A stretch of 64,000 nt of DNA from sequence record MK327941.1; one strand, given 5' to 3'. Source of the DNA: Escherichia phage vB_EcoM_G37-3. Every line of letters starts with the position of its first letter. Within the stretch, counting starts at the first letter, position 1. Position numbers and translations under genes: made by a program. The notes under the pieces are model-generated. The model was not told where the DNA came from. It searched no databases and worked only from the letters and a program-made list of their open reading frames with translations. Of the stretch, positions 1-64,000 are shown in pieces.

Positions 1-2109
1 TTAAAATTTAACATTCTTAACCAGTTTCATAAAGTCTTGTGCGCGTTTGTCATTATGCAGAATACGATACCAGTTATCGACAATATCATACAGTAACGGG
101 CTATTCTCTTTAAACTTCGCACAAACTGCTTTAATTCGTTCGTTTGCTACCGTGAATTTTTCATCACAAATCTTTTTAGTTTCTTCGTCCATAATACAAC
201 GAGTACGAAGGAGTAACTTGGAAACCTCTTTATTATAATGACGACCGTACAGTCTGTCAATAAATTCTGGAACACAGCGTTCTAGTTCATCGTCATGAAA
301 CAACATAGTGATCACACCCAGATATTCGCCATACCCCAGATGATTGGTCTTAACCTTCTTAGCCAGACCAGCCAGCTTACCGCGAACAAATTCTAGCGCA
401 CATTCCAATTGTTCGTCAACGAGATATTTTTGTGTCTCGTTACGGGTAATAATATACTTTGTTACCCCGAAGTAGTCAAGCGCCGTGTGTAATGTATTTT
501 CATTATAGATCGATTGACGGCTACGGCTTTCGAATGCATCACCCACGCGGAACATGTGCAAGCCTGATAACTCGCGAATCTCTGCCGCTTTCATGTGATG
601 GCTGGTTTTATGCCAACTGTCACCAATCTTTTCCATAATATACACGTTAGGCAGCTTAGGAGTAGCTTCACGTTGTGTACGCTCGGTCTTCTCCGGTTTA
701 ACTGCTTTAGCACGCAGATCATCGGCCTCAGACACTTTAATCACGGTCATTTCAGAATCATCATAATACTGTTTGATGTACTCGAAAGTCTCCATATGTT
801 TTTCGTTGCGCTGACGGAACACCAGTACCTTTTTATTGATTCCGTATTCCTGGACCATGCCGTTAAGAGTCAGTGCACGCAGTTTCGGTTTATCGGTATC
901 ATCAATAAGACACGTAATATCTTCTTTATGCATCCATACAAAATGCGTAATGTTGTATTGACTGCTAACGAAAGCAGGGCGCAATTTACTGATTGTGTGA
1001 CGAGTACGATACAGAGTATACACCTGACCTTCTACGTCATTAGGCGAATCTTTACCCGCATTCACAAACTTATTATAGATTGCTACCGGATCGTCCCATT
1101 GTCCGATCTTACCCATCTTGCTAATAATATTGCGTTGCGTCGATGAATACCCGCTCATAAATTGAGCAAGTTTACGCTCTGTTTTAATGTTGGCGATCTT
1201 TTCTTTAACCTTTTCCAACATCATTTCATTGATTTCTGCAATGCGTTTTTCGATGTTCGCTTTAGTCTCAATTGACAAGTGAACTTCTTCACGCGATGGC
1301 ATAAGGTCCAGATCACCCAACTCAAAATTAATGTAAATGGTCTGGTGCTGGCGGTTTACAGCTTCTAACCATGTTCCGCGAACATATTCATACGGGATCG
1401 GATACTGGATCTTACCCATGATTGCATATACTACATAGGAATCGTTATCACGCCCATTACAAACATAATAATTATCAAAGCTAGGGAAATAATTAATTTC
1501 GATTGCATTGATATTAGGTTTGTGTTCCCCAAAATGACGCAGTACAAATTGCGCTTCTCGATGCCATGTCTGAATATCTTTTTCTTTCACCGGAATAGTG
1601 ATTTTCAGACCATTGTCTTCATAGGTCGGTTCGTCGAAAATCTGCACCATTTTCGGCATAGAGTTTTGCACAAATGCCGTAAAGCCATAAGCGCGACCAT
1701 TGTAATAGTTTACGATTGTAAAGGTGTCAGTGTAGCTATAAGCAGATTTCGCACCTAAACCAAAAGATCCGATATAATCATTAGTCTGGTCTTTTGTTGA
1801 TTCAAAGTAAACCGTAAACAGTTGTTCTAATTCTTTCTTAGACGGAATACCAGTACCATAATCGCGCACAGAAAAATACGGTTCGATTGCAGTCGGTAAA
1901 TGAATGTCAAACGGACGATCTAAGGTTCCGGCTTCTTTGTGAGTGTCGGTAGCATTGCACGAATACTCACGGACGCAAGCACGCTCACAATATTGATAAG
2001 TGTTCTTAGAAAGCACCATAAAAGCCTTGCTACTTGCTTTCAGTGAAAAATCAACCGCACCGCTCAAGTCACTGCCAAATACTTCTTCATTATCAATATG
2101 CATTTTCAT
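1..2109 (-). CDS. rIIA: rIIA protein (ATPase-like N-terminal region)
   Basis: 702-aa ORF with DYGTGIP and GSFGLGAKSAYSY motifs; ATG at 2109 behind GTGAGGA RBS; sits next to gp39 as in T4. Confidence 0.85.
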   Translation of the reverse strand: MKMHIDNEEVFGSDLSGAVDFSLKASSKAFMVLSKNTYQYCERACVREYSCNATDTHKEAGTLDRPFDIHLPTAIEPYFSVRDYGTGIPSKKELEQLFTVYFESTKDQTNDYIGSFGLGAKSAYSYTDTFTIVNYYNGRAYGFTAFVQNSMPKMVQIFDEPTYEDNGLKITIPVKEKDIQTWHREAQFVLRHFGEHKPNINAIEINYFPSFDNYYVCNGRDNDSYVVYAIMGKIQYPIPYEYVRGTWLEAVNRQHQTIYINFELGDLDLMPSREEVHLSIETKANIEKRIAEINEMMLEKVKEKIANIKTERKLAQFMSGYSSTQRNIISKMGKIGQWDDPVAIYNKFVNAGKDSPNDVEGQVYTLYRTRHTISKLRPAFVSSQYNITHFVWMHKEDITCLIDDTDKPKLRALTLNGMVQEYGINKKVLVFRQRNEKHMETFEYIKQYYDDSEMTVIKVSEADDLRAKAVKPEKTERTQREATPKLPNVYIMEKIGDSWHKTSHHMKAAEIRELSGLHMFRVGDAFESRSRQSIYNENTLHTALDYFGVTKYIITRNETQKYLVDEQLECALEFVRGKLAGLAKKVKTNHLGYGEYLGVITMLFHDDELERCVPEFIDRLYGRHYNKEVSKLLLRTRCIMDEETKKICDEKFTVANERIKAVCAKFKENSPLLYDIVDNWYRILHNDKRAQDFMKLVKNVKF

Positions 2110-2123
2110 AATATAATCCTCAC

Positions 2124-2381
2124 TTAATTAAAATCTTCTTTGTCCATCTCTGCGTAGATTACATCCCACGCCCATAAATCAATAAACGCATTATATGTCA
2201 CGGTGCAATCGTTATCAATCACTTCTTTCGCATATTTCTTGATGTTTTCGTAGGAAACTTGCGGATTAATTTTGTGTTTACGAAGATGCGCATATTCATA
2301 CCTCAAACACTCCATAAACAGGTCCATCGATTTCTTTTCTCGATGACACTTGGCGATCATAAAATCAAAACTTCGACTCAT
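2124..2381 (-). CDS. hypothetical protein (85 aa)
   Basis: ORF with AGGAG RBS 6 nt upstream of ATG at 2381. Confidence 0.5.
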   Translation of the reverse strand: MSRSFDFMIAKCHREKKSMDLFMECLRYEYAHLRKHKINPQVSYENIKKYAKEVIDNDCTVTYNAFIDLWAWDVIYAEMDKEDFN

Positions 2382-2391
2382 TTTCTACTCC

Positions 2392-2586
2392 TTATACATT
2401 TTCAATCACCCATTGCAGATGGGCTTCTGCGTCAACCAGTTCAGCGCGGCTTTTCTCTAAGCACTTGCTGTATTCTTTACGTTCCCAATCAGCTATTTCG
2501 TTTTTCAAGACTTCTTCATAGTAAGCAATTACGCCTTTCAGATCGGAAACTTTACGGCTTGCCAGTTCGATGTAATGGTTACGCAT
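2392..2586 (-). CDS. hypothetical protein (64 aa)
   Basis: ORF tightly packed between neighbours on the same strand. Confidence 0.4.
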   Translation of the reverse strand: MRNHYIELASRKVSDLKGVIAYYEEVLKNEIADWERKEYSKCLEKSRAELVDAEAHLQWVIENV

Positions 2587-2782
2587 TTTGATTCTCCTTT
2601 GTTACTAGATAACGAATTTGGTCTTGCATTGCGATCAGTTCCCAGCGTGCTACTTTCATCATGGAAACCGACTCTTTGAACATAATATTAGCTTTTTCCT
2701 TATTCCCTGTCAAGTAGATTTCTGCAATTTTTTCACAAAATTTTTGAGTTTCTTCATTCTTAAACGGTTTCATATAAGTCAA
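2579..2782 (-). CDS. hypothetical protein (67 aa)
   Basis: ATG at 2782 behind AAAGGTTGA RBS and its own early promoter. Confidence 0.5.
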   Translation of the reverse strand: MTYMKPFKNEETQKFCEKIAEIYLTGNKEKANIMFKESVSMMKVARWELIAMQDQIRYLVTKENQNA

Positions 2783-2802
2783 CCTTTTGTTTTCGATGGG
2801 GA

Positions 2803-2832
2803 CATTATGATATATCCCCGATCCAGTGTCAA
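2803..2832 (-). promoter_or_regulatory. sigma70-like early promoter (PeSL-type), TTGACA-N17-CATAAT
   Basis: -35 TTGACA and -10 CATAAT on minus strand; -10 flanked by inverted repeat GGGGA/TCCCC; coordinates approximate. Confidence 0.55.
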
Positions 2833-2839
2833 CAGATTT

Positions 2840-3139
2840 TTAATCTTTTTTCAATGCATCCATTACTCGCTCTGCGATCAGTTCTCGTAAGCACTGATAA
2901 CCATGATATTTGATGGCAATGTCACGCAGATCATTAACCAGTTCCCGTACTTCATGGTCTTTCAGATCGTCTCTGTATTTCGATTTAACCGTGTCTTTAG
3001 GTGGATTGTGGATAACCTGAAAACCTTGTTCTGCAATCAATGCGGCTTCGCGCTGGCGTTCATGCTGTACTGTATTTTTGATCAGGTCTGCTTCCATGAA
3101 CTTTGCCATACTCATCATCATGTTATTCTTTTTGCTCAT
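2840..3139 (-). CDS. hypothetical protein (99 aa)
   Basis: Internal ATG at 3139 behind GAGGA RBS; track start lacks an RBS. Confidence 0.5.
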   Translation of the reverse strand: MSKKNNMMMSMAKFMEADLIKNTVQHERQREAALIAEQGFQVIHNPPKDTVKSKYRDDLKDHEVRELVNDLRDIAIKYHGYQCLRELIAERVMDALKKD

Positions 3140-3173
3140 CGTTAAATCCTCATAAAAGAAAAGGGAGACTCCC

Positions 3174-3201
3174 ATTATAGAGAATCTCCCTTGTATGTCA
3201 A
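3174..3201 (-). promoter_or_regulatory. sigma70-like early promoter (PeSL-type), TTGACA-N16-TATAAT
   Basis: -35/-10 on minus strand with GGGAGA/TCTCCC inverted repeat around -10; approximate. Confidence 0.55.
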
Positions 3202-3761
3202 CTAAAATTTAAAGATGCAAACTCCCCGTGATGAATTTTTGCATATTCATCATATGCTCTAGCGGCTTCCTCCTGAGTAGCAAACGATCCTATGTATTTT
3301 CTGTATCCGTTTATCCTTATTTGTGCTTGCCACGGTCTTTTGCTAGATCCTTTGCGATGAGTAACACCATTATATATGCTCGTGCACCCGTCCATTTTCT
3401 TTTTATTGTACATGTTTTGTTGTTGTGTTGCCTCCCGTAAATTTGGTGGATTGTTGTTTTCTGGATTCCCGTCTATGTGGTCTATTACCTTAACCTGTGT
3501 TCCATATTCAAGAAACCAGACAATTCTATGTACAAGATATGTAGATGTTCTCTTTTTAACCTTATTGTAAACATCTATTGCCAAATGACCGTAATTTAAC
3601 TTTTTTGTTTTTACTTTATCACCGACTTGGTAGAAATATCCCTCTGGTAGACCATTAAAAGACGGACTATTTGTTTTGTGATATAGAACACCTTCCGTGT
3701 GTTCAAATCTGCGTTTTAATTCCTCTTGAATTTCAGTATTCCAAAATTTCGCACTTTTCAT
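3198..3761 (-). CDS. HNH homing endonuclease with C-terminal AP2 DNA-binding domain
   Basis: HNH motif HIDGNPENNNPPNL; AP2-like YNGVTHRKGSSKRPWQAQIRINGYRKYIGSFATQEEAARAYDEYA; directly downstream of gp39. Confidence 0.8.
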   Translation of the reverse strand: MKSAKFWNTEIQEELKRRFEHTEGVLYHKTNSPSFNGLPEGYFYQVGDKVKTKKLNYGHLAIDVYNKVKKRTSTYLVHRIVWFLEYGTQVKVIDHIDGNPENNNPPNLREATQQQNMYNKKKMDGCTSIYNGVTHRKGSSKRPWQAQIRINGYRKYIGSFATQEEAARAYDEYAKIHHGEFASLNFS

Positions 3762-3762
3762 A

Positions 3763-5586
3763 TTATGACGCCATCCATGCCTTCCTCATGTCTGAATCTT
3801 CGCTATAGAGCAAATCGAATAGCTCTTTATAGTTTTCCGGTAACGTGATGATCTCCATGACAGGATCGTTGATCACGCGATGATAATCTGATTCTGTGAG
3901 CGATGCTAAACCTTTGATATATCGAATGTTGTAACCTTTGATATTATCTCGGTCGTTCTCGAAATCTTCTAGGTCATAATACCATCGAACATCATCACCT
4001 TTCTTTGGTTCCGCAATGATAATAGGTGTTTTGATAAACCGGATTCGTCCATCTTCGAACAATTCAGGCCAACGTGCAAAGAAAGAGATCAGACTAGGTT
4101 TAATAGACCCGATCCCGTCAGTATCAGCGTCGGTCATAATCGCAATATTTTTGTATTGCATAACTTCCAATGCATCAACACCAAATTGCAAGCCAGTGAT
4201 CGCCATGATGTTAAAAATTTCGGCGTTCTTAACGATCTTTGCCTCCGGTTGTTCCCACGTTGTAAGAGTTTTGCCTCGCAACGGGAAACCTCCATGTAAA
4301 TCTTGATCACGTACAGAGATCAGATAGTTGATCGCGGAATCACCTTCCGTCAAAAACAGGGTAGTTTCTGCGTCAGTTCCAATAAGGTTAGCTTTAACGT
4401 GTTTTGCCACCTTAGCCCGTTTCGCTGCCTTTGCTGCCTTAGTCGCTGCCGCTTTATCTGCTGCCTCTTTGCGTGCCAGGACTACAGCAATAATAGGCAT
4501 GATAATGTTTTCTTTCTTAGCAATGACTTTAGCCAGCTTTTTAAAATCAAGATCAATATGACGCTTGATATCACCAGTCGGGTTAGTCAAGCGTTCTTTT
4601 GTCTGTGAATCAAAACGAAGGTTAGGCAATTCACGAACAATAAGAATACAGGTCAATCCAGACTTAACCGCAGCTTTAGTAACATCAACCTTATATTCTT
4701 TCTTGATTCGTTTTACAATCTCTTCACAAAGATCATCTGTCACATAATCAACGTGTGTTCCCCCGTTTTTGGTAAACAGACCGTTAGCAAAGGATACTGA
4801 TTTAAAACCTTCTCCCTCGACCGCAGGAACTAGGGCAAGTGAAAAGTTTTTATCTTCAATGACAAACGGATCATCATTGTATAGTTTAGCATAATCCTTG
4901 AACTTGCTGGTTATCTTTTTGCCATTAAACTTAAACGTGATCTTAGGAAAGATTACACTCAATGAATACATTCGATCGCAAATCACATCTGAAATTTCTT
5001 GTGACATGATCATACCTTCAAAATGATCGAAATCGGGGCAGAACGTAACCTTAGTTCCTTTCAGTTTTGACGGCTTAGATGACCAGCTAATATTTTCTGC
5101 ACCATTGGTACATTGAACGGTCAGTTCATTCTCTCCGTCACACGTCACACCAGTAAACCAGGACGAGAAAAATGATGTGAGCGCGCTTCCGATCCCATTC
5201 ATACCCATAGTAACACGATTTGTATCATCAAAGTTAGACCCTGCTTTAGCTCGTGTCCATGCAGCAACTGGTTGTGGAATCTGTTTCCCTTCTGGCGTCG
5301 TAACAATATGTTGCGGAATACCGCGACCATTATCTGTTACTGACACAATGTTATCTTTTATATCCACACTAATAACATTAGCGTACTCAAAATTCGTGCG
5401 GATCGCCTCGTCTACAGAGTTGTCGATAATTTCATCAATAATTTTAACTAGACCAGGAACATATGACACTTTGGTCCATTTTCCAAATAGGAAACGATTA
5501 TGTGATTCATAAGTCGTTGACCCGATGTACATTGAAGGTCTCTTAAGACAGTGAGCGCGATCATCTAACAGTAAAAATTCACTCAT
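3763..5586 (-). CDS. 39: DNA topoisomerase II large subunit gp39, unsplit (covers T4 gp39 plus gp60)
   Basis: 607-aa ORF; GHKL ATPase motifs IIDNSVDE, DNGRGIP, GGTHVDY, TOPRIM-like LFLTEGDSA; T4 has this split into genes 39 and 60. Confidence 0.9.
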   Translation of the reverse strand: MSEFLLLDDRAHCLKRPSMYIGSTTYESHNRFLFGKWTKVSYVPGLVKIIDEIIDNSVDEAIRTNFEYANVISVDIKDNIVSVTDNGRGIPQHIVTTPEGKQIPQPVAAWTRAKAGSNFDDTNRVTMGMNGIGSALTSFFSSWFTGVTCDGENELTVQCTNGAENISWSSKPSKLKGTKVTFCPDFDHFEGMIMSQEISDVICDRMYSLSVIFPKITFKFNGKKITSKFKDYAKLYNDDPFVIEDKNFSLALVPAVEGEGFKSVSFANGLFTKNGGTHVDYVTDDLCEEIVKRIKKEYKVDVTKAAVKSGLTCILIVRELPNLRFDSQTKERLTNPTGDIKRHIDLDFKKLAKVIAKKENIIMPIIAVVLARKEAADKAAATKAAKAAKRAKVAKHVKANLIGTDAETTLFLTEGDSAINYLISVRDQDLHGGFPLRGKTLTTWEQPEAKIVKNAEIFNIMAITGLQFGVDALEVMQYKNIAIMTDADTDGIGSIKPSLISFFARWPELFEDGRIRFIKTPIIIAEPKKGDDVRWYYDLEDFENDRDNIKGYNIRYIKGLASLTESDYHRVINDPVMEIITLPENYKELFDLLYSEDSDMRKAWMAS

Positions 5587-5685
5587 TATTAAACCTCTTC
5601 ATAACATAACCATAACTTACTGCAACCGCCACAAAGACGGCTGCAACAATCATATTAAAAATTGAGTGATTGTCAAGTATATGAC

Positions 5686-5859
5686 TCATGACACGCGCAC
5701 ATTTTTATCATAGTACCCGCCATTAATCCCGCGCGGGGCAGTTAATCCCTGTTTGCATTCTTTACCACATTCAGGGCATTCTGCCTTTTCACGTTCGGAA
5801 ATTTTGCGGATTTTCTGAAATTGACCGTGTTCTTCACAAGAATAATCATATAATGGCAT
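5686..5859 (-). CDS. FmdB-family zinc-ribbon protein (57 aa)
   Basis: MPLYDYSCEEHGQF...CPECG pattern; ATG at 5859 behind AAAGGGGA RBS, just after dexA stop. Confidence 0.5.
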   Translation of the reverse strand: MPLYDYSCEEHGQFQKIRKISEREKAECPECGKECKQGLTAPRGINGGYYDKNVRVS

Positions 5860-5860
5860 A

Positions 5861-6529
5861 TTATCCCCTTTGTTTCTTAACTGAATTTGGATCTGGATTT
5901 TCTGGCAAGTCTTCCAGACCCATAGCATAACGTTGTGCATAGATTAGCATAAGAATATCGCGAGCGCAATCATGAATTGCATCATGTGCGATAAAACCAT
6001 CTAGCGTACCCATTGGTAACGGACACTCACACATCCCGCGATGCATCAATGTACGCTCAATGGCGGTGCGAACATCTCGGATATTCCAGAATCGCACAGG
6101 TTCAAGGCTGAACGTCTCTCGTGTATTGTGTGCACGGCGGATCATATCAACTAGTAACGGAATATCAAACGCATTACCGCGTGACCACAATACGGATTTA
6201 ACCGGATCTACTCCTACGGCTTCACAGAATGCGTTAAAACGCGCTAAACCTTCTTTAGTTGATACTTCCGTACCATTTGTGATTAATTGCTTTCTCATGC
6301 CTTCTGAGGCGGTATTCTTCCACCATTCAACCACACCATGATCAAACACCCTTACACCTTTCTGAGAAGGAATATCAAATTTTACCAGAAAGGAATTGTC
6401 AACCAGTTCTTTAAATGTAGGTGGATTGTGCGGATCTTCTTTAAATCCGATTGCCGCCATATTGATAACCGCCCCATCAGGCGGATAACCTAAACTTTCA
6501 AAGTCAATCATTAAATCCACTGGAAGCAT
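5861..6529 (-). CDS. dexA: exonuclease A DexA (DEDD 3'-5' exonuclease)
   Basis: N-terminus MLPVDLMIDFESLGY matches T4 DexA; ATG at 6529 behind GGAGGA RBS; the first 24 codons of the track ORF are rejected as extension. Confidence 0.85.
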   Translation of the reverse strand: MLPVDLMIDFESLGYPPDGAVINMAAIGFKEDPHNPPTFKELVDNSFLVKFDIPSQKGVRVFDHGVVEWWKNTASEGMRKQLITNGTEVSTKEGLARFNAFCEAVGVDPVKSVLWSRGNAFDIPLLVDMIRRAHNTRETFSLEPVRFWNIRDVRTAIERTLMHRGMCECPLPMGTLDGFIAHDAIHDCARDILMLIYAQRYAMGLEDLPENPDPNSVKKQRG

Positions 6530-6530
6530 T

Positions 6531-6773
6531 TTAAATATCCTCCGCGATATGCCGGAACAACTCCAGATCGTTTTTATCCAGAATGAAACCGCTACAATCA
6601 ATAATCCCGTTACCGTAATTATCGGTTAACAGTCGTTCCGTTGCCATGTATGCGCGTACTTTGTTGTTAAAATTCATTACATGTTGTGCATAGTCACAAT
6701 GAATCTTTTGACGGTTCCACGCGACAATTGATTGTAGATGTATTACATTAGCCACATTATTAATAACAACCAT
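6531..6773 (-). CDS. hypothetical protein (80 aa)
   Basis: ATG at 6773 behind GAGGG RBS; track start is GTG without RBS. Confidence 0.45.
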   Translation of the reverse strand: MVVINNVANVIHLQSIVAWNRQKIHCDYAQHVMNFNNKVRAYMATERLLTDNYGNGIIDCSGFILDKNDLELFRHIAEDI

Positions 6774-6774
6774 A

Positions 6775-6951
6775 TCAAAACCCTCGCTTAGTGGAATGTT
6801 CTGGCATTTTATTGATACATTCAGCTTGGTAGTCACGAGATTTTTTTGACGAATTAAGAGCTACAGCCAAAAAATCCTGTAACTGTTCGTTTGTCATTTT
6901 TGGCTTACACCGCGTATCTAAACCCTTCGTTCTTCTAGCTTCATTAGCCAT
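6775..6951 (-). CDS. small protein (58 aa), tandem paralog A
   Basis: Below ORF-track cutoff; C-terminus YQAECINKMPEHSTKRGF; TGATATG junction to next gene. Confidence 0.4.
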   Translation of the reverse strand: MANEARRTKGLDTRCKPKMTNEQLQDFLAVALNSSKKSRDYQAECINKMPEHSTKRGF

Positions 6952-6952
6952 A

Positions 6953-7120
6953 TCAAAAACCTCGCTTAGTGAAATGCTCGATCATTTTATTGATACATGC
7001 AGCTTCACTATCGCCGGACACGTTCCAGCCGTATAGACCCCATCTAAAGCACATGGTAACAGTTCCATTGTGACGGCTTACCGTCACATCATTAAATTCT
7101 GGGATACTTCGCATAATCAT
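6953..7120 (-). CDS. small protein (55 aa), tandem paralog B
   Basis: Below ORF-track cutoff; C-terminus AACINKMIEHFTKRGF shared with paralog A; GAGGA RBS overlaps dda stop. Confidence 0.4.
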   Translation of the reverse strand: MIMRSIPEFNDVTVSRHNGTVTMCFRWGLYGWNVSGDSEAACINKMIEHFTKRGF

Positions 7121-7130
7121 AATAATTTCC

Positions 7131-8522
7131 TCAAATATAGTCTACTCGATACCTCGCACGGGTAACACCCACATATAATAACTGCATTGCCAATTCAAAG
7201 TCAACATTGTCTGTACACATGCAAGGAGTATACAGGAACACGCGGTCTACGCTGATCCCTTGTGACTTATGAATGGTGCAAGCTGGTAATGCTTTTACAT
7301 TCAAGAACATACGCTTCATCGTCCAGAATGAATCCCAATCTGGTTTAAATTTTGGATTCTCTTTCTTCATTTCGCGATATTGTCCGGCGACCGTATTCAG
7401 ATAGATAGAGAAAATGTTCTTCTGACGTTGTTCTGTCAGAATGTTGATTTCTACCAAATCCGGTTTATCTGTAGTGATTCCGACTGCATCTAAACCGACT
7501 TTCTGATTTAGGATTTCTTTGTCTTCGTCATCATCGACGCTTTCCACTTTCAGAGTATAGCCTAAAACTGGTTGCGGATCTACCCCCGTGCAACGTAATG
7601 TAAATTCACGCGGGATGACCTCTTTAACTCGGATCATCTCACCATTGTTAAAAATAACATTGGGAATCTTCTTCCCGCGTTCATCTCGCAGATATTCGAT
7701 CAATGGTTCCTGAGTAACCAGAATTTCATCTACAATCACTGGTTCATCGGTGTTATAAACGCGCTTACGTACAATTTCATTGAGTTTTTCGACGCTCTTG
7801 TTAGTGTAGGCCAGAATACGGTTTTCTAGAAGGTCTTCCGGCGTTTTAACGGTTTCGAAATAATGCTTCATAAACTCCGGCAGAGTTGAGCTATGGAATA
7901 CACCCTCGTTACCGCACTGCTTTTCGAATACCCATTTACCATTACGGACAGCGGTCGCCACATCAATTATTGGCGCATTAGATCGTTTAATCTCTGTAAG
8001 TTCTACATTCTGAAACCTTTCATCGGTGAAGAAAGGAGAGATCGACGTTGCACCGCTCGGATCAACTGGTCGTAACTGGTACAGATCACCCACGGCAATA
8101 ATAACAATTCGACCGTTGATACTCTTCATGAGAATATCAAATAGTTTCTTATCGACCATACTCGCTTCATCAACAATGATGATCTGAACATCATCTAGCT
8201 TAGGAGTATCTTTTTGTTCAAATACTTGAGTATCTTCATAGTTGGTCGGGTTAAGACGCAATAAAGCATGTAAAGTAAATGCTTGACGACCTACCGCCTT
8301 ACTCAAAACTTTTTTAGCCTGGTGGGTAGGCGTTGCCAAAACCACACCAGTTACACCACGGCGGACCATTTCCTGAACAATGAATTTCATCATTGCGGTT
8401 TTACCAGTACCCGCCGCACCCCGGACAGTTGTATGCTTCTTTTGTTCAATGCGTTTCATTAGAACATCAAAAGCATGTTTTTGCCCGTCTGTTAACATAT
8501 CGAAAGTTAATACTCTGCTCAT
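7131..8522 (-). CDS. dda: Dda DNA helicase (SF1)
   Basis: 463-aa ORF; Walker A GAAGTGKT; N-terminus aligns with T4 Dda. Confidence 0.9.
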   Translation of the reverse strand: MSRVLTFDMLTDGQKHAFDVLMKRIEQKKHTTVRGAAGTGKTAMMKFIVQEMVRRGVTGVVLATPTHQAKKVLSKAVGRQAFTLHALLRLNPTNYEDTQVFEQKDTPKLDDVQIIIVDEASMVDKKLFDILMKSINGRIVIIAVGDLYQLRPVDPSGATSISPFFTDERFQNVELTEIKRSNAPIIDVATAVRNGKWVFEKQCGNEGVFHSSTLPEFMKHYFETVKTPEDLLENRILAYTNKSVEKLNEIVRKRVYNTDEPVIVDEILVTQEPLIEYLRDERGKKIPNVIFNNGEMIRVKEVIPREFTLRCTGVDPQPVLGYTLKVESVDDDEDKEILNQKVGLDAVGITTDKPDLVEINILTEQRQKNIFSIYLNTVAGQYREMKKENPKFKPDWDSFWTMKRMFLNVKALPACTIHKSQGISVDRVFLYTPCMCTDNVDFELAMQLLYVGVTRARYRVDYI

Positions 8523-8836
8523 TATCCTAAAATCCTCACCTTGCGAACACAGATAGTATTGAGTTCTCGCCGTACCCGTTCTTTTTCATATTCAGGAATT
8601 TTATATTCGATACCATCCCGAACAATTTCAGAAGACCGGATTATGCCAAATTTTCGTTTAGGTACAACCTTGTATTTCGGTTCACCCGCCAATAGACTCT
8701 CACAATAATCTATCTGATCACACATTGACGCTAACGCAGCATCATGTGTTTCGCAAGTTAGGACGCGACCCTTCGCGTCCACTGAGTATTGAAAGAATCC
8801 GTCTTTATCACGATAACATACAGCAAATACATGCAT
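8522..8836 (-). CDS. hypothetical protein (104 aa)
   Basis: ORF whose stop overlaps dda start. Confidence 0.5.
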   Translation of the reverse strand: MHVFAVCYRDKDGFFQYSVDAKGRVLTCETHDAALASMCDQIDYCESLLAGEPKYKVVPKRKFGIIRSSEIVRDGIEYKIPEYEKERVRRELNTICVRKVRILG

Positions 8837-9591
8837 TATAAACCTACCTTCGCTTTCATCAATTCAATCCACGACGCATCAATCGGAAGCCCGTATTTCA
8901 CGCGTTCTTTTTGTGCTGGCGTTAAGTTCTCATACTTAGAAAGAGATTCAATCAAAACGCTGGTATATTTTAGCACGATTTCGGTATTGTTTGCAATAGC
9001 CTTAAGTTTTTCTTCTTTCTTGTTGATTTCGCTAAGGGCTTGCTTGAGATCTGCAATTTTCTGATAACGTTCTTCCATACGGAAGAGAGTATTTTTAATC
9101 GCTCGCTCGGCTGCCTCTGCTTTCTCCGGTTCGTTGTGCTTTTTATGGCGCTCGATTGCTAATTTCTTTTCTTCGATTGCCATTTCCTGATTTTTGATGC
9201 GATTCTCGTTAAGTTCGATCCACTCGATGTACTTCGCACGTAGGGCAATTTCATCATCAGAAAGTTTACCGTTAGTTCCTAGTTCCTGGATCTCTTTAAG
9301 AGATTCGATAGTGTGATTGCCACGGAAAGAATTATATTTCAGTTTAACCGGAATTACATTGCCATCAACATATCCCAGATTGCAATCAATGCGCTCTAAG
9401 GAGAGTCCGTCATCACCTTCACCGAAAGCCTCACCGGAATAGACGCAATGAGTCTGTCGGTAAATGTTACGCACAGTGACTAAGCTCATAGAGAAGTCTT
9501 TGTTGCGACGTGAAGCACCAGCCATGATAGAGTTCAGACGGAAAACAACCAGAGCCAATTCTTCGTTAGATTTAAAAGCAAACAGTTTCAT
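8836..9591 (-). CDS. hypothetical coiled-coil protein (251 aa); at the T4 srd position
   Basis: ATG at 9591 behind AAGGAGAATCAATT leader; Srd assignment is positional only. Confidence 0.45.
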   Translation of the reverse strand: MKLFAFKSNEELALVVFRLNSIMAGASRRNKDFSMSLVTVRNIYRQTHCVYSGEAFGEGDDGLSLERIDCNLGYVDGNVIPVKLKYNSFRGNHTIESLKEIQELGTNGKLSDDEIALRAKYIEWIELNENRIKNQEMAIEEKKLAIERHKKHNEPEKAEAAERAIKNTLFRMEERYQKIADLKQALSEINKKEEKLKAIANNTEIVLKYTSVLIESLSKYENLTPAQKERVKYGLPIDASWIELMKAKVGL

Positions 9592-9616
9592 AATTGATTC
9601 TCCTTAGTTGGTATGT

Positions 9617-9648
9617 GTGTATTATTGTCTATCTGGTTTGTGCTGTCA
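9617..9648 (-). promoter_or_regulatory. sigma70-like early promoter (PeSL-like)
   Basis: TTGACA on minus strand followed by an A/T-rich -10 candidate; approximate. Confidence 0.4.
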
Positions 9649-9652
9649 ACAC

Positions 9653-10156
9653 TTAAATTAAAGAAAATTTGTAAATCTCTATCAGATCGCCGTTACACGC
9701 GTAAACTTCCTCGATCTCATCAAGGATCATGGTCGTCCCTGTCTTGTATATGCACTCTCGCTCATCTGCCAACATAGCATACAAAGACAGTCGAGTAGTC
9801 GGATTGTCATACTCTTTAGACACCACTCTGTCAATAGCATGTTCGTAATAATTCATGCAAGGCTTGGTAGGTTTTATTGCAATAATCTTTCCTGTTGCAT
9901 AAACATCGGTTGCAAAGTCCTCTGCGGTTGATTGCAGTGGCGTAAAGCTCATAGGACGCTCTACAACGAAAGAATCACCTACAATTAAGGTATCCAGCTT
10001 ACGGCCTTCTCTTTTGCTCACACCGCGATACAAGGCTTCGTGATGCACTAACCGTTCAGTCTTTTCAATCAATCCATTAAGGATCGACATATCGATATTT
10101 TCTTTAGAGTTCATCACTTCATCAATGATGTTAAGTTCTTCTGGTGTAAATTGCAT
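9653..10156 (-). CDS. putative ADP-ribosyltransferase (ModA/ModB-like)
   Basis: R (LYRG), S-x-T (MSFT) and E-x-E (ADEREC) in the order of the R-S-EXE signature; lies at the T4 modA/modB position. Confidence 0.45.
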   Translation of the reverse strand: MQFTPEELNIIDEVMNSKENIDMSILNGLIEKTERLVHHEALYRGVSKREGRKLDTLIVGDSFVVERPMSFTPLQSTAEDFATDVYATGKIIAIKPTKPCMNYYEHAIDRVVSKEYDNPTTRLSLYAMLADERECIYKTGTTMILDEIEEVYACNGDLIEIYKFSLI

Positions 10157-10157
10157 A

Positions 10158-10189
10158 ATAAAAAAGCCTCCAATCTTTCGACGGGAGGC
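10158..10189 (-). terminator. intrinsic terminator hairpin that also contains the downstream RBS
   Basis: Minus strand GCCTCCCGTCGAAAGATTGGAGGC then T6, immediately before ATG at 10156. Confidence 0.5.
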
Positions 10190-10237
10190 ATAATAAAACC
10201 ATTATAGAGTAGTGTCAATCACAAAGTGTATGTGATC

Positions 10238-10245
10238 TATAAATA
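10238..10245 (+). promoter_or_regulatory. T4-type late promoter TATAAATA
   Basis: Exact TATAAATA about 30 nt upstream of plus-strand HNH ATG at 10275. Confidence 0.6.
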
Positions 10246-10274
10246 AGTTTGTTAGACCTAAAGGAGACCACAAA

Positions 10275-11204
10275 ATGAACTATAAACGTATTTATGATAA
10301 CCTGATTGAACGTGCTAAGACTCGAACTATCGACGGATATACAGAAAAGCATCACATCATACCACGTTGTATGAATGGAAGCGATGATGATAGCAATCTA
10401 GTTAGACTCACCCCAGAGGAACATTACATTGCTCACCTTCTGTTAGTTAAGATTTATCCAGATAACAGTAAATTGGTTTATGCTGCAAATATGATGTGCG
10501 TTTCTTCTGATTCACATAATGGAGAAAGACAGTCAAATAAACGTCATGGTTGGTTGCGTAGAAAAATGGCAGAGGCACATAGTAAAAGAATCCGCGATAG
10601 AATGGAGAACGATCCTGAATATAGAGCTAAGGTTTCGGAATGGGCTAGAAAAATGGGTAAAGCTATGAAAGGAGTTAAACGAGGACCGGAATTTAGCAGA
10701 AAGTTGGCAGAAAGAAACAGAAATACCGTGATGAAAGAAGAAACTAAACGTAAAATCGGGGAAGCCAACAAAGGAAGGAAACGTACAGAAGAATATAAAA
10801 GAAAACATAGTGAGCGGTATAAGGGTGAAGGTAATCCGATGTATGGTAAACGAGGAAAGGACCATCCGGCATATGGTACTAAACCGTGGAACAACCAAAC
10901 ATCATTTGTTGAGCAGAAAGCATGGTGGCGTTTCGCTGGCATGTTCTATGACTGGTATCAGAGAGATATTGACCGTGGAACACATAAACGCCACGGCCAT
11001 AAGAGAATGTTAGACGAGTTAGGTTTTGTTGGTTGGCGAGAAAAAGAGCCAGCCGCAGCAAGACGGTCAATTGAGATGTTCGCTAAAGGCTGGAATCCTT
11101 ATGAAGACCAAGAATGGTTAGATTATGTTAATACCCGCTTTCCAAACGACGATAGTTTTCCGCGTTCTTCAACATATACAAGACAAACAGATCTTTCGCA
11201 GTAA
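10275..11204 (+). CDS. HNH homing endonuclease with NUMOD3-like repeats
   Basis: HNH motif EKHHIIPRCMNGSDDDSNLVRLTPEEHYIAH; repeats GNPMYGKRGKDHPAYG; GGAG RBS; only sizeable plus-strand gene in the region. Confidence 0.85.
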   Translation: MNYKRIYDNLIERAKTRTIDGYTEKHHIIPRCMNGSDDDSNLVRLTPEEHYIAHLLLVKIYPDNSKLVYAANMMCVSSDSHNGERQSNKRHGWLRRKMAEAHSKRIRDRMENDPEYRAKVSEWARKMGKAMKGVKRGPEFSRKLAERNRNTVMKEETKRKIGEANKGRKRTEEYKRKHSERYKGEGNPMYGKRGKDHPAYGTKPWNNQTSFVEQKAWWRFAGMFYDWYQRDIDRGTHKRHGHKRMLDELGFVGWREKEPAAARRSIEMFAKGWNPYEDQEWLDYVNTRFPNDDSFPRSSTYTRQTDLSQ

Positions 11205-11646
11205 GCCCCAACGCCAAGAATTTACACATAATGAAATGGAGTTGGTCGACGGCTTCTAGGTATGTTTCCAAACGATCCGCCTCTGATAAATCACTAAAGA
11301 GGCGGTTTCGTGCTTCCATATGATTGGCTTTCCAGTGTTTCCACACCGCGCTAGCGTCTTTCCCGTTAGACATACCACCCAACGCAGTATACAGTTCTCG
11401 TGTTTCATCGTCAAGCGCATTGTCATTAGCTCGAATAAAATCTAAAATCTCTCCACACGTTTTCAATTCGTCAATTTTTGCTACCCACGGACGGTCCTTA
11501 GACACCTGATCCTGCAACGCTTTTTGCATATTCATCATATGCTGGAACGGGTTATCGCCGTTGGCGATAATTTCTTTATATTTTTCTTCTGCAAAATTCA
11601 GAGTTTCCGCATTTACTAAGTGTGCACAAGAATTAAATTCTGACAT
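11128..11646 (-). CDS. 56: dCTP pyrophosphatase gp56 (MazG-like)
   Basis: 172 aa from ATG at 11646 (track start is GTG); size and N-terminus fit T4 gp56. Confidence 0.75.
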   Translation of the reverse strand: MSEFNSCAHLVNAETLNFAEEKYKEIIANGDNPFQHMMNMQKALQDQVSKDRPWVAKIDELKTCGEILDFIRANDNALDDETRELYTALGGMSNGKDASAVWKHWKANHMEARNRLFSDLSEADRLETYLEAVDQLHFIMCKFLALGLTAKDLFVLYMLKNAENYRRLESGY

Positions 11647-11660
11647 ATTCACCTCATTAA

Positions 11661-12689
11661 TTAAAATTTACAATATTTCATAAACCGCATTTTAGCCATC
11701 AGACCTTGTACGGTGTTCTCTTTGATATATTCCATGATCTGGTCGCGTGTAGCGCCCTCGTCCTGAATCATGGCGTTAACGTCTTTAGAATGCCACGGGC
11801 AACGGTCCCACAATACAATCTTTTCCCCTGCATTGATAAACTTTTCCAGTCGGTGCATTGTATCGGCAGACCGTGGTTCCGCATCAAGTACAAACACTCG
11901 CTGGTTTGGGAAAGGGATTTCATCTAATCCCAAAGTACCGCCAGTAATTGCACACCCGTTATCAATAAACAATGAATCGATCGGACCTTCTAAGAAATAC
12001 ACTGGCCTACTCGGATCGGCGCGTTCAAGACCATAGACCTTACTCGCTAACTCATGAGTTTTAATCGTCATATATTTGGTCTTTCCGTAATCCTTTCTCA
12101 ATGCTCGCCCCTGAATGGATTCTATCTTGTTCTCGCGGTTAAAGATAGGAATCACTAAACGCGGTTCAGGTTGTGGATTCTTGAAAGTATCAGCTTTAAT
12201 GTGATTTGCTACCTTTTGCCATTCTCTCGTGAAATACAGAAGATCCCATTTATCGTGGGGAATGCAACGATCACTGACATACTTTATTATAGGATGATTA
12301 GCCGGAAGAGTATCTAACCTCTCGCAGAAAGGCAATGTTTGCACTTTCTTAATCTCCGGCTTTTCTACCTTTTTCAGTGGCTTGAACGTGGTGTTCTTGT
12401 TGTCGCCTTGTTCCTTCCGTCGTTCCATAAGCCATTCCCTGAATAGGTCCGGCTTATATTGTTTAAGAAATTCACCTAACGGCTGATTGTAGTTACAGTT
12501 GAAGCAACCACAACGCAAACTATCCTTATAGGTATAGATACGGAATCGCGCTTGAGTATGATTTTTCTTTGAGTCACCGCAGATCGGACAACTACAGACC
12601 AGCGTAAATGAGCTAGTATGCAACCGTTTAAAATTTCGTTCGCCGTATATGGCTTTTTCCGCTATTTCATAATCTGCGTAGTAAATCAT
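11661..12689 (-). CDS. 61: DNA primase gp61
   Basis: 342 aa; zinc ribbon CPICGDSKKNH...CFNCNY; TOPRIM-like EGPIDSLF; C-terminus aligns with T4 gp61. Confidence 0.9.
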   Translation of the reverse strand: MIYYADYEIAEKAIYGERNFKRLHTSSFTLVCSCPICGDSKKNHTQARFRIYTYKDSLRCGCFNCNYNQPLGEFLKQYKPDLFREWLMERRKEQGDNKNTTFKPLKKVEKPEIKKVQTLPFCERLDTLPANHPIIKYVSDRCIPHDKWDLLYFTREWQKVANHIKADTFKNPQPEPRLVIPIFNRENKIESIQGRALRKDYGKTKYMTIKTHELASKVYGLERADPSRPVYFLEGPIDSLFIDNGCAITGGTLGLDEIPFPNQRVFVLDAEPRSADTMHRLEKFINAGEKIVLWDRCPWHSKDVNAMIQDEGATRDQIMEYIKENTVQGLMAKMRFMKYCKF

Positions 12690-12698
12690 AATAACCTC

Positions 12699-12902
12699 TT
12701 ATAGCTCAAATTTCATGAAAGTTCCTACACTTTCATTTTCATTCTCTCCGTTTTCATCTAAGCCAAATTTGTAGACACTACCATCTGGCGATGTGTAAGA
12801 GAATACACGAAAACGGCCTACCGAATCAAGTTCTGTAAATTCATATTCTTTTCCGGCTTCAAAAAGTGCATATGTGCTTTTAAGACATTTCATCGTAATC
12901 AT
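12699..12902 (-). CDS. hypothetical protein (67 aa)
   Basis: ORF with ATGA start/stop overlap to upstream mini-ORF. Confidence 0.45.
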   Translation of the reverse strand: MITMKCLKSTYALFEAGKEYEFTELDSVGRFRVFSYTSPDGSVYKFGLDENGENENESVGTFMKFEL

Positions 12903-13042
12903 TTAAGCGCCACCGACAACAGAATGAGAACTACACCAACATACATTGTGATCTCGGATAACTTTTCTGTTTTTGTTTTGTGTCCAGATAATCCGAAAAC
13001 AACAACACCGATAATAGCGGACAGCAAGCCAACGATAAACAT
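12899..13042 (-). CDS. small membrane protein (47 aa)
   Basis: Below track cutoff; two hydrophobic segments; ATGA overlap with next gene. Confidence 0.35.
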   Translation of the reverse strand: MFIVGLLSAIIGVVVFGLSGHKTKTEKLSEITMYVGVVLILLSVALK

Positions 13043-13049
13043 GATGATA

Positions 13050-13226
13050 CTAAGCACCGTCTTTCTCCTTTTTGCGTTTTTCTTTACCCGCTACACTAGG
13101 TCCACGATTGGTAATAGATCCGCTCGTTTCACCTGCTGCGATCTTCTCAGGATTGCCGCCAGCATCGCCAGCGGTCATATCTTCTTTGAGTTTATTTTCT
13201 TCAACAAACTGTTTAAATCCAATCAT
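13050..13226 (-). CDS. small protein (58 aa)
   Basis: Below track cutoff; ATGA overlap with stop of 13223..13600. Confidence 0.35.
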   Translation of the reverse strand: MIGFKQFVEENKLKEDMTAGDAGGNPEKIAAGETSGSITNRGPSVAGKEKRKKEKDGA

Positions 13227-13600
13227 AGAATAATCTCTTTCAGTAAGTCAACAATCTGGTCTTTCGTCAGTTTATCCTGATTCTCTACAATCTTGATAAC
13301 ACAAGCATTAACATCTTTTCGAGTCACGCGGGAGATCGTTTTAATACGATGAAACGGTTCGTAGAAATATACTGCTTCATTATAGAGCGCAGCAATTTTT
13401 CGACGCATTTGATCTTTATCTGACAAGAAAACAAGTGCTGTTTTATGACCTTCTACACCCGACACGTTATATAGTTCAGCAACACCCCAGCGACCTTCCG
13501 GTTCAATCATTCCGGCGTGTTTACCGTCGATAAAAATAAGAATATCTCCGTTGAATGCGGTTTTAAATGCTACATCTTCCGGCGTAATCATATTTTTCAT
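13223..13600 (-). CDS. hypothetical protein (125 aa)
   Basis: ATG at 13600 behind AAGGAG RBS. Confidence 0.5.
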   Translation of the reverse strand: MKNMITPEDVAFKTAFNGDILIFIDGKHAGMIEPEGRWGVAELYNVSGVEGHKTALVFLSDKDQMRRKIAALYNEAVYFYEPFHRIKTISRVTRKDVNACVIKIVENQDKLTKDQIVDLLKEIIL

Positions 13601-13630
13601 AATATAGTCTCCTTAGAGTTTCATTATAGA

Positions 13631-14266
13631 TCAAGCGAATGTAGAAAGCAAATGTTTTGTTTCTTTCAGTTGTCGTTCAAGATCTTTGCGTTTCTCTTTA
13701 AGTTGCATTTTAGCATTATTTCGCTGTTTTTCAACATCTTTATCAATACTCTTATTCCAGTTATCAATATCAGAATAAGTTGGCATACCCAATTCTAGAC
13801 CTAATGCGGTTGGATACAGGGTAACAGTCCATAAACCGCTAATCTTCTTAAATAGGTCGGGGTGTAGTGTACTATCTACATCTTCCGGTGTCAACTCTTT
13901 TTCTTCTTTCAGTGGTGGGATCTCGTCATATGGTTCCAGTGCATTTACTTTAATATCAGATACCTCATCAAAGAATCCGCGTACATCCGCAGGAAATACA
14001 CAAGCAATTTCCCAACCGTGATCACGCAGAGAAGTAATATTTTTCACTCCCCCGCCATGTGTGATGATTGATGTGACATTGCCATCAAGGTCCACCGAAT
14101 TTACGAGAAATGGCTTATCGTCTGTCAGATCATTATAAAACTGTGCTTCGGCTGTAGTCATCTCCAGAAACAGATCTCGGATCGGACGACCATCAGGTGC
14201 GTTACCTTCCTTGAGAGTATAAAAGCGACTTACGATCCATTTTGGCGGTAAAGCATTAGCGATCAT
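13631..14266 (-). CDS. hypothetical protein (211 aa)
   Basis: ATG at 14266 behind AGGAG RBS. Confidence 0.55.
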   Translation of the reverse strand: MIANALPPKWIVSRFYTLKEGNAPDGRPIRDLFLEMTTAEAQFYNDLTDDKPFLVNSVDLDGNVTSIITHGGGVKNITSLRDHGWEIACVFPADVRGFFDEVSDIKVNALEPYDEIPPLKEEKELTPEDVDSTLHPDLFKKISGLWTVTLYPTALGLELGMPTYSDIDNWNKSIDKDVEKQRNNAKMQLKEKRKDLERQLKETKHLLSTFA

Positions 14267-14316
14267 GTTATATCTCCTATCAAATCATTCACCAGCGCCC
14301 CGCAGGGCGCATTTTA

Positions 14317-15729
14317 TTAGAAAGTCATGTTATTTGCTAGCTCGTCGAGTTTTTCTCGTTTCTCGGCTTGCTGTGCGCTTTGTGGTTTAACTTGTGCATT
14401 CTCCTGATCTGCGATCTGGTTTGGAACTTCATACCAACGCTGATTTCCTTTTTTCACACCAACGTTAAACCGTGAATAGTAGTTCTTATCGCCGTAACGA
14501 GACTTGATCTGCTTCATGAGTTGGACGCCCATTTTAGCCAGGTCTTCGGTTTCGATAACACCCAACATAAAATCTGCTGTAGCCGGAAGACCTGCTGATT
14601 CAGCGGTATCACTCATGTTAAGGTCTGACGCATCCCAACCCGCGCGGGTAGTCTGTGCCGCAGTCCAACCAACAACATCCCACTTAACAAAAAATCCTCG
14701 CAGTTCTTCCGCAATCGCCTTAACTAGTGTGTAACTATTTTCAGAGTATACACGCAAGCGAGACGATGCGCAAATCCCCAGATAGTCAACAATCACAACA
14801 TCAGGTTTAAACTGTTTCTTGAGTCGCAATTCATTCATTAACGCCTCAAAGTGATTGGAGTTCGCGCCACCAGTCGGATACTGCTTGATCATCAATTTTC
14901 CAACCGGACGATCTCCGATCTTCTTATTCTTAACACGCTTCATACGTGCGGAATATTCCGCAAAAGAAACATTACCATTATCCAATTCATCTAATGTAAT
15001 GTCAAGCAAGTTTGCGTCAATACGTTTGGCTACGACATGCTCTGCCATCTCCATTGAGATATACAATACATCATAACCACATTCCATATAATCCGCAGCA
15101 AGAGAACACAATCCAAGCGATTTACCAACATTTACACCAGCAAGCAACACATTTAGCGTTTTTCTTTCCGCCCCTCCTTTCGTGATTTTATTCAACATCG
15201 GCAGCTTAAACGGGATCTTATTCGCCTTAGTCTGATATAGCAAGAATCGTTTTTCAAAGTCATTAAACCAGTCATGACCTACATCAGAATCAAACGTAAT
15301 TGATAGTGCTTCCTGCATAATCTCAGGAATAGCTCCCTCGCCAGGCAATTTCTTATTCTGTTTCTCTTTTGGTAGTTGTGCGTTCGCCTGAATCTCTAGC
15401 GCCCGTGACATTGCATTATACATGGCACGGTCACGAATAAATTTTTCGGTTTCCTTCATCAACCAATCAAGGTCTTCCGGTGTATTCTCAAGCGAATCAA
15501 GAAGAGTTTTAGCCCCTTCATATGTTGTCTGATTGCCTCTCTCCTTGTCTAAAGCAATCTGTAATGCAGTTGGCGTAGGAATATTGGAATATTCGTCTAC
15601 GTGCTTTTTAATCAGCTTATAAATCAGTTTTTCTTCGTCTTCGGTGAAGTAGTCCGCTTTAAGGTGAGGCCATACATTCGTAAAGAATGCGCCATTGTAA
15701 ATCAACTGTGAAAAGATAGTTTTAATCAT
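14317..15729 (-). CDS. 41: replicative DNA helicase gp41 (DnaB-like)
   Basis: 470 aa; Walker A GVNVGKS; DnaB-family C-terminal RecA fold; at the T4 gene 41 position. Confidence 0.92.
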   Translation of the reverse strand: MIKTIFSQLIYNGAFFTNVWPHLKADYFTEDEEKLIYKLIKKHVDEYSNIPTPTALQIALDKERGNQTTYEGAKTLLDSLENTPEDLDWLMKETEKFIRDRAMYNAMSRALEIQANAQLPKEKQNKKLPGEGAIPEIMQEALSITFDSDVGHDWFNDFEKRFLLYQTKANKIPFKLPMLNKITKGGAERKTLNVLLAGVNVGKSLGLCSLAADYMECGYDVLYISMEMAEHVVAKRIDANLLDITLDELDNGNVSFAEYSARMKRVKNKKIGDRPVGKLMIKQYPTGGANSNHFEALMNELRLKKQFKPDVVIVDYLGICASSRLRVYSENSYTLVKAIAEELRGFFVKWDVVGWTAAQTTRAGWDASDLNMSDTAESAGLPATADFMLGVIETEDLAKMGVQLMKQIKSRYGDKNYYSRFNVGVKKGNQRWYEVPNQIADQENAQVKPQSAQQAEKREKLDELANNMTF

Positions 15730-15731
15730 AC

Positions 15732-16043
15732 TTAGCCCCCAACTACACGCATAACAAAGGTCTTGAGTTTATACCAGAAAGTTTCTTTTTTCAACTTTTC
15801 TTCTGCTTCTTTGATTTGCGCGGTTAACGCCTTAATGACGTGTGGATATACCACATCACGATCTGACGGCGTGGAGTAGTCGACCACAATACCTTTAGTG
15901 TCTGGATCGTATTCAACATTATGAATATAGACAATATGATGCTCTCCCTCTTCATCAACAATTATCAATTCCTGAATAACTGTCTTCATTGCTTCTTGAA
16001 TCAAGCCGTGTGCTTCTTCTAAACTTGTTGGTTTCTTATCCAT
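15732..16043 (-). CDS. hypothetical protein (103 aa) at the T4 gene 40 position
   Basis: ATG at 16043 behind GAGAGGA RBS; assignment by position only. Confidence 0.45.
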   Translation of the reverse strand: MDKKPTSLEEAHGLIQEAMKTVIQELIIVDEEGEHHIVYIHNVEYDPDTKGIVVDYSTPSDRDVVYPHVIKALTAQIKEAEEKLKKETFWYKLKTFVMRVVGG

Positions 16044-16062
16044 AATATAATCCTCTCTAGAT

Positions 16063-16088
16063 ATGAAAAAGGGGCACGTAGCCCCTTT
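16063..16088 (-). terminator. intrinsic terminator after uvsX
   Basis: Minus strand GC hairpin (AAAGGGGC...GCCCCTTT) followed by T-run. Confidence 0.55.
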
Positions 16089-16098
16089 ACTACCATTG

Positions 16099-17169
16099 TT
16101 ATGCTAACATATCTTCGATTTCTTTGTCAACTGCTTCGTCGCTGATCACTTGCCCCAGCTTATAATGATCGTTGATTGCTTCGTTAAACTTATCGTTTGT
16201 CAGAAGTGGTTTCCAGAACTCAATGCTATTGGTTTCTTTAGCACGGAACTTGCGTTCTTCGGTTTCCATCTCTCCGGTCTCGGTATTCAGGATTGAACGA
16301 GAATACCAGCCGTTTGACGGTTTCACTACCCAGCCTAACTCTACAGCCAATTCCAGCAAGCCAGAATAAGGATCGATACCACCGCTAAATGTTACGCTAA
16401 TCGGGAACTTAGATTTTTCTTTAACGGTTCGTGATTTTTCCGCATTCAGGATAAAATCATAACCAGTAATTTCGGTTCCTTCTTTCTGCTGACGACGACC
16501 AATAATGAAAACTTCATTGGCTGAATACATCGCGCCCGTACCGCCGGACATAACGGTCTTACTAAACATTTCTTGCGTTTCGTAAGTGTGGTTAATAGCG
16601 ATGCACGGGATATCATTCATAGTCAGATACGGCGTCACCATACGGAACAAGCCTTTAAGTGCTTTAGCTCGCGTCATATCCTGTGCGGATTTCTCATTAA
16701 TCGCGTCTTCAACTTCTTTTTTACTTGCTAAGTTACCGATTGAGTCAATAAAGATGATCACTTTATCTTCACGGGTAATTTGCTCAAGCTGGTTCATGAT
16801 TTCAAATTTAAGTTCTTCGATGTTCTTGATTGGAACATGCACCACGCGATCAGGATCTACACCCATAGATTCAAGATAAGCGGATGTAATACCGAACTCA
16901 GAATCAAAGAACAAACACGCCGCATCAGGATTCTGTTTCATGTATGCACTAACACAAGTTAATCCCATGTTTGATTTAAAGTGCTTAGACGGACCAGCAA
17001 AGAAAATCAGACCAGATTGAAAGCCTTTTTTAACATCACCCGAAAACGCAATATTCAGCATCGGGATCTTAGTGCGAGTATTTGTTTTTTCGTTAAAGAA
17101 GCTGGATTTAGACAGTACCGCAGTAGTTTTCAGTGTAGAGTTCTTTTTCAGTTTTTCCAGTACAGACAT
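16099..17169 (-). CDS. uvsX: UvsX recombinase (RecA-like)
   Basis: 356 aa; RecA-fold motifs; strong similarity to T4 UvsX. Confidence 0.92.
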   Translation of the reverse strand: MSVLEKLKKNSTLKTTAVLSKSSFFNEKTNTRTKIPMLNIAFSGDVKKGFQSGLIFFAGPSKHFKSNMGLTCVSAYMKQNPDAACLFFDSEFGITSAYLESMGVDPDRVVHVPIKNIEELKFEIMNQLEQITREDKVIIFIDSIGNLASKKEVEDAINEKSAQDMTRAKALKGLFRMVTPYLTMNDIPCIAINHTYETQEMFSKTVMSGGTGAMYSANEVFIIGRRQQKEGTEITGYDFILNAEKSRTVKEKSKFPISVTFSGGIDPYSGLLELAVELGWVVKPSNGWYSRSILNTETGEMETEERKFRAKETNSIEFWKPLLTNDKFNEAINDHYKLGQVISDEAVDKEIEDMLA

Positions 17170-17180
17170 TATTAATACCT

Positions 17181-17369
17181 CTATTCAGTTAATCCGTAAT
17201 ACTTTAATTGCTTCATTGTTATTCGATCTTTGTAGTGCTCTTGAATTAACTTTTTCATCGCATCAACATCGATCGTCACAAATACTTCGTTGCTGTGATT
17301 TCCGTGAACTTTCTTGAAATGCTCTATGCCTTCCTCACGTTCACGTTTAATCTTTTCAATGTCTCTCAT
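17181..17369 (-). CDS. hypothetical protein (62 aa)
   Basis: Internal ATG at 17369 just downstream of an early promoter; track start is GTG. Confidence 0.4.
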   Translation of the reverse strand: MRDIEKIKREREEGIEHFKKVHGNHSNEVFVTIDVDAMKKLIQEHYKDRITMKQLKYYGLTE

Positions 17370-17413
17370 AGTATATTTCTCACGTTGGCGGGTATCGTCA
17401 CACAACACCCGCC

Positions 17414-17441
17414 ATTATACACACTTTATCTTAAATGTCAA
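17414..17441 (-). promoter_or_regulatory. sigma70-like early promoter TTGACA-N16-TATAAT
   Basis: Near-consensus -35 and -10 on minus strand in the gp43 to uvsX intergenic region; approximate. Confidence 0.6.
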
Positions 17442-20109
17442 ACAGGTCAGTAAGCGATGCAACTTTTTCGTATTGCAGCTTTGCAGCCGTGGTAATGTTC
17501 TCCAGCGGTTTGACGAAAGTCTTATTAAACAACAAAGGCCAGTCTAACCACTTCAACACTTCTGATTCAATTTCTGGCGGAATACGAGTACCAGACAACC
17601 AACCAAAACAGATTTCTCCAAACGGATTTCGATCTTTAAGCGGTACAATCATAACCTTCTCGCCTTCACGAATCGGATCTAGTCCGAATTTTCTGGCATT
17701 ACGATTATAACACAATACACTCTTAACCGCATACGGACAACCCTTAATCGGATACCCGTTTGAATCGCTGTATTTCTGTAGGTTGTTTGCCGATGATACC
17801 GCAGCAACCTCAAGATAGTCAAGTTTTCGAAACTCTTGCTCAAAAATACCGTAGTATTCCTGCAATGACTCTTCCCCTTCCTGCAACATACGGCGAATAC
17901 ATTCTTTCAGTGATTTCTGACATGCTTTAGGGGTGGAGCTACGTTGCGTTTCCAAGCCCATGATTTTTAGCTTAGGTTCAGCAAAGCGCGTTCCTTCCAT
18001 ATCCCAAACATTAAGAGCATAACGCTTTTTGCCAGTCCAGAATCCACCGATACCCGCAGATTTCAACGGAGGACCAGCAATTGCCTCGCGGTCCATAAAC
18101 ATCAAGTGCTCGTAGTTGTTCATGTACTCGCATAACTCGCGATATCCCTTGTCGATAATAGGTTCCATTCGATGTTTACCGAAATTATCAAGGAAGTCAA
18201 CAAGTTTTTCGGTATCGTCGAAACGGTCTTCCCCGCCAACCTTATCAATAACATTGTTAACCAGCACATAAACGGAGTCAGTATCACAATAACGAACATA
18301 TGCAAAATCGGTTGTTCCGCAAAGATCGTTTAAGTATTCGTTAATCTTACGCTCAATCCACTGAATTGCAAGCTGACCGAACAGTGTGATCGCACTAGCG
18401 TTACGGAGATCATAAAAACGGAATTTAGGATTCCCCAACGCACCATAAAGGGAGTTGATCAAAACTTTTCGAGAAAGCTGGTTTGTATTGCACAAGATCG
18501 ACTCGTCTTTACATTCTTCCAGCAATTTCTCTAAGGCATCTTTACTTAATTCAGAAAGCATCGATTTAAACGCTTCATCAAAGTCGTGACGCACTTCAAC
18601 GCTATAGCTAATGGTTCCCCCATAAACATGATTTTCATCGTGTAGAATCGCTTTACAGAGTTCAGCATTGCGATCACATGCCAACATCATGTTTTTGTAC
18701 TGCTTACGCTGATCGAATACCTTTTTAATCTCAATCGGTACGATACCGTGAATATCTTTTCTATACATCCATCCGTTAGGCGAGCAAGAATACTCATCAC
18801 TCGGACGTGGTGCAGTTTTATTGATATACTCGTGCATCGGTGCAGCATCAAAAGATCCAGCGATTGTTTCAGGCGAAATATTAACCTGTCGAATAATAGA
18901 TGGGTACAGACTTGTTAAGTCAAAGCTCATCATCCAACGGTAAGCATTCGGCACAGGTTCTTTTACGAATGCGCCTGGATACGTCTGCTTAGGCTGTATC
19001 TTATTTTCCGGTACTACTTTACCCTCAGCTTTCAGAGATCCGAAGATAATAGCATCCCATACTTTCATTGGGTTATAAACATGGTTAAATTTAATCTTTG
19101 CATAGAAACATAGGCTATACACCAGATCAATAAAACCACGCTTTTTATCAATCGCCAGCACACGGTCAACGTCGCCGATGTTATAATCTATGTAAAGTTG
19201 ATGGTTGTCATCACGCAATTTCTTTAACGGACCATCATAATCAACCTTACCGATTCCGGTCTCATATTCAGCAACATAATCTAACGCATATGTTGGTTGA
19301 GTCGTAAAGCTAAATTTCTTGTACAGGTCAATATAATCAAGGCTTTCGATCCCCATGATCGTAAATGCTTCACGCTCGTTGCCAAAATCATCCTGTGAGA
19401 TTCGGGATTTAATCTTACCGCACGGGCTTAGACGGTTAGCGGTTCTACTTCCGAACTTATTACTGATACGTTTAATGATATACGGTATATCGAATGTTTC
19501 TGTGTTCCAGCCAGTGAAACCAACGGGTCGGTTTTCCTCAAAGAATCGGATGTATTCTAACAGCAATTCATCTTCTGTGTCGTAGACGTTATAAACAACG
19601 CGCTCTACAATATCAGGTCGAAGAATAGACTTGCTAGATTCCCAGATTTCACCGTTTTTTCCTTTCAAATCAAATACAAAGAAACGATCATGTACGGAAT
19701 CATAATGCGTAATTGCATCGATAGGATATTTCGCTTCTTCTGGTTTAGGAAATTCTGGGGCAGTGACCTCGATATCAACCCATGCTACACGGATTTTATT
19801 TCGGTCATATCGAATCTCGCCTTTATACGTATCAGACAGATAGGAGATGATAAAATCATCCATCCCTAGCGCCTCTTGCCCCATTTCTCCCATCTTTTTA
19901 CGCCATTTGTTGGCCTCGTTCATAGATGGGAATTTTTTAGCAATGCAAGGCTTGCCATAGATATCTTTATAATTCGTAACCATACCAGGCGCGGCATGAT
20001 GAAATAATGTTGGCGTATATTCAACGTAACGCTCTTGTTCTTGTCCAGCATCATCAATATAACGCTCGTAGATCTTATCACCTACTCGCTCACATGACAG
20101 AAAATACAT
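17431..20109 (-). CDS. 43: DNA polymerase gp43 (family B)
   Basis: About 892 aa from ATG at 20109 behind GAAGGAG RBS (track start is GTG); exonuclease and polymerase motifs match T4 gp43 along the whole length. Confidence 0.95.
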   Translation of the reverse strand: MYFLSCERVGDKIYERYIDDAGQEQERYVEYTPTLFHHAAPGMVTNYKDIYGKPCIAKKFPSMNEANKWRKKMGEMGQEALGMDDFIISYLSDTYKGEIRYDRNKIRVAWVDIEVTAPEFPKPEEAKYPIDAITHYDSVHDRFFVFDLKGKNGEIWESSKSILRPDIVERVVYNVYDTEDELLLEYIRFFEENRPVGFTGWNTETFDIPYIIKRISNKFGSRTANRLSPCGKIKSRISQDDFGNEREAFTIMGIESLDYIDLYKKFSFTTQPTYALDYVAEYETGIGKVDYDGPLKKLRDDNHQLYIDYNIGDVDRVLAIDKKRGFIDLVYSLCFYAKIKFNHVYNPMKVWDAIIFGSLKAEGKVVPENKIQPKQTYPGAFVKEPVPNAYRWMMSFDLTSLYPSIIRQVNISPETIAGSFDAAPMHEYINKTAPRPSDEYSCSPNGWMYRKDIHGIVPIEIKKVFDQRKQYKNMMLACDRNAELCKAILHDENHVYGGTISYSVEVRHDFDEAFKSMLSELSKDALEKLLEECKDESILCNTNQLSRKVLINSLYGALGNPKFRFYDLRNASAITLFGQLAIQWIERKINEYLNDLCGTTDFAYVRYCDTDSVYVLVNNVIDKVGGEDRFDDTEKLVDFLDNFGKHRMEPIIDKGYRELCEYMNNYEHLMFMDREAIAGPPLKSAGIGGFWTGKKRYALNVWDMEGTRFAEPKLKIMGLETQRSSTPKACQKSLKECIRRMLQEGEESLQEYYGIFEQEFRKLDYLEVAAVSSANNLQKYSDSNGYPIKGCPYAVKSVLCYNRNARKFGLDPIREGEKVMIVPLKDRNPFGEICFGWLSGTRIPPEIESEVLKWLDWPLLFNKTFVKPLENITTAAKLQYEKVASLTDLFDI

Positions 20110-20141
20110 AATATAAACTCCTTCATTTACGAAAGACACTC

Positions 20142-20170
20142 ATTATAGGGGAATCGACCTAGTTTGTCAA
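20142..20170 (-). promoter_or_regulatory. sigma70-like early promoter TTGACA-N17-TATAAT upstream of gene 43
   Basis: Consensus hexamers flanked by AGGGG/CCCCT inverted repeat; approximate. Confidence 0.6.
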
Positions 20171-20191
20171 TACCCCTATCCCATCAGTATC

Positions 20192-20554
20192 TTAGCGTCC
20201 GATCTGATATTTCTCGATCAGCGTCCACTCTTCTTTCTGTTTGAAAGACAGTACACGGAAATTATTAACTTCGGTAGTTTCAAAATCACTATCAATCAGG
20301 GTACACAGATTCCACTGCGCAAGAAGTTTTGCAATGTTATTACGGCGTAATTCATCTTCCCACGTCATTTTAACACTACGACCATCTAATTTCAACAACT
20401 CCTTGAAATGAACGATGTAATAGCGCCCTTTCTTCTGGAGAATATGACAAGACTGATACAGTGTCTTGTCACGATTGTTGGCAATGCCGCAGCGGGTTAA
20501 AGTTTCCTTAATTTTAAGGAAGTTTTCAGGACTAATCAAATTAATTTCAATCAT
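20192..20554 (-). CDS. regA: translational repressor RegA
   Basis: 120 aa; near-colinear with T4 RegA (TLTRCGIANN, YQSCHILQKKG, NNFRVLSFKQK). Confidence 0.9.
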   Translation of the reverse strand: MIEINLISPENFLKIKETLTRCGIANNRDKTLYQSCHILQKKGRYYIVHFKELLKLDGRSVKMTWEDELRRNNIAKLLAQWNLCTLIDSDFETTEVNNFRVLSFKQKEEWTLIEKYQIGR

Positions 20555-20555
20555 T

Positions 20556-21134
20556 TTACCACCTTTCTATAATCTTTTTAAGTCGTTTCCTTTCTGTCTG
20601 ATTCTTAGTAACACCCGCCAAAAGTTCATCGGTCGCATACGGTTTAATGTGCTTCAATAACTTGTCCATATATCCCTTTTCATTAGCCAAATCGAGATAA
20701 AACCGGGCGTCATCCATATTTACACAATATGCTTTCGCCACTGCCATTAAAACCAATTTTTGGTCCAATTCTTCTGTTAGTTTAGCCCATTTACCGTATC
20801 GTTTCCCCTTAGAAATACTCTGTAAGAGATAATCAAAATGCATTTGATCTGGGAGGCCATGACCGATTAAATTCATCACATACGCGCTATATAGACAATC
20901 TGCGTGCTGGGAAAGAGCGGTGTTAATCCATCTCTGGTTATATGCAGAATTGTTTCCCACATTAACGCGCTGTTTATCTAAGGTGATATGATCCATCAGA
21001 GCAAATAATGCATTGTCGGTTTTCTCGGTGAATGTGTCCGCTAGTTCAGACACTTTTTCCCAATCACGAGAGCGCCATGCAATTTCATGCTCGTTTAATT
21101 GTGTATCATCTTCACCGAAAAATTGACCTAACAT
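20556..21134 (-). CDS. 62: clamp loader small subunit gp62
   Basis: 192 aa; TAATG overlap with gp44 stop; at the T4 gene 62 position. Confidence 0.8.
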   Translation of the reverse strand: MLGQFFGEDDTQLNEHEIAWRSRDWEKVSELADTFTEKTDNALFALMDHITLDKQRVNVGNNSAYNQRWINTALSQHADCLYSAYVMNLIGHGLPDQMHFDYLLQSISKGKRYGKWAKLTEELDQKLVLMAVAKAYCVNMDDARFYLDLANEKGYMDKLLKHIKPYATDELLAGVTKNQTERKRLKKIIERW

Positions 21135-22108
21135 TATACAAACTCCAATTCAACCATTAATTGCATTAACAAAAAGACAATGTGAATCTCTTTATCAGCC
21201 GCGTGCGCAAACATCTGATTATTTTCACCGATAATCTCGGTCAGACGGATAATCGACGCTGGCTTAACTTGAGTATACAACTCATTATAAAGTTTCTTGA
21301 CAAATTGAGCGTATGTATTGGTATATCGCGGTGCAAGTTTACGCACATTAGCAAACTGTTTAGTTTTCAGTGCTTCCACCACATCGGTTACTTCGGTATT
21401 GCTACTTTCGATAACCATACTCAATACGCCAGCATCAATTTTACCATGTTTAGCGTAGCGGTCCAAAAGTTTCATTACGCGCCGGAAGTCTGGGAAGTTC
21501 TGCTTAACCAGTTCCGCTAATACGCGCATTTCTTCGACTGGCACACCTTCTTTATCAAGAATTGCTTTACACCGGACGATCATTTCTTTCATCATGCGAA
21601 GCTGATCATCTTTAGTCGGAGATCCAAACGTGATGGGATCAAAACGAGAACGTAACGCTGGGATAATACCTTCTAGATCGTTTGCTGTGATAATGAATGT
21701 CACGTTGTTTGAGTATGCCTCAGAGAAACTACGCAAGTGTCTTTGAGCGTCAGCCAACCCAGCTCGGTCATACTCATCGATAATAACAACTTTGCCTTTT
21801 TCTCGTTTTTCTTCATCGAGTGATACACTCTGCGCAAAGCGTGTAATCTCATCGCGGATAAAATCAATCTTACAATCTGCGCCGTTAACAAACAGATAAT
21901 CAACACCCACATCTTCGCAAAGCGCCTTAGCAACGGTTGTTTTACCAGTACCCGGCGATGGGCTATGCAGGATCATAGAAGGGATTCGGCCTTGCTTAAC
22001 AATCTGCGCGAAGATCTTTTTATCTGCTTCCGGCAGAATACATTCAGAAATTGATTTCGGACGGTATTTCTGTTCCCACTGAAACTCATTTTCATTAACA
22101 CTCAGCAT
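21134..22108 (-). CDS. 44: clamp loader ATPase gp44 (AAA+)
   Basis: ATG at 22108 behind GAGAGGTG RBS; Walker A SPSPGTGKTT, DEYD box; aligns with T4 gp44. Confidence 0.9.
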   Translation of the reverse strand: MLSVNENEFQWEQKYRPKSISECILPEADKKIFAQIVKQGRIPSMILHSPSPGTGKTTVAKALCEDVGVDYLFVNGADCKIDFIRDEITRFAQSVSLDEEKREKGKVVIIDEYDRAGLADAQRHLRSFSEAYSNNVTFIITANDLEGIIPALRSRFDPITFGSPTKDDQLRMMKEMIVRCKAILDKEGVPVEEMRVLAELVKQNFPDFRRVMKLLDRYAKHGKIDAGVLSMVIESSNTEVTDVVEALKTKQFANVRKLAPRYTNTYAQFVKKLYNELYTQVKPASIIRLTEIIGENNQMFAHAADKEIHIVFLLMQLMVELEFV

Positions 22109-22138
22109 ATAATCACCTCTCACAAATTACATCATTAA

Positions 22139-22162
22139 AACGGGGAGTATTTACACTCCCCA
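22139..22162 (-). terminator. hairpin (attenuator or terminator) between genes 45 and 44
   Basis: Minus strand GGGGAGTGTAAATACTCCCC followed by GTTTTAA. Confidence 0.45.
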
Positions 22163-22173
22163 CAAACATTATA

Positions 22174-22860
22174 TTAGTCGGTGTAGCTGGAGTCAAGGTC
22201 ACACGCGATCATATAAGATACGGTTTCACTTGCCAGCCATACAGCCTTACGGCGAGTGAAGCTCAGTTTGTAATCGCCGAAGTCAGTAGCAACCAGTTTC
22301 ATGTTATCTTTACGAATAAAGAAATGGAAGTCTGCGATTCCGGTATATTCGCCCATATCAAGACAAAACATCTCATTAGGATTATTTTTGTCAATCTCTT
22401 CCCAACCTTTGATCATCAGACGACCATCAATCGGAAGAAATTCAAGGCGATCCACTTTAAGCTGATTGCTCATTTTCATAAGCTGTTTCAGATCGTCGTT
22501 GCTCAGTTCGTAATCTACATCGCTTGCGGGTGGAGTAACTCGGCCTTTCGGTGATACGATAGCAGCAGCACTAGCACCAGGGTAATTAATTTTCAGACGA
22601 TCATTAGACACACGAATGTTACCAGTGCGGTCATCAACCGTAATATCTGCTTCATCGCCTACCAGATTCAGAATACCCAGGAAAGAGTTAAGATCATAGA
22701 TCCCGATTTCGTGTTCCAGTTCTTGATTCAGAGTCGCTTCACCATATACAACGTTTGTCATGTTTTTGGTGATCAGGACGTTTCCTTTTTTCAGGATGAT
22801 ACCTGGGTTAATAGCGGAAAAGTTTTTCAGGGTAGCAATGGTTTCTTTAGTCAGTTTCAT
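22174..22860 (-). CDS. 45: sliding clamp gp45
   Basis: 228 aa from ATG at 22860 behind AAGGTG RBS; aligns with T4 gp45. Confidence 0.88.
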   Translation of the reverse strand: MKLTKETIATLKNFSAINPGIILKKGNVLITKNMTNVVYGEATLNQELEHEIGIYDLNSFLGILNLVGDEADITVDDRTGNIRVSNDRLKINYPGASAAAIVSPKGRVTPPASDVDYELSNDDLKQLMKMSNQLKVDRLEFLPIDGRLMIKGWEEIDKNNPNEMFCLDMGEYTGIADFHFFIRKDNMKLVATDFGDYKLSFTRRKAVWLASETVSYMIACDLDSSYTD

Positions 22861-22890
22861 CAAATCACCTTTATCATGTTAATCAATTAA

Positions 22891-23268
22891 TTATGGGTTT
22901 ACTGCGTGTTCGTTACGAATCTTGAGCATTTTGTTTTGGAAGTTTTCCGCAGCTTGCTCATCAATAGCATGAGTATACTTAAATCCAATGTATGCTGTCA
23001 AGTATTGTTGCAGAGCATAGACAGTAACAGGATTCTTTGCGGTCTTCTTGCCTTCGAGATATATCAGATCACCACGAACATCAAACGCAAGTTTACGACG
23101 AATCACATTATCAACAAACTCATCAACAACAAAATGCCAAATGTTGCTATCGGTTCCAATATCAAAATTAACCACACATCCTCGTTTGACATAATCAAAC
23201 GGTATCGGGAATAGTTTATAGTCAAGTTCGATAAACATTAATTGTTCTTTTAGGCTCATACGTTTCAT
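22891..23268 (-). CDS. hypothetical protein (125 aa) at the T4 rpbA position
   Basis: Internal ATG at 23268 five nt after upstream stop; product by position only. Confidence 0.4.
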   Translation of the reverse strand: MKRMSLKEQLMFIELDYKLFPIPFDYVKRGCVVNFDIGTDSNIWHFVVDEFVDNVIRRKLAFDVRGDLIYLEGKKTAKNPVTVYALQQYLTAYIGFKYTHAIDEQAAENFQNKMLKIRNEHAVNP

Positions 23269-23272
23269 TCTA

Positions 23273-23650
23273 TCACTTCCCATCAGCAATTGCGATCAGA
23301 CGAGTTACTACGACGCCAGCGGCTTCAATCAGCAGTTCATCAGTGTCAATCTGATAACCCTTTTCGAGAATATCTTTACCTCGAATAGTTTTAGCGCCTT
23401 TAGCAATTGAATCATCGTAATACTTGCGCATTGCAGCGATCCATTCTTTTTGCACCATATCATCAATATGCGCGTACAGTTCAAAGCGTGCTTGCTGCGG
23501 GATAACCTTCATTTTAGCTTTCTCGCTTTCTGGCATTTGTAGTACCCACGCTTTACGGATCTTGTTCATTGCTCGGTCAAATTCGAGACTGGTTTTCTTG
23601 TTCTGAATGTCTGCTACAGTAATTTTAGCCAGGTTTGCGGAAGTAGTCAT
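23273..23650 (-). CDS. hypothetical protein (125 aa)
   Basis: ATG at 23650 behind GGAGA RBS. Confidence 0.45.
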   Translation of the reverse strand: MTTSANLAKITVADIQNKKTSLEFDRAMNKIRKAWVLQMPESEKAKMKVIPQQARFELYAHIDDMVQKEWIAAMRKYYDDSIAKGAKTIRGKDILEKGYQIDTDELLIEAAGVVVTRLIAIADGK

Positions 23651-23680
23651 AATATTAATCTCCAAAATAAAATCAGTATA

Positions 23681-23911
23681 TCACGTTCTAAAGTTTGTTG
23701 CAACCCCAGCATCAGGGTAATCAAGTTTATCAAAGTTGGGGACCAGCATAAACTCATGATGACGACAAGACAACATTTTTGTTATGTCTGCATCGCTGTA
23801 TATGCTGTTTTTCATATCCCCCATACTAACTACATATTCTTCACCGGAATATAGATTGATTAAGGTATACAATTCTAACTCCGGCTGCGTTACTCTGTCA
23901 AATGTTAACAT
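23681..23911 (-). CDS. hypothetical protein (76 aa)
   Basis: ORF overlapping the 3' end of gp46 by 14 nt. Confidence 0.4.
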   Translation of the reverse strand: MLTFDRVTQPELELYTLINLYSGEEYVVSMGDMKNSIYSDADITKMLSCRHHEFMLVPNFDKLDYPDAGVATNFRT

Positions 23912-25580
23912 TCATTTCAGTGAATCGCCCACGTTTAACCATCTTGAGATGACGGCTAAAATCATCAGGGTTATGGTCACGATGGCTGATAATATACACG
24001 TTATCATCTAACTTGTCAATGATGGAATCAAGTGCTTTTACGCCCTGAACGTCCGTAGCCCCATCATAAATTTCGTCGAGTACCAACAAAGAAATATTAG
24101 TACCAGATACTTTACCAGCAACATCACGCCATGTAAAGAGCATCGCAAGGTCAATACGTGCCTTTTCGCCTTGACTGAACGATGTATACGAAAACGATTC
24201 ACGCCCCCGTGATTTGATTGTTTCGTTAAACTCTTCATCTAGCGTAAAGATATAATCCGCTTCCATGATATCAAGATAATACGCAATCCGATCATTGAAA
24301 TATGGAATATATTTCTTGACGATAGACGCCTTAACACCGGAATCCTTCAACATTTCTGTTACAAATCCACGGTGATATTTTTCAAGAACTAGCTTTGATT
24401 TTTCATTAGTAATCTCTACCAGTTCGTGTTCCAGTTTAGCAAGTTCTTCGGAATTGTCAACCCTTTCTTTTTGTAATTCCTGAATTGCTTTCTGGATCTG
24501 TTTAGCCCGACCGACAGATGCCGTTAAATTCGCTCTCTGTGACTCTATAGCGCGTTTAATTTCCAAGACCTTAGTTTGTGCTGTCTGGAAAGAATTTGCT
24601 TTCTCTGCGTATTCTACGCGTTTCTCGTCAATAAGAGACAGTTTATGTTCCGCTTGTGCTTTTTGTTCGCGTACAGCCTGATCATTACCCTGAATGATCG
24701 GTTGTGTGCACGTAGGACAGATCCCGCCTTTCTCGTGCATATGGATAACACGGTCAAAGTTCTGGATCTGCGCACCAATCTGTGCGATAGCAGTATTAAT
24801 TTTAGCCAATGCCGCGCTAGGATCTTCCGGCATAACAACAGCCAATAGCTCATCGGTCAAGCGCGTTTCTTCGGCTTTAAATGCTTTAGCCGATTCTACC
24901 TCTTTATCATACATATTCTGTAAACGCTGGATATTCTCGGCACTCGCCTTGCTAGCGTCTTCTATGTACTTTTTATGAGTGTTGATTTGTTGCTGAACGT
25001 GATTAGCTTTCATTTCCTGCATTTGGATATTCTGGGTAATCTCGCGCACATACGCTTTATTCAGTTTATCCATTTCGCCTAGCGTAGCAATATCAAGCAA
25101 ATCCTCGACCAGTTTACGGCGACCCGCTGCCGGAAGACTCATAAACGGAACATAACCAGCAGTGCCTAAAACAACGATCTGTTTAAAGCTGGCTAGGTTC
25201 ATGCCTATGATACCTTCAAAATATTCCTGAAAGTCTTTGGTGCTTGCGCTCTCGTCGATCTTTTGACCGTCGCGATGCACTTCGAATACTTCCGGCTTTT
25301 GACCACGTTTGATATAAAACTCTTTCCCGTCCAGTTCAAACCAGACTTCGACTAACAGTTTCTTTTTGTTGACGCTGTTAATCAATTGGCCTTTCTTGAT
25401 ACTACGAAACGGTTTACCGAACAACACAAAGCAAAGCGCCTCAATCATTGTTGATTTACCAGCACCGTTAACACCAGTGATTAGTGTCTTTTTGAATCCG
25501 TCTAGCTGAATCTCAACAGGTTCAGCACCCACGCTCATTATATTTTGATAGCGCAAGGTTTTAAAATTTAACTTTGCCAT
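23898..25580 (-). CDS. 46: recombination nuclease subunit gp46 (Rad50/SbcC-like ATPase)
   Basis: 560 aa from ATG at 25580 behind GGAGTG RBS; Walker A GVNGAGKST, long coiled coil, C-terminal LVLDE; matches T4 gp46. Confidence 0.9.
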   Translation of the reverse strand: MAKLNFKTLRYQNIMSVGAEPVEIQLDGFKKTLITGVNGAGKSTMIEALCFVLFGKPFRSIKKGQLINSVNKKKLLVEVWFELDGKEFYIKRGQKPEVFEVHRDGQKIDESASTKDFQEYFEGIIGMNLASFKQIVVLGTAGYVPFMSLPAAGRRKLVEDLLDIATLGEMDKLNKAYVREITQNIQMQEMKANHVQQQINTHKKYIEDASKASAENIQRLQNMYDKEVESAKAFKAEETRLTDELLAVVMPEDPSAALAKINTAIAQIGAQIQNFDRVIHMHEKGGICPTCTQPIIQGNDQAVREQKAQAEHKLSLIDEKRVEYAEKANSFQTAQTKVLEIKRAIESQRANLTASVGRAKQIQKAIQELQKERVDNSEELAKLEHELVEITNEKSKLVLEKYHRGFVTEMLKDSGVKASIVKKYIPYFNDRIAYYLDIMEADYIFTLDEEFNETIKSRGRESFSYTSFSQGEKARIDLAMLFTWRDVAGKVSGTNISLLVLDEIYDGATDVQGVKALDSIIDKLDDNVYIISHRDHNPDDFSRHLKMVKRGRFTEMNVNI

Positions 25581-25824
25581 TAATCCACTCCGCAATCACA
25601 CATTCCATAATATTAAATGCTAACACATCTTCATCAATGTTGTAAACACTTGCCGCCTTCACTTTAACTAATGTGTCTCTGCGATCTGGCAACATGATCA
25701 CATAATCCAGTGTCGCCGGATCATATGTCATAAAGGGATCAACATAAATCCCTTTATTCAATGCCAGATATTCGCGAAGACCTTCTATAACCCTGTGTCT
25801 AAGGTAGGTCATCGATAGAATCAT
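25561..25824 (-). CDS. hypothetical protein (87 aa)
   Basis: ATGA overlap with upstream gene. Confidence 0.4.
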   Translation of the reverse strand: MILSMTYLRHRVIEGLREYLALNKGIYVDPFMTYDPATLDYVIMLPDRRDTLVKVKAASVYNIDEDVLAFNIMECVIAEWINGKVKF

Positions 25825-26381
25825 TTTAGTTTATGTTCCTCTAAAAATTCTTCAATTTCACCTTGCAGGTCTTCCGCTTGCTGTTCCAGAATATCGCGAA
25901 ATTCACCTACAGTCAAGCGGTAATCACATTTCACCAGTCGATGCGGGAGAATATACCCTTTATACATTGTCTCTGACGCTTCCAGGAATACCCCACTATG
26001 CATGACAGAGATCCAACCTGTTAGCGTCAATGGAGTATTCGGAAAATAATACTTGCTGGATTGTTTCCACTGGACGAAAGCACCATATACAATCGGATTA
26101 TATTCACCAACCACAATCTTAATAATGGATTCTACTTTGTCTTTTACAAAGTCGCCAATGTCCATAGTTATCATCAACTCTTTTGGATTAATGATTTTAA
26201 GGTAACGACGGTAGCCGTCATCATACCACATCTTAACAACTGACCGATCAATATTCGCTTTCAGATAACCATAGATCGGATTCTTGTAATATGATTGTTT
26301 TAGTGTGTATGTGTGCACCAATTTAATAAAATGTTCCATTACCAGCAAATCAGAATCAGCCGCGACCATAGTCGTATTCAT
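25821..26381 (-). CDS. hypothetical protein (186 aa)
   Basis: Internal ATG at 26381 behind GAGGA RBS. Confidence 0.5.
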   Translation of the reverse strand: MNTTMVAADSDLLVMEHFIKLVHTYTLKQSYYKNPIYGYLKANIDRSVVKMWYDDGYRRYLKIINPKELMITMDIGDFVKDKVESIIKIVVGEYNPIVYGAFVQWKQSSKYYFPNTPLTLTGWISVMHSGVFLEASETMYKGYILPHRLVKCDYRLTVGEFRDILEQQAEDLQGEIEEFLEEHKLK

Positions 26382-26673
26382 AATATGTTCCTCGTTCAAT
26401 TTCATATTGTTTCAGGTCTTCTAAAAGTTCATCCACTGCTTGTTTCAGCACATGACGCAGCGTAAAGTAATAGCTTTCATCAAATTCTATTTCCGCGCGA
26501 GGAATAGAGCGAAACTTGCACTTAACGGTAGTATCAGTGAGTCGCTTTTCGACCATCATCCGAACTTCTTCATGCTCTTTGGAATACCATACATCAACGG
26601 AGATCCCCTTGCGTCGAGCAAACATAGGCAATGCCGCATTAAATTCCATTACCTTTTGTGCAAGTGTTTTCAT
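26356..26673 (-). CDS. hypothetical protein (105 aa)
   Basis: ORF on the common strand. Confidence 0.45.
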   Translation of the reverse strand: MKTLAQKVMEFNAALPMFARRKGISVDVWYSKEHEEVRMMVEKRLTDTTVKCKFRSIPRAEIEFDESYYFTLRHVLKQAVDELLEDLKQYEIERGTYYEYDYGRG

Positions 26674-26921
26674 CGTACAGACTCCATAGACCCACGAGCA
26701 ATAACATTCTGGGTAATATCAGCAACCTTACGGGATACGATGTTTGTTAGCCCCTCTTTGGTGATATTTTCACGATCAAATGGGATTTCGTCATGAGTCC
26801 ACAAACCATAGTTAGACCGAAATGATAGCATATACTGACCATCTCGCACAACCTCAAATACATGGATCTTAGTGAATTTCGATAAACCTTCGTTGATTTC
26901 TTTCAGTGCATTAGTAATCAT
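26670..26921 (-). CDS. hypothetical protein (83 aa)
   Basis: ATG at 26921 behind GGAGG RBS; downstream of an early promoter. Confidence 0.45.
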   Translation of the reverse strand: MITNALKEINEGLSKFTKIHVFEVVRDGQYMLSFRSNYGLWTHDEIPFDRENITKEGLTNIVSRKVADITQNVIARGSMESVR

Positions 26922-26946
26922 AACAACCTCCAATCAATTTTTAGAG

Positions 26947-26975
26947 AGTATAACGGGGATTTCTCCCCGCGTCAA
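26947..26975 (-). promoter_or_regulatory. early promoter (PeSL-type) TTGACG-N17-TATACT
   Basis: Spacer is the hairpin CGGGGAGAAATCCCCG; approximate. Confidence 0.5.
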
Positions 26976-28001
26976 CTAACTTTTTGCGTTATTTACTTCG
27001 GCTAAAAGTTCATCAGAAATACGCTTGACCGCCGCAAGTTCTTCCGGTTCTAGGTTTTGTTCTTCCAGATATTCATAGACCATCTGAATAGTGCTTTTAA
27101 CTTCAATAACACCCGTTTCCTGTGATGCGCTACTCTCCAGTTTATGGACCACTTTTAGCTTGTGTACAACGGCCTCTAACGCGCTTTCTAACTTACTTAA
27201 CCCATTATCAGCGACCGTTGCGATAAGACGCACACTAAGCCCTTTAAAGCGTTCTACATCGATTTTATCATCTGACGGGTAAGTGATACGCGCATGATAA
27301 GTTTTGTCATTCTGAATAAACTCTTTTTTGTGTGTATCGGTATCGAATACCCAAAAACCACGCGGATCGTTTTCGTCACCCGCCGTTAGTGTGTATGGTG
27401 TACCAATATACGTTACGTTACCGCCATCACTGATAGTATGAAAGTGACCCGAAAACACTTCACGGTATTTCTTGAGGAAGTCCGCGCTATAACCTTCGGA
27501 TTTTAGCCCTTTATAGAAATAGTAACCGGACAATTCCCAATGGCCTACACAATATTCACTGAATGAGTTTTGAATAAACTCTAAAATCTCTGATTTATTG
27601 TCATCACAAAACCACGGGAACAGGTCAAATGATACACCATCAAAGGTAACTGTTTCCGGTTTATCGATAACCTTAATGCAATCATACTGGCTTAACACTT
27701 CACGCGGTGCGTTAGGCTGGATCTTGTTTCGTTTAAACATATCATGATTCCCGACCGTGGTATAACAAGTAATATCAGCCTCTTCCAGTAGCGGTATGAC
27801 CTTAGTACGGTTAAATTTCATGGTTTCATGGGTAATTGCTTTTCGGCAATCAAACCAATCCCCTGTTTGAATCCATGTCTTAATATTATGCTCTTTGGAG
27901 TATTCAACCGCTTTCTTGATGGTATCAAGAATATACTCATGCACCCACGGATCATCGCCACCGATACCAGTATGCAGATCACCTAAAAGCAAAATTTTCA
28001 T
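26976..28001 (-). CDS. 47: recombination nuclease subunit gp47 (Mre11/SbcD-like)
   Basis: 341 aa; calcineurin-like motifs LLLGDLH, GDWFD, GNHD, GHFH. Confidence 0.9.
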   Translation of the reverse strand: MKILLLGDLHTGIGGDDPWVHEYILDTIKKAVEYSKEHNIKTWIQTGDWFDCRKAITHETMKFNRTKVIPLLEEADITCYTTVGNHDMFKRNKIQPNAPREVLSQYDCIKVIDKPETVTFDGVSFDLFPWFCDDNKSEILEFIQNSFSEYCVGHWELSGYYFYKGLKSEGYSADFLKKYREVFSGHFHTISDGGNVTYIGTPYTLTAGDENDPRGFWVFDTDTHKKEFIQNDKTYHARITYPSDDKIDVERFKGLSVRLIATVADNGLSKLESALEAVVHKLKVVHKLESSASQETGVIEVKSTIQMVYEYLEEQNLEPEELAAVKRISDELLAEVNNAKS

Positions 28002-28043
28002 AGTCTCTTCCTCTCTTCGTTTTCGATGCTCTCACTATATCAC

Positions 28044-28069
28044 AGAAAAATAAAAAGGGAAACCCCTTT
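28044..28069 (-). terminator. intrinsic terminator
   Basis: Minus strand AAAGGGGTTTCCCTTT hairpin followed by TTATTTTTC. Confidence 0.5.
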
Positions 28070-28092
28070 CAGAGTCTCCCTTATAAAAGCCA

Positions 28093-28380
28093 TTACAGCA
28101 TACTTAATACCGTTTGCCGTGTACTGACCCACATAGCAGAAAGCAGTTCTGGCGTGTGTGGCTGTTTGTAGATATCACGTAATTTTCCGATAGCGTAGAT
28201 ATACGCATCACGATTATCATCGATGATAGCTTGTTCAGCCCACCGCTTAAGGCGTGCAATCTCTCGCGAGTTCTTACGCAAGATCTTTTCCGCTTTCTTA
28301 GCGGCTTTAGCCTCTAGTTCTGCTTGTACTTTGTCTACTTCATTCACTGCAATCTTGTCATGCTGTTCATCATAAGTCAT
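28093..28380 (-). CDS. hypothetical protein (95 aa)
   Basis: ORF on the common strand. Confidence 0.45.
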   Translation of the reverse strand: MTYDEQHDKIAVNEVDKVQAELEAKAAKKAEKILRKNSREIARLKRWAEQAIIDDNRDAYIYAIGKLRDIYKQPHTPELLSAMWVSTRQTVLSML

Positions 28381-28381
28381 G

Positions 28382-28615
28382 TTATTTTACCTCTGGGATA
28401 TAATCAATTATTAAAGAAAATTCATCTTCTGATACATTATAGCTATGTGAGATTGTACCCGTCAAGACCTCAAGATCCGGTGATTTGATATTGCACGGAT
28501 CGATAATCACCGGAACGCCGCAATCTCTCAAAAATAATTTGGCGAAATACGGCACGAGGTCAGTTTCAAACTCTGCTTCTTCCAGCAAACGGGAAATGTT
28601 AATTTTCAATCTCAT
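28382..28615 (-). CDS. hypothetical protein (77 aa)
   Basis: ORF overlapping the 3' end of gp55. Confidence 0.4.
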
Positions 28616-29132
28616 AAAATTGGTCCAGGCTAGGCAATTCCTCAGTCAATACATCTTCAACCTTTGGCGCTTTCGGTTTATTGACCGATTCCTCGTAGTT
28701 GTTGATTTTATCGTAAATGTCCTGTATGAATGCCTCATCAGCAATCTGGCACATATCAGCGTCGCGTTCGTCATATACATGATGCACAAAATATTTGTAT
28801 TTTGCGGCTGTCGCTGTTCTCTCTTTTTTAATGCGCTGTACAAAAGCATTAAAGCACGCTTGCGTGATGTAAGCATGAGGATTTTTATACTTTGTCTCGT
28901 CAAAATTAATCAAACCCTTGACCGCCGCTTCGATTCCGTCGTCGATCATTTCTTCGCGCCATGTTTGACTATAACCAGAAAAGTTAAAACGACGTGATAG
29001 ATTTTTAGAGATTTGCATAATTGCTAGGCCGATTTGATCGCTCATTGGAACTTGCCGACCTTCTGCTGCAATTCGTTGTTTCCAACGGCAAATTTCTTCG
29101 TAAAGCTCTTTATTGTTTACATAATCAGACAC
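28599..29132 (-). CDS. 55: late-transcription sigma factor gp55 (GTG start)
   Basis: 177 aa; [44 protein letters not shown] match T4 gp55; first codon reads GTG behind GAGGGTG RBS. Confidence 0.85.
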
Positions 29133-29172
29133 TTCGCACCCTCGCTATTATTTAGGAAATAACCCTTTCGGG

Positions 29173-30642
29173 CTATTCCCCATTACCATTATACTTTCTT
29201 TGCTTAGTTATCCACACTCTAACCATCTCTACAGATTCGCCGTCAGACGGATCAAGAGTTTTTCCCTTTTTCTTCATGCGGTACTTAAATCCGTTAAATC
29301 TTGCATTCTCTTGCTCGTTAAAATCGAACATCTTTTTAAATGATTTTCGCCCTTTACGCTCACCACATTCTAGCGGAATCATTCGGTCTGTTATTACATT
29401 GGCATTAGGTAGAAACGTTTTTAGATAATCTACCAACGCCCAATCAGGAACATATAGATTAACATTCTCCTTGCTCTCGTTGTCTCTCAGGTTACAACGC
29501 AAACATAATTGAAATGCTGGTTCCAGATAATCAGACACATGACGCGCTTTCAAAAACTCATTTGTCGGGAGATCACAACTATTAGCAAGACCTTTTAAAA
29601 TATCAATCTCCCATCGTTGAGGGTTAAAGCTGAACATCACAGCAACATTTTTATGATGAATGTAAGAGTTAAGACCATAAGATCCGTAAGGTATCCGCTC
29701 ACCAATACCATTTGTACACGCTTCTCGGTCCCGATTCACGGTATAAATGAAGTCATCACCACATTCATTTTTAACCATATCAACAAGACGTTCAAAGGTA
29801 TTGTTTGTTTCTGACTGGTGACGCGACCAGCGTTCGGAGTCTGTCATAAGGATGATATTAACTCTATCTGTATTTTTATACTCTTTGAAATATAGTCTGG
29901 ATTCTAGCGCACTCGGAACAAAATCGCAATTTGCATAGTATCGTAGATACTTCCCACTATATGTATCAAAGAGATTTGCACATGCTATCGTAACCTTTTT
30001 AAAGTCTCCCCACGTACCGTGTTTGTTATCGTTCAAGAAAACAATTTTCGACCCATTCTTCCGGTGTCCTTCGTTATGTTTTACCATAACGTTGATTTTC
30101 TTCTCTAATAACGCCTCATAAAGCCCTCTAAGAGAAGAATCGATCATATCAGTACCATCCTTTGCACTTTCTATCTTTTCTTTGATAGCGGCCTTCTCAG
30201 AGTCTTTTAGAACTAAGTTCTGTAGGCATTCCGATTCGTCGGCGATTGGTTCGCAATGCTTCGTGATAAGTTCAAGATTAGACTTAAACGGATACTCATT
30301 AAATTCAACCAGTTGAGGAACTTCATCAATGTAAAGAGCATATTCACCAAACATTTTTGAACGTTCCATATTAGATAACGCTGTATGTGTAATGAATATC
30401 ACATCAGCACCGTCTTTAACTGATTGCATTATCGACGCTTGCACTGTCTTAAGGCTTCTTAGTCTTGTGCTATCAATCAAGACAGCACGACCGCCCATTC
30501 TTTTAAACTTATTGTAAGATTGTTCACTTAAAACACGAGATGGCGAAGCAATAACCGCTTTTTCTTTTGTCTCTAGGACGTGGGAAAGTATAGCATCAGT
30601 TTTCCCCGCCGCTGGCAATGCGATTAATGTTTCAATCTTCAT
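29173..30642 (-). CDS. P-loop NTPase with SF2-helicase-like N-terminal motifs, function unknown
   Basis: 489 aa; motif I LPAAGKT, Ia-like ASPSRVLSEQ, II-like YIDEVPQ; no clear motif VI; not at a T4 core position. Confidence 0.55.
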   Translation of the reverse strand: MKIETLIALPAAGKTDAILSHVLETKEKAVIASPSRVLSEQSYNKFKRMGGRAVLIDSTRLRSLKTVQASIMQSVKDGADVIFITHTALSNMERSKMFGEYALYIDEVPQLVEFNEYPFKSNLELITKHCEPIADESECLQNLVLKDSEKAAIKEKIESAKDGTDMIDSSLRGLYEALLEKKINVMVKHNEGHRKNGSKIVFLNDNKHGTWGDFKKVTIACANLFDTYSGKYLRYYANCDFVPSALESRLYFKEYKNTDRVNIILMTDSERWSRHQSETNNTFERLVDMVKNECGDDFIYTVNRDREACTNGIGERIPYGSYGLNSYIHHKNVAVMFSFNPQRWEIDILKGLANSCDLPTNEFLKARHVSDYLEPAFQLCLRCNLRDNESKENVNLYVPDWALVDYLKTFLPNANVITDRMIPLECGERKGRKSFKKMFDFNEQENARFNGFKYRMKKKGKTLDPSDGESVEMVRVWITKQRKYNGNGE

Positions 30643-30929
30643 TAGAAACCCTTACGTCGTGCTTTCTGGCATTTCTTGATCATTTTATCAGAAATTTCGC
30701 GCTTAGGTGCAATCTCTTTCACACCGAAAGCACTAATGCCAAATTCAGAGAGAATATATTCAACCAACAATTCACGCACACGCGCTTTACCGATATTCAC
30801 GCCGTTATTTTTCAGATATGTCTGGCCTTCGACTTGCATCAGATCTAAATCCGCGTCGGTAATATTGATTTCTTCCATGCGCCCAAATCGAGAGTAAACC
30901 ATGTGTGCGATTGCATTGTGTACTAACAT
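30642..30929 (-). CDS. hypothetical protein (95 aa)
   Basis: Internal ATG at 30929 behind GAGGA RBS; basic C-terminus. Confidence 0.45.
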   Translation of the reverse strand: MLVHNAIAHMVYSRFGRMEEINITDADLDLMQVEGQTYLKNNGVNIGKARVRELLVEYILSEFGISAFGVKEIAPKREISDKMIKKCQKARRKGF

Positions 30930-30950
30930 AATATATTCCTCACTCAAGAA

Positions 30951-31109
30951 TTACTTAATGATACTTACTTTACCAGATCCGTGACAATGAGCGCAACACC
31001 CATCACCACGCAATCCTGTTCCGTTACAATGTTTACACTTCTTCAACGGTAAAGCCATTATAGCAAATAAAGCAATAATGAATACCGAAACTAAATTCTC
31101 AATAATCAT
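30951..31109 (-). CDS. small membrane-anchored zinc-ribbon peptide (52 aa)
   Basis: Below track cutoff; N-terminal hydrophobic helix then CKHCNGTG...CCAHCHGSG; start overlaps 3' end of nrdH. Confidence 0.35.
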   Translation of the reverse strand: MIIENLVSVFIIALFAIMALPLKKCKHCNGTGLRGDGCCAHCHGSGKVSIIK

Positions 31110-31368
31110 AAATCGCCCTCAGTTCTTTATAGCCTCCAATGTGCTCGTTGTCAATGAATATCTGGGGGTATACAAACCGGAGGCTCTTTGAGTTCAGCCT
31201 CCCAGCCAGTTCTTCAATCATATCACGGTCGGGAATAATGTCAACCCCGACCTGCTTGAATACTGGTTTAAGTGTATACGGAATACCCAGGTCATCCAGT
31301 AGCTTCATTGCACTAATACAACCATAACAATGATAAGCCTCTTTCGGTATGCCGTATATCTCGATCAT
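31099..31368 (-). CDS. nrdH: glutaredoxin-like protein NrdH
   Basis: 89 aa; redox motif CYGC near N-terminus; next to nrdG/nrdD. Confidence 0.7.
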   Translation of the reverse strand: MIEIYGIPKEAYHCYGCISAMKLLDDLGIPYTLKPVFKQVGVDIIPDRDMIEELAGRLNSKSLRFVYPQIFIDNEHIGGYKELRAIYDY

Positions 31369-31841
31369 TTCTCAGCCTTTAATCTTTCTAGTTCTTCTTC
31401 CAGTTCCTTGATCCGTTGGTCACGTTCAAAGTCACGCTGTAGCTTAGTGGCAAATACTCGCTTAAACTGATTGTAATCATCGATTTTAAACACTTCTTCT
31501 TCGCCATAGCGACGCACAGAAACTTCGTAGTTATTGAAGAATTGTTGCATCATTGCTTCGGATGATAGTTCTGCTGATACTACTTTAAAATATTGATCTT
31601 CGGTAGGTGAAAACCAATTGCAAGCATAAAGATAAACCTTTTCATTGTCTGGACACTGGTAAGCCTTACCATCGATTTCAATCACAGAAACATATTCAGG
31701 TATACTAGATGAATCAATAGCTAAGACTTTAAACGCACGGTCCCCGATAAACTCGGAGATCACACGATTCGCATCACTGGTTGCAAATGCTTTACGCGCT
31801 TGTTCGTTTTTCCACTGATAGGTCATACCAACAACAAACAT
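31365..31841 (-). CDS. paralog-family protein P1 (one beta-domain plus C-terminal helix)
   Basis: GMTYQWKNEQARKAF...AFKVLAIDS...IEIDGKAY...QYFKVV; ATG at 31841 behind GAGGT RBS. Confidence 0.55.
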   Translation of the reverse strand: MFVVGMTYQWKNEQARKAFATSDANRVISEFIGDRAFKVLAIDSSSIPEYVSVIEIDGKAYQCPDNEKVYLYACNWFSPTEDQYFKVVSAELSSEAMMQQFFNNYEVSVRRYGEEEVFKIDDYNQFKRVFATKLQRDFERDQRIKELEEELERLKAEK

Positions 31842-31842
31842 A

Positions 31843-32667
31843 TTACCAACCTCGCTCTTTACCAATCAAAAATTCAACTTCACGACGTTTAATGTCTTCT
31901 TGAAGGTCTTTAATCTTCTGGCGATCTTGCATGATTTCATCCATCTTGTCAAGTGCCGCAATGAAATCATCGAAACGTTCAAAGGTTTTACCTTCATTTG
32001 CTTCGCCAAATTTAACCATTGTCAGGCCGTAACGACTACTAAACAGACGTTTCAACTGTCCAACGATTTTAGAATCAGTGGTTATAATTTCCAATTCTTC
32101 TACTTCACGAAAGAATTTTCTATCAGAATCAATAAACCAGCTAGTTCCTTTATGGTCTCTATCTTCGGTTGCGCTCATTAGAGTATGGTCTTTACCATCA
32201 ATTTCAATTACATCAATTTGCCCACATGGACTAACATTTTTAACAGTAAAAGGTCTATAATTTATTGCTCGTGCAATAACATAATTAAGGTTAGATACGT
32301 TTTCAGCATAATGGCAGAAGTCGGTCATAGCATTCGCATCTTTCCAAGTATAAGTTTTACCAACTTCCCATTTCTGGGGAACTTCTTCAACTTCACGAAA
32401 GAATTTTCTATCGAATGGACTAAAGAAATATGTTGCAGTCCAAATGTCTTTTCCTGTAGCAGTTTTCGCCGTATGATAAACACCGTCTAGCTCTATTGCA
32501 TTAATCCAACCGTTACCCTCGATCTCGATGATGGTAAATGGCTTGTCACCAATAGCTGCACTAATATCGCTGTTAAGTGGAGAAAGAACACCTTCTCCGT
32601 TAGTAATAAACTCAGTTTTAGCGTTTTCATCTTTCCAGGTGTAAGTTTTACCAATTTCCCATTTCAT
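31843..32667 (-). CDS. paralog-family protein P2 (two tandem domains)
   Basis: Two copies of W-E-[IV]-GKTYTWKD...PFT[IV]...IEIDGK...DRKFFREVEE. Confidence 0.6.
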   Translation of the reverse strand: MKWEIGKTYTWKDENAKTEFITNGEGVLSPLNSDISAAIGDKPFTIIEIEGNGWINAIELDGVYHTAKTATGKDIWTATYFFSPFDRKFFREVEEVPQKWEVGKTYTWKDANAMTDFCHYAENVSNLNYVIARAINYRPFTVKNVSPCGQIDVIEIDGKDHTLMSATEDRDHKGTSWFIDSDRKFFREVEELEIITTDSKIVGQLKRLFSSRYGLTMVKFGEANEGKTFERFDDFIAALDKMDEIMQDRQKIKDLQEDIKRREVEFLIGKERGW

Positions 32668-32679
32668 AATATATTCCCC

Positions 32680-33165
32680 TTAACCGATTTTATCAAGTTC
32701 GTTTAATGCTTTCTCTGCTTCCTGTATAGCTTGCACTCTTTCCGGCATTTTGTCAAGAAAATCTTTCAACTCTTCAAAACTGGAGATATGACGCAAGGCA
32801 TTAGCACCGATAGCCGCATGTGATTTGCATTCAAAGCGGATTTTATAATTATCCATAGCCAATTTGAGAAGGTCTATTAGATCATATTCATGACCAGGCA
32901 ATAAAACTTCTTTGAAGCACGCTCGGTCGCCATCGGAAAACCATATATTATCACCAACATCGATAGAACTAATATAATCCCCTTCGTGATTATAGATTGA
33001 ACGTACATTACCCCAACGGTCTACCGTAGCGACAGTAAATGGTTTATCTAGATATGTAAACACACCATCAATATTAGGTTTTTGTTCGTAACGCCAACAA
33101 TCACGCAAAATGCGCTTTTCGTCCTCACCAACCAACTTATATGTCTTCCCTTCTTCCCATTTCAT
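32680..33165 (-). CDS. paralog-family protein P3
   Basis: MKWEEGKTYK...PFTVATVD...; C-terminal LKDFLDKMPERV helix; ATG at 33165. Confidence 0.55.
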   Translation of the reverse strand: MKWEEGKTYKLVGEDEKRILRDCWRYEQKPNIDGVFTYLDKPFTVATVDRWGNVRSIYNHEGDYISSIDVGDNIWFSDGDRACFKEVLLPGHEYDLIDLLKLAMDNYKIRFECKSHAAIGANALRHISSFEELKDFLDKMPERVQAIQEAEKALNELDKIG

Positions 33166-33169
33166 AATA

Positions 33170-33695
33170 TCATCTCTCATTTTTGATACGTGATTCTAAT
33201 TGGATCATACGGTCGCGCGTTTGCTTGTATTCTCGAATAGCACCGATCCGGCTAGGCATACCATCAAGCACGCTCTTAATCCCTTCTATGGTAGTGATTT
33301 TAGCAATGCTATTATGTAACCCCATCTTATCGATCAACTGAATGTCGTAGGCTTCCATAAGCAGACCCAGACGTTCTAAAGTTAGGTCTTCTTTTTTCTT
33401 CCGATTCTGGAATCTTAGGTTCAATAGTAACTTCGGTAAAGAAACGGCGCTCACCTGACCAAAACCACACACCGGAACAACCAATAGGGGATTCTTTTAG
33501 CGTCATAGAGTCGTAACCACTGCCGATAATAGTAATTTCTCTAACATCACCATCATCGTCAATGTCTTCTACCATAAAAGGGCGACCAGCCAACAAGTCA
33601 ACAATACATCTGTTAATAGACGACGAAAATTTAGTCAGTTCGGCTTTCGACGCTTCGCATTCAATCTTGTAAGTTTTACCAACTTCCCATTCCAT
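33170..33695 (-). pseudogene. paralog-family member P4 interrupted by a frameshift
   Basis: N-terminal domain in frame of 33327..33704, C-terminal helix (GMPSRIGAI) in frame of 33170..33484; frames meet at an A6 run near 33392..33397. Confidence 0.45.
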
Positions 33696-33705
33696 AATAA
33701 TCACC

Positions 33706-34209
33706 TCAAATAATTTTCACTGGAATACTATTAACAATCTTGTATTGTACTTGATTGTCAGACCCCCGCCACGGCTTCTTCGTTGGCATATCTTTAATAT
33801 AACGACCATCGATGAACATGTCAACTGATTCTACAATTTTTCTTTGCTCATCATTCAATTGGTCAAGGGTATAACCGGACCATAGCCAAATATCTTTATT
33901 TGGCATCCATGATTTTACTTCATCGATGATCCGCTGTACACCCTTTAAATTGCGTTTATACAGTGGATCGCCACCTAAGAATGTTAGCCCCTGAATAAAA
34001 TCAGGTCTAAGCAGATCCAGAATCAATCCCATTGTATCATCGGTGAATGGTTCCCCGTTCTTAGGATTGAGTATGCTAGCATTAAAGCAACCATCACATG
34101 CGTGTGAACATCCGGTAACGTAAAGGGAGACTCTCACTCCCTCACCGTTAACCATATCACAATCTTTAATATCGGCATAGCGTAGTTTGCCGTATGTATC
34201 AGAACTCAT
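33706..34209 (-). CDS. nrdG: anaerobic ribonucleotide reductase activating protein NrdG (radical SAM)
   Basis: CSHACDGC cluster, GGDPL motif; aligns with T4 NrdG; ATG at 34209. Confidence 0.85.
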   Translation of the reverse strand: MSSDTYGKLRYADIKDCDMVNGEGVRVSLYVTGCSHACDGCFNASILNPKNGEPFTDDTMGLILDLLRPDFIQGLTFLGGDPLYKRNLKGVQRIIDEVKSWMPNKDIWLWSGYTLDQLNDEQRKIVESVDMFIDGRYIKDMPTKKPWRGSDNQVQYKIVNSIPVKII

Positions 34210-34351
34210 ATTCAATTACCCCGAACTCGTTTACAATCTGCGCTTTATAGTAACCACCGCGAGATGCCAATAGATAAGCTGGGCTTAGGTATTCGTATTC
34301 ACGGATTTCTACTTGTGCGTTTTCAGTTTCCCAAATCAGTAAAGTCCACAT
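34199..34351 (-). CDS. small protein (50 aa)
   Basis: Below track cutoff; AGGAGAATCAAAT leader after an early promoter; stop overlaps nrdG start. Confidence 0.35.
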   Translation of the reverse strand: MWTLLIWETENAQVEIREYEYLSPAYLLASRGGYYKAQIVNEFGVIEYEF

Positions 34352-34393
34352 ATTTGATTCTCCTGTAAAGTTGTATCTCGTCTTGATGAATAT

Positions 34394-34422
34394 AGTATAG
34401 GGGATCTCGCGATCCCCGTCAA
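34394..34422 (-). promoter_or_regulatory. early promoter (PeSL-type) TTGACG-N17-TATACT
   Basis: Spacer hairpin GGGGATCGCGAGATCCCC; approximate. Confidence 0.5.
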
Positions 34423-34431
34423 GCGTTTATT

Positions 34432-34953
34432 TTAATTTTTTCGAATGTATTCAGACCATTCCTTCCCTGTCAGTTCGGTCCCATTCTGGAAACTGAAATA
34501 TTCATACGGCATCGAGTCAAGATAAAACAGGATCATACATCGCGCCATATAATACCAATCACGATTAAAGTAAACTACGTTATCACCATTACCATCAGCA
34601 CCTTTATCATAACCATCGCGGGTACGGGCAACCCATTGAATAGTATCATTTTTCTCACGGATAATAACAGGTTCCCAATATCCAGCACATCCAGCATGAC
34701 CACACGAACAAGTAAGGAAATATTGACCTTTTGCTTTGTTGTCATCCCATTCACGATGGATTGGTTCGATCTCGTGAAACAATGCCAAGCAATCATGATT
34801 ATGCAACACTGGCTTACCATCAATCAATGCATGGAATGTATACAAACGACCAGTAGACAGATAGCTATCCTCACGCTCAACCAGTTCAATAGCAATCTTT
34901 TTAGCTCGTTCTTTGTGTCGTTGTGCTTTACGCTTACGGTTTAATGATTTCAT
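34432..34953 (-). CDS. hypothetical Cys-rich protein (173 aa)
   Basis: Cluster CSCGHAGCAGYW; ATG at 34953 behind GGGGTG. Confidence 0.5.
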   Translation of the reverse strand: MKSLNRKRKAQRHKERAKKIAIELVEREDSYLSTGRLYTFHALIDGKPVLHNHDCLALFHEIEPIHREWDDNKAKGQYFLTCSCGHAGCAGYWEPVIIREKNDTIQWVARTRDGYDKGADGNGDNVVYFNRDWYYMARCMILFYLDSMPYEYFSFQNGTELTGKEWSEYIRKN

Positions 34954-34970
34954 ATTCACCCCACACATTA

Positions 34971-35510
34971 TCAAAGGTCGCGATATAGTACATTATGAAA
35001 ATGAGAACTTGCATTACCAATATTGTAGATAATAAATTCTTCATCCGGCGCTTGCGCTACAAATTGAGTATGAGCAACCGCCACAACCTTAAAAATACGA
35101 TCCGTGATCTTGTGTTTAATTTCTGCCCCTACTTCCATAGGAACATATTCATTTGTTTCTGTTTCAGTCGCAAAACAGCCATCTTCTTCATAAGCACGAA
35201 TAAATCGGTCGCAATCAGTACGCTTAACAAATTCAAGAGTATATAATTCTCGTGAATTGTCGGTATAGACCAATACAGAATTATTATGATAGCGAATCAC
35301 ATACAGGTTATTATCATCGTCAATTACGCAAAAGCTACGGATTCCTTCGCCTTGACTCCAGCAGATATTAACCACCGTTCCTCTAATAAAAAAACTTTCC
35401 TTTAAATTAAAACTAGCCAATGTGCTAGCGTGCATTTTAACAACAACACCATCACCAATTTCCAGTTTACGAAGTTTAACTTCTTTGCTCAGTACACAAA
35501 ACATCATCAT
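34971..35510 (-). CDS. hypothetical protein (179 aa)
   Basis: ATG at 35510 behind GAGAGGA RBS and early promoter. Confidence 0.5.
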   Translation of the reverse strand: MMMFCVLSKEVKLRKLEIGDGVVVKMHASTLASFNLKESFFIRGTVVNICWSQGEGIRSFCVIDDDNNLYVIRYHNNSVLVYTDNSRELYTLEFVKRTDCDRFIRAYEEDGCFATETETNEYVPMEVGAEIKHKITDRIFKVVAVAHTQFVAQAPDEEFIIYNIGNASSHFHNVLYRDL

Positions 35511-35539
35511 GTTGTCCTCTCGTTGTTTTCGATGTGAGC

Positions 35540-35567
35540 ATTATACATTAGCTAATCATGTTGTCAA
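35540..35567 (-). promoter_or_regulatory. sigma70-like early promoter TTGACA-N16-TATAAT
   Basis: Consensus hexamers on minus strand; approximate. Confidence 0.55.
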
Positions 35568-35576
35568 CACCCCAAA

Positions 35577-35605
35577 ACGAAAAAGCCGACCCTTTCGGAT
35601 CGGCT
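35577..35605 (-). terminator. intrinsic terminator after nrdD
   Basis: Minus strand AGCCGATCCGAAAGGGTCGGCT followed by TTTTCGTTTT. Confidence 0.6.
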
Positions 35606-35610
35606 GAAAT

Positions 35611-37473
35611 TTACATGTGCTTAACGCGGTTTACCATCTCGGAGTGTTTCCCGTGGTTGAATGGACGCAGATCAACAGATCCAAGATATCCACTAACGCG
35701 ACGGATAACATTCATCTTTTCCAGATTGTCATTACCGCAATCAGGACAAACAAAACCAGACTCGGTCGCTCTCATTTCCTTAGTGGATCCGCATACATGA
35801 CATACATCAGAAGGAGTATTAACACCGAAGTAGTGCAATTTATCCATTGCATAGTCTACTACAGTTTCAAGACCTTTCAGGTTGTTTTTCATGTCTGGGA
35901 ACTCAACATAAGAGATCATGCCACCGGACGCCAGCCAGTGATAATCTTTCTCAAAGTCGATTTTCTCAAATGGAGTGACTTTCCGGTCTACGTCAAGATG
36001 GAATGAGTTGGTGTACCAGTCTTTATCGGTAGCACCCTTAACAATACCAAATTGCTCTCGGTCCAGTCGATTAAATCGATAGCAAAGGCTCTCGGCTGGC
36101 GTACCGTAAAGACTAAACCCAAGTCCGGTTTCATCCTTCCATTTTTCAGTATAATGACGCAAGATCTTAAGAATATGTTTACCGTATCGCTGCGCATCTT
36201 CCGAATCAAACGGATGAACATCAAACAGGACGCTCAATACCTCATGTAAACCAATATATCCAAGAGAGATACTAGCGCGACCATCTTTCAGAACTTCCAA
36301 AATTTCATCGTTTTGATGAATACGGAAAAATGCACCTTCTGTATACAGTACAGGAGCAACATTGGCTTTAGCCCCTTTTAAAGCGTCTACGCGACTCATG
36401 AGCGCATCAAAGCAAATAGGCATACGATTAGCTAGCTCTTGTTCGAATAGCTCAATTCTGCGCATTACAGACGCTTTACCAGCACGACGCGCGGCAATAA
36501 GGGCAATACGCGGAAGATTTAGAGTCACAACACCTAAGTTATTACGTCCGTCTAATACTTCTTCGCCTTTCTCATTATGCCACACACCCAGGAAGCTACG
36601 ACAACCCATCGGGCTAACCGGAACACTAGATCCGGTGATACTACGGTTATTCTTCGCAGAGATATAATCAGGGTAAAGACGCTTACTCGAACATTCCAAT
36701 GCAAGTTGCTTAATGTCGTAGTTCGGATCTTCCGGTTTAAGGTTTAATCCTTCTTCTAAGAACATCACCAGCTTAGGAAACACCGGAGTGATACCATCTT
36801 TACCTAAACCTTTAGTTCGAACGTTCAGGATCGCTTTCTGAATCAGTTTTTCTTCCCAGCTAGTACCCATACCAAAGGTTAAAGTCACAAAAGGCGTTTG
36901 ACCGTTGGTGGAGAACAAAGTGTTGATTTCATATTCCAACGCTTGATACCCGTCTAAAGTTTCTTTTTCTGTCTTCTCTTGTGCATAGAGAGTATCAGCT
37001 TTGATTCCGTAGGTTTCGGCATCAGCAAGGTGTTTATGATATGTTTTCTCAACATACGGTGCTAACACCTGATCGATGTTTGCGATTGTGGTCCCGCCAT
37101 ATTGATGACTTGCCACCTGTGCGATAATTTGAGCGGTTACAGCACAAGCAACGCCGATTGATTTCGGACTTTCGATTTGTGCGCTACCCAATTTAAAACC
37201 ATTCTCTAACATGTCTTTTAGATTAACAAGACAGCAGTTAGTAAACGGCATAGCGGGTGCATAATCCATATCATGATAATGAATATCACCGTCTACATGC
37301 GCTTTATAGATGTGCTCAGGTAACACGGTTTTAGCAATCTGTTTAGACACAGCACCAGCAATCAGATCTCGACGTGTCGGGAATGTTCGCGCGTCTTTGT
37401 TCGCGTTCTCTTTGCTTACTTCGTTTTCTTTACCCGTTGCGATCTCTGTAATGTCTTTGATTAGTTTTTCCAT
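35611..37473 (-). CDS. nrdD: anaerobic ribonucleoside-triphosphate reductase NrdD (class III)
   Basis: 620 aa; C-terminal zinc ribbon CHVCGS...CPDCG and glycyl radical motif RVSGYLG; continuous ORF, no intron. Confidence 0.92.
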   Translation of the reverse strand: MEKLIKDITEIATGKENEVSKENANKDARTFPTRRDLIAGAVSKQIAKTVLPEHIYKAHVDGDIHYHDMDYAPAMPFTNCCLVNLKDMLENGFKLGSAQIESPKSIGVACAVTAQIIAQVASHQYGGTTIANIDQVLAPYVEKTYHKHLADAETYGIKADTLYAQEKTEKETLDGYQALEYEINTLFSTNGQTPFVTLTFGMGTSWEEKLIQKAILNVRTKGLGKDGITPVFPKLVMFLEEGLNLKPEDPNYDIKQLALECSSKRLYPDYISAKNNRSITGSSVPVSPMGCRSFLGVWHNEKGEEVLDGRNNLGVVTLNLPRIALIAARRAGKASVMRRIELFEQELANRMPICFDALMSRVDALKGAKANVAPVLYTEGAFFRIHQNDEILEVLKDGRASISLGYIGLHEVLSVLFDVHPFDSEDAQRYGKHILKILRHYTEKWKDETGLGFSLYGTPAESLCYRFNRLDREQFGIVKGATDKDWYTNSFHLDVDRKVTPFEKIDFEKDYHWLASGGMISYVEFPDMKNNLKGLETVVDYAMDKLHYFGVNTPSDVCHVCGSTKEMRATESGFVCPDCGNDNLEKMNVIRRVSGYLGSVDLRPFNHGKHSEMVNRVKHM

Positions 37474-37484
37474 TGTATCACCTA

Positions 37485-37509
37485 TGAAAAAGCGGGATTT
37501 TCTCCCGCT
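37485..37509 (-). promoter_or_regulatory. GC hairpin plus T-run about 12 nt upstream of nrdD start (attenuator or operator candidate)
   Basis: Minus strand AGCGGGAGAAAATCCCGCT then TTTTTC, running into the nrdD RBS. Confidence 0.4.
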
Positions 37510-37518
37510 CGTTGATAG

Positions 37519-38013
37519 TTATTTTACCAGTTCTGCTAATTCTTTTTCCGCCGATTCCAGTTCAGCCTTAAGCTGTTTAATCTCTTGTCGCTTCTTATTA
37601 GCGGCTTCCTGCTTACTATTTCGGATAACCTGATCTAGATACAACTCCCAATCCTGAATATTTTTGATAATGTAACCGTCAACATTAATTGGTCGGAGAT
37701 TCAGTAAAGCTTCCAGTTTAGTCGCAAAAACTTTAATTGCTGGTGTGAAGTATTCATATTCGTTATCTTCAAACCAATAACCTAGACTTGCATTATCAAT
37801 ACGAAGACGAAGTTCAAGATCAAGGTCTTTATCTTCGGTGTAAAGATCTTTCACCTGACCCAGCGAACTAACAACAACTTTAAAACGAATTTTATCTACA
37901 CCACCAAACACATCAGTAAGTATACCAGCAATTGAGCTATTAGCGCAAGATTGGTCGCTGAATGCGTCAAGGTTTTCTTTAGTTACAGTATACCAAACAT
38001 CTTGTACCCACAT
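37519..38013 (-). CDS. paralog-family protein P0 (divergent)
   Basis: KIRFKVVVSS...GYWFEDNEYEYF and C-terminal coiled coil resemble the P1-P7 family. Confidence 0.45.
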   Translation of the reverse strand: MWVQDVWYTVTKENLDAFSDQSCANSSIAGILTDVFGGVDKIRFKVVVSSLGQVKDLYTEDKDLDLELRLRIDNASLGYWFEDNEYEYFTPAIKVFATKLEALLNLRPINVDGYIIKNIQDWELYLDQVIRNSKQEAANKKRQEIKQLKAELESAEKELAELVK

Positions 38014-38043
38014 AATATAATCCTCTCGTTGTTAAGTGGGAGT

Positions 38044-38071
38044 ATTATAGCATACTCCCTTCGCATGTCAA
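38044..38071 (-). promoter_or_regulatory. early promoter (PeSL-type) TTGACA-N17-TATAAT
   Basis: -10 inside inverted repeat GGGAGTA/TACTCCC; approximate. Confidence 0.55.
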
Positions 38072-39246
38072 GCACTAACTTTTTTCTTTACTGCTTTCAC
38101 CTTCTGGCGAATTGCTCGAATCTCTTCGATCTCTTTTTCAGTATCTTTAACAATTTCTTTGCGATTCTGAATATCTTTATCGAGATTATCATCAAGTTTA
38201 GGCAGCATGTCAATCAAGAACTTTTTAAAGTCTTTCAGGTTTCGGATAACAGCACCTTCACCCATTACCGCCACGCCTACACCATCCGGCAGGTCGCCAA
38301 ACAGTTTAACCAGTTCAGACAGATGATCATGATCTTCTAGTGCTTCTTCCGGTTCAGATGGCAGTTCCACAAAGTAATAACGTTCATCATTGCTGATCAG
38401 GTGATACCAGCAAAGCCCAAAAGATTTAGGAGTATATTCTACACCACCAACTTCAACTGCGTCAACACTTCCGAAAGAATCTACTTTAGTTACCTTAAAT
38501 CCATGTTCCAGCGTTTTAATAATTTCAATAACATGACTGGATACGGTTTCAGTATTAAACCAATGAGGCAAATTATGTGGATTTGGCTTGTATCGTTCGC
38601 CTACTTTAAATCTCTGACCACGCTCTTGCATACGGACATATTCAACTCGCGTGATTTCCGCGAAGTATTCAAATTCGCCACCGTCAAACACAGAAGCCCA
38701 TTGATCACAAAAACGATCTGCCTTAACAGTTTCACCTTTCGCGGTGATCATGGTAGCTGATCCGTGCAATTCTTCTTCAACTAAAAAGCCATATTCGACA
38801 AAATCAACAAGTTTCATAGCTTCTTTGTGATCTGGATCATGCTCTCCCCAGAATCGCTTAAATTCTTGCAAACCTTCTGGGGTAAACGAATAACATTTAC
38901 CTTTTTCAAAGTAAGTCGGCATTGCATCCTCTTTCTTGTTCATCGCTTCGTATGCCTCTTTTGAGATGCGTTTAAAGTATTTACGCTCATTGTGCATAAT
39001 CATAGTAGCCCAATAATCAACAATATCATTAGCGGAATAAACTACATCTCCAGCTTCAATAGTAATAACATGACCGTGGTCATCTTTTTCTAATACTTTA
39101 AAGCCCTTTTCTACGATTTCAGCAACACGAATATGACCACGGCGCGAAGCATCGGTCAGAATAATTGAATAGCGAGAAAAGTCTAGAAACTCATCTTTAC
39201 CGCCTTCACGGAATGCATAGTAATGACCTTCAAAGAATTTAGCCAT
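38068..39246 (-). CDS. paralog-family protein P5 (three tandem domains)
   Basis: Three G-F-[KL]-V...ERKYF-like repeats plus C-terminal coiled coil; GAGAGGATTATATT leader. Confidence 0.6.
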   Translation of the reverse strand: MAKFFEGHYYAFREGGKDEFLDFSRYSIILTDASRRGHIRVAEIVEKGFKVLEKDDHGHVITIEAGDVVYSANDIVDYWATMIMHNERKYFKRISKEAYEAMNKKEDAMPTYFEKGKCYSFTPEGLQEFKRFWGEHDPDHKEAMKLVDFVEYGFLVEEELHGSATMITAKGETVKADRFCDQWASVFDGGEFEYFAEITRVEYVRMQERGQRFKVGERYKPNPHNLPHWFNTETVSSHVIEIIKTLEHGFKVTKVDSFGSVDAVEVGGVEYTPKSFGLCWYHLISNDERYYFVELPSEPEEALEDHDHLSELVKLFGDLPDGVGVAVMGEGAVIRNLKDFKKFLIDMLPKLDDNLDKDIQNRKEIVKDTEKEIEEIRAIRQKVKAVKKKVSA

Positions 39247-39277
39247 AATATAATCCTCTCGTTGTTTAGATGGGAGT

Positions 39278-39306
39278 ATCTTACTACTCCCGTTTCATCA
39301 TGTCAA
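39278..39306 (-). promoter_or_regulatory. early promoter (PeSL-type) TTGACA-N17-TAAGAT
   Basis: -10 inside inverted repeat GGGAGTA/TACTCCC; approximate. Confidence 0.5.
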
Positions 39307-39869
39307 GCGTTAAATGACTTTTGGATCTCTTTCAGTTCAGCTACTTTATCGGCGCTATATTTTGCTTGATGTTCCATGCGCTTAAGCTCACCTTTGATAT
39401 AGGTTTCTAGCTTAGGTTTATTCTCAATCAGAAAATCTTTCAAGTCATCGGCATTTTTAAAGTATAGCTGATTATCAAAGCTAAAATCTTCCAGCGTCAA
39501 TGATACCAAAGAAGACTTCGCAAACAAGTTAATCAGATCTTCCAGAGATTCTTCTTTCTTAATTGGTTTCATTTCTTCAAACTGCTTTTTAGTGATGCGT
39601 TTAAAGTATTTTCGCTCGTTTGCAGCAATCAGAACAGATGCACCTTCATACTCATGAGTTTCTACCAGATACACACGCCCCATCGCATCAACAGTGAGAA
39701 CTTTAAAGCCGTTACAAAGCACGTCATACAAGAACTTATTATGTTGCGGACATCGTTTGATAAATTCTGCGACTGTTTCTGCACTACGGAAAGTATAGTA
39801 ACGACCTCGTTCAAAAACAGCGTCATTGGGTGACTTAACCGAATATACTTTGTATGTTTTCTGTACCAT
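39303..39869 (-). CDS. paralog-family protein P6
   Basis: GFKVLTVDAMGRVYLVE...ERKYFKRI; C-terminal LKDFLIENKPKL; ATG at 39869. Confidence 0.55.
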   Translation of the reverse strand: MVQKTYKVYSVKSPNDAVFERGRYYTFRSAETVAEFIKRCPQHNKFLYDVLCNGFKVLTVDAMGRVYLVETHEYEGASVLIAANERKYFKRITKKQFEEMKPIKKEESLEDLINLFAKSSLVSLTLEDFSFDNQLYFKNADDLKDFLIENKPKLETYIKGELKRMEHQAKYSADKVAELKEIQKSFNA

Positions 39870-39883
39870 AATATAATCCTCTA

Positions 39884-40156
39884 TCATTTCACTAATTGAA
39901 CAGCACGGAACAGAATGCGGTCACACGGAAGCAGCATAAATTCCCAACGCGGATCAAAGTCTTTAGCGGTATATGTTTTCCCATCAACCGAGATTTCACT
40001 TACATAACCAATAGGTGACACTTTAAGAACAGTAAATCCATTCTTGATGACTTCGTAGGTATCTTTCAATCCTTCGTAGTCATCCTCTAGGAAGTCTTTA
40101 CGTGCTTGCTCAGATTTAAAAACATAGGCCACACCGGATTTAAACATCTTACGCAT
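39884..40156 (-). CDS. paralog-family protein P7 (single domain, 90 aa)
   Basis: GFTVLKVSPIGYVSEISVDGKTY...RILFRAV; AAGGAGAATCAACA leader. Confidence 0.5.
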   Translation of the reverse strand: MRKMFKSGVAYVFKSEQARKDFLEDDYEGLKDTYEVIKNGFTVLKVSPIGYVSEISVDGKTYTAKDFDPRWEFMLLPCDRILFRAVQLVK

Positions 40157-40187
40157 TGTTGATTCTCCTTCTTGATTAGATGGGAGT

Positions 40188-40216
40188 ATTTTACTACTCC
40201 CATTTCATGTTGTCAA
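40188..40216 (-). promoter_or_regulatory. early promoter (PeSL-type) TTGACA-N17-TAAAAT
   Basis: -10 inside GGGAGTA/TACTCCC inverted repeat; approximate. Confidence 0.5.
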
Positions 40217-40219
40217 CCA

Positions 40220-40693
40220 CTATCTTAATCTTTGTATGAATTGTTTCTTATACTTCTTCGTGATCTCTTCTCTTGTATCCGCGTCACAGTAATCGAAACC
40301 TTCTGCGTCCATAATAGCAACCATCTCCGCTCGTGTCAAGCGTGAAAATCGTTTTACTTTATCAACAGCATATTGAGGATGTAAATGATTGTTGGTGTAG
40401 TCTCCTTTGATGTAATTAACATAGTTTGTAGCCCAAACAACGAAATCAGCACCTAAAGCACCAACACCAAACCGTTTAAAGTCTCCGGTCAACGATCCTT
40501 CTAGGCGGTTGCAACACGAATGAAGCAATCCCCTTACGCGGCCTTGCCCTTTCCCATCTAGATCGTGGTCGTGGTCAAGATGGTTTTTGCTCATATCCTC
40601 AAAAAGTGGCAATTGACAAAGGGGGCAAATGCCCCCCTGTTTTTCGAATAGTTCTTGTTTGTACTCTTTAGCACTCTTAGCAGTCAGTAACAT
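40220..40693 (-). CDS. 49: endonuclease VII gp49 (Holliday junction resolvase)
   Basis: 157 aa from ATG at 40693; zinc motif CPLCQ...HLDHDHDLDG...RGLL, aligns with T4 gp49. Confidence 0.88.
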   Translation of the reverse strand: MLLTAKSAKEYKQELFEKQGGICPLCQLPLFEDMSKNHLDHDHDLDGKGQGRVRGLLHSCCNRLEGSLTGDFKRFGVGALGADFVVWATNYVNYIKGDYTNNHLHPQYAVDKVKRFSRLTRAEMVAIMDAEGFDYCDADTREEITKKYKKQFIQRLR

Positions 40694-40717
40694 AAATTCA
40701 CCCTCCAAAGAAGGTAT

Positions 40718-40999
40718 TTAACCATTAATCTTGTTTTTGACTACAAAGGATCGGAACTCATCAAAACCACCGATATAATCACCATCATAGAAAATCTGCG
40801 GCATGGTGGCAATAACTTCTACCCCTGCGCGATCCTGAATATCGGCAATGATAGAATCAATCTTTACCGGACGACCGTTTTCGTCCACACCATCATTAAC
40901 CGGAATGTAGATGTAAGGGATCTTACGCGCTTCACAAAGGCGCTTTGCATTCTGGCAATACTTACAGTTGTAACCTTCAAAACCAAAAATTTCTACCAT
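40718..40999 (-). CDS. nrdC: thioredoxin/glutaredoxin NrdC
   Basis: 93 aa; active site CKYC; MPQIFYDGDYIGGFDEF matches T4 NrdC. Confidence 0.8.
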   Translation of the reverse strand: MVEIFGFEGYNCKYCQNAKRLCEARKIPYIYIPVNDGVDENGRPVKIDSIIADIQDRAGVEVIATMPQIFYDGDYIGGFDEFRSFVVKNKING

Positions 41000-41007
41000 G
41001 TTATACC

Positions 41008-41820
41008 TCAATCTACGTTAGTTACATAAACTTCTTGCGTATCAGAAGACTTACCACCTGAACGATCTAGGCAATAGGTCTTATTCAACAGGACGCAGTT
41101 TAAATCATTCCGCTTGATAAAGTCAAGGAGATGATCATTTACCTTTCCCTTATGATGCGTGACATTACTGATACCAAACTGAAAACCACGCGCCATAATC
41201 GATTCTACCCACTGATAGAATTTAATCTCTTCCTCGTCACTCCAGAACTTATTATATTCCGCAGAAGTGATAAGGTACGGCGGGTCCAAATAAACGAAAT
41301 CACCTGGCAAGATCTCGATCTCGTCATAGCGACCAGACGTAAAACTGATTCGACCGTCTTTGTTTTCTTCCTTAAAATTCAGGACACGCTCTACCGCGTT
41401 TTCGTTAAAAGTCCGGCGACCAAAATTAGCATTAAATTCTCCCTTCCTGTTATGGCGGTTAATGTTGCTAAAACTGTGCTGAATCAGAACAAACAGAGAT
41501 AGCGGATCTGGATTCTCATTATACTTCTTGCGGAATGCCATATAAGAATCTTTATCATCACGAGACAAACCATTCTCGGCAATAATCAGCTTGATCGTAG
41601 AAACCGGATCAGGACACTCGTCAATCGCTTTGTACGCGTCAATTAAGCGGTGATCATAGTCATTAGCCAGAACACCCCCTTCGACGTACAGAGACACGCT
41701 CAAGCCACCACAAAAGGCATCAACAAAGCGGTTATAGTGCTTAGGGAAATACTTACTAACACTTGGCAATAACTTTTCCTTATTGCCAGTATAGGGAATT
41801 AAACCTAATGCTTTCTTCAT
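41008..41820 (-). CDS. dam: DNA adenine methyltransferase Dam
   Basis: 270 aa; FCGG (motif I) and DPPY (motif IV); close match to T4 Dam. Confidence 0.9.
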   Translation of the reverse strand: MKKALGLIPYTGNKEKLLPSVSKYFPKHYNRFVDAFCGGLSVSLYVEGGVLANDYDHRLIDAYKAIDECPDPVSTIKLIIAENGLSRDDKDSYMAFRKKYNENPDPLSLFVLIQHSFSNINRHNRKGEFNANFGRRTFNENAVERVLNFKEENKDGRISFTSGRYDEIEILPGDFVYLDPPYLITSAEYNKFWSDEEEIKFYQWVESIMARGFQFGISNVTHHKGKVNDHLLDFIKRNDLNCVLLNKTYCLDRSGGKSSDTQEVYVTNVD

Positions 41821-42251
41821 TATCCCTTCCTCAAATAAGTTCGCTCAATCTCTACCAGTTCGAAAAATTCATCCCAATCACACGGAAAATTGCAGTTTCC
41901 AAAATGGTCTTCATTGTAAAGCTCTTTACCGGATGGCAACTTAATATCTGTTACAGTATACCAACCGCAACAATCACAATCACCCTCAACAACAGAAACT
42001 TTCGTCGGAATTTGCATCATTGCCAGATAGGTCGGCACGTCAGACTGTTCAAAGATCATGTAACCTTCATTGTCAAACGAAACAAAATTATCATCGCCCA
42101 AAAAAGGGATATAGTGGTCATAATCGGTTACAGGTTGACCGTGCAATTCCCATTCTACAATTTTAACATTACCACTAAACTTGATACCCATCATATCAAC
42201 CATAAAATGAGTATCGTCAATGTAAATCTTACTAGGAGTTGGATAAACCAT
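41820..42251 (-). CDS. hypothetical Cys-rich protein (143 aa)
   Basis: GDCDCCGW and CNFPCDW clusters; GAGGATTATATA leader. Confidence 0.5.
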   Translation of the reverse strand: MVYPTPSKIYIDDTHFMVDMMGIKFSGNVKIVEWELHGQPVTDYDHYIPFLGDDNFVSFDNEGYMIFEQSDVPTYLAMMQIPTKVSVVEGDCDCCGWYTVTDIKLPSGKELYNEDHFGNCNFPCDWDEFFELVEIERTYLRKG

Positions 42252-42261
42252 TATATAATCC

Positions 42262-42558
42262 TCATATCTCAGAGAATAGAATCTCTGTTAGCTTCACTGA
42301 CTGCTCTCTGAATGTTAGCGTATACTCGAAAGGAAAGTCAACACCTAATTTCAGAAGAGAATAGCCTACCGCCTCTTTATGCTTATCTGTTAGGGCAATC
42401 CTAACCAATTCCAGTTGAATCTCTTTAGGCGGTGAATGGATAGTAACACGGGTATCATGCAATGTCCAGTCACCATTACGAATCAAGATTAACGGTTTAT
42501 CGTCATTGAAGATCACCGACCCCTTTCCGGTCGGTGAGTGTTTTATACTAATCATCAA
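42262..42558 (-). CDS. hypothetical protein (98 aa)
   Basis: ORF on the common strand. Confidence 0.45.
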   Translation of the reverse strand: MMISIKHSPTGKGSVIFNDDKPLILIRNGDWTLHDTRVTIHSPPKEIQLELVRIALTDKHKEAVGYSLLKLGVDFPFEYTLTFREQSVKLTEILFSEI

Positions 42559-42769
42559 ATTCTAAGAAATATTCTGGAACGATATAACCGTTAAAGTCAT
42601 TGCACTTATAAAAATGTGGTGCATTTAATGCTGGATGAGCGTTTGTAAAGAGTTTACCCTCTAGAAACAGAATGTAATTAATAGGTCTAATACCTACAGA
42701 ATCAGGGTCTAAACCTTTTTCTTTCAGTTCAGCCAGCGTTAAAACTCGTCCAGATCGTAACTTAGCCAT
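42548..42769 (-). CDS. hypothetical protein (73 aa)
   Basis: ORF on the common strand. Confidence 0.4.
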   Translation of the reverse strand: MAKLRSGRVLTLAELKEKGLDPDSVGIRPINYILFLEGKLFTNAHPALNAPHFYKCNDFNGYIVPEYFLEFDD

Positions 42770-43055
42770 GATTTACCCCTAATTCATCAAGATTATGTCG
42801 CAGCATTTCAGAGTATTTTTCTACTTCCTTGATCTTAGTGTGGATCTCCACGATCTCATCTTCACTATCAGAAAGTTTAATAGCAATCGCGAGCGTGCTT
42901 TTACCAGCTTTCATAGTCTCTTTCCGTTCAACCAATAGATCCGCGTGTTTCAATAGCAATTCTTCACGTCGAACATAAGCGACGGTCAAAGCCTCATCAG
43001 CGATTTCTAAAGCATTTTCAGCGACACCAACAACCATTTTACGAGTAGACAGCAT
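42762..43055 (-). CDS. hypothetical protein (97 aa)
   Basis: ORF on the common strand. Confidence 0.45.
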   Translation of the reverse strand: MLSTRKMVVGVAENALEIADEALTVAYVRREELLLKHADLLVERKETMKAGKSTLAIAIKLSDSEDEIVEIHTKIKEVEKYSEMLRHNLDELGVNHG

Positions 43056-43069
43056 AAATTCACCTCACA

Positions 43070-43378
43070 TTATTTCACGTTAACGCCGTCATAAATCCAG
43101 CCGACGCTATTTGGTTTAACAGTTTTACCATAGGATGCATACTTAATCAAGCATGGGTTAACATCATTATCAAATCTTCCTAAACGTACTCCCAAATCAG
43201 GAATATCCATGTATGCGGCTTTATATCCCCATGTGCCATATTCAGAATCAATCTCAACCGGACGGCCTTTAAAAGCATACACTACACCGTGACGGTCAAC
43301 GATAACATAACAATAACCAGCCGGAAGATACACAGTTTCGCCGTAAACTTTAACTGGAGTAGCAGAAGAGATAAACAT
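43070..43378 (-). CDS. hypothetical protein (102 aa)
   Basis: Internal ATG at 43378 behind GTGAGGATTATATT leader and early promoter. Confidence 0.45.
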   Translation of the reverse strand: MFISSATPVKVYGETVYLPAGYCYVIVDRHGVVYAFKGRPVEIDSEYGTWGYKAAYMDIPDLGVRLGRFDNDVNPCLIKYASYGKTVKPNSVGWIYDGVNVK

Positions 43379-43402
43379 AATATAATCCTCACATCGTTCA
43401 TT

Positions 43403-43441
43403 TGATGCGGTCATTATATGATAACCGCATTTTCATGTCAA
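43403..43441 (-). promoter_or_regulatory. early promoter (PeSL-type) TTGACA-N17-TATAAT
   Basis: -10 inside GCGGT/ACCGC inverted repeat; approximate. Confidence 0.5.
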
Positions 43442-43447
43442 CAGTTT

Positions 43448-43756
43448 TTAAAAATCTTCTTCCGGTTTATATCGACCGTCATCAACTGGTTTTGGGCTGA
43501 ATCCGGTATGTTTGCGCGGCTTCGCTTCCGGTTTCCCCGCAATCATCAAACCAAAACATTTCAGCCCCTTATAACACATAACAATATCAACCACGGTCCA
43601 CGTTATAGGCCATACGATTGCAGCAATACAAAATGCTCCTGTATCGACCTCTTTGGTGTCCTTGTCGAATCTGGCGTACAAGCAGAATACTAGATACGAG
43701 ATCATTGCACCCGTAGTCCAGATATAAAGCACACTGACAATATCTTGTGTTGTCAC
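43448..43756 (-). CDS. membrane protein (about 102 aa, two TM segments; GTG start)
   Basis: AAGGAGGA RBS 5 nt before an in-frame GTG at 43756, directly after upstream stop. Confidence 0.45.
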   Translation of the reverse strand: MTTQDIVSVLYIWTTGAMISYLVFCLYARFDKDTKEVDTGAFCIAAIVWPITWTVVDIVMCYKGLKCFGLMIAGKPEAKPRKHTGFSPKPVDDGRYKPEEDF

Positions 43757-43766
43757 GTTATCCTCC

Positions 43767-44045
43767 TTACATGTCTTGCAGTGCATAAAAGCATTTTTCT
43801 TCATAGTCATAGAAAATGTCAAAGTATGCTTTTTCTACATACTCACCATTGATCCAAGCGGCAGTAACAATCAGAGTGGTCCAGTTCGATCCGCTCTCAA
43901 CGGTAAAGGTTTTAATACCCAGCTTCGCTGCCAAGTCGAACGCAAACCGGACGCAACCACGGCAGGAAGTGATATTTGAAGTTTTGATTTTAAAGCCACC
44001 GCGAGTTTTGGTAATTTCTACTTTAGCGAAAGACAGGTTGCTCAT
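43767..44045 (-). CDS. hypothetical protein (92 aa)
   Basis: AAGGAGAATCAAA leader after an early promoter. Confidence 0.5.
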   Translation of the reverse strand: MSNLSFAKVEITKTRGGFKIKTSNITSCRGCVRFAFDLAAKLGIKTFTVESGSNWTTLIVTAAWINGEYVEKAYFDIFYDYEEKCFYALQDM

Positions 44046-44087
44046 TTTGATTCTCCTTAAGAAAGTGTGTTTCGTTTTGATGTGTGT

Positions 44088-44116
44088 AGTATAGGGGATA
44101 TGTGATCCCCTGTCAA
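44088..44116 (-). promoter_or_regulatory. early promoter (PeSL-type) TTGACA-N17-TATACT
   Basis: Spacer hairpin GGGGATCACATATCCCC; approximate. Confidence 0.5.
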
Positions 44117-44123
44117 CAACTTT

Positions 44124-44333
44124 TTATGATTTTAGTGAATTAACCACTACATCAAAATGATGTACAGAGTACACCTTATTAAACACATATTCATCGTGTT
44201 TAGGAATAGCCCCTAATCGCTCTATTTCGCTCGCTGACACGATAAACCGTTTATCCGGTGCATTTACCTTATATGCTTCAACAACGCACGGAAAACGCGT
44301 TTTAGCGAGTTCGGGATAGTTTTCTGACTCCAT
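44124..44333 (-). CDS. hypothetical protein (start uncertain)
   Basis: Track ORF 44124..44453 overlaps the upstream ORF by 100 nt; internal Met at 44333 chosen, no RBS support. Confidence 0.3.
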   Translation of the reverse strand: MESENYPELAKTRFPCVVEAYKVNAPDKRFIVSASEIERLGAIPKHDEYVFNKVYSVHHFDVVVNSLKS

Positions 44334-44352
44334 CAGGACAATGAATACCCTG

Positions 44353-44694
44353 TTACATTGATTGTAGAATCCTGTTTTTGATTTCATCAAGTTTTCTTCT
44401 ATGTTCAAGTCGTGCAATCTTCTTTTCATGATTTCGTTGGTTCTTGTCTTCACAGTTTACCCACTCAACAAGATCTTTACCTAACTCGAAAGCCCATTCT
44501 CGGTCTTGCTTTACGTTTTGTAGGTATGGACTTTCTGACACTCTACGAAGTGATGTTGTCGTAACAAGAATGATCCCAGGAATGGTCGGATGTTCCTTTC
44601 CATATACAATCGGACGGGAATCACTTTCGACACCTTGTAAGAAGGTGTATCCTGAATCATTCAGCAACAAATACATTTTCGGTTCGTTCATCAC
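44353..44694 (-). CDS. hypothetical protein (113 aa)
   Basis: ORF on the common strand. Confidence 0.45.
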   Translation of the reverse strand: MMNEPKMYLLLNDSGYTFLQGVESDSRPIVYGKEHPTIPGIILVTTTSLRRVSESPYLQNVKQDREWAFELGKDLVEWVNCEDKNQRNHEKKIARLEHRRKLDEIKNRILQSM

Positions 44695-44948
44695 AGATTC
44701 CTCAACCAGTTATTAAAGCGAGCAAAGCATGATTCTTTTCGTGCTTTTTCTGCTTTACGGGCAAATCTATCCAAGAAACACCATTCATAATCATCATTGT
44801 AAATTCCCTCAAAGGAAGCTCCAGCTTTGCGTAATTCTTTGGTTGTTACCAAGAAACTATCATAGAAGGGAGTTCCTCTAACAATGATCGGAAGTTTAAC
44901 ACCTTTCAAGAAAGAATAATCGGCATCATTAATAATTTCAATTTTCAT
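44691..44948 (-). CDS. hypothetical protein (85 aa)
   Basis: ORF with stop/start overlap to neighbours. Confidence 0.45.
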   Translation of the reverse strand: MKIEIINDADYSFLKGVKLPIIVRGTPFYDSFLVTTKELRKAGASFEGIYNDDYEWCFLDRFARKAEKARKESCFARFNNWLRNL

Positions 44949-45193
44949 TTTACATTATCTCCATAGATCTTTCCAGCAATATCAATTTCACCAGCACGAA
45001 CATCTAGGATAAGATGCGGTAGGTGTATGCAGTTTTCCCACCCTACGCGCTTCATTTCTTCTACGGTAACGTAAGCCCACCCGTTAGCTGTAATAACGTC
45101 TACTTCAACCTTGAGAGGAAAGCAAGACTTTTCTATGTCTTCGAATCCGACAATATGTTTTGTTGTTGAATATGGAATATATCCTGTGATCAT
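44945..45193 (-). CDS. hypothetical protein (82 aa)
   Basis: ORF with stop/start overlap to neighbours. Confidence 0.45.
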   Translation of the reverse strand: MITGYIPYSTTKHIVGFEDIEKSCFPLKVEVDVITANGWAYVTVEEMKRVGWENCIHLPHLILDVRAGEIDIAGKIYGDNVK

Positions 45194-45435
45194 TTTGTGA
45201 TCTCCTTATACTCAACACACCATAAGCGGGTAGCCCATGATAAACGCTCATACCGCTGGCAGAAATCGGACCATAGATATTGTGTACCGTCTTGCATGGT
45301 TGAAATATGCGTTTTCTCACCTACTTTCACGAAAGAAGTATTCGATTTTGTGATCTCGACCGGAGTATATCCGAAAGCTGTCGGTATTACTGATTCGTTG
45401 GTCTTCATTCTATATTCCTCACTCTTCTGTTTCAT
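45190..45435 (-). CDS. hypothetical protein (81 aa; start uncertain)
   Basis: ORF with overlap to neighbours. Confidence 0.4.
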   Translation of the reverse strand: MKQKSEEYRMKTNESVIPTAFGYTPVEITKSNTSFVKVGEKTHISTMQDGTQYLWSDFCQRYERLSWATRLWCVEYKEITK

Positions 45436-45616
45436 TTCTTTTATATGGTACTATAACAGGATTAATACAGCAAGCACCAATTACGTTATGAGCACCACAA
45501 TTTAAGCATTTATAATCATGGAACTTATTAAGGAATCGCCCGAACTCATAACCGACTAACGCCGCGTGTACTTGAGTCTCGATCTCATCCATATCAGCCA
45601 ATGTTTTAACCTTCAT
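45419..45616 (-). CDS. small Cys-rich protein (65 aa)
   Basis: CLNCGAHNVIGACC cluster; GAGGATTATATT leader before ATG at 45616. Confidence 0.4.
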   Translation of the reverse strand: MKVKTLADMDEIETQVHAALVGYEFGRFLNKFHDYKCLNCGAHNVIGACCINPVIVPYKRNETEE

Positions 45617-45626
45617 AATATAATCC

Positions 45627-45917
45627 TCAAATACTGGTTTTGCGAAGATGGTCATTACATGCTTTTAATGCATCAGTCGAGGTGTCATAGCGAGTATTAT
45701 CATAGCACCAGTAACCATCTGTCAACTGATAAATTAATCCATCCTTTTTAGCGTCGATGAAAGACAATTCTTTGAAAGTTTCTACTTTCTTTGCTGATAC
45801 TCCACGGTCACGGCGTTTATAGAGTTTAGCTAAAACGCGTTCAGCTTGTTCCTCTTTATCGCCAGACAGATCCCAGATGACGTTTCTGATATGCTTGATT
45901 AATTGTTCAGTGGTCAT
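45627..45917 (-). CDS. hypothetical protein (96 aa)
   Basis: AAGGAGAATCAAAT leader after an early promoter. Confidence 0.5.
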   Translation of the reverse strand: MTTEQLIKHIRNVIWDLSGDKEEQAERVLAKLYKRRDRGVSAKKVETFKELSFIDAKKDGLIYQLTDGYWCYDNTRYDTSTDALKACNDHLRKTSI

Positions 45918-45947
45918 ATTTGATTCTCCTTAGTTGGTATGGTTATC

Positions 45948-45975
45948 ATTATACGGGGATTTCTCCCCGTGTCAA
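45948..45975 (-). promoter_or_regulatory. early promoter (PeSL-type) TTGACA-N16-TATAAT
   Basis: Spacer hairpin CGGGGAGAAATCCCCG, the same hairpin as at 26947..26975; approximate. Confidence 0.55.
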
Positions 45976-45978
45976 CAA

Positions 45979-46200
45979 TTAAATGATCTCTGCTTCACCG
46001 TTAAGGAAGAAAGACCATGTTTTGTTAGGATAACGAAGCGCCCATGATTCAGCAGTTTTAACACCAGCTTCGAACAATTGACGGCTGGTTACTTTAGCCA
46101 TACCATCTTCGATGGCAACGTTTTCAATAATCATCGGGTACTTAGCACCACGCATGAAACCGAAGCCAGCGGAAGATTTGATAATTTTAACAGTTGCCAT
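45979..46200 (-). CDS. hypothetical protein (73 aa)
   Basis: Internal ATG at 46200 behind AGGAGAATCAAAA leader. Confidence 0.45.
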   Translation of the reverse strand: MATVKIIKSSAGFGFMRGAKYPMIIENVAIEDGMAKVTSRQLFEAGVKTAESWALRYPNKTWSFFLNGEAEII

Positions 46201-46239
46201 TTTTGATTCTCCTAGAAAGTGTCGTGTTTCGATGGGTGT

Positions 46240-46268
46240 ATTATGCAATAACACCGGATCGCTGTCAA
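46240..46268 (-). promoter_or_regulatory. early promoter (PeSL-type) TTGACA-N17-CATAAT
   Basis: Hexamers on minus strand with conserved ACACCCATCGAAAC leader; approximate. Confidence 0.5.
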
Positions 46269-46286
46269 CACTTTCTAAGAAAAATT

Positions 46287-46571
46287 TTAAATTAATCGAA
46301 TATAACCAAGAATTTCAGCGCCTTTAGCCAGTCCTAAAACTTCCCATTCAAGGTCGCCGTAGTCATAATTTGCAACCATCAACTGACCATTTTTCATGCA
46401 GCAATCATGAGAGAAAATTTTCCCCGTATAAACTACGATAGTAATAAACTTTCCTGATTCTGGCGGTGTGGAAGACAAAGCGACCATATGACCATTCAGC
46501 TTAGTCACCAGTGATGGAACAATAAAATTCGGGCTTACCTGAATACCGTTAAATTCGTTTGTGTCTTTCAT
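46287..46571 (-). CDS. hypothetical protein (94 aa)
   Basis: ORF on the common strand. Confidence 0.45.
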   Translation of the reverse strand: MKDTNEFNGIQVSPNFIVPSLVTKLNGHMVALSSTPPESGKFITIVVYTGKIFSHDCCMKNGQLMVANYDYGDLEWEVLGLAKGAEILGYIRLI

Positions 46572-46918
46572 GCCAGACCTCGCAAAACACTAATAGCATA
46601 ATCATGCTGGTTATTCATAATATCAATTGCATTGTGATAACGAGCTAAACCATCAAGGATAAATTCTTGTTTATCCTGTTTCAGTTTTGTATCACGCGCA
46701 GCCATAAGAGCATCAAGAACAGGTCCAAAGTGATTATCTAATTCATCTTCGGTTGCAATGTTTCCTATTGCCTCGTCGATCCGTGATTCTAATGCTTGCT
46801 TTTCGTTGATCACTTGCTGGGTATATTCCAACACATCAAGAATATCGCGGGTAACGTCGCCATGATAAGGTATTCCCGCATGAAAATGATCAATTAATCG
46901 CTGAATATCAATGTTCAT
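46568..46918 (-). CDS. hypothetical protein (116 aa)
   Basis: ORF with ATGA-type overlap. Confidence 0.45.
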   Translation of the reverse strand: MNIDIQRLIDHFHAGIPYHGDVTRDILDVLEYTQQVINEKQALESRIDEAIGNIATEDELDNHFGPVLDALMAARDTKLKQDKQEFILDGLARYHNAIDIMNNQHDYAISVLRGLA

Positions 46919-47253
46919 TTGTAACCCTCCTCTGAAAGCACATCCCAGATCGTTGCGTCAAGATGCATTAAATTCCACATAATAGAGTCATAACTACCGA
47001 AGCCAGAAGTAAAAATTACATCACACTGGCGATATGTCTTATGAAAATCGGTGGCTGTCTCTGCATCAATCGGCATATCGTCACCGGAAAGCACCAGACA
47101 TTTAAGAATCATAACTCTGTTAGCCGTTGGCGCTTGCTTAGTCTTTTCAGCATATTTTTCGATGATCCGTTTTGCCTTTTCTTCTTTGATACGTCCAGAC
47201 CAAATCCGGTTTCGGTATTGATTCATAATAATTTCAATCACATCATTTTGCAT
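46915..47253 (-). CDS. hypothetical protein (112 aa)
   Basis: ORF with overlap to neighbours. Confidence 0.45.
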   Translation of the reverse strand: MQNDVIEIIMNQYRNRIWSGRIKEEKAKRIIEKYAEKTKQAPTANRVMILKCLVLSGDDMPIDAETATDFHKTYRQCDVIFTSGFGSYDSIMWNLMHLDATIWDVLSEEGYK

Positions 47254-47452
47254 TCTTCACGGTCTCCATAATTGTTTTGTAAGCCAGCTTAAGATGATCA
47301 CCGAAAAACTTTGCAGTGTTACCCTTCGGATCGCGGAGCATGGTTTCTACGATCTCATCGGCAGTAACAATTTCTCCTTTCTTTGCTGCATGTTCTACCA
47401 TATACTTCAAAGTTTCTTCGGAAGCAAGTGCTGCGGCTACTGGATTAATCAT
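47243..47452 (-). CDS. hypothetical protein (69 aa)
   Basis: AAAGGAGAACCAAA leader after an early promoter. Confidence 0.45.
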   Translation of the reverse strand: MINPVAAALASEETLKYMVEHAAKKGEIVTADEIVETMLRDPKGNTAKFFGDHLKLAYKTIMETVKNAK

Positions 47453-47481
47453 TTTGGTTCTCCTTTGTTGTCGATGTGTGC

Positions 47482-47510
47482 ATTATGCTATACCCTATTC
47501 CTGTTGTCAA
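47482..47510 (-). promoter_or_regulatory. early promoter (PeSL-type) TTGACA-N17-CATAAT
   Basis: Hexamers on minus strand; approximate. Confidence 0.5.
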
Positions 47511-47520
47511 CACCTAAAAA

Positions 47521-47551
47521 CGAAAAAGCCACCCTTTCGGATGGCTTTTTG
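47521..47551. terminator. bidirectional intrinsic terminator hairpin
   Basis: AAAAAGCCACCCTTTCGGATGGCTTTTT with A/T runs on both sides. Confidence 0.6.
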
Positions 47552-47780
47552 ATTATATTTTATTCACGTCCATTTGTATAGTAGTGTTTGAATCGACCTT
47601 TGCTAAACTAGTTAAACATAGTAACCAATTCACCATCCCTTTCCAATGATAACCCTTCCTCGTCTTAGACGGGTCTTCCGATTCGGCAGTAATTGAACAC
47701 GCGAAAGTATGAGGAAGCCAAATAGTTGTGTTAATGCTAGTATTCTTTTACTTCTGGTATGCATCCCACGGTGACTAACA

Positions 47781-48179
47781 TTAAGCCAGTTGAGTGAGTT
47801 TATAAATTGTTTTAAAGCATAGAGCTTTGATATCGTCTAAAACACTCTGTAACGAGCTATCAACATCATTATAAATCTCACTAGCCATTTGCGTTAACTC
47901 TTGCAAATAGGCAATTTCGCTAATCTCCTTGCGGACGACCAACTTTGGCTGATAACGACCAGTGATCCCAATATTGGTTTCAGTGAAATTATCAACCAAT
48001 TCTTGCATTTCAAGATAGAACTCTTCTAGAGCCTTATGTTTTGCATAAGATCCAGGACCAGTTACCCCAAAATGCGCAGAATGCATATAAGTAACACTCA
48101 TCAGACATTCACCGATAAAGCGGTCAACTTTATTAGCCTTTCCCTCTTCGGACGTCTTTAGAAAATCACTGAATTTCAT
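47781..48179 (-). CDS. Dps-like (ferritin superfamily) protein
   Basis: 132 aa from ATG at 48179 behind GGAGA RBS; ferroxidase-type spacing H-x12-H-x15-D-x3-E (SAHFGVTGPGSYAKHKALEEFYLEMQELVDNFTE). Confidence 0.55.
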   Translation of the reverse strand: MKFSDFLKTSEEGKANKVDRFIGECLMSVTYMHSAHFGVTGPGSYAKHKALEEFYLEMQELVDNFTETNIGITGRYQPKLVVRKEISEIAYLQELTQMASEIYNDVDSSLQSVLDDIKALCFKTIYKLTQLA

Positions 48180-48468
48180 GTTCTCGATTCTCCATATTAT
48201 GCAACAGAACAAATTGTTGTGCGGCATATCCCCCCATAATAAAACACTGCCTAGAATCCATACATTTACTACGAGCATACATCTTCATAATATGGGCATG
48301 AAATTTCTGGCTGGTTTCAATGGAAGGAGATATTTTGTTTACATATACTATCATTGCGCCGTCGAAATAATCAGTAAAGTCACCAGTTGGATCATATTGA
48401 TCAGCACTGACACTTCCGACCGCAGTCAAGCATATTGCCGCTGTTAGAGTTTTACGAATAAATGACAT
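48166..48468 (-). CDS. secreted/periplasmic protein (100 aa) with N-terminal signal peptide
   Basis: MSFIRKTLTAAICLTAVGSVSA signal-like N-terminus; GGGGGA RBS. Confidence 0.5.
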   Translation of the reverse strand: MSFIRKTLTAAICLTAVGSVSADQYDPTGDFTDYFDGAMIVYVNKISPSIETSQKFHAHIMKMYARSKCMDSRQCFIMGGYAAQQFVLLHNMENREHEIQ

Positions 48469-48502
48469 AAGTCATTCCCCCAGATTGAAAATATTCAGTT
48501 AT

Positions 48503-48510
48503 ATTTATAA
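48503..48510 (-). promoter_or_regulatory. T4-type late promoter TATAAATA
   Basis: Minus-strand TATAAATA in the loop of a 9-bp inverted repeat CCCCAGATT/AATCTGGGG, between tk and the secreted-protein gene. Confidence 0.45.
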
Positions 48511-48536
48511 TCTGGGGCTTTATTTATGATTAACTC

Positions 48537-49133
48537 TTATTTGGTAGTACCGTCAATAAAATGTTTACGGCACACAGAAACATATTTATCCTCTGCGCCG
48601 ACTTCTATTTGAGCACCATCGCGAATAACATTACCCTCTTTATCTACACGAAGGACCATTGTTGCTTTCTTGCCACAATGACAAATACCTTTCATTTCGA
48701 CCAGTTTATCAGCAAGTGCCATCAATGCCGCAGATCCTTCAAATAGATTGCCCTGAAAGTCAGTGCGAAGGCCATAGCACAGTACAGGGATATTTGCATC
48801 ATCGACAAGCGCACACAAGCCTAAAACATGCTCTTTAGTCATAAATTGGGCTTCGTCTACAAAAACTGCATCTGGACGCCATCGATCCGGTCTACGTTTA
48901 CCTAACGATTCACGATAAACCAAATCGAAAAGATCATCCGATTTAGTGAAGGTGATCGCTGGAGCACTTAGACCAATTCGGGAAACAACTTCACTTTCTG
49001 AATATCGATTATCAATCGCTGGCTTAAGAATTAATACTCGCATATCACGTTCGGTATAGTTATAAGCACTTTGTAACAGAGAAGTTGATTTGCCAGCGTT
49101 CATAGATGCATAGTAGAAATATAATTGCGCCAT
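48537..49133 (-). CDS. tk: thymidine kinase
   Basis: 198 aa; P-loop NAGKST, zinc ribbon CHCGKKA...VCRKH; colinear with T4 Tk. Confidence 0.92.
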   Translation of the reverse strand: MAQLYFYYASMNAGKSTSLLQSAYNYTERDMRVLILKPAIDNRYSESEVVSRIGLSAPAITFTKSDDLFDLVYRESLGKRRPDRWRPDAVFVDEAQFMTKEHVLGLCALVDDANIPVLCYGLRTDFQGNLFEGSAALMALADKLVEMKGICHCGKKATMVLRVDKEGNVIRDGAQIEVGAEDKYVSVCRKHFIDGTTK

Positions 49134-49426
49134 TAATTAATCTCCAAAAATCCAGCAAGACCTAAACCGATATAAGTCCAGATACCAATAAAAAAGATGT
49201 TAATGCTCATGACAAGGATAAACCCTTTTAGCGTTTTAGGATATCCGACCCAATATTCCCGACCATCTTCTAACCGGATCAACTTATTTCCTTGCGAGTC
49301 CATATCAACCACAACATGTTTATTTCGAGATTGCAATAGATATTGTTTTACAATCTCCACACCCGCCATAATAACAATAACGAAAATAAAAGTCCACACA
49401 ACAAGATTAATGATAGTCTCAAGCAT
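49133..49426 (-). CDS. membrane protein (97 aa, two TM segments)
   Basis: Hydrophobic N- and C-terminal segments; TAATG overlap with tk. Confidence 0.5.
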   Translation of the reverse strand: MLETIINLVVWTFIFVIVIMAGVEIVKQYLLQSRNKHVVVDMDSQGNKLIRLEDGREYWVGYPKTLKGFILVMSINIFFIGIWTYIGLGLAGFLEIN

Positions 49427-49661
49427 TTTCTATCACCTCCACCCAATCAGGTGTTTCCTGAAAGACTCCTTCACCTTCATGATGGTCGCAACCTTTATTG
49501 CTGCAATACATCCACCAATCCCACATTCCCCACGGTAAACGCTGCATATCGTCGTTACAGCAAGTGAATATAATAGGCCAACCACATCTAACACATCGGC
49601 AGTTTTCCTTCATGTGTGCGGTATTAGGCTTCTTCATAGATGACTCCAATATAATCGACAT
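49419..49661 (-). CDS. small Cys-rich protein (80 aa; start uncertain)
   Basis: CRCVRCG...CCNDD...CSNKGCDHHEGEG. Confidence 0.4.
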   Translation of the reverse strand: MSIILESSMKKPNTAHMKENCRCVRCGWPIIFTCCNDDMQRLPWGMWDWWMYCSNKGCDHHEGEGVFQETPDWVEVIENA

Positions 49662-49828
49662 TTACATTTAGGGCAATGCGGTTCTTTAATATAATACCCG
49701 TCTGTCTTTGGAACACTAACAGGAGCGGTTTTTATATTGTATTCAGTGAAACAACGAAAACAAGTTACGTTTTCTACAGACTGACGTTTCACCCAATCAC
49801 CGGAATATAGATCATTTTTATTTGTCAT
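49634..49828 (-). CDS. small zinc-ribbon-like protein (64 aa)
   Basis: CFRCF...CPKCKC; internal ATG at 49828. Confidence 0.4.
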   Translation of the reverse strand: MTNKNDLYSGDWVKRQSVENVTCFRCFTEYNIKTAPVSVPKTDGYYIKEPHCPKCKCRLYWSHL

Positions 49829-50273
49829 ATTCAACCACCACAATGTTAATGTCTGGAGTAGCAATATTAATGATCTCTTCTACACATTCCCACTCAAGGC
49901 CACCGATACCGCAACCGATTTTAGGAATATAGAAAGGCTGTATAGCACCTTCAAAAACATCATTGATAGTCTCAAATCCTTTCAGGATAGCACCATATTC
50001 AGCATTTGGACCCGGTCGGAATTGGGTATAGAGATTCACCCCGCACCAGTTATAACCATTAACTTGATGCGTCCAGACACTAAACCCACCCAGCTTTTCT
50101 ACCTTACCGCGAGAAGTTTGCTTGTCAATCTCTAACGCTTGCGGGAACTCTTTCGCGATCTTTGCAGCAATACCAGCGCCCATAGTATGAAAACAATTAC
50201 AACCATGAATTAAATGACCGTTTCCTTGTTTAAACAGGGCGATGAGATCGCCCTTTACAGTATCAATAATCAT
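49818..50273 (-). CDS. macrodomain protein, TARG1/OARD1-like (putative ADP-ribosyl hydrolase)
   Basis: VKGDLIALFKQGNGHLIHGCNCFHTMGAGIAAKIAKEF matches the OARD1/TARG1 GDLF...HC.S.D..MGAGIA signature; GAGAGGTTTATATT leader. Confidence 0.7.
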   Translation of the reverse strand: MIIDTVKGDLIALFKQGNGHLIHGCNCFHTMGAGIAAKIAKEFPQALEIDKQTSRGKVEKLGGFSVWTHQVNGYNWCGVNLYTQFRPGPNAEYGAILKGFETINDVFEGAIQPFYIPKIGCGIGGLEWECVEEIINIATPDINIVVVEYDK

Positions 50274-50288
50274 AATATAAACCTCTCA

Positions 50289-50648
50289 TTAGTCACGGGA
50301 AGACAACCCAGCCATAAAACGGCTTAACAGTGTGTCGCGATAAGCAAAGCATAATTGCTTATCAGGGGCAGTATCACAAAGGTTGCGTTTTGTTTTAGCA
50401 AAGCTGGCAATACTCAGATCCCACGCTCGATTTTTTCGTTTTTCGTCTCGACCTTGTTTGTATGCTTCATCAAGTTCGAGCGCGATAAAATCACTACACA
50501 TGTTATCATCATCACAGAAAGTTTTAATGATCTTTTTGTTGATCTCAAATCCTTTGTATTCGAACTTTGGATAAGGGCGCTCATTACTAGCAAGCGCACC
50601 AGCAGAGAACATCATAGCAATCATAGCAATTATTGTCAACTTTTTCAT
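50289..50648 (-). CDS. secreted/periplasmic protein (119 aa) with signal peptide and 4 Cys
   Basis: MKKLTIIAMIAMMFSAGALA signal-like N-terminus. Confidence 0.5.
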   Translation of the reverse strand: MKKLTIIAMIAMMFSAGALASNERPYPKFEYKGFEINKKIIKTFCDDDNMCSDFIALELDEAYKQGRDEKRKNRAWDLSIASFAKTKRNLCDTAPDKQLCFAYRDTLLSRFMAGLSSRD

Positions 50649-50655
50649 ATATTCC

Positions 50656-51246
50656 TCAATAGCGTTTAGTCTTAAGAATGCCTTTACTCTTTAGATGGTT
50701 AGCCTTTTTTAGTACGTCATCAGCATAACCTAATCCGGCTTTATAGTTCCATCCAGCATTGTAAGAAGCTAGCGCGAGTCGGATATTACCGTTTCGAACA
50801 TCCAGCCAGTATGCTAACTCATCCATCGCGTAGAATGCAGAAACCTCGCGATTCATGATAAAGTTGATAGTCTGGCGATCACTCATTTTAACACCGCGCT
50901 TTGCATTTTTCGCTTTCACCGTTTTAAGGTAATTTTGAAATAATCCATAAGCATGATGATTTTTCTTTGGTGCTAAGTTTGCACCCGCGCTTGATTCTTG
51001 CCATGCGATACCCGCCAGGATGTGACCTAAACCCTTTCCGTTATAGCGAATATTCGGATGGTACTTTTTCAACTTACCGCTTTTCTCAAATTGCTCGCCG
51101 TATTGATAGGCGAAATGTAAATTATCTAGTTGGTGTGGTGTAAAGTTGTCTATCGGCGCTTTTTTGATCGGTGCGCTAGTCGATGCGTGTGTAGCACCAA
51201 CGGCTAGTGACAGACTCAATACTATCGCTTTTAGAACTTTTAACAT
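50656..51246 (-). CDS. secreted lytic transglycosylase (SLT domain)
   Basis: Signal-like N-terminus MLKVLKAIVLSLSLAVGATHA; SLT motifs GIAWQESS and AYGLFQ. Confidence 0.65.
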   Translation of the reverse strand: MLKVLKAIVLSLSLAVGATHASTSAPIKKAPIDNFTPHQLDNLHFAYQYGEQFEKSGKLKKYHPNIRYNGKGLGHILAGIAWQESSAGANLAPKKNHHAYGLFQNYLKTVKAKNAKRGVKMSDRQTINFIMNREVSAFYAMDELAYWLDVRNGNIRLALASYNAGWNYKAGLGYADDVLKKANHLKSKGILKTKRY

Positions 51247-51332
51247 TAATTTCTCCTGTTTGGCTTAACTTTCTGATTCCATAATATAGCCCTATCACCA
51301 GAAAGTCAAGCATTATTTTTAACCAATTTCCA

Positions 51333-51755
51333 TTATTGGTCTACCTTCAAAACAACCGCCGACATTTTACCCGCCAGTCGTTTTGGATTCTCTATAATCA
51401 TTCGGCAGCATAGACCGTGATATGGCTTACCCTCTTCGATTAGATCTACTGTCATCCCGATCCACATGTTACCGTCAGTAATTTCTAATCGATTCGGTCG
51501 GTCTTCCATTTTCAGGAAGTCGAAGATCTCCGGCAAACGAGTTTCTATCTTATTGAATAGTTCCATTGTCTTATGTTCATCGATATGACGATCGGTTAGA
51601 CGGTCGATCATATGCGGACTAAAGCGAATGAAAATATACTCACCATAACCATCATTCAAGCACTTTTCTTTGATCTTCGCATTGGTTTTGCGCATTTCGG
51701 TTTCGAAGAATCTACGCAGCTTACTACGGCGAACATGTACGTTAATTGTTTCCAT
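51333..51755 (-). CDS. hypothetical protein (140 aa)
   Basis: Internal ATG at 51755 behind AAGGA RBS. Confidence 0.45.
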   Translation of the reverse strand: METINVHVRRSKLRRFFETEMRKTNAKIKEKCLNDGYGEYIFIRFSPHMIDRLTDRHIDEHKTMELFNKIETRLPEIFDFLKMEDRPNRLEITDGNMWIGMTVDLIEEGKPYHGLCCRMIIENPKRLAGKMSAVVLKVDQ

Positions 51756-51759
51756 TTTA

Positions 51760-52095
51760 TTATCCTTTCTTAAACAAATTGCGAATCCAGTATACAAACG
51801 GGATTTCTTTAAACTTGAACTTGTCAATAGTTAATTCTTTAGTAGCAAGATGAATACCATAAGCATCATGTGTCACGATATGCCATTTTCTATAGTCCAA
51901 ATGTGAACAACCGTCTGGATCTAGGTTAATAAGAGTTTCTCGCTCACTAGGATTATTTTTCCACAATTTTGTAATAGGATCGCACATAATTCGACCTAGC
52001 GTACCATGAATAATCTCACAACGGTAAAGTTTTCCAGCAGTGAGATAGGCGCACCCGTCATAGTCTGTATAAACAAACACTTCTTTAACACTCAT
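51760..52095 (-). CDS. small protein, GCSHL-motif tandem paralog A
   Basis: DPDGCSHLDYRKWHIV; AAGGAGTATTAAA leader after an early promoter. Confidence 0.45.
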   Translation of the reverse strand: MSVKEVFVYTDYDGCAYLTAGKLYRCEIIHGTLGRIMCDPITKLWKNNPSERETLINLDPDGCSHLDYRKWHIVTHDAYGIHLATKELTIDKFKFKEIPFVYWIRNLFKKG

Positions 52096-52123
52096 TTTAA
52101 TACTCCTTTGTTTCGATGGGGGT

Positions 52124-52152
52124 ATATTACTACCCCCGTTTTGTTGTGTCAA
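52124..52152 (-). promoter_or_regulatory. early promoter (PeSL-type) TTGACA-N17-TAATAT
   Basis: -10 inside GGGGGTA/TACCCCC inverted repeat; approximate. Confidence 0.5.
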
Positions 52153-52398
52153 CTACTTTTTCAAGATTTTTTTAATTGCGTTCCAAAGACCTTTATTCTC
52201 AGGTTGTTTTGGTTCTTCGATCAGTGTCCAGGTTCGACCGTCTAAGTGTGCACAATTTTTAAGACAAATAAAAATCTGGTGTCCTTTATCATCACGGATA
52301 TAACCACTATTCGCAAATCTTTCATGTGGTGTATATTCATACAGTGTATTTGGTGTAATATACTTGCGGTTACTATAAGGTGTCATCACATACATCAT
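52153..52398 (-). CDS. small protein, GCSHL-motif tandem paralog B
   Basis: ICLKNCAHLDGRTWTLI; ATGA overlap with paralog C. Confidence 0.45.
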   Translation of the reverse strand: MMYVMTPYSNRKYITPNTLYEYTPHERFANSGYIRDDKGHQIFICLKNCAHLDGRTWTLIEEPKQPENKGLWNAIKKILKK

Positions 52399-52589
52399 GG
52401 TACTAACTCCCATTTATCACCGCGAAGATGAGAACATCCACCATCAAGAAGGATCGTAATACGAAACCCCGCATCATCTTCAATATACCCGATAGTCGGT
52501 GGATTTTCGTCGTCTCGTGTCGGGGTAAAATCATACATCTTTCCGGGCGTAATATCTTGTCCTTTATTACTATTGGTATAAACTTGCAT
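52395..52589 (-). CDS. small protein, GCSHL-motif tandem paralog C
   Basis: LLDGGCSHLRGDKWELV; GGAGA RBS. Confidence 0.45.
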   Translation of the reverse strand: MQVYTNSNKGQDITPGKMYDFTPTRDDENPPTIGYIEDDAGFRITILLDGGCSHLRGDKWELVP

Positions 52590-52610
52590 TTTCTTAATCT
52601 CCTATATTAA

Positions 52611-53309
52611 CTAACCACGGGTATAGTGTTCCAGAACAACGGTCAGATGAATATATTCTAATAAATCCTTCCAAAAGTCAACATCTGGTTCTTCCGGCAT
52701 ACCGTTTTTCTTTGCCTCTTCACGCGCGAGTTTAACACGCTCGTAGAGATCTTTCAATTCTTCCCGCACATTATCAAAGGTTCTTTCTCCTAACTTACAC
52801 GCTAAAATAGAAGAACGTCGCGCGAGCGGGAATTGTAGATCACCAGTTTGATAGATTTCAAGTAGCTGATAACCAACACGCAGAGCATGAGAAAGATCTT
52901 TCCAGTTACTGAAATACTTTTCAGATTTTGCTACCTGCTTTTTGAGATAACCAGACAAACCCCACATCCCAACATGATAGAATTTATCGCGATGTGTTCT
53001 GATGTATTCCCATTCTCTGGAGGATTCAATCAACATGTTACTAGGCGCGTGCACCATGTCAATAGCGCCGATATCGCCTTTACATGCCAGATTGATAAAC
53101 CGTTTTAGACTGAACATATTAACGTCAATATCGTCTTTGGTGTTCTTGATACCTTGACCGCTAGTGCTTTGGTCATAGTGTTCTTTCATCGATCCTAAGA
53201 TAATTTCTTTCGCAGTCGGAACAAAGATACCACGATAATCTTTATCTGAATTTTCAGTATCAAGGCCGTATAAGTGAGATCCGAAGACCATTTTAACCAT
53301 AGTATGCAT
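52611..53309 (-). CDS. Pol-beta superfamily nucleotidyltransferase, function unknown
   Basis: 232 aa; NTase signature GS-x9-DxD (FGSHLYGLDTENSDKDY) and downstream DIDV; helical C-terminal half; GAGGG RBS. Confidence 0.6.
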   Translation of the reverse strand: MHTMVKMVFGSHLYGLDTENSDKDYRGIFVPTAKEIILGSMKEHYDQSTSGQGIKNTKDDIDVNMFSLKRFINLACKGDIGAIDMVHAPSNMLIESSREWEYIRTHRDKFYHVGMWGLSGYLKKQVAKSEKYFSNWKDLSHALRVGYQLLEIYQTGDLQFPLARRSSILACKLGERTFDNVREELKDLYERVKLAREEAKKNGMPEEPDVDFWKDLLEYIHLTVVLEHYTRG

Positions 53310-53327
53310 AATTAAACCCTCAGTTGA

Positions 53328-53921
53328 TTAAACGTATTCAGCGACAACATTGTGTTTAAAATTACCACTTCTTTTTGGATTTGGATTTTTCAATCGACTA
53401 TGTATTAAATTTTTGTTATATCCGGTTGCTTTAGACGCTTCTCCAATACTTTGATAAACAACACCATCAACACGAATCGGACGAGACTTATTAAACAGTT
53501 TATTCAATCCGGTATCATATGCATGGTTTTGGTTTTCTTGTCTTGTTGCGATCTCAAGATTCCAAACACAATTACAAGATTTTACCCCACTTTTATGATT
53601 AATTTCAAGCCCTTCACAATCACCTATAAAGTGTTCAGCGACTAGTCTATGAATATAGCGATATTTCTTAGTTTCCCCGTCATGCAAGCATACATTATAA
53701 TAACCATCACCAGCGCGTTTAGGTCGGAGTAGTTTACCTTTAACACGTTTTATAGTAGGGAACTCACCAAATTGATTTCGCTGGATAAAAGGAATCTCTC
53801 GGTCAAGTGAACGGATTCGACCATAGTTAGATACTTGATAAAACCCCCCATAGCCCTTAATCTGCTTCCATATCTCGGGGATTTCAACACCATCAATAAC
53901 AACAAGTTTAAGTTCTTCCAT
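53328..53921 (-). CDS. HNH homing endonuclease (NUMOD4-like plus HNH_3-type)
   Basis: YQVSNYGRIRS, HRLVAEHF...NHKSG...NLEIATRQENQNH; GAGGTG RBS. Confidence 0.85.
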   Translation of the reverse strand: MEELKLVVIDGVEIPEIWKQIKGYGGFYQVSNYGRIRSLDREIPFIQRNQFGEFPTIKRVKGKLLRPKRAGDGYYNVCLHDGETKKYRYIHRLVAEHFIGDCEGLEINHKSGVKSCNCVWNLEIATRQENQNHAYDTGLNKLFNKSRPIRVDGVVYQSIGEASKATGYNKNLIHSRLKNPNPKRSGNFKHNVVAEYV

Positions 53922-53933
53922 ATATCACCTCAT

Positions 53934-53964
53934 AAAAATAAAGCCAACCCTTTCGGATTGGCTT
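53934..53964 (-). terminator. intrinsic terminator
   Basis: Minus strand AAGCCAATCCGAAAGGGTTGGCTT followed by TATTTTTAT. Confidence 0.6.
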
Positions 53965-53969
53965 GTGTA

Positions 53970-54386
53970 TTACATAGATTCCGTAAAGGTACGGGTGATA
54001 ATATCAAGTTGCTGTTCGCGTGTCAAGGCATTGAAGCGGGTAGCATAACCACTGATTCGAATTGTAAGCTGCGGGTACTTTTCAGGATTTTCTAACGCAT
54101 CAAGAAGAGTCTCCCGACGCAGTACGTTCGCGTTTAGGTGCATTCCCCCTTCGATAATCGGTTTACCCGCATCGATTTCGCAAATTCGAAAATTGGTCTT
54201 ATGCAGCGCCAGCGAATCGACGTCTTCTGCGGTGATCACATGGTCTTCTGCGAAAGTTTTACTAACAATTACTTTAGCGCCGATCAGTGCTTTCGGTTCG
54301 GATACCAGAATCATAGGCGCGAAGTGTCCACCAATAATAGTACCTTTATGCTCACCTTTCATGATTTGAATTGCTTTAAATTCCAT
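53970..54386 (-). CDS. autonomous glycyl radical cofactor (GrcA/YfiD-like; T4 Y06I-type)
   Basis: C-terminal [15 protein letters not shown]...[37 protein letters not shown] is near-identical to the GrcA glycyl radical domain. Confidence 0.85.
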
Positions 54387-54396
54387 AATTCACCTC

Positions 54397-54522
54397 TTAT
54401 AGATCAGGACGTTCGTCATTAATTTTACCAACCAAAACACCATAGAGTTTATCAGGTTGGATTTTACGATTCTTTTTAATTGTAGCACGAAATCGACGAG
54501 CTACGCTATCTTTATTTTTCAT
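54397..54522 (-). CDS. small basic protein (41 aa)
   Basis: Below track cutoff; TAATG overlap with upstream stop; Lys/Arg-rich. Confidence 0.3.
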   Translation of the reverse strand: MKNKDSVARRFRATIKKNRKIQPDKLYGVLVGKINDERPDL

Positions 54523-55013
54523 TAGTTGATACCTAAGCCAATGAAAATAGGTTGGTCTTCTACACTACCCCTTCCAACACTAAATCGATTCAATTCTAAA
54601 AACTGCAATACGCTGTCAGTAAATCCGCGCATGGTAGTATCTAGGATAAAAATTGTTTTGTCAAGACTACGACCTCGCCATGTGATCGGATTCAGGAAAG
54701 TTCGGATCGACGTACAATCTACATTTGAAATATTTACATTTTCACCGCGACCGCGATCTCGGATCGTTTTGGCATGTTCCCGCGTCGTTGAAACGATAAA
54801 GACACTATAGCCTTTTCTCGTATAATGGTCATATAACTTGATTGTAGCGTCTGTATGCCCTGTCTGACGTCCTAAATTGATTGAGACAATGGAATCTAGG
54901 TCATCAGCAAAATTGCGTCGCTTACGACGTTCTATGATGCCATTTACGGCAGATACACACGCAGCATAAATCAAATCTTTACTTTCTAATTCTAAATCAA
55001 TGTCAATATTCAT
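54522..55013 (-). CDS. hypothetical protein (163 aa)
   Basis: ORF with GGAGA RBS downstream of a GC hairpin. Confidence 0.5.
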   Translation of the reverse strand: MNIDIDLELESKDLIYAACVSAVNGIIERRKRRNFADDLDSIVSINLGRQTGHTDATIKLYDHYTRKGYSVFIVSTTREHAKTIRDRGRGENVNISNVDCTSIRTFLNPITWRGRSLDKTIFILDTTMRGFTDSVLQFLELNRFSVGRGSVEDQPIFIGLGIN

Positions 55014-55075
55014 GGTAAAGTCTCCAGTGAACGGGGAGAGATCCTTAGATTGTCTCCCCGTTGATGGTTAATATT

Positions 55076-55465
55076 TTATTTTGGATCTGGGTATTTGCTG
55101 TGTGGTAGCTGAAAATGAACACCGTCTTTAAACGATACCCAATCCCCACCCCATTCAACAGGAACACCCAATTCTCGACCAGCTTGTTTAAATGCATCCG
55201 CGATCATGCGGTAGTATTTCATGTTCCATGTATCCTTATCTTTCGGATACGCTACAACATCAACCGCGAAACCGTGAAGATGACGAGATTTCATAGTCTT
55301 AGATTTACCTTCCGCAACATATTTCTTTTGCGTTTCTAGACTACGCACACCTTCCGTAATACCAAAATCGACCAGAGTCAGTTCTAACGCACGATGAACG
55401 ACTTTTACCAGATCAGGATGTACACCAACAAGCCGATCTTTGCTTCTTTGAGATAATTTAAACAT
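55076..55465 (-). CDS. endolysin, peptidase M15 family (L-alanyl-D-glutamate peptidase type)
   Basis: 129 aa; zinc-binding motifs SRHLHGFAVDV and DGVHFQL; AGGGGGTG RBS. Confidence 0.75.
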   Translation of the reverse strand: MFKLSQRSKDRLVGVHPDLVKVVHRALELTLVDFGITEGVRSLETQKKYVAEGKSKTMKSRHLHGFAVDVVAYPKDKDTWNMKYYRMIADAFKQAGRELGVPVEWGGDWVSFKDGVHFQLPHSKYPDPK

Positions 55466-55493
55466 TATTCACCCCCTTTGTGAGTGATAATAT

Positions 55494-55685
55494 TTAGATT
55501 CCGGCGATCCTGCATATAGTTCTTGTATTAGCACCAATCAGGATCGCATTAACGACAACCATTCCCCAATCAACCCACTGATTATTATAAATGCTAAACC
55601 CGTTTGCAAGACCAAATACAAGCATTCCGGTACACATACTCAGAGCAATAATCAACATCACGGTAAAACCAAATGCAAATCTCAT
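55494..55685 (-). CDS. small membrane protein (63 aa)
   Basis: Two hydrophobic segments; immediately upstream of endolysin. Confidence 0.45.
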   Translation of the reverse strand: MRFAFGFTVMLIIALSMCTGMLVFGLANGFSIYNNQWVDWGMVVVNAILIGANTRTICRIAGI

Positions 55686-55686
55686 A

Positions 55687-55902
55687 TTATTTTCCTTTTC
55701 TCTGTTTACGTTTATAAAAGTAATACATTACCTCATCGCGTCCGGTGATCCAACATGCTAGGGCGGTAAACAGGTTTACAATTCCCAACACACCTACTGA
55801 CGCGGCGCTGTCAACAGACATAGGAACAGTAAAGGCCATAGCTAACATAGCAACGCCACAAATGACATTAAGCACCATTATAATAAGACCGAAGAAAACC
55901 AT
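55687..55902 (-). CDS. small membrane protein (about 71 aa)
   Basis: Internal ATG at 55902 behind GGAGGA RBS; two to three hydrophobic segments, basic C-terminus. Confidence 0.45.
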   Translation of the reverse strand: MVFFGLIIMVLNVICGVAMLAMAFTVPMSVDSAASVGVLGIVNLFTALACWITGRDEVMYYFYKRKQRKGK

Positions 55903-55904
55903 TG

Positions 55905-56084
55905 TCAATCCTCCGACACAAGAAAACCAACAATCACGCCAGTGATAAGACATGATGCACCGCTAATCAGACAACCCGCGCCCATAGTTTCCCACCAGAT
56001 CAGAGAAGCGACAATAACACAGAATCCCCATACTACCGCAATCACAACATAGGCAAGGGTCGCCCAAAACATATATTTGTTCAT
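55905..56084 (-). CDS. small membrane protein (59 aa)
   Basis: ATGA overlap with upstream gene; two hydrophobic segments. Confidence 0.45.
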   Translation of the reverse strand: MNKYMFWATLAYVVIAVVWGFCVIVASLIWWETMGAGCLISGASCLITGVIVGFLVSED

Positions 56085-56269
56085 AATAAATCCCATTCAC
56101 CAAACAAATAAGAAAAAAGCCATATCAACAGAAACGAGGCAATTGATCCGGCAAGCAAAATGATATTAGAGAATCCGCCGTCTATCCAGGCGACAAAACA
56201 GAATACGCCAGTATAGAAGCATAAACCCATTACAAAGCATACTATAAGCAACCATAGACAAAACTCCAT
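56081..56269 (-). CDS. small membrane protein (62 aa)
   Basis: GGAGGG RBS; hydrophobic throughout. Confidence 0.45.
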   Translation of the reverse strand: MEFCLWLLIVCFVMGLCFYTGVFCFVAWIDGGFSNIILLAGSIASFLLIWLFSYLFGEWDLL

Positions 56270-56321
56270 AGAAAGCCCTCCAGCGAGATAAATTAGTGCG
56301 GGTAGTGGAATGTACTACCCG

Positions 56322-56489
56322 CTTTGTTAATCAACGCAGAGCTTCTTCTAGCGCGATCCCAAACCATCCACAAACAACGCCCATACAGACAGCTACAAGA
56401 AGATTCATTCTCTCTTTAGGGATCATTGCAATCATAACAACAACCATACAGAAAGCCATTACCATTGAAGTTAACATTTGTTCAACCAT
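56322..56489 (-). CDS. small membrane protein (55 aa)
   Basis: Below track cutoff; AAGGTG RBS; hydrophobic. Confidence 0.35.
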
Positions 56490-56491
56490 TA

Positions 56492-56830
56492 TCACACCTT
56501 TAAAGTCATAGACGCATAAACATTAATGCCAGGCCAGTTAGGATCGCAATTATACTCAACATCCCACAAATAAAGCGGTTTAGATGTATCAGCCAAGTTT
56601 TTAAAATCTTCTACCCACATTTCAAGGCTATATGATGGATAAACTAGGCTATCATATCCGCCGTAACGTTGGCCTACTGGTCGGTCAGTAAAAACTACCT
56701 CAAGATCCGGTAATTCTTTTTCAAGGATAACCGCCAGCGCATAAATCAGACGGTCTTCCTTGTTACGCTGCCGAAGGACCGTTGTCAATTGGTTTTTCTG
56801 GTTCACTAGCAAGCACCTACACATTTTCAC
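56492..56830 (-). CDS. hypothetical protein (112 aa)
   Basis: ORF on the common strand. Confidence 0.45.
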   Translation of the reverse strand: MKMCRCLLVNQKNQLTTVLRQRNKEDRLIYALAVILEKELPDLEVVFTDRPVGQRYGGYDSLVYPSYSLEMWVEDFKNLADTSKPLYLWDVEYNCDPNWPGINVYASMTLKV

Positions 56831-57083
56831 AGAATGAAATTTTCACAGACACAATTTTACCATAAGTGAAGAATGAATATACATTATCGAGATATTCAAC
56901 GTCACCTACAATCACATCAAACTGCGGATCAGCCACTGCCGCAACATATTCTACCAGTTCATCAAGAGAATGCAACTTAATTTCATCAATTCGGCTGTAT
57001 TTGGTTGCATCTTTGATTTTAAAACCACGTTCTTTCAGCTTATCAATCAGAATTTCACGCGGAGTTTCAAACAGTTTGCTCAT
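56817..57083 (-). CDS. hypothetical protein (88 aa)
   Basis: GAGGATTATATT leader. Confidence 0.45.
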   Translation of the reverse strand: MSKLFETPREILIDKLKERGFKIKDATKYSRIDEIKLHSLDELVEYVAAVADPQFDVIVGDVEYLDNVYSFFTYGKIVSVKISFCENV

Positions 57084-57104
57084 AATATAATCCTCACATT
57101 AAAT

Positions 57105-57302
57105 CTAAAATTTGTTAACGACGAATTGCATAATTAGACTAATCACAAACATTGCAAACCAAGTATAAATGCAACAGATAAAAGCTACATACAATTCAAT
57201 CTGGTCAGAGAATACACCGGGTAAAAGCATTAGCAAAATAACAACAGTAAAGACGCTAGCGATACCCGCAACAAAACCAATATCATTTTTACTAATCGTC
57301 AT
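57105..57302 (-). CDS. small membrane protein (65 aa)
   Basis: GGTGA RBS before ATG at 57302; two hydrophobic segments. Confidence 0.45.
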   Translation of the reverse strand: MTISKNDIGFVAGIASVFTVVILLMLLPGVFSDQIELYVAFICCIYTWFAMFVISLIMQFVVNKF

Positions 57303-57502
57303 CAAGTCACCGTTTTGTAAAGAAACACAATAAAATCCAAGACAAGAAAGACAGTGTAAATGATCATCGTCAAGACAGTAAACACTGTCAAATTTTCATC
57401 GTTAGTTAATTCATAGTCGCCCATCCATACAATCACAAGATATAGCATTGAAAGAATGGAAGCACCTACGAAGTTAAAAAAAACATATTCTTGAGCGTCA
57501 TA

Positions 57503-57685
57503 TTAACAACCATCGCGGCTTAAGTCAACAGCAATTGCATACAGCATAATGAATATGCTAGCAGATCCGAGAATCAATGCACCATCACATTTTGAAACTC
57601 GCTCATCAAAATGTAACATTATCCATCCGAGGATGTTAAAGGCGCAGACCGCGCCTATGTTCGCTAACCAATTAATCTTTTTCAT
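57503..57685 (-). CDS. small membrane protein (60 aa)
   Basis: AAGGT RBS; hydrophobic segments. Confidence 0.45.
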   Translation of the reverse strand: MKKINWLANIGAVCAFNILGWIMLHFDERVSKCDGALILGSASIFIMLYAIAVDLSRDGC

Positions 57686-57693
57686 AATATACC

Positions 57694-58020
57694 TTAGAAA
57701 GAAACAGTTTTCAAGAAATCCAGATTTTTAGTACCGAAAACAGAAAAGTAGTGTTTTCCTTTTTCGGTTTTAGAGAAAGCGATTGTCTTCTCTACATGGT
57801 GACGGAAGCCAGACAGACGATCACCCAGGTCAAGGCGGCAAGCGTAAGTAGTGCCGTTTTCGAAAGTAACCTCGATTTGAGTTTTGTCATATTCGCTTTC
57901 ATAGGCTTTTGCTGCCGCGTCCTGTGCTTTACGCTCGAAGTCTTCGAAGTGGAATACTTCGTTTGCGTTAGCGAATACAGAAGATTCAGAGAAGATAACT
58001 TTAACAGATACTGGTTTCAT
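57694..58020 (-). CDS. hypothetical protein (108 aa)
   Basis: AAGGAGTATCAAA leader after an early promoter. Confidence 0.5.
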   Translation of the reverse strand: MKPVSVKVIFSESSVFANANEVFHFEDFERKAQDAAAKAYESEYDKTQIEVTFENGTTYACRLDLGDRLSGFRHHVEKTIAFSKTEKGKHYFSVFGTKNLDFLKTVSF

Positions 58021-58043
58021 TTTGATACTCCTTAGTAGTTCGT

Positions 58044-58073
58044 GTTTCGTTTCGATGGGTGTATTATGCTATA
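58044..58073 (-). repeat. PeSL core repeat copy 1 (GTTTCGTTTCGATGGGTGTATTATGCTATA)
   Basis: Near-identical 30-mer recurs at about 59022 and 61012; approximate. Confidence 0.6.
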
Positions 58074-58091
58074 CACCCTCTCGCGTGTCAA
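58063..58091 (-). promoter_or_regulatory. early promoter (PeSL-type) TTGACA-N17-CATAAT
   Basis: -10 inside GGGTGTA/TACACCC inverted repeat; approximate. Confidence 0.55.
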
Positions 58092-58099
58092 CAACTTTT

Positions 58100-58288
58100 T
58101 TAGTCTTTTTTCATAATTTCTAGAGCAGTTTCTACAGCACCTTTCCAACCTTCCCACATAATGGACATAGTAAGGAAGTTAAAGCACCCGCAGGAATCAA
58201 CCTTTTTAGAGATAAACCATTCTACAAACGCTTCGCTCATACCATGCTCTTTAGCGGATTCGCGTAATTGTTCAATTTGGTCTTCCAT
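58100..58288 (-). CDS. hypothetical protein (62 aa)
   Basis: ORF on the common strand. Confidence 0.4.
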   Translation of the reverse strand: MEDQIEQLRESAKEHGMSEAFVEWFISKKVDSCGCFNFLTMSIMWEGWKGAVETALEIMKKD

Positions 58289-58310
58289 AGTATCACCTCA
58301 ACACTTAACG

Positions 58311-58505
58311 TTATTCAAACTCAAACGGTCTATTCAACCTATTGTAAAAGTACATATAACAAGCAAAATTATGCTTTGGCTGTACCGTATCAGATAGACA
58401 CGCTTTTACAGCCTCGCGGTCCGATGGGTCTACACCCTCAGCTTTAAGTAATGCTAAAATCTGGTTATAGCGTACTCTTAGTTGTACTAATGGTTTATCC
58501 CCCAT
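58311..58505 (-). CDS. hypothetical protein (64 aa)
   Basis: ORF on the common strand. Confidence 0.4.
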   Translation of the reverse strand: MGDKPLVQLRVRYNQILALLKAEGVDPSDREAVKACLSDTVQPKHNFACYMYFYNRLNRPFEFE

Positions 58506-58514
58506 ATTACCCCC

Positions 58515-58742
58515 TTATAGTTGATCAGCAATGTATGCGGTGCATTTGCGGAGTTTAGCCATAGCACCACCTTTCATGTCGCTTGCGCCTACAATGTTCA
58601 TGATCTCTAAGCGATCAGCCGGATTCAGTCTAGTAGCCAAGATCTGGTTAGCCAGTTCCATTTTACCCATCTGCGGTTCCATCTCAAACATTTCACGCTC
58701 AAAGTCGATAATTTCTTTTGCTGCGTCTTTAAAGTTAATCAT
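58515..58742 (-). CDS. hypothetical protein (75 aa)
   Basis: GGGAGGACCAAA leader after an early promoter. Confidence 0.45.
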   Translation of the reverse strand: MINFKDAAKEIIDFEREMFEMEPQMGKMELANQILATRLNPADRLEIMNIVGASDMKGGAMAKLRKCTAYIADQL

Positions 58743-58771
58743 TTTGGTCCTCCCGTTTCGTTGATGGTTGT

Positions 58772-58800
58772 ATTGTAGGGGAGTTATCCTCCCCTGTCAA
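58772..58800 (-). promoter_or_regulatory. early promoter (PeSL-type) TTGACA-N17-TACAAT
   Basis: Spacer hairpin GGGGAGGATAACTCCCC; approximate. Confidence 0.5.
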
Positions 58801-58808
58801 CACTTTTA

Positions 58809-58994
58809 TCAGAAATATGCAATATAGTTTGCCAGTCCTACAGAGTCATCATTCGGCATTGCTTTTACCGCCAGTTCAAACCCTGCTTCAACTTTCTGTT
58901 TAGCGGATTCTTCGTTATAACCCCAGATGACCAGAATAGCTACTACGTTTTCTTTGCTTACTGCTTTCAGTGCTTTAGTGATGCGACGTGCCAT
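58809..58994 (-). CDS. hypothetical protein (61 aa)
   Basis: ACGGAGAATCAAAT leader after an early promoter. Confidence 0.45.
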   Translation of the reverse strand: MARRITKALKAVSKENVVAILVIWGYNEESAKQKVEAGFELAVKAMPNDDSVGLANYIAYF

Positions 58995-59021
58995 AATTTG
59001 ATTCTCCGTTTAAGAAAGTGT

Positions 59022-59050
59022 GTTTCGTTTCGATGGGTGTATTATGCTAT
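59022..59050 (-). repeat. PeSL core repeat copy 2
   Basis: Same 30-mer as at 58044 and 61012; approximate. Confidence 0.6.
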
Positions 59051-59069
59051 AGGCGTGATCTGGTGTCAA
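59041..59069 (-). promoter_or_regulatory. early promoter (PeSL-type) TTGACA-N17-CATAAT
   Basis: Hexamers on minus strand; approximate. Confidence 0.55.
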
Positions 59070-59094
59070 CAACTTTTTTAAAAAATTTTAGGCA

Positions 59095-59266
59095 ATAAAA
59101 AAGCCACTCCGAAGAGTGGCTTATAGGGAAGGTAGCGAATCTTCCTTATCTCCAACCTGCTAGCGGCCTAGCAAGTGAATGCTTTAGCGTACCGGATCAC
59201 CCCCATACGCTGTAATAAATGCGGCTAGGTGACGTCCAAATCATTCTAACCGCGCTGTCTTTAGTT
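59095..59266 (-). ncRNA. candidate structured small RNA (about 170 nt) behind a late promoter
   Basis: No ORF longer than 14 codons; four predicted hairpins (GCGGTTAG/CTAGCCGC, AGCGTA/TACGCT, GCTAG/CTAGC, GGAAG/CTTCC); ends in terminator GCCACTCTTCGGAGTGGC plus T-run. Confidence 0.4.
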
Positions 59267-59271
59267 CACTA

Positions 59272-59490
59272 TTATTTATATCGCTTTCTCTCGCGACGTT
59301 TTTGATCTTCTTCCTTGATAGAGTTAAACGCATCAAAAAGACACATGACACTAATAATAAACATAACCGTATTTTCTACGATATCCCACGGCTTCGCATC
59401 GGTACAGATTCCCCAAACTGTAAGAAATGCAAATAGTGCAGAAGAGATCACAAGCATGATACTTGCTAAGATATAAAAAGTCATTTTCAT
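59272..59490 (-). CDS. small membrane protein (72 aa)
   Basis: Two hydrophobic segments, basic C-terminus; ATGA overlap with upstream gene. Confidence 0.45.
   Translation of the reverse strand: MKMTFYILASIMLVISSALFAFLTVWGICTDAKPWDIVENTVMFIISVMCLFDAFNSIKEEDQKRRERKRYK
59273..59280 (-). promoter_or_regulatory. T4-type late promoter TATAAATA
   Basis: Exact TATAAATA on minus strand overlapping the last codons (Y-K-stop) of the upstream gene. Confidence 0.5.
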
Positions 59491-59669
59491 GGTTTTACCT
59501 CAATTCTTCGATATTCATCACACATCCACGCAGTAAGCAAGAATCCCAACACATAAGCAACAAAATACGTTAATGCTTCTTCTGGTTTCGTGCTATGTAT
59601 CATCAGTAAACCAGCGAGAACGGTCTTAACAATTGCATTTAAAATAATTAACCACGCAAATAATTTCAT
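59487..59669 (-). CDS. small membrane protein (about 60 aa)
   Basis: Internal ATG at 59669 forms ATGA overlap with upstream stop. Confidence 0.45.
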   Translation of the reverse strand: MKLFAWLIILNAIVKTVLAGLLMIHSTKPEEALTYFVAYVLGFLLTAWMCDEYRRIEVKP

Positions 59670-59890
59670 CGTTTGCCCCATTTCGGTCGAGTCTTTTCAA
59701 ACTTATACATTCCGTAACAATCTCGAATCATCCACGTAACAAGAGCACCAGTCAACACAGACAATACACAGAAGAAGTAAAACGGTCCGGTTGCATTATC
59801 AACATGAGCAAGCCAGGTAAAGAAAACACATGCAAGGAATGTAAAGAACATCATAAAACACAAGAAAGCAAAATATTTTATGCTACTCAT
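59666..59890 (-). CDS. small membrane protein (about 74 aa)
   Basis: Track start reads TTG; internal ATG at 59890 preferred; two hydrophobic segments. Confidence 0.4.
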   Translation of the reverse strand: MSSIKYFAFLCFMMFFTFLACVFFTWLAHVDNATGPFYFFCVLSVLTGALVTWMIRDCYGMYKFEKTRPKWGKR

Positions 59891-59993
59891 AGCGCCACCA
59901 TACAACAGATCATAAGAAAACCCAACGCAATAAGAATTGCATCAAATTTAGTGAACTCAGATCCACCTATCAACATCATTCGTTCCTGTTCAT

Positions 59994-60236
59994 TCATAGA
60001 TCACAGAGCCATCTTAAAGCACCACATAAAGCGATCAAAAGACTAGGTATAAACGAGACTAAAACAAGACTACAAAAATCATCTAAGGTAACGCCGGAAT
60101 AGCTACCTACTGTAACAACACCGATCATCAGACACAGAAAGAAAACAAATGCAATCAGAAACAAAGTATTGCTAAACAGTTTAGTGATCATTAGACACCC
60201 CACGACGATCAATTTCAAAAACTTTTTTACCATCAA
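59994..60236 (-). CDS. small membrane protein (start uncertain)
   Basis: Hydrophobic ORF overlapping upstream ORF; track start reads TTG. Confidence 0.4.
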   Translation of the reverse strand: MMVKKFLKLIVVGCLMITKLFSNTLFLIAFVFFLCLMIGVVTVGSYSGVTLDDFCSLVLVSFIPSLLIALCGALRWLCDL

Positions 60237-60384
60237 CGAAGCATGTCACAACTGCCTCGTTGACTTCCGCAAATTGTTGTGTTACCCACTTAAGGTCAGA
60301 GCGAAACAATGTTCTATTAATAACAAATGTTTTACCTTTCTTATCCATACCCATAAATTTTGCTTTAACCATATCCAATTCCAT
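60181..60384 (-). CDS. hypothetical protein (67 aa)
   Basis: ORF on the common strand. Confidence 0.4.
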   Translation of the reverse strand: MELDMVKAKFMGMDKKGKTFVINRTLFRSDLKWVTQQFAEVNEAVVTCFVDGKKVFEIDRRGVSNDH

Positions 60385-60393
60385 ATTATCACC

Positions 60394-60552
60394 TTATTTG
60401 CTAATCGCTAAACCCAATCCGAAGAGAGCACCCGATGCTACAGTATACCCGAAAGTTTCAAAGGAAGTAAAGATATCTAAGCCGCCAGCTAACAGAGTTG
60501 CTGTAAACAGAGTACCAGCTACGAACATAAAAGTTTTACCGATAAATTTCAT
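60394..60552 (-). CDS. small membrane protein (52 aa)
   Basis: Below track cutoff; AAGGAGAATCAAA leader after an early promoter; Gly-rich hydrophobic. Confidence 0.35.
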   Translation of the reverse strand: MKFIGKTFMFVAGTLFTATLLAGGLDIFTSFETFGYTVASGALFGLGLAISK

Positions 60553-60583
60553 TTTGATTCTCCTTTCGTTTGTTTGTGGGGGT

Positions 60584-60612
60584 ATCTTACTACCCCCGTT
60601 TCATGTTGTCAA
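60584..60612 (-). promoter_or_regulatory. early promoter (PeSL-type) TTGACA-N17-TAAGAT
   Basis: -10 inside GGGGGTA/TACCCCC inverted repeat; approximate. Confidence 0.5.
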
Positions 60613-60618
60613 CTATTT

Positions 60619-60993
60619 TTAAGAATATTTTACTTCGTCTACAATATCTTTCATGACATTGATTTCCATTCCGGTCAGAACACGTTGGAACATGTGCTGC
60701 ACATACGCTTTCAGGTATTCATTTGATGGCTTGCTATCGAAAGTCTTTTTAGTGTAGTAGTCATCACCGAAAGCTACTGTAATTACATTTTCGTCGTCGT
60801 TCCAAGCGATATAAGCAAATTTGCCGTTATCCCAGAAGCGAGCACTAATTGCTACTTTTGTTGAATCGAATCCTACTTCGCTGTGAGATTCAAGAACTAC
60901 TTGCGTGCCAGTTTCTTTATGAATGTAGTAGCGGGATACTAAGTCAAAGTTACGGGTGTAGTGACATTCAAATTTATCTTTAAACATCATCAT
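60619..60993 (-). CDS. hypothetical protein (124 aa)
   Basis: ATG at 60993 behind TAGGAGAATCAAA leader; upstream part of track ORF overlaps the promoter. Confidence 0.5.
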   Translation of the reverse strand: MMMFKDKFECHYTRNFDLVSRYYIHKETGTQVVLESHSEVGFDSTKVAISARFWDNGKFAYIAWNDDENVITVAFGDDYYTKKTFDSKPSNEYLKAYVQHMFQRVLTGMEINVMKDIVDEVKYS

Positions 60994-61011
60994 TTTGATT
61001 CTCCTAAGTGT

Positions 61012-61041
61012 GTTTCGTTTCGATATGTGCATTATGCTATA
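61012..61041 (-). repeat. PeSL core repeat copy 3
   Basis: Same 30-mer as at 58044 and 59022 with two substitutions; approximate. Confidence 0.6.
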
Positions 61042-61059
61042 GTCGTTTATGGTTGTCAA
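61031..61059 (-). promoter_or_regulatory. early promoter (PeSL-type) TTGACA-N17-CATAAT
   Basis: Hexamers on minus strand; approximate. Confidence 0.55.
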
Positions 61060-61102
61060 CACCTAAAAACAAAAAACCCCGAAAATTTTTCGGGGTATAA
61101 AA

Positions 61103-61573
61103 TTACAGTTTGGTCGTCCACTCCAGGTCTAGATCTTCGACATACTCATGAGATCGGACAATCTCTAAATCGAACTCTAGGTCAGTGCCAAATTTACGCG
61201 CACCAACATCATAAGAAAGCGTGATATGCGGTACATATTCAGGATAATCCCACGTCGCACCTAAAGCAGTGCCGATATCGTGTCTGAATTGCATGTAGTC
61301 GCTTTCAAATGCCAACACAAGTGCATTAGTACCGGATTGAGTTTCAAACACTTTCAGATGACACAGAGAGCCTAAGAACTTCTCCCCTTCTTCTGGGATA
61401 AACGGAACATAGACACGAGAATATAAGATAGTGCTATGCAGTTTATCACGAGGAACGGCATTAGGCAGATCGTAGAACTCCTGCAATTTTTCAATGCGGT
61501 CTAGTGTATCCTCAGTGAATTTAACCGCCGCATATGTACCTTTAACGGATTCTCTAAACGGGGTCATAATCAA
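61103..61573 (-). CDS. 57B: 2H phosphoesterase, T4 gene 57B (Acb1) homolog
   Basis: 156 aa; two H-x-[TS]-x motifs (HSTIL, HITLS); sits downstream of 57A and gene 1 as in T4. Confidence 0.7.
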   Translation of the reverse strand: MIMTPFRESVKGTYAAVKFTEDTLDRIEKLQEFYDLPNAVPRDKLHSTILYSRVYVPFIPEEGEKFLGSLCHLKVFETQSGTNALVLAFESDYMQFRHDIGTALGATWDYPEYVPHITLSYDVGARKFGTDLEFDLEIVRSHEYVEDLDLEWTTKL

Positions 61574-61836
61574 GCCTCCGTGATCAGTTCTACTTCCTCT
61601 TCTGCGTCTTCCGCTGCTTCGTCTTTAGGGAGAAGTGCTTTCACTTCTTCGACAATAGCATCAAGGGAAACAGTCCCGTTTTCGTCTGGCTGAATACCCA
61701 GAATGCGTACCAGTTCCATCAATACACGCTCACGATCTTTCAGTTGGCCTTCTAAGAATGCGGCCTTTTCTTGAGTGTCAAACAGACGTACTTTCAGGAC
61801 ATTAATCATTTGTTCATGCTGATTGGACATATTCAC
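61570..61836 (-). CDS. 57A: tail fibre assembly chaperone gp57A-like coiled-coil protein
   Basis: 88 aa, heptad-rich acidic coiled coil; between gene 1 and 57B. Confidence 0.55.
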   Translation of the reverse strand: MNMSNQHEQMINVLKVRLFDTQEKAAFLEGQLKDRERVLMELVRILGIQPDENGTVSLDAIVEEVKALLPKDEAAEDAEEEVELITEA

Positions 61837-61862
61837 ATCTCCTACTTGTTGATAACTTTTTA

Positions 61863-62519
61863 TTAAATGTTCGCGAGAATCGCGCTTTCAAATTCTTCTA
61901 ATGTACCATTATTTATGATAATGGTTTCACCGTCAATAGGCAAAATTCCTTTTTCGGTGGAGTGAGTCGATACAATACCAGTATCACGATGAATATGCAA
62001 CACCTTAGCACCCATAGCACGCATGAGAGCAATTTCAATAGGCTGACGCACATCAACCACTACAAAATACCCTTCTTCATTTTTGCGCTTCATAAACTCA
62101 TTCACGAAGAGATTACACCAATAAAGCGGATTGATCAAGTTAACCATTATATCAGTACCGAGAGTGGTTAACATGAGACGAATAGACCAGACGTTATTAT
62201 GTTTTTCGCCGATCTCATTAACGACCTTGTAAATCTCAGCCAGACGATCACAAGTAAAGGAACTACCGCCATACTTCGAATCTAGCATAAGCAGACACTG
62301 AATAAACCACTTATGCGCGGTATAGGTATCAATACCTAGATCGGCTTCTCTGTCACGCCCCAACCCGTCAAAGTCAAGATAAGTCAGACCTAAGTCTGGT
62401 TGACATTCGCACAATATTTCTTTGATCGGTGCTGCCAGTTGATAACTATGTCCATCAATGATTAACGCGGCAGTGTCTTTTCCTACTCGCTTTTTACCAC
62501 AAAGTGCAATCAATTTCAT
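61863..62519 (-). CDS. 1: deoxynucleoside monophosphate kinase (gene 1)
   Basis: 218 aa; P-loop GKKRVGKDT; colinear with T4 gp1. Confidence 0.88.
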   Translation of the reverse strand: MKLIALCGKKRVGKDTAALIIDGHSYQLAAPIKEILCECQPDLGLTYLDFDGLGRDREADLGIDTYTAHKWFIQCLLMLDSKYGGSSFTCDRLAEIYKVVNEIGEKHNNVWSIRLMLTTLGTDIMVNLINPLYWCNLFVNEFMKRKNEEGYFVVVDVRQPIEIALMRAMGAKVLHIHRDTGIVSTHSTEKGILPIDGETIIINNGTLEEFESAILANI

Positions 62520-62534
62520 TATATAAGCCTCTTA

Positions 62535-63125
62535 TTACTTTCTAAAAGCAGGGTGCATAGCTTTAATACCTTCCACCCTCTGACGATCCGCCGCCTGAAT
62601 TGCTGGGCGAGGAACGATCAGTTGACCATCACGTTCAATGCTCATTGTTTTAAAGGGAAGAATTGCAGTACACACCAGAGATTCATGCATATCATCGGTG
62701 TATGTTAACTCAAGTTCCCCCAATTGTGAACACCAACAACCATAAAAGTTAAAAGTGCACACAATGTTACGTCGTTCGTTGTCCATCATGTGAACTTGAA
62801 CGGCTTCCGGCATTGAATCCTTCCACGCAGTGGAGTTACCGTTATTGTAGTCTACTATAGAAAGCATCCATGTGTAAAGGTTTAGATAGCTTTCCAAATG
62901 CTCATCGACAATAAACCGGACTACCAACGGGTCAAACTCCACATGACTAGACGGATAATCAGCGACCGCCAAACCATATTGTCCAGCAACTTGCTTAGTC
63001 GGTGGAATGGTTATAGCCGGAAGTGTAACACCTTGAGCATTTAAAGTAAAGCCTTTTGTTAGTTGTCCATCTGGAATATTGATCTGCCAGTTGCTGGGGT
63101 TAGCATAGTTAAAGAGATTAGACAT
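62535..63125 (-). CDS. hypothetical protein (196 aa), possibly gp3-like tail completion protein by position
   Basis: Lies where T4 has gene 3 next to gene 1; late-promoter-like TAATAAATA upstream; no motif recognised. Confidence 0.35.
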   Translation of the reverse strand: MSNLFNYANPSNWQINIPDGQLTKGFTLNAQGVTLPAITIPPTKQVAGQYGLAVADYPSSHVEFDPLVVRFIVDEHLESYLNLYTWMLSIVDYNNGNSTAWKDSMPEAVQVHMMDNERRNIVCTFNFYGCWCSQLGELELTYTDDMHESLVCTAILPFKTMSIERDGQLIVPRPAIQAADRQRVEGIKAMHPAFRK

Positions 63126-63315
63126 TACTGATTCCTCAAATGAAAATATTTATTAACAATTGTCGCTTTGCGACGTGCCGGAGGCATTGACTACTTTTTA
63201 ACCGAAACAAATTTTCTATTATTCTAAAGATCTTTCTTCGTTTTGGTTATGTTTTAACCAATAACTATATTTTTATACAGTAATAAATAAAACGGGTACT
63301 ATACGAGGACTTCTT

Positions 63316-63570
63316 ATGACAGAAGACATTTTGTTAAAACTCTATGATCGTCTGGATAACGAATTAGCAACATTGCGGGGTGAAGTTCTCTATTTGTCTA
63401 AATGCAATACAGATCTGCTTAAGCAGATTGCAGAAAGGGATGATCAAATAAAATCCCTTTCAGGTGCATTACGTGATCGCGACAAGGCATTAGAGATTTT
63501 ACAGCGTGTTACCAATAAGGAAGAATTAAAAGACTTCTTACATGGTTATGCTCATGCTATCGATCTATAA
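63316..63570 (+). CDS. hypothetical coiled-coil protein (84 aa), plus strand
   Basis: AGGA RBS; AT-rich upstream region; followed by a terminator hairpin. Confidence 0.55.
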   Translation: MTEDILLKLYDRLDNELATLRGEVLYLSKCNTDLLKQIAERDDQIKSLSGALRDRDKALEILQRVTNKEELKDFLHGYAHAIDL

Positions 63571-63571
63571 T

Positions 63572-63600
63572 AAAAAAGCCCGTCATTGACGGGCTTAATC
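63572..63600. terminator. bidirectional intrinsic terminator
   Basis: AAGCCCGTCATTGACGGGCTT hairpin with T/A runs on both strands, between convergent genes. Confidence 0.6.
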
Positions 63601-64000
63601 TTAACTATTGATCATATCAATGACGTTTTGTAGCTCTGATATGGATAGCGTTTCTGTATATCCATCGGGCATATCTTCTTTACTAACATAGAAACCTTTA
63701 TACTTTTTCTTTATTGCACATTCCATAGAAAGAGCATCATCACCGTTATCGTATTTTTTATAAAATGTCAACTCATGACGAAATATAGATTTTGAAGATT
63801 GGTTTTGTATTCTTTTTATTAATCTGTTGTTGGTTATACCAAATTTTATAGCAACCGCAACATCTTCTTTGTATAAAGTTTGTACATAAATGTATGCAGG
63901 TTTATTCCTCTTAAATCCATGATTGCTACACATAGGGCAACCGCTATTTTTTGATACGTAGTCTCCTAAGTTTGGCGTAAATTCATGTCCGCTACTACAA
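63601..64000 (-). CDS. GIY-YIG-like domain protein, 5'-partial (runs off window edge)
   Basis: AYIYVQT...KFGITNN resembles a GIY/YIG pair; reading frame stays open upstream of Met at 63933 to position 64000. Confidence 0.4.
   Translation of the reverse strand, partial: CSSGHEFTPNLGDYVSKNSGCPMCSNHGFKRNKPAYIYVQTLYKEDVAVAIKFGITNNRLIKRIQNQSSKSIFRHELTFYKKYDNGDDALSMECAIKKKYKGFYVSKEDMPDGYTETLSISELQNVIDMINS

Follow-up and report, generated by a model that had tools for sequence, protein, structure and literature searches.

A Mob-type homing endonuclease gene of a Krischvirus, probably packaged with a resistant allele of its likely target, gene 56

Introduction

In a 64,000-nucleotide stretch of the genome of Escherichia phage vB_EcoM_G37-3 (MK327941.1; hereafter the window), a single gene faces its neighbors from the opposite strand and runs into the 3′ end of gene 56, the essential gene for dCTPase/dUTPase. 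The phage is a Krischvirus, an RB49-like, T4-type coliphage, and the window covers its early-gene region. What is this gene, and why does it lie against gene 56? A sequence-only reading of the window had taken it to be an inserted free-standing HNH homing endonuclease gene.

Mob-type endonuclease genes are textbook T4 biology, and the orthologue in phage JSE has been annotated as a homing endonuclease since 2009. The endonuclease genes of JSE were counted by Petrov et al. (PMC2993671). In the literature that we searched, we did not find the link to gene 56, the co-replacement of that whole gene or the parallel with T4 segF described. The element itself is ordinary, and the locus adds refinements to a well-understood phenomenon.

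Results

The locus

Positions 9600-11700 of the window match 58 phage records at 95-99% identity, every one of them an RB49 relative. The endonuclease ORF is intact and is the longest plus-strand ORF of the window (Table 1). The remaining plus-strand ORFs of at least 100 aa reach 183 aa at most, and most of them are nested within genes of the minus strand. PHROG searches with the five that minus-strand ORFs cover least gave no match. The endonuclease ORF is the only supported plus-strand gene in the window; the sequence-only reading had called it the sole substantial one in the first 63 kb. The region from 10157, the first base past modB, to 10274 is intergenic. The exact TATAAATA that had been placed about 30 nt upstream is there, ending 29 nt before the ATG, as is the proposed GGAG ribosome-binding site, and the 3′ overlap with the dCTPase gene, put at about 77 nt, measures 77 nt. 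The T4 gene order, modB ... soc, segF, 56, agrees with the sequence-only reading. The lack of soc that it noted is no evidence for an insertion, because genomes of the RB49 type are without soc as well, which is the usual condition in the genus.

Table 1. Features of the endonuclease locus in the window
Feature	Position	Strand	Description
modB (ADP-ribosyltransferase)	9653..10156	-	annotated in JSE and RB49; PHROG 832; conserved left flank, outside the mobile segment
Stem-loop followed by U-run	10166..10189	-	-15 kcal/mol; z = -3.6; 0 of 200 shuffles as stable
modB sigma-70-like early promoter	10190..10218	-	-35 TTGACA at 10218-10213, 17-nt spacer, -10 TATTAT at 10195-10190; 11 of 12 consensus matches
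Variable segment (cassette)	10219..11623		holds the late promoter, the endonuclease gene and gene 56 except its first 23 nt; delimited by blastn and pairwise alignment with RB49
T4-type late promoter motif TATAAATA	10238..10245	+	exact octamer
GGAG Shine-Dalgarno	10263..10266	+	8 nt before the ATG
Mob-type HNH endonuclease gene	10275..11204	+	309 aa; HNH core ~22-60, NUMOD3 167-192, C-terminal domain ~196-288
Antisense 3′ overlap of endonuclease gene and gene 56	11128..11204		77 nt; encodes endonuclease residues 285-309
Gene 56 (dCTPase/dUTPase), JSE-type allele	11128..11646	-	PHROG 173; intact
Right junction (crossover)	11624..11652	-	first 23 nt of the gene 56 ORF and ribosome-binding region, identical in all alleles
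Gene 61 (primase)	11661..12689	-	annotated in JSE and RB49; conserved right flank

Family and architecture of the endonuclease

PHROG 655, a family annotated as homing endonuclease, matches the protein over residues 1-300 at 1.4e-78. When Pfam was run on the single sequence, NUMOD3 scored over its cut-off and HNH under it (16.5 vs 21.4 bits). The HNH motif E-x-HH-x(n)-N-x(n)-H is present and intact as EKHHIIPRCMNGSDDDSNLVRLTPEEHYIAH, and in a profile of 49 homologues, residues 21-50, gYtEkHHiiPrCmgGsddksNlVrLtpeEH, align with the HNH motif of EcoKMcrA (McrA) at E = 9e-4, with weaker matches of the same profile to a group II intron maturase (E = 0.024) and Cas8-HNH (E = 0.056). Among the homologues, Glu49, His50 and His54 are invariant, and His26, His27 and Asn41 are conserved in at least 90%. 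In the AlphaFold (AF2) model, which has a mean pLDDT of 86, the HNH core consists of strands 24-27 and 42-45 followed by a helix at residues 47-60, at a pLDDT of about 97. Fold searches with the whole model returned weak HNH-domain matches only, a PDB search with the single sequence gave only spurious matches to sulfite reductase, and NCBIfam had no match.

Against the T4 proteins, blastp aligned the endonuclease with MobB (43% over 143 aa, 8.5e-32), MobD (33%, 1.8e-27) and MobC (57%, 2e-17). This similarity is limited to the N-terminal part, and the C-terminal half has no counterpart among T4 proteins. Like the T4 Mob proteins (MobA-E), the N-terminal HNH domain starts with MNY..IY..LI and contains E.HHIIPR...G.DD..NLV.LT..EH..AH. 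The C-terminal domain, in contrast, is missing from MobB, MobC and MobD, and is shared at full length by the homologues that adjoin gene 56 in other lineages and by those of the Ackermannviridae. Variability of this domain is itself part of the family description: the Mob family is defined by a conserved N-terminal HNH domain joined to a protein-specific C-terminal DNA-binding domain (PMC2790892), and a protein with a conserved N-terminal part and a C-terminal half unmatched in T4 fits that definition. Judged from its sequence, the protein belongs to the HNH (beta-beta-alpha-metal) superfamily and, within it, to the T4 Mob family of free-standing endonucleases. Its predicted architecture begins with an HNH nuclease at the N-terminus, continues with linker repeats of the NUMOD3 type and ends in a DNA-binding domain. 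The intron endonucleases of the I-HmuI type follow the same modular plan of HNH domain, NUMOD3-type DNA-binding repeats and C-terminal DNA-binding module, and have nicking activity; unlike these, the gene studied here is not encoded in an intron. Neither single-sequence nor profile searches recovered a PDB sequence match to I-HmuI.

The gene occupies the intergenic region between modB and gene 56, outside any intron or intein, with its own promoter motif and ribosome-binding site, and an Rfam search of positions 9500-12000 found neither an intron nor another RNA family. Together with the HNH and NUMOD3 domains, the match to PHROG 655 and the empty sites of relatives described below, this supports a free-standing homing endonuclease. 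Relative to JSE the gene has a dN/dS of 0.09, alike in both of its halves, with a dS of 0.66 in codons 1-110 and 0.14 in the rest. The full-length ORF of 309 aa is found in nine independent contigs. By these measures the gene is under purifying selection and appears to be maintained, not decaying.

Expression signals and the overlap with gene 56

The octamer TATAAATA is not enriched in the window (3 occurrences in 64 kb vs 5.7 expected), and its significance comes from its position and conservation, not from its count. It stands 33-37 nt upstream of the start codon in five lineages, namely the window, JSE, the metagenomic contigs L005 and L008 and Acinetobacter phage AB-Navy-v2, and in L005, L008 and AB-Navy-v2 the surrounding upstream sequence is otherwise unrelated. 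It is also kept in all eight of the metagenomic krischvirus contigs examined, and is absent from the 120 nt upstream of the Slopekvirus endonuclease gene. The 5′ leader of the gene is unstructured, its fold being no stabler than those of shuffled sequences. T4-type late genes have this octamer in the -10 position and no -35 element. From the conserved motif we infer late transcription of the endonuclease gene from a gp55-type promoter of its own, with the early genes around it read from the other strand. The T4 intron endonucleases, too, are typically expressed late (PMC2790892).

The stem-loop next to modB contains the modB Shine-Dalgarno sequence, is identical in RB49 and JSE, and likely terminates transcription of genes 61-56. 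Given the convergent orientation, the early transcripts of genes 61-56 would run antisense through the endonuclease gene as far as this stem-loop, and late endonuclease transcripts would run antisense into gene 56. We found no evidence of a regulatory role for this mutual antisense transcription. A terminator-like site on the plus strand at 11549-11573 was set aside as being at chance level (1 found vs 1.7 expected).

The same 77-nt overlap occurs in JSE and in all metagenomic carrier contigs. Elsewhere its length varies by lineage, with overlaps of 7 nt or 4 nt or gaps of about 23-25 nt. The last 21 residues lie past the end of the Slopekvirus homologue, no homologue aligns beyond residues 285-296, and the final 12 residues (298-309) are modeled as disordered (pLDDT < 50). 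With a varying length, an unconserved tail and a modeled disordered end, we rejected the overlap as a functional antisense device; the tail resembles read-through into the opposite strand of gene 56. Because the tail lies inside gene 56, any transfer of the whole endonuclease gene also replaces the 3′ end of gene 56.

A replacement cassette that includes gene 56

DNA identity to RB49 is 98.5% up to position 10218 and 100% from 11624 on, and is lost in between, which sets the cassette boundaries exactly at 10218/10219 and 11623/11624. Here 1405 bp stand in place of the 503 bp of RB49-type genomes, and in RB49 the empty site between modB and gene 56 measures 69 nt. The gene is therefore not a plain insertion, as the sequence-only reading had supposed, since the replacement cassette includes a foreign gene 56. 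The gp56 of the window is 98.8% identical to that of JSE and only 57% identical to that of RB49 (58% in nucleotides), while the flanks of the cassette are 98.5-100% identical in DNA. By this comparison, gene 56 of the window is foreign to its RB49-type backbone. We sought a donor of the allele among 5.8 billion proteins, where the nearest alleles other than those of the JSE type are only 67% and 65% identical. The contigs that encode these two lack an endonuclease gene at this site; what follows their gene 56 downstream is a Mom-like gene.

The left junction directly adjoins the -35 hexamer of the modB promoter, a strong one by its sequence, and the RB49 alignment diverges directly after TGTCAA. 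The modB promoter and the stem-loop together are a PeSL-type cassette; such promoter/stem-loop elements have been described for RB49 and phi1, in which they mediate the shuffling of modules (PMC2839356). The right junction is identical in six metagenomic contigs. The left junction varies and has at least three variants, those of the window, of JSE (with a 9-nt patch in the promoter spacer) and of contig L019. These differing left junctions suggest more than one recombination history.

Distribution among krischviruses

The interval between modB and gene 56 was compared among the relatives, as the sequence-only reading had proposed. A gene fixed here in every relative would have refuted that reading, but most alleles are empty: 56 of the 58 krischvirus records have an unoccupied site, and the endonuclease gene is present in two (one phage, JSE). 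The JSE orthologue, EpJSE_00015 (YP_002922087), annotated as a homing endonuclease, occupies the very same site, shares both the 77-nt overlap and the gene 56 allele, and is 95% identical in nucleotides and 93.5% in amino acids; it differs in its length of 306 aa, against 309, and in the 9-nt left-junction patch. The linkage of the gene to the diverged gene 56 is strict. In each of the ten listed contigs that encode exactly the JSE-type gp56, the convergent ORF adjoins it with the 77-nt overlap; nine contigs have all 309 aa of this ORF, and the tenth contig stops within it.

The non-carriers fall into two groups by their gene 56. Forty records have the RB49-type gene at 97.8% identity or more. 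About 16 have a third allele, which we call the MIZ6 type, at 77-78% nucleotide and 69% amino acid identity, with a divergence confined to the interior of the gene, from 34 nt after its start to 54 nt before its stop. The presence of this allele on a near-identical backbone indicates that gene 56 has been replaced recurrently, and that at least one replacement left no endonuclease gene. The MIZ6 type could represent a resistant allele or what remains of an earlier invasion, but equally a swap of gene 56 in which no endonuclease took part.

Divergence within the cassette is uneven. The window and JSE differ at 61 positions in 10200-10600 and at 20 positions in 11400-11600, with the center of the cassette nearly identical; the 5′ 400 nt, which hold the promoter and the HNH domain, are about 15% diverged from JSE, and the 3′ half about 2%. 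The metagenomic contigs have the reverse pattern, with a 5′ part like that of the window and a different 3′ part. By this uneven divergence, the window and JSE genes are mosaics of each other, and the cassette itself is recombining among its carriers. No paralogue that could explain the mosaic HNH domain was found in the window.

Homologues beside gene 56 in other lineages

The closest homologues outside Krischvirus are 36-44% identical in amino acids over the whole length, including the C-terminal domain. In Slopekvirus, in AB-Navy-v2 and in contigs L005 and L008, the homologous gene also converges on the 3′ end of gene 56, and the gp56 proteins of these gene-56-linked lineages share only 36-57% identity among themselves. 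On the far side of the endonuclease gene the lineages have unrelated sequence, and gene 56 is the constant neighbor. More distant homologues in the Ackermannviridae (Det7; JA15, ‘F-LimI’) lie after nrdB and the glutaredoxin gene, so the domain architecture is not intrinsically tied to gene 56.

Slopekvirus presents the presence/absence polymorphism in its simplest form. The gene is carried by 22 (phT4A and 21 others) of roughly 110-115 Slopekvirus-type records, as a clean 892-bp insertion that replaces 20 bp exactly at the gene 56 stop codon. Between carriers and typical non-carriers (Lemur, Matisse and KP27), the last 125 nt of gene 56 differ at 35 positions (28%), against a difference of about 1-2% outside this patch. 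The changes are mostly three apart, and hence mostly synonymous. The side away from gene 56 is common to carriers and non-carriers up to the junction; the diverged patch is found on the gene 56 side only. In two non-carriers, Satellite_ER45 and CRKPVQ_22, the patch is of the carrier type at 42-125 nt from the stop codon, and the sequence nearer the junction is of the non-carrier type. Such partial patches would be expected if co-conversion tracts can stop short of the endonuclease gene. Conversely, a sub-segment in one carrier, Prick1, has the bases of non-carriers. This pattern is what would be expected of a break in the target gene repaired from a carrier with co-conversion tracts of variable length, and the target would then lie 40-125 nt upstream of the stop codon of gene 56. 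In Krischvirus, with gene 56 replaced as a whole, the sequence gives no positional clue to the cut site. A comparison of gene 56 3′ ends across several genera, among alleles with and without the endonuclease gene, yielded no convincing common target site.

Discussion

A probable route of spread

Taken as a whole, the evidence makes it probable that the locus holds a Mob-type HNH homing endonuclease gene of the free-standing kind, which travels with an allele of its probable target, gene 56, that resists the enzyme. With nearly the same confidence, we think that the element is active or was so recently, that it targets gene 56 of genomes without the gene, and that it spreads by repair-mediated co-conversion together with the resistant gene 56. 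It would probably do so by intronless homing, in which that allele is co-converted. The endonuclease gene would be transcribed late from its own gp55-type promoter, as the conserved TATAAATA suggests, and in a mixed infection with an RB49-type phage that is without the gene, the enzyme would nick or cut in or near gene 56. On the model of SegF and MobE, recombination-dependent repair would then copy the endonuclease gene and the adjoining gene 56 from the carrier, whose own gene 56, being about 42% diverged in DNA, would presumably not be cut by the enzyme. Among the observations that count against homing, carriers are rare (2 of 58 records), and a highly efficient element might be commoner; and the left junction falls within promoter/stem-loop DNA of a kind that reportedly recombines by itself (PMC2839356). 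Mainly, it is the MIZ6-type allele that keeps our confidence from being higher.

Relation to the Mob and Seg endonucleases of T4

The gene resembles the T4 mob genes in being free-standing and intergenic in a T4-like genome and in a presence that differs between close relatives. Unlike them, it adjoins gene 56, and not the nrd, a-gt or rI regions. It also differs from mobE, which is promoterless and cotranscribed with nrdA, in being convergent to its neighbors and having its own predicted late promoter. MobE, the characterized member of the T4 Mob family, nicks at a distance from its own gene and mobilizes neighboring DNA in trans (PMC2790892).

The closest parallel in position is T4 segF. Both genes lie 3′ of gene 56 and overlap its end, by 11 nt in T4 and by 77 nt here, and here, too, the gene goes strictly with a diverged gene 56. 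The segF gene, in contrast, follows gene 56 directly on the same strand and is cotranscribed with it, whereas the window gene is on the opposite strand. SegF is also a GIY-YIG enzyme, from an unrelated nuclease family, with no significant similarity to the window protein (E = 1.3). SegF makes double-strand breaks, and Mob-type enzymes may only nick. Thus, with segF in T4 and an HNH gene here, two unrelated endonuclease families occupy the same site beside the same essential gene. By the account of Belle et al. (2002) given in PMC2330249, SegF causes localized exclusion of T2 gene 56 in crosses of T4 with T2.

Other explanations

The alternative that survives best, although we regard it as unlikely, is that the endonuclease gene is a passenger: the cassette would spread by ordinary homologous or PeSL-mediated recombination, the exchange of gene 56 would be unrelated to the endonuclease, and the enzyme might be inactive or act elsewhere. 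The junctions accord with such a course, the left one abutting the -35 box of a promoter/stem-loop cassette of the kind that shuffles modules in RB49 and phi1 (PMC2839356) and the right one being a 23-nt block conserved in all gene 56 alleles, as do the swap of the MIZ6-type gene 56 without an endonuclease gene and the low frequency of carriers among isolates. Shuffling of the cassette does not, however, readily account for a convergent arrangement of endonuclease gene and gene 56 that recurs in at least four lineages with unrelated flanks, nor for Slopekvirus, in which the insertion came without a cassette swap and yet has a sharply bounded diverged patch right beside the endonuclease gene. 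An inactive enzyme also fits poorly with an ORF under purifying selection in which the catalytic residues are intact.

Somewhat less probable still is an active enzyme with another target, which might be the modB-56 intergenic region or PeSL of empty genomes, or a distant site, with gene 56 co-converted as a neighbor; the enzyme could also be mainly a weapon against competing phages. The behavior of MobE, which acts far from its own gene and mobilizes its neighbors in trans (PMC2790892), sets a precedent, and the Ackermannviridae homologues, with the same domain layout after nrdB and the glutaredoxin gene, separate the C-terminal domain from gene 56. A target on the modB side or farther away is nonetheless at odds with the Slopekvirus patch, which is confined to the gene 56 side next to a far side common to carriers and non-carriers, and with the far-side sequences that differ fully between lineages where gene 56 is the constant neighbor.

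That the gene is the decaying relic of a homing endonuclease gene that has lost its function is very improbable, since a full-length ORF in nine independent contigs and in JSE, a dN/dS of 0.09 and conserved catalytic residues and promoter outweigh the antisense tail beyond residue ~288, with its unaligned and disordered end, and the precedent of truncated endonuclease relics in JSE and T4 (PMC2993671).

Implications

A broader proposal suggests itself, for which we put the chances at slightly short of even: a Mob-type HNH clade may have specialized on the 3′ end of gene 56 across Krischvirus, Slopekvirus, Acinetobacter phages and uncultured lineages, independently of SegF. The three gene 56 alleles on a 98-99% identical Krischvirus backbone would then be the footprint of an arms race between endonuclease and target, in which replacement of the whole gene gives immunity. 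Homing would also account for the hot spot of mosaicism at gene 56 in therapeutic RB49-like phages. The locus would serve as a natural example of intronless homing that carries an entire essential gene, and show how such genes reshuffle the essential genes of phages. Carrier, non-carrier and recombinant alleles are already present among isolated phages, in the pairs JSE and RB49, and phT4A and Matisse or Satellite.

Gene 56 alleles and cassette junctions in krischviruses

Among krischviruses that lack the endonuclease gene beside gene 56 (non-carriers), gene 56 occurs as two alleles, the RB49 type in 40 records and the MIZ6 type in ~16 records, the latter including Makalu_001/003, KFS-EC, TB34 and SSG23, among others. 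The MIZ6-type allele has an identity of 77-78% at the nucleotide level and 69% at the amino acid level; its flanks are identical, and the divergence is confined strictly to the inside of gene 56. One krischvirus backbone is therefore found with three gene 56 alleles, the RB49, MIZ6 and JSE types.

The left junction of the cassette, which comprises the late promoter, the endonuclease gene and nearly all of gene 56, is also variable. Compared with the window, JSE (L001) has 9 nt of the modB early-promoter spacer replaced at 10204-10213, with GATTGAGTT in place of ATAGAGTAG; here the window, unlike JSE, has the RB49 sequence. A further distinct junction, TGTCAACTATAAAG, is present in contig L019. 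As all three differ, the same cassette has at least three left-junction variants. The window and JSE also differ in two patches that contain 15-33 substitutions per 200 nt over a background of 0-7 per 200 nt. These patches represent additional mosaicism, without relation to the endonuclease gene. Inside gene 56, we observed one terminator-like hairpin, a count that is not above chance (1.7 expected).

Coordinates of features in the window and in compared sequences (L-numbers)
Feature	Coordinates	Strand	Location or remark
MIZ6-type gene 56, divergent segment	L032:924-1354 (phage MIZ6)		Corresponds to ~11180-11612 of the window
Mosaic patches	Window 12800-13100 and 13400-13700		Small ORFs and dc1 region
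Terminator-like hairpin with T-run	Window 11549-11573	+	Inside gene 56, downstream of endonuclease gene
Ackermannviridae homologues	L029:1986-2801 (Det7); L030:2001-2801 (JA15, 'F-LimI')		After nrdB and glutaredoxin, co-oriented with both
Mom-like gene region	L015:4019-4648; L016:1443-2075		Beside gene 56
Extra NUMOD4-matching ORF	L017:897-1325; L020:899-1453; L023:897-1325		Between gene 61 and upstream 67-aa ORF

Related insertions and other cargo

In Slopekvirus non-carriers, a 186-nt ORF lies directly downstream of gene 56. The Slopekvirus insertion (L003:2266-3157, compared with L004) takes the place of 20 bp, among them the beginning of this ORF, so that in carriers the small gene is lost or re-annotated. 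Homologues of the endonuclease with ~36% identity and the same domain layout are encoded by Ackermannviridae, and their position in Det7 and JA15 indicates that, in a phage family other than that of the window, relatives of the endonuclease colonised another locus of nucleotide metabolism.

At 65-67% identity, the gp56 alleles nearest to the JSE type come from phages (L015 and L016) in which a Mom-like gene lies immediately downstream of gene 56; Tad2-like and N6/N4-methyltransferase genes come next, ahead of modB. This set is a different cargo that occupies the same hot spot as the endonuclease gene. Near gene 61, some metagenomic krischvirus contigs contain an additional ORF of 142-184 aa with a weak NUMOD4 match, which is absent from both the window, where the empty site lies at ~12690-12698, and JSE. 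This ORF probably represents another polymorphic endonuclease gene, in addition to the one beside gene 56.

Follow-up and report, generated by a model that had tools for sequence, protein, structure and literature searches.

A compact promoter/stem-loop early cassette between uvsX and gene 43 in an RB49-like coliphage that very probably lacks the T4 glucosyl-hydroxymethylcytosine genes

In the coliphage analyzed here, the recombinase gene uvsX and the DNA polymerase gene 43 are nearly adjacent, and the reading that we hold with high confidence is that this proximity exists because the phage belongs to a lineage, Krischvirus, in which the T4 glucosyl-hydroxymethylcytosine (HMC) system is encoded nowhere in the genome, with the 261 bp between the two genes forming an early-expression cassette of the promoter-early stem-loop (PeSL) type. 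The whole stretch of DNA under study, 64 kb in length, is referred to below as the window. As the RB49-like group has long been known to be without the T4 HMC and glucosylation genes, the short gap between uvsX and the polymerase gene is real but ordinary: the absence of gene 42 and of the glucosyltransferases, the ordinary cytosine of the DNA and the PeSLs at gene 43 are already known from literature since 2002-2010.

The window aligns with RB49 in collinear blocks of 93-99% identity across the whole 64 kb, small indels aside, and is likewise collinear over its entire length with vB_EcoM_G2248, with few indels; its identity to many Krischvirus records is 96-99.5%. Over the 4.5 kb around the uvsX-43 locus its identity reaches 99.5% with vB_EcoM_G2248 and 98.4% with RB49, and the same segment also matches about 58 other Krischvirus genomes, while other parts of the window match Krischvirus records at 96-98%. 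The first gene of the window is rIIA, as in the RB49 record, and a tRNA scan of the window returned 0 tRNAs, again as in RB49. On these alignments we assign the window to the left 64 kb of a Krischvirus phage, one of the RB49-like 'pseudo-T-even' coliphages. No record in the phage collection matches it exactly. Three HNH homing endonucleases lie in aligned regions at sites where RB49 has none, and the gene 56 allele is a divergent one (57% identical to RB49 gp56) common only to this phage and JSE. We regard it as a new mosaic member of Krischvirus.

Every gene of the uvsX-43 region lies on the minus strand (Table 1). The uvsX product shows the Pfam domains T4_UVSX_C (4.7e-35) and RecA and its RB49 ortholog is annotated uvsX, and the gene 43 product carries DNA_pol_B and DNA_pol_B_exo1, in agreement with the RB49 annotation. 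The gap that separates them, 17170-17430, measures exactly 261 bp and contains a single sensible ORF of 62 codons plus stop, and its promoter has perfect sigma-70 hexamers; the first-pass annotation, which had described a gap of about 260 bp with one 62-codon ORF and a strong early promoter, is thus borne out on each of these points. Gene 43 ends at a TAA stop (17433..17431), the small ORF runs from an ATG at 17369 to a TAG (17183..17181), and the uvsX ATG follows 11 nt further on. Because the uvsX Shine-Dalgarno sequence GAGG (17181..17178) overlaps that TAG, translational coupling between the small ORF and uvsX is possible. An Rfam scan of the interval, hairpin included, gave no match. The junction is stable: a 401-bp stretch across it is present in 58 of 58 Krischvirus records of the phage collection at 96.8-100% identity, with 100% coverage and no indels, and the order uvsX, hypothetical protein, DNA polymerase recurs in every one of them. 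RB49, phi1 and JSE share the gene order 43 - RB49ORF025c - uvsX and the same annotated early promoter at 98% nucleotide identity, and as judged from these records the compact uvsX-43 junction is a fixed trait of Krischvirus.

Table 1. Features of the window that bear on the uvsX-43 interval and on cytosine modification
Feature	Position	Strand	Basis
uvsX, RecA-like recombinase, 356 aa	16099..17169	-	63% identity to T4 UvsX (tblastn, E 2e-151)
11-nt spacer and small-ORF stop codon	17170..17183	-	read directly from sequence
early ORF, RB49ORF025c homolog, 62 codons	17181..17369	-	phrog_12120, 4e-42
stem-loop GGCGGGUGUUGUG-UGA-CGAUACCCGCC	17387..17413	-	inverted repeat; 13 pairs including G-U
sigma-70 early promoter TTGACA-N16-TATAAT	17414..17441	-	12/12 consensus positions
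gene 43 DNA polymerase, 892 aa	17431..20109	-	55% identity to T4 gp43 (tblastn, E 0)
second perfect early promoter, within hairpin AUAGGGG...CCCCUAU	20142..20170	-	PeSL upstream of gene 43
gene 56 homolog (dCTPase/dUTPase family)	11128..11652	-	41% identical to T4 gp56; phrog_173, 1e-32
gene 47-gene 55 slot (T4 alpha-gt position)	28002..28598	-	ORF list, RB49 annotation, T4 map
Dam-type N6-adenine DNA methyltransferase	41008..41820	-	47% identical to T4 Dam; Pfam MethyltransfD12, 1.7e-29
gene 1 dNMP kinase homolog	61863..62519	-	Pfam DNMK, 5.3e-68; RB49 gene 1 synteny

That neither gene 42 nor beta-gt lies between uvsX and gene 43, as had been noted at first reading, holds for the window at large: tblastn with T4 gp42, alpha-gt, beta-gt, imm, imm.1 and segA produced no match there better than E = 0.2. 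The same queries found none of these genes in the complete genomes of RB49 (164,018 bp) and G2248 (170,678 bp), and it is from these relatives that we extend the absence beyond the 64-kb window. RB49, phi1 and JSE are without gene 42, alpha-gt, beta-gt and imm genome-wide, as this phage very probably is too, and all of them have kept gene 56, dam, cd, td and gene 1. A weak gp42 match in RB49 and G2248 (23% over 144 aa, E 0.006-0.008) is td and reflects paralogy within the thymidylate synthase (TS) family; at the position of the gp42 Asp, td retains the Asn of thymidylate synthases (GLPFNVASYALL), its match to Pfam Thymidylat_synt reaches 1e-84, and we read td as a true thymidylate synthase and the sole TS-family gene of the RB49 and G2248 genomes. 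The beta-gt match (25% over 130 aa, E 0.2-0.6) falls within gene 55, which encodes the late sigma factor, and is taken as chance. In T4, alpha-gt occupies a slot of its own, and the corresponding slot between genes 47 and 55 is without alpha-gt here: it gave no tblastn match to alpha-gt and holds only an a-gt.4 homolog (28093-28380) and an a-gt.5 homolog (28382-28615). A 489-aa ORF beside gene 55 (29173-30642), near the T4 alpha-gt position, is DEAD-helicase-like (phrog_2467) and not a glycosyltransferase. Within the reach of homology searches, tblastn and Pfam being blind to non-homologous modification pathways, 30 window ORFs and 10 large uncharacterized ORFs from the RB49 and G2248 genomes yielded no Pfam match to a glycosyltransferase, to a second TS-family protein or to a TET/JBP domain. 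Among window ORFs of at least 300 aa, only the DEAD-like helicase homolog (489 aa) and a goF-like protein (392 aa) are without an established T4-type function. The Pfam scans also turned up Macro-domain, RlaP, SLT and CapR-domain proteins and an Ig-repeat Hoc-like protein, and an amino-methyltransferase, RB49ORF143w (MTS and Eco57I-type domains), is encoded outside the window.

The published record on RB49-type phages is in line with these searches. Table 4 of Petrov et al. 2010 (PMC2993671) lists the RB49 type as lacking gene 42, alpha-gt, beta-gt, denB and alc, with gene 56 present; in the same survey gene 42, denB and alc occur in the T-even phages, JS98, RB69, CC31, the Acinetobacter phages and some Aeromonas phages, alpha-gt is confined to the T-evens and beta-gt to T4 and CC31. 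For the RB49 group, homologs of DenA and of dCTPase-dUTPase are the only ones reported, and known enzymes for non-canonical bases are stated to be lacking (PMC8056088); of alc, denB and denA, the RB49 annotation lists only the last. RB49 has been described as "missing hydroxymethylase and beta-glucosyltransferase" (Yaung et al. 2014, PMC4041780), and its DNA is cut by HpaII and NheI (PMC4041780), which shows that it contains neither hmC nor glucosyl-hmC. RB49 can also package C-DNA, as seen in its transduction of plasmids (PMC8056088), and the Krischvirus TB34 was found to have canonical cytosine by HPLC/MS in a 2026 study (PMC13390438). In contrast to the glucosyl-HMC of T4, the DNA of the relatives RB49 and TB34 is thus ordinary cytosine DNA. 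The suggestion in the first-pass annotation that the modification scheme may differ from the T4 type is accordingly supported from several sides, namely the RB49 and G2248 genomes, the identity of td, the survey of Petrov et al., the RB49 digests and the TB34 HPLC/MS data. RB49 even serves as an "unmodified T4-like" control phage. For the phage described here, the same state of the DNA would mean sensitivity to type I-III restriction and to CRISPR and insensitivity to type IV systems (McrBC, GmrSD/BrxU), and transduction is to be expected, a consideration for any therapeutic use of the phage.

The gp56-type dCTPase and the Dam methyltransferase that had been recognized at first reading are both present as homologs (Table 1), and homologs of gp56, Dam and gp1 are common to this phage and T4. 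The family matched by the gene 56 product, phrog_173, is that of NTP pyrophosphohydrolases, and its Pfam dUTPase_2 match stays below the cut-off. Counting against cytosine-containing DNA, a retained gp56-type dCTPase does not obviously fit such a genome. Among the sequenced T4 relatives, however, only four giant phages lack gene 56, and genes 56 and 1 rank among the quasi-core genes of auxiliary metabolism (Petrov 2010, PMC2993671), so that with so wide a distribution neither can be taken as a marker of HMC. The most likely task of gene 56, shared with cd, td, frd and gene 1, is to remove dUTP and supply dTMP, not to replace cytosine. The Dam homolog is the only recognizable DNA-modifying enzyme in the window, and we expect the phage DNA to contain ordinary cytosine, with Dam-type GATC adenine methylation as the only modification that can be predicted from the window.

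A recent report complicates the otherwise uniform picture of the genus. The Krischvirus SAP, 99.96% identical to TB34 and 97.5% identical to the window across the uvsX-43 interval, is sensitive to the type IV enzyme BrxU (2026, PMC13390438), and its DNA was found to have fully modified cytosines, about one-third 5-hmdC and about two-thirds alpha-gentiobiosyl-mdC, with neither a hydroxymethylase or glucosyltransferase gene nor an informative SNP relative to TB34 found to explain it (PMC13390438). Read at face value, modified SAP beside its plain-cytosine sister TB34, without explanatory genes, could mean that the present phage hypermodifies its cytosines by a pathway unrelated to gp42 and the T-even glucosyltransferases, with gp56 excluding dCTP as it does in T4; the retention of gp56 and dNMP kinase homologs and the many window ORFs without assigned function would fit such a scheme. 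We consider it very improbable. SAP shares its modification profile with seven Tequatrovirus phages of the collection it belongs to (PMC13390438), which is what a mixed or mislabelled stock would give, and we suspect that the SAP result reflects a preparation of this kind. In addition, both RB49 and TB34 were measured as unmodified, RB49 packages C-DNA in transduction, the scanned ORFs of the window, RB49 and G2248 match no glycosyltransferase or hydroxymethylase family, and the helicase-like and goF-like proteins are the only window proteins of at least 300 aa that are without an established T4-type function. The broader proposition, that some Krischvirus phages, possibly including this one, replace cytosine with hmC or gentiobiosyl-hmC through enzymes unrelated to gp42 and to the known DNA glucosyltransferases, has in our estimate a very slim chance of being correct. 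If it were, gp56 and the gp1 kinase would be part of the pathway and one or more ORFs of unknown function would encode a new hydroxymethylase and a new glycosyltransferase; it is only through the report of a modified Krischvirus that the absence described here would gain real importance, and only then would the retention of gp56 matter.

The promoter of the interval consists of TTGACA at 17441..17436, a 16-nt spacer and TATAAT at 17419..17414 on the minus strand, with the -35 box embedded in the final codons of gene 43, and its RB49 counterpart is annotated as 'hypothetical early promoter'. The window has eight perfect TTGACA-N16-18-TATAAT sites, every one of them on the minus strand, where chance alone would give 0.09. 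The stem-loop starts directly after the -10 box, and the 81-nt hairpin region folds at -25.4 kcal/mol (z = -4.4); since no T-run follows, the hairpin is not a classical intrinsic terminator. Several further minus-strand consensus promoters of the window share the promoter/stem-loop design, while a search across the window for extended copies of the PeSL in this interval found none, only the hexamers recurring. PeSLs, of which each RB49 or phi1 genome has about 50, pair an early sigma-70 promoter of near-perfect TTGACA-N16/17-TATAAT sequence with a G-run/C-run stem-loop next to it (Arbiol et al. 2010, PMC2839356). They usually sit just upstream of small ORFs of unknown function, one published subclass has its stem-loop 'downstream of the -10', and gene 43 is flanked on both sides by PeSLs in RB49 and phi1 (PMC2839356). 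Both flanking elements are present in this phage, one in the uvsX-43 gap and the other at 20170..20142. Like the PeSLs described by Arbiol, Comeau, Krisch et al. 2010 and Comeau 2014, the element in the gap is intergenic, joins promoter and stem-loop and lies upstream of a small ORF; with a promoter, an adjacent GC-rich stem-loop and a small ORF downstream, the interval can be classed as a PeSL on its sequence.

The stem-loop of a PeSL acts as a terminator or attenuator of upstream transcription, and the whole unit may be a recombination module, with promoter and attenuator activity demonstrated for PeSLs other than that at uvsX-43 (PMC2839356). In the present case, the early transcript would start about 7 nt past the -10 box, near 17407, and would carry the 62-codon ORF followed by uvsX. 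Of the 13 nt in the 5' arm of the hairpin, such a transcript would lack the leading 6 (17413..17408), and the full hairpin would form only in transcripts that read through from gene 43. As the hairpin would be complete only in this read-through RNA, it probably attenuates these transcripts or stabilizes their 3' ends. We therefore propose that the 261 bp could function as a compact early expression cassette, whose anatomy is directly visible and whose activities are deduced from it. Whereas the PeSLs of the literature populate hyperplastic regions, the one at uvsX-43 resides in the conserved replication core, and the invariance of the locus across 58 genomes gives no sign of PeSL shuffling at this position.

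The protein encoded downstream of the promoter matches phrog_12120, a family of unknown function, over 62 of its 62 positions (4e-42). It is 98-100% identical at the amino acid level in RB49, phi1 and JSE and at least 95% identical, with no frameshift, in 58 Krischvirus records, and in a database of 5.8 billion proteins its close relatives are restricted to Krischvirus. Exhaustive HMMER and profile searches nonetheless uncover about 58 clusters of 48-77-aa homologs at 40-60% identity; in an alignment of 39 sequences R11, F18, H22, G23, V29 and R49 are invariant, and the family is marked by the motif FKxxHGNHS(H/N)EV. The three homolog contexts examined are solitary ORFs located on the opposite strand between the terminase, portal and MuF genes of phage contigs, the homologs lying within the packaging modules of phages of about 45-48 kb. 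In the Jedunavirus IME346 a DUF2800/PD-(D/E)XK nuclease begins with this module, which makes up its first 52 residues (50% identity over 50 aa). Because its homologs stand alone on a strand of their own in packaging modules and in one instance are fused to a nuclease, the gene behaves like a mobile accessory gene of the 'moron' type. A role of the protein as a partner of UvsX or of a nuclease was considered and found no support, the neighbors of its homologs being packaging modules and not recombination genes. AlphaFold2 (AF2) modeling predicts three helices at a pLDDT of 82, and structural comparison of the model found no counterpart in the PDB and, in BFVD, nothing but the protein itself. 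Automatic callers choose GTG starts that give 73-75 aa, but both the alignment and the predicted transcript start favor the ATG start and a length of 62 aa.

We take the 62-codon ORF to be a real gene on the strength of this conservation. Were it not a gene, the interval would be only a regulatory spacer, promoter plus hairpin, for uvsX, a view that we judge very unlikely. The ORF is short, a Pfam scan of its product gave no match and its Shine-Dalgarno sequence is weak (GAG, 10 nt 5' of the ATG), and Slopekvirus and Pseudotevenvirus manage with gaps of 74-80 bp that contain no ORF. Against a mere spacer, however, stand the diverged homologs with their six invariant residues, called as genes in unrelated phage contigs, the in-frame use of the family module as the N-terminus of the Jedunavirus nuclease, the full-length match to a PHROG of its own and a reading frame that is kept without frameshift in 58 genomes.

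Comparison with T4 and with other genera places the junction in a wider context. The T4 map confirms that the uvsX-43 interval there carries beta-gt, gene 42 and imm, as had been stated at first reading, and adds segA and imm.1: the T4 interval spans about 3.6 kb, and none of these five genes is found in the 261 bp here. The flanks are homologous and in the same order in the two phages, with 41, 40 and uvsX on one side and 43, regA, 62, 44 and 45 on the other. That gene 42 and the glucosyltransferase genes have been relocated relative to T4 and lie outside the window, which the first-pass annotation had left open and which draws only on the roughly 100 kb of this mosaic genome beyond the window, is extremely improbable and finds no support, since a check of the complete RB49 and G2248 genomes for gene 42, alpha-gt and beta-gt found none, published surveys of RB49, phi1, JSE, SAP, TB34 and the whole RB49 group likewise find none, and alc and denB, whose products act against C-containing DNA and which share the distribution of gene 42, are reported absent from the RB49 group.

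The length of the junction differs widely among related genera. In the Slopekvirus PMBT1 the gap measures 74 bp and in the Pseudotevenvirus vB_EcRAM-01 80 bp, and in both it has a hairpin followed by a T-run, a classical terminator, with no ORF and no consensus promoter; in the Gaprivervirus VR26 the gap extends to 1.2 kb and carries imm and two small ORFs, with no gene 42 there. Given this variation among genera, from 74 bp to 3.6 kb, we infer that the junction is a variable insertion point between two core genes, of which the five-gene content of T4 represents one extreme and the RB49 state lies near the minimal end. In PMBT1, vB_EcRAM-01 and VR26 alike, as in the phage described here, a GC-rich hairpin stands behind the gene 43 stop codon, with uvsX directly or almost directly downstream.

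The gene 56 allele of the window, which encodes a gp56-type dCTPase/dUTPase, is divergent, sharing just 57% amino acid identity with RB49 gp56, and its 3' end is overlapped by a convergent HNH/NUMOD3 homing endonuclease ORF. The cassette that holds both genes (10219-11652) has no counterpart in RB49 or G2248, and among 58 Krischvirus records we found it in JSE only, at 93.8% nucleotide identity. The arrangement parallels that of T4, where the segF homing endonuclease likewise adjoins gene 56. Two further free-standing HNH homing endonuclease genes are present in the window, each within a stretch that shows no alignment to RB49 or G2248.

Coordinates of the features discussed (L004 and L006, RB49 sequences)
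Feature	Location	Strand	Remarks
HNH homing endonuclease, HNH_3 + AP2	window 3198-3761	-	free-standing; adjoins gene 39
HNH/NUMOD3 homing endonuclease ORF	window 10275-11204	+	phrog_655, 1e-78
62-aa ORF	window 17181-17369	-	
489-aa ORF, RB49ORF044c homolog	window 29173-30642	-	between gene 55 and 55.2
HNH homing endonuclease, NUMOD4 + HNH_3 + I-TevI-type DNA-binding domain	window 53328-53921	-	free-standing; adjoins nrdC.11
Methyltransferase RB49ORF143w = G2248_00142	L004 35903-36742 (RB49)		outside window; among baseplate genes
Krischvirus thymidylate synthase (td)	L006 10870-12102 (RB49); G2248 143627-144847		outside window

Beyond the Dam gene of the window, the genomes of RB49 and G2248 carry a second methyltransferase, RB49ORF143w, with Pfam matches to MTS, Methyltransf_25 and Eco57I-type families. 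The RB49 group has been credited with a 'DNA-cytosine methyltransferase' (PMC8056088), and RB49ORF143w, whose substrate may be DNA or RNA, may be the enzyme so ascribed. As for Dam itself, the window contains 367 GATC sites vs approximately 226 expected from base composition (GC content, 40.1%), and the Dam site is therefore not avoided. No tRNA genes were found across the whole window, and the same holds for RB49.

The Krischvirus thymidylate synthase is 406-410 residues long because an insertion of approximately 130 residues lies in the middle of the fold; the Pfam matches fall into two separate stretches, and the Asn motif at the catalytic site is preserved.

Members of the 62-aa ORF family share the motif FKxxHGNHSHEV and have six invariant residues, and this His-rich motif might bind a metal. 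Relatives of the ORF (L015-L019) occur as a solitary opposite-strand ORF within the packaging modules of enterobacterial phage contigs of approximately 45-48 kb, and in Jedunavirus IME346 a DUF2800/PD-(D/E)XK nuclease has a member of the family as its N-terminal 52 residues (L007, the IME346 sequence, 2468-2623). The 489-aa ORF, which matches phrog_2467 and whose homolog carries no functional assignment in the RB49 annotation, gives a weak N-terminal match to DEAD/DEAH helicases (Pfam, 3e-06).

Follow-up and report, generated by a model that had tools for sequence, protein, structure and literature searches.

We analysed a 64,000-nucleotide stretch of Escherichia phage vB_EcoM_G37-3 (MK327941.1; hereafter the window), in which a 489-residue protein with helicase-like motifs is encoded in a run of genes lying wholly on the minus strand (Table 1). 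In the direction of transcription the order is nrdG, four paralogous ORFs, nrdH, a 52-residue peptide, a 55.2 homologue, the 489-residue gene, gene 55, a-gt.5, a-gt.4 and gene 47; the helicase gene lies in an early-type run of DNA and nucleotide-metabolism genes. The protein is 100% identical to RB49ORF044c, a "hypothetical protein" of RB49 and other Krischvirus genomes, and the gene has 99.3-99.4% DNA identity to its counterparts in these genomes; judged by sequence, the source phage is an RB49-like Krischvirus of the T4 type. Ten codons differ from the RB49 copy and all ten differences are synonymous; the gene is under purifying selection. Over the full length of the protein there is a match to phrog_2467, a PHROGs family of unknown function (E 8.8e-175, residues 1-489 on positions 8-502 of 502). 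"Hypothetical protein" has been the usual label of the gene for twenty years, and the GenBank record of phage W115 names it "putative helicase".

Table 1. Coordinates in the window of the helicase-like gene, its parts and its surroundings; residue numbers refer to the 489-residue protein.
Feature	Coordinates	Strand	Description
SF2 helicase-like gene	29173..30642	minus	ATG start, 489 aa; identical to RB49ORF044c; phrog_2467
Motif I / Walker A	30598..30621	minus	residues 8-15, ALPAAGKT
Motif Ia	30517..30549	minus	residues 32-42, ASPSRVLSEQS; family consensus AxPTxxLxxQ
Motif Ib-like	30376..30396	minus	residues 83-89, FITHTAL
Motif II / Walker B	30316..30336	minus	residues 103-109, LYIDEVP
Insertion domain, Arch-like position	29998..30315	minus	residues 110-215, between motifs II and III
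Candidate motif III	29971..29994	minus	residues 217-224, VTIACANL; on model strand 216-221
Candidate motif IV	29725..29751	minus	residues 298-306, FIYTVNRDR
Candidate motif V	29662..29691	minus	residues 318-327, PYGSYGLNSY
Candidate motif Va	29620..29634	minus	residues 337-341, FSFNP
Candidate motif VI, arginine fingers	29485..29523	minus	residues 374-386, EPAFQLCLRCNLR
Basic helical C-terminal tail	29176..29361	minus	residues 428-489; pI 9.9 over residues 420-489
Hairpin past the helicase stop	29140..29175	minus	AGCCC-GAAA-GGGTT, GNRA loop
Gene 55 (late sigma factor)	28599..29132	minus	phrog_234, E 5e-63; immediately downstream of helicase
55.2 homologue	30642..30929	minus	95 aa from ATG; Pfam DUF7570, E 1.4e-28; RB49 annotation gp55.2
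52-aa peptide	30951..31109	minus	hydrophobic N-terminal helix, CxxC-x10-CxxC zinc-ribbon-like; phrog_3931; = RB49ORF046c
nrdH	31099..31368	minus
Sigma-70-like match (consensus only)	31217..31244	minus	inside nrdH; TTGACA, 16-nt spacer, TATGAT; 11/12, upstream TG
Four paralogous ORFs	31365..33704	minus	166, 274, 166 and 125 aa; RB49ORF048c-051c region
Gap in place of RB49ORF040c	28002..28092		92 bp
Dda homologue	7134..8510	minus	46% identity to T4 Dda, full length

An earlier note on this DNA had placed the gene between gene 55 and nrdH and had named no comparable gene in T4. Both points are borne out: in T4 the slot from 55.2 to 55 holds only the 87-residue 55.1, and T4 does not carry the helicase. 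The basic 95-residue protein and the 52-residue zinc-ribbon peptide that the note described as following the gene do exist, but in the direction of transcription both lie upstream of it. The former is the 55.2 homologue, whose reading frame gives 101 residues from a TTG and 95 from the ATG at 30929, the start used in the RB49 annotation; its TAA stop overlaps the ATG of the helicase gene (TAATG). In T4, 55.2 is transcribed early and inhibits the topoisomerase I of E. coli (PMC4396842). The 52-residue peptide, which overlaps the end of nrdH, gave only weak, sub-threshold Pfam matches (DnaJ CXXCXGXG and Gad1). No late-promoter TATAAATA was found near the helicase locus. The sigma-70-like match within nrdH could, judged by its agreement with the consensus, drive the run formed by the 52-residue peptide, the 55.2 homologue and the helicase gene. 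Just past the helicase stop, a hairpin is followed by ATTTCC, about 10 nt ahead of the GTG that starts gene 55. The hairpin might serve in weak termination or in RNA stability; it was not called by the terminator scan.

By tblastn, 243 phage records match the protein, 237 of them over at least 80% of its length. Gene 55 is found in 1880 records, placing the helicase in about 13% of T4-type genomes (243/1880; about one in eight), which falls short of T4-type core or quasi-core status and implies that the basic replication scheme of these phages can do without the helicase. Copies in Krischvirus are 98-100% identical, and identity drops to 34-42% in the next tier, which comprises phages of Erwinia, Proteus, Morganella, Serratia, Cronobacter, Enterobacter, Citrobacter and Klebsiella, RB43-like phages and T4-type phages of Aeromonas. 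Among the T4-type phage records of Aeromonas, all 77 that have gene 55 also have the helicase. Gene 55 is a conserved positional anchor, and the slot just upstream of it is kept for the helicase in RB49, the Aeromonas phages 31 and CC2, the Proteus phage Pm5461 and the Erwinia phage Cronus. In RB43 the nrdH-55.2-helicase block is relocated beside gene 34, with the 55.2-helicase pair intact. A 55.2 homologue directly precedes the helicase in the source phage, RB43, Pm5461 and CC2, and the helicase gene is usually start/stop-coupled to it in T4-type phages; the upstream neighbour is annotated as DprA-like in phage 31 and is an unrelated small ORF in Cronus. When 185,579 genomes of bacteria and archaea were scanned, only two loci came up, both resembling contigs of T4-type phages, and therefore no bacterial gene context could be used.

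Two simple ideas about the gene were considered. Replacement of Dda was rejected, as the window contains a full-length Dda homologue. The idea that the helicase marks phages with unmodified cytosine is weakened by Cronus, a member of the Tevenvirinae with an alpha-glucosyltransferase gene, which carries the helicase too.

To describe conservation we used a close alignment of 23 phage homologues (32-74% identity; 65 invariant columns) and a profile search run against 1.84 billion cluster representatives, which gave 1323 relatives at E <= 0.001, 759 of them at E <= 1e-10. A distant set was formed by 168 of these relatives, with identities down to less than 20%; high conservation of the key residues was also seen in 69 short forms at 16-44% identity. 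The open reading frame and its N-terminal motifs are exactly as first noted (LPAAGKT at 9-15, ASPSRVLSEQ at 32-41 and YIDEVPQ at 104-110), and the Walker motifs are kept in the homologues. P10, G13, K14 and T15 of motif I and L103, D106, E107 and P109 of motif II are invariant among the 23, and in the 168 relatives G13 stands at 99%, K14 at 100%, T15 at 92%, D106 and E107 each at 100% and P109 at 89%. The conservation of the five catalytic positions G13, K14, T15, D106 and E107 (92-100%) indicates that the N-terminal motifs are not due to chance. Between them, motif Ia has A32, S33, L38, Q41 and S42 invariant in the close alignment (L38 96% in the 168), and the Ib-like block has F83, T85, H86 and L89 (T85 92%, H86 79%).

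The earlier note could not find motifs III to VI, and here its reading did not hold: candidate III, IV, V, Va and VI blocks are present and conserved. In candidate motif III (VTIAxAN in the homologues) T218 is invariant and N223 is kept in at least 90% of the 23, with A222 at 90% and N223 at 71% of the distant relatives. Candidate motif IV (FIYTxNxxR) has Y300, N303 and R306 invariant, N303 reaching 97% in the 168; candidate motif V (HGLNxY) has G323, N325 and Y327 invariant, the first two at 100% in the 168; and candidate motif Va (SxNP) has S338 and N340 invariant, N340 at 93%. In candidate motif VI (EPAFQLCxRxxxR), P375, F377, Q378, L379, C380, R382 and R386 do not vary among the 23 homologues, and Q378, R382 and R386 are each found in 100% of the 168 relatives. 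Its spacing, Q-x3-R-x3-R, departs from the canonical Q-x2-G-R-x2-R. Further along the chain V398 (95%) and D400 (93%) are also conserved in the distant set, and the sole invariant cysteines of the close alignment are C130 and C380. The suggestion that the protein might be a divergent or inactivated helicase, or another NTPase, thus stands for the divergent helicase and fails for the inactivated one, as catalytic residues that are 90-100% conserved across 168 relatives make an inactive enzyme very unlikely.

An AlphaFold2 model built from the 23-sequence alignment (mean pLDDT 87.2, pTM 0.76) has two RecA-like domains. With the invariant GKT and DE residues, these two domains and the conserved residues of motifs IV-VI (93-100%), the protein can safely be assigned to helicase superfamily 2 (SF2). 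When the model was compared with the PDB by Foldseek, XPD ranked top (3crw, E 5.7e-11, and 3crv), followed by the DinG proteins of S. aureus and F. magna, CasDinG and Rad3, with TM-scores that, for this one predicted structure, were only 0.45-0.51. The XPD/DinG-type structures gave the clearly higher scores, with about 50-100 extra aligned residues; DEAD-box structures aligned over a single RecA domain of about 140 residues. In XPD structures the Arch domain sits topologically between motifs II and III. An insertion at this position is universal in the family described here (96-136 residues, median 114, in 168 members), and in the model the additional aligned residues would fit this insertion as a counterpart of Arch. 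XPD also carries a 4Fe-4S domain between motifs Ia and II, which forms the strand-separating wedge and pore. The corresponding segment of the phage family is just 54-79 residues long and contains four or more cysteines in one of 168 members, leaving no 4Fe-4S domain; as the wedge and pore domain is absent, the mechanism of unwinding and its polarity could differ from those of XPD. CasDinG and S. aureus DinG, accepted members of the XPD/DinG group, are also without the Fe-S cluster.

DEAD was the sole Pfam family above its cut-off (27.4 bits against 26), and matched residues 11-130; among the 69 distant short forms, 49 match DEAD and 29 match ResIII. Neither DEAD_2 nor Helicase_C_2 matched the protein at E <= 1 or was among the 25 commonest families in the 69 relatives, and there was no Pfam Helicase_C match to the protein. 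Searches of PDB sequences with the single protein or with a profile of close homologues gave nothing useful. With the broad family profile, PriA (E 4.8e-6), Mfd, DDX42, reverse gyrase, UvrB and XPB were reached in their RecA1 domain. Among the 60 matches listed from these PDB sequence searches there was no DinG or XPD. NCBIfam and PADLOC gave nothing meaningful for the phage protein; the PADLOC model typeIV_DinG weakly matched a few long relatives around their P-loop. Because the profiles reach only the generic N-terminal SF2 domain, the likeness to XPD and DinG is drawn from one predicted structure and its TM-scores, and we describe it as an architectural likeness in the model, outside sequence-level membership of the XPD/DinG Pfam families. 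There are other differences from XPD, Rad3 and DinG, which are 550-900 residues long against 489 here, have DEAH as motif II against DEVP and space motif VI differently; the phage protein shares no sequence-level match and no Fe-S domain with them.

Beyond the two RecA-like domains, the basic C-terminal tail is modelled as helices at residues 435-438, 443-458 and 468-484, with E445 and W477 invariant in the 23 homologues. Some short relatives give sub-threshold helix-turn-helix (HTH) matches at their extreme C-terminus (residues 438-478 in P0079 and 432-474 in P0096). These tails occupy the same place as the T4-type tail, with no homology detected between them, the hhalign alignment stopping at residue 417; and Pfam HTH families gave no match in the phage tail, for which the one hint is an insignificant alignment to IclR (E 0.68). 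The family as a whole falls into two size classes, of about 450-575 and 700-900 residues. Long-class members have, C-terminal to the helicase, a conserved module of about 300 residues that resembles AEP primase-polymerases; it carries the motifs VLDFENGE, PRFRAVxPT and SGLDWSK and then a helical end. The tail of the module has weak matches to PriCT_1 (8 of 30 members, best E 1.8e-4) and RepB_primase_C, and the UniRef name of one of its homologues is PriCT-1 domain protein. One fusion is found in a cultured phage, the Agrobacterium jumbo phage Atu_ph07, where gp191 (762 residues; 4908..7196 of its locus) matches the helicase at E 1.9e-35 and the AEP module at E 9.6e-27. This protein is labelled "hypothetical protein", and in its AEP module the usual position of the motif II histidine appears as PRFRAV / YRVVVG. 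Another long relative, P0043, lies on a short contig with uninformative context. No AEP module was found within the 64-kb window. A stand-alone AEP-like protein (P0207, 329 residues; locus 5875..8990 of the metagenome contig ERZ25039468:contig_17668) is divergently encoded beside genes for a LigD_N phosphoesterase and an ATP-dependent ligase; this single case hints that the module may supply the polymerase of a split, LigD-like set for end joining.

The resemblance to helicases has been noted before. In the 2006 study of Nolan et al., RB49ORF044c was listed as matching DEAD/DEAH in Pfam at E 0.069 (PMC1524935). Kazlauskas et al. in 2018 described some AEP primases of the All3500 family as carrying fused domains with a remote similarity to SF2 helicases, and grouped pVOGs 1685 and 9714, from some T4-like phages and SPbeta, as the "VOG1685/9714-like helicase", a predicted novel helicase family of viruses and plasmids (PMC5862659). 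This family fits, matched by its description only, both the T4-type proteins and their primase-fused relatives; the fusions described there are primase-first (Prim+zf-CHC2+helicase), whereas the relatives found here are mostly helicase-first, with C-terminal AEP and PriCT-like parts. The IS-excision enhancer IEE is likewise a fusion of AEP and SF2 helicase-like domains, in the opposite order; its AEP-SF2 pair acts jointly on DNA ends and primers, and its helicase domain has been aligned with RadD (PMC9943667). No functional study of the gene was found in literature searches covering its ORF names, the helicases of Krischvirus and XPD/DinG proteins in phages.

We favour the reading that the protein is an active SF2 motor that serves as an accessory DNA helicase in replication, recombination or repair of the phage, and give this a probability of about 0.6. 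We infer its DNA substrate, polarity, time of expression and pathway from the observations above and from likeness to known helicases. The two RecA-like domains would bind single-stranded DNA across their top and hold ATP in the cleft between K14/T15, D106/E107 and the arginine fingers R382/R386; hydrolysis would drive the protein along the strand, while the inserted domain may help to grip the duplex or to part its strands, in the manner of XPD and DinG. These helicases translocate 5' to 3', and by analogy the phage protein possibly does so as well. It would probably be made early, together with the homologue of the topoisomerase I inhibitor 55.2, and would act in addition to gp41 (SF4), Dda (SF1B) and UvsW (SF2), which occur in the same virus group and are candidates for overlapping roles. 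Several points weigh against this reading: the TM-scores of only 0.45-0.51 and the missing sequence match to the XPD/DinG families, the absent Fe-S wedge, the departure of motif VI from the canonical spacing, the Dda homologue that the phage already has, and the presence of the gene in only about 13% of T4-type genomes. There are also many SF2 proteins, complete in their motifs, that translocate but do not unwind.

The alternatives differ in what the motor would work on and to what end. It might instead initiate replication, the tail binding a specific DNA site or a partner while the motor opens the DNA and a primase is recruited, in the manner of the herpesvirus origin-binding protein UL9 or of the primase-helicase initiators of plasmids and mobile elements; we hold this to be unlikely. 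The fusion of relatives to an AEP primase-polymerase with a PriCT-like tail, the HTH matches in P0079 and P0096 and the basic, helical tail of the phage protein all point in this direction, as does the report that pVOG9714 members are most similar to UL9 (PMC5862659). UL9 (PF02399, Herpes_ori_bp) joins an SF2 helicase to a part at the C-terminus that binds DNA, and its Pfam family weakly matches 2 of the 69 relatives and P0113. It does not match the phage protein itself, whose tail is without detectable homology to the HTH tails and without a Pfam HTH match, and the window has no AEP module for such an initiator. A translocase or remodeller that strips proteins or R-loops from the DNA of phage or host, for example at conflicts between replication and transcription under supercoiling altered by 55.2, is a little less probable again: the accessory domains typical of remodellers or of Mfd are absent, and the helicases of DinG/XPD type gave the clearly higher scores and alignments about 100 residues longer.

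A role in the arms race with the host, as a counter-defence or exclusion factor related to CasDinG, Hna or DdmD, seems quite improbable. Neither the phage protein nor its relatives had a significant match in PADLOC, no PDB sequence match linked it to Hna, and no nuclease or other effector domain was found; its position and sequence are stable between T4-type genera that lie far apart, all 77 Aeromonas records included, which is unlike a rapidly turning-over arms-race gene. We consider an RNA helicase of the DEAD-box type, working on transcripts of the phage or the host, very unlikely; the DEAD match above the Pfam cut-off and the DEAD-box proteins among the PDB profile matches might speak for it. 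The Pfam match is limited to the generic RecA1 domain, the structures of DEAD-box proteins cover one RecA domain, and motifs II (DEVP), III (CAN) and VI (QLCxRxxxR) are not the DEAD-box signatures (Q motif, D-E-A-D, S-A-T, H-R-x-G-R-x-G-R). With just 8 residues ahead of the P-loop a Q motif could not fit, and the fusion partners of the relatives are DNA primase-polymerases. An inactivated helicase fold retained as a scaffold had as its sole point that motifs III-VI had not been seen at first, and with every catalytic residue so conserved we regard it as barely credible.

T4 is the textbook model of phage replication, with three well-studied helicases, gp41, Dda and UvsW. A fourth helicase of different structure, conserved in a constant position in phages of the Krischvirus and Pseudotevenvirus groups and of Aeromonas, Proteus, Serratia and Erwinia, would add to this set, and the assignment of a complete XPD/DinG-like motor offers annotators a name and experimenters a clear hypothesis. 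The primase-polymerase fusion of the relatives provides a second lead on function, and XPD-like helicases working without the Fe-S domain are of mechanistic interest. No general concept is changed, as earlier work had already pointed to the likeness with helicases (PMC1524935, PMC5862659). More speculatively, and in our judgement improbably, the proteins could form a distinct SF2 family with an Arch-like insertion and without Fe-S, ancestrally the partner of an AEP primase-polymerase when mobile elements start or restart their DNA synthesis; the stand-alone copy would then be a fourth replication helicase for many T4-type phages, among them all those of Aeromonas in the collection, maybe a site-specific initiator through its basic tail and 55.2. 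If true, this would mean a route of replication initiation or restart beyond the T4 paradigm.

Two further observations concern the outer parts of the gene run. Between a-gt.4 and gene 47, RB49 has RB49ORF040c (555 bp), a homing-endonuclease-like gene for an HNH/AP2-domain endonuclease, which is missing from the source phage and replaced there by a short gap; the source phage is thus not RB49 itself. The interval between nrdH and nrdG is a tandem array of paralogues; its four adjacent ORFs share an N-terminal module that starts with W(E/K)xGKTY and of which the 274-residue ORF carries two copies.
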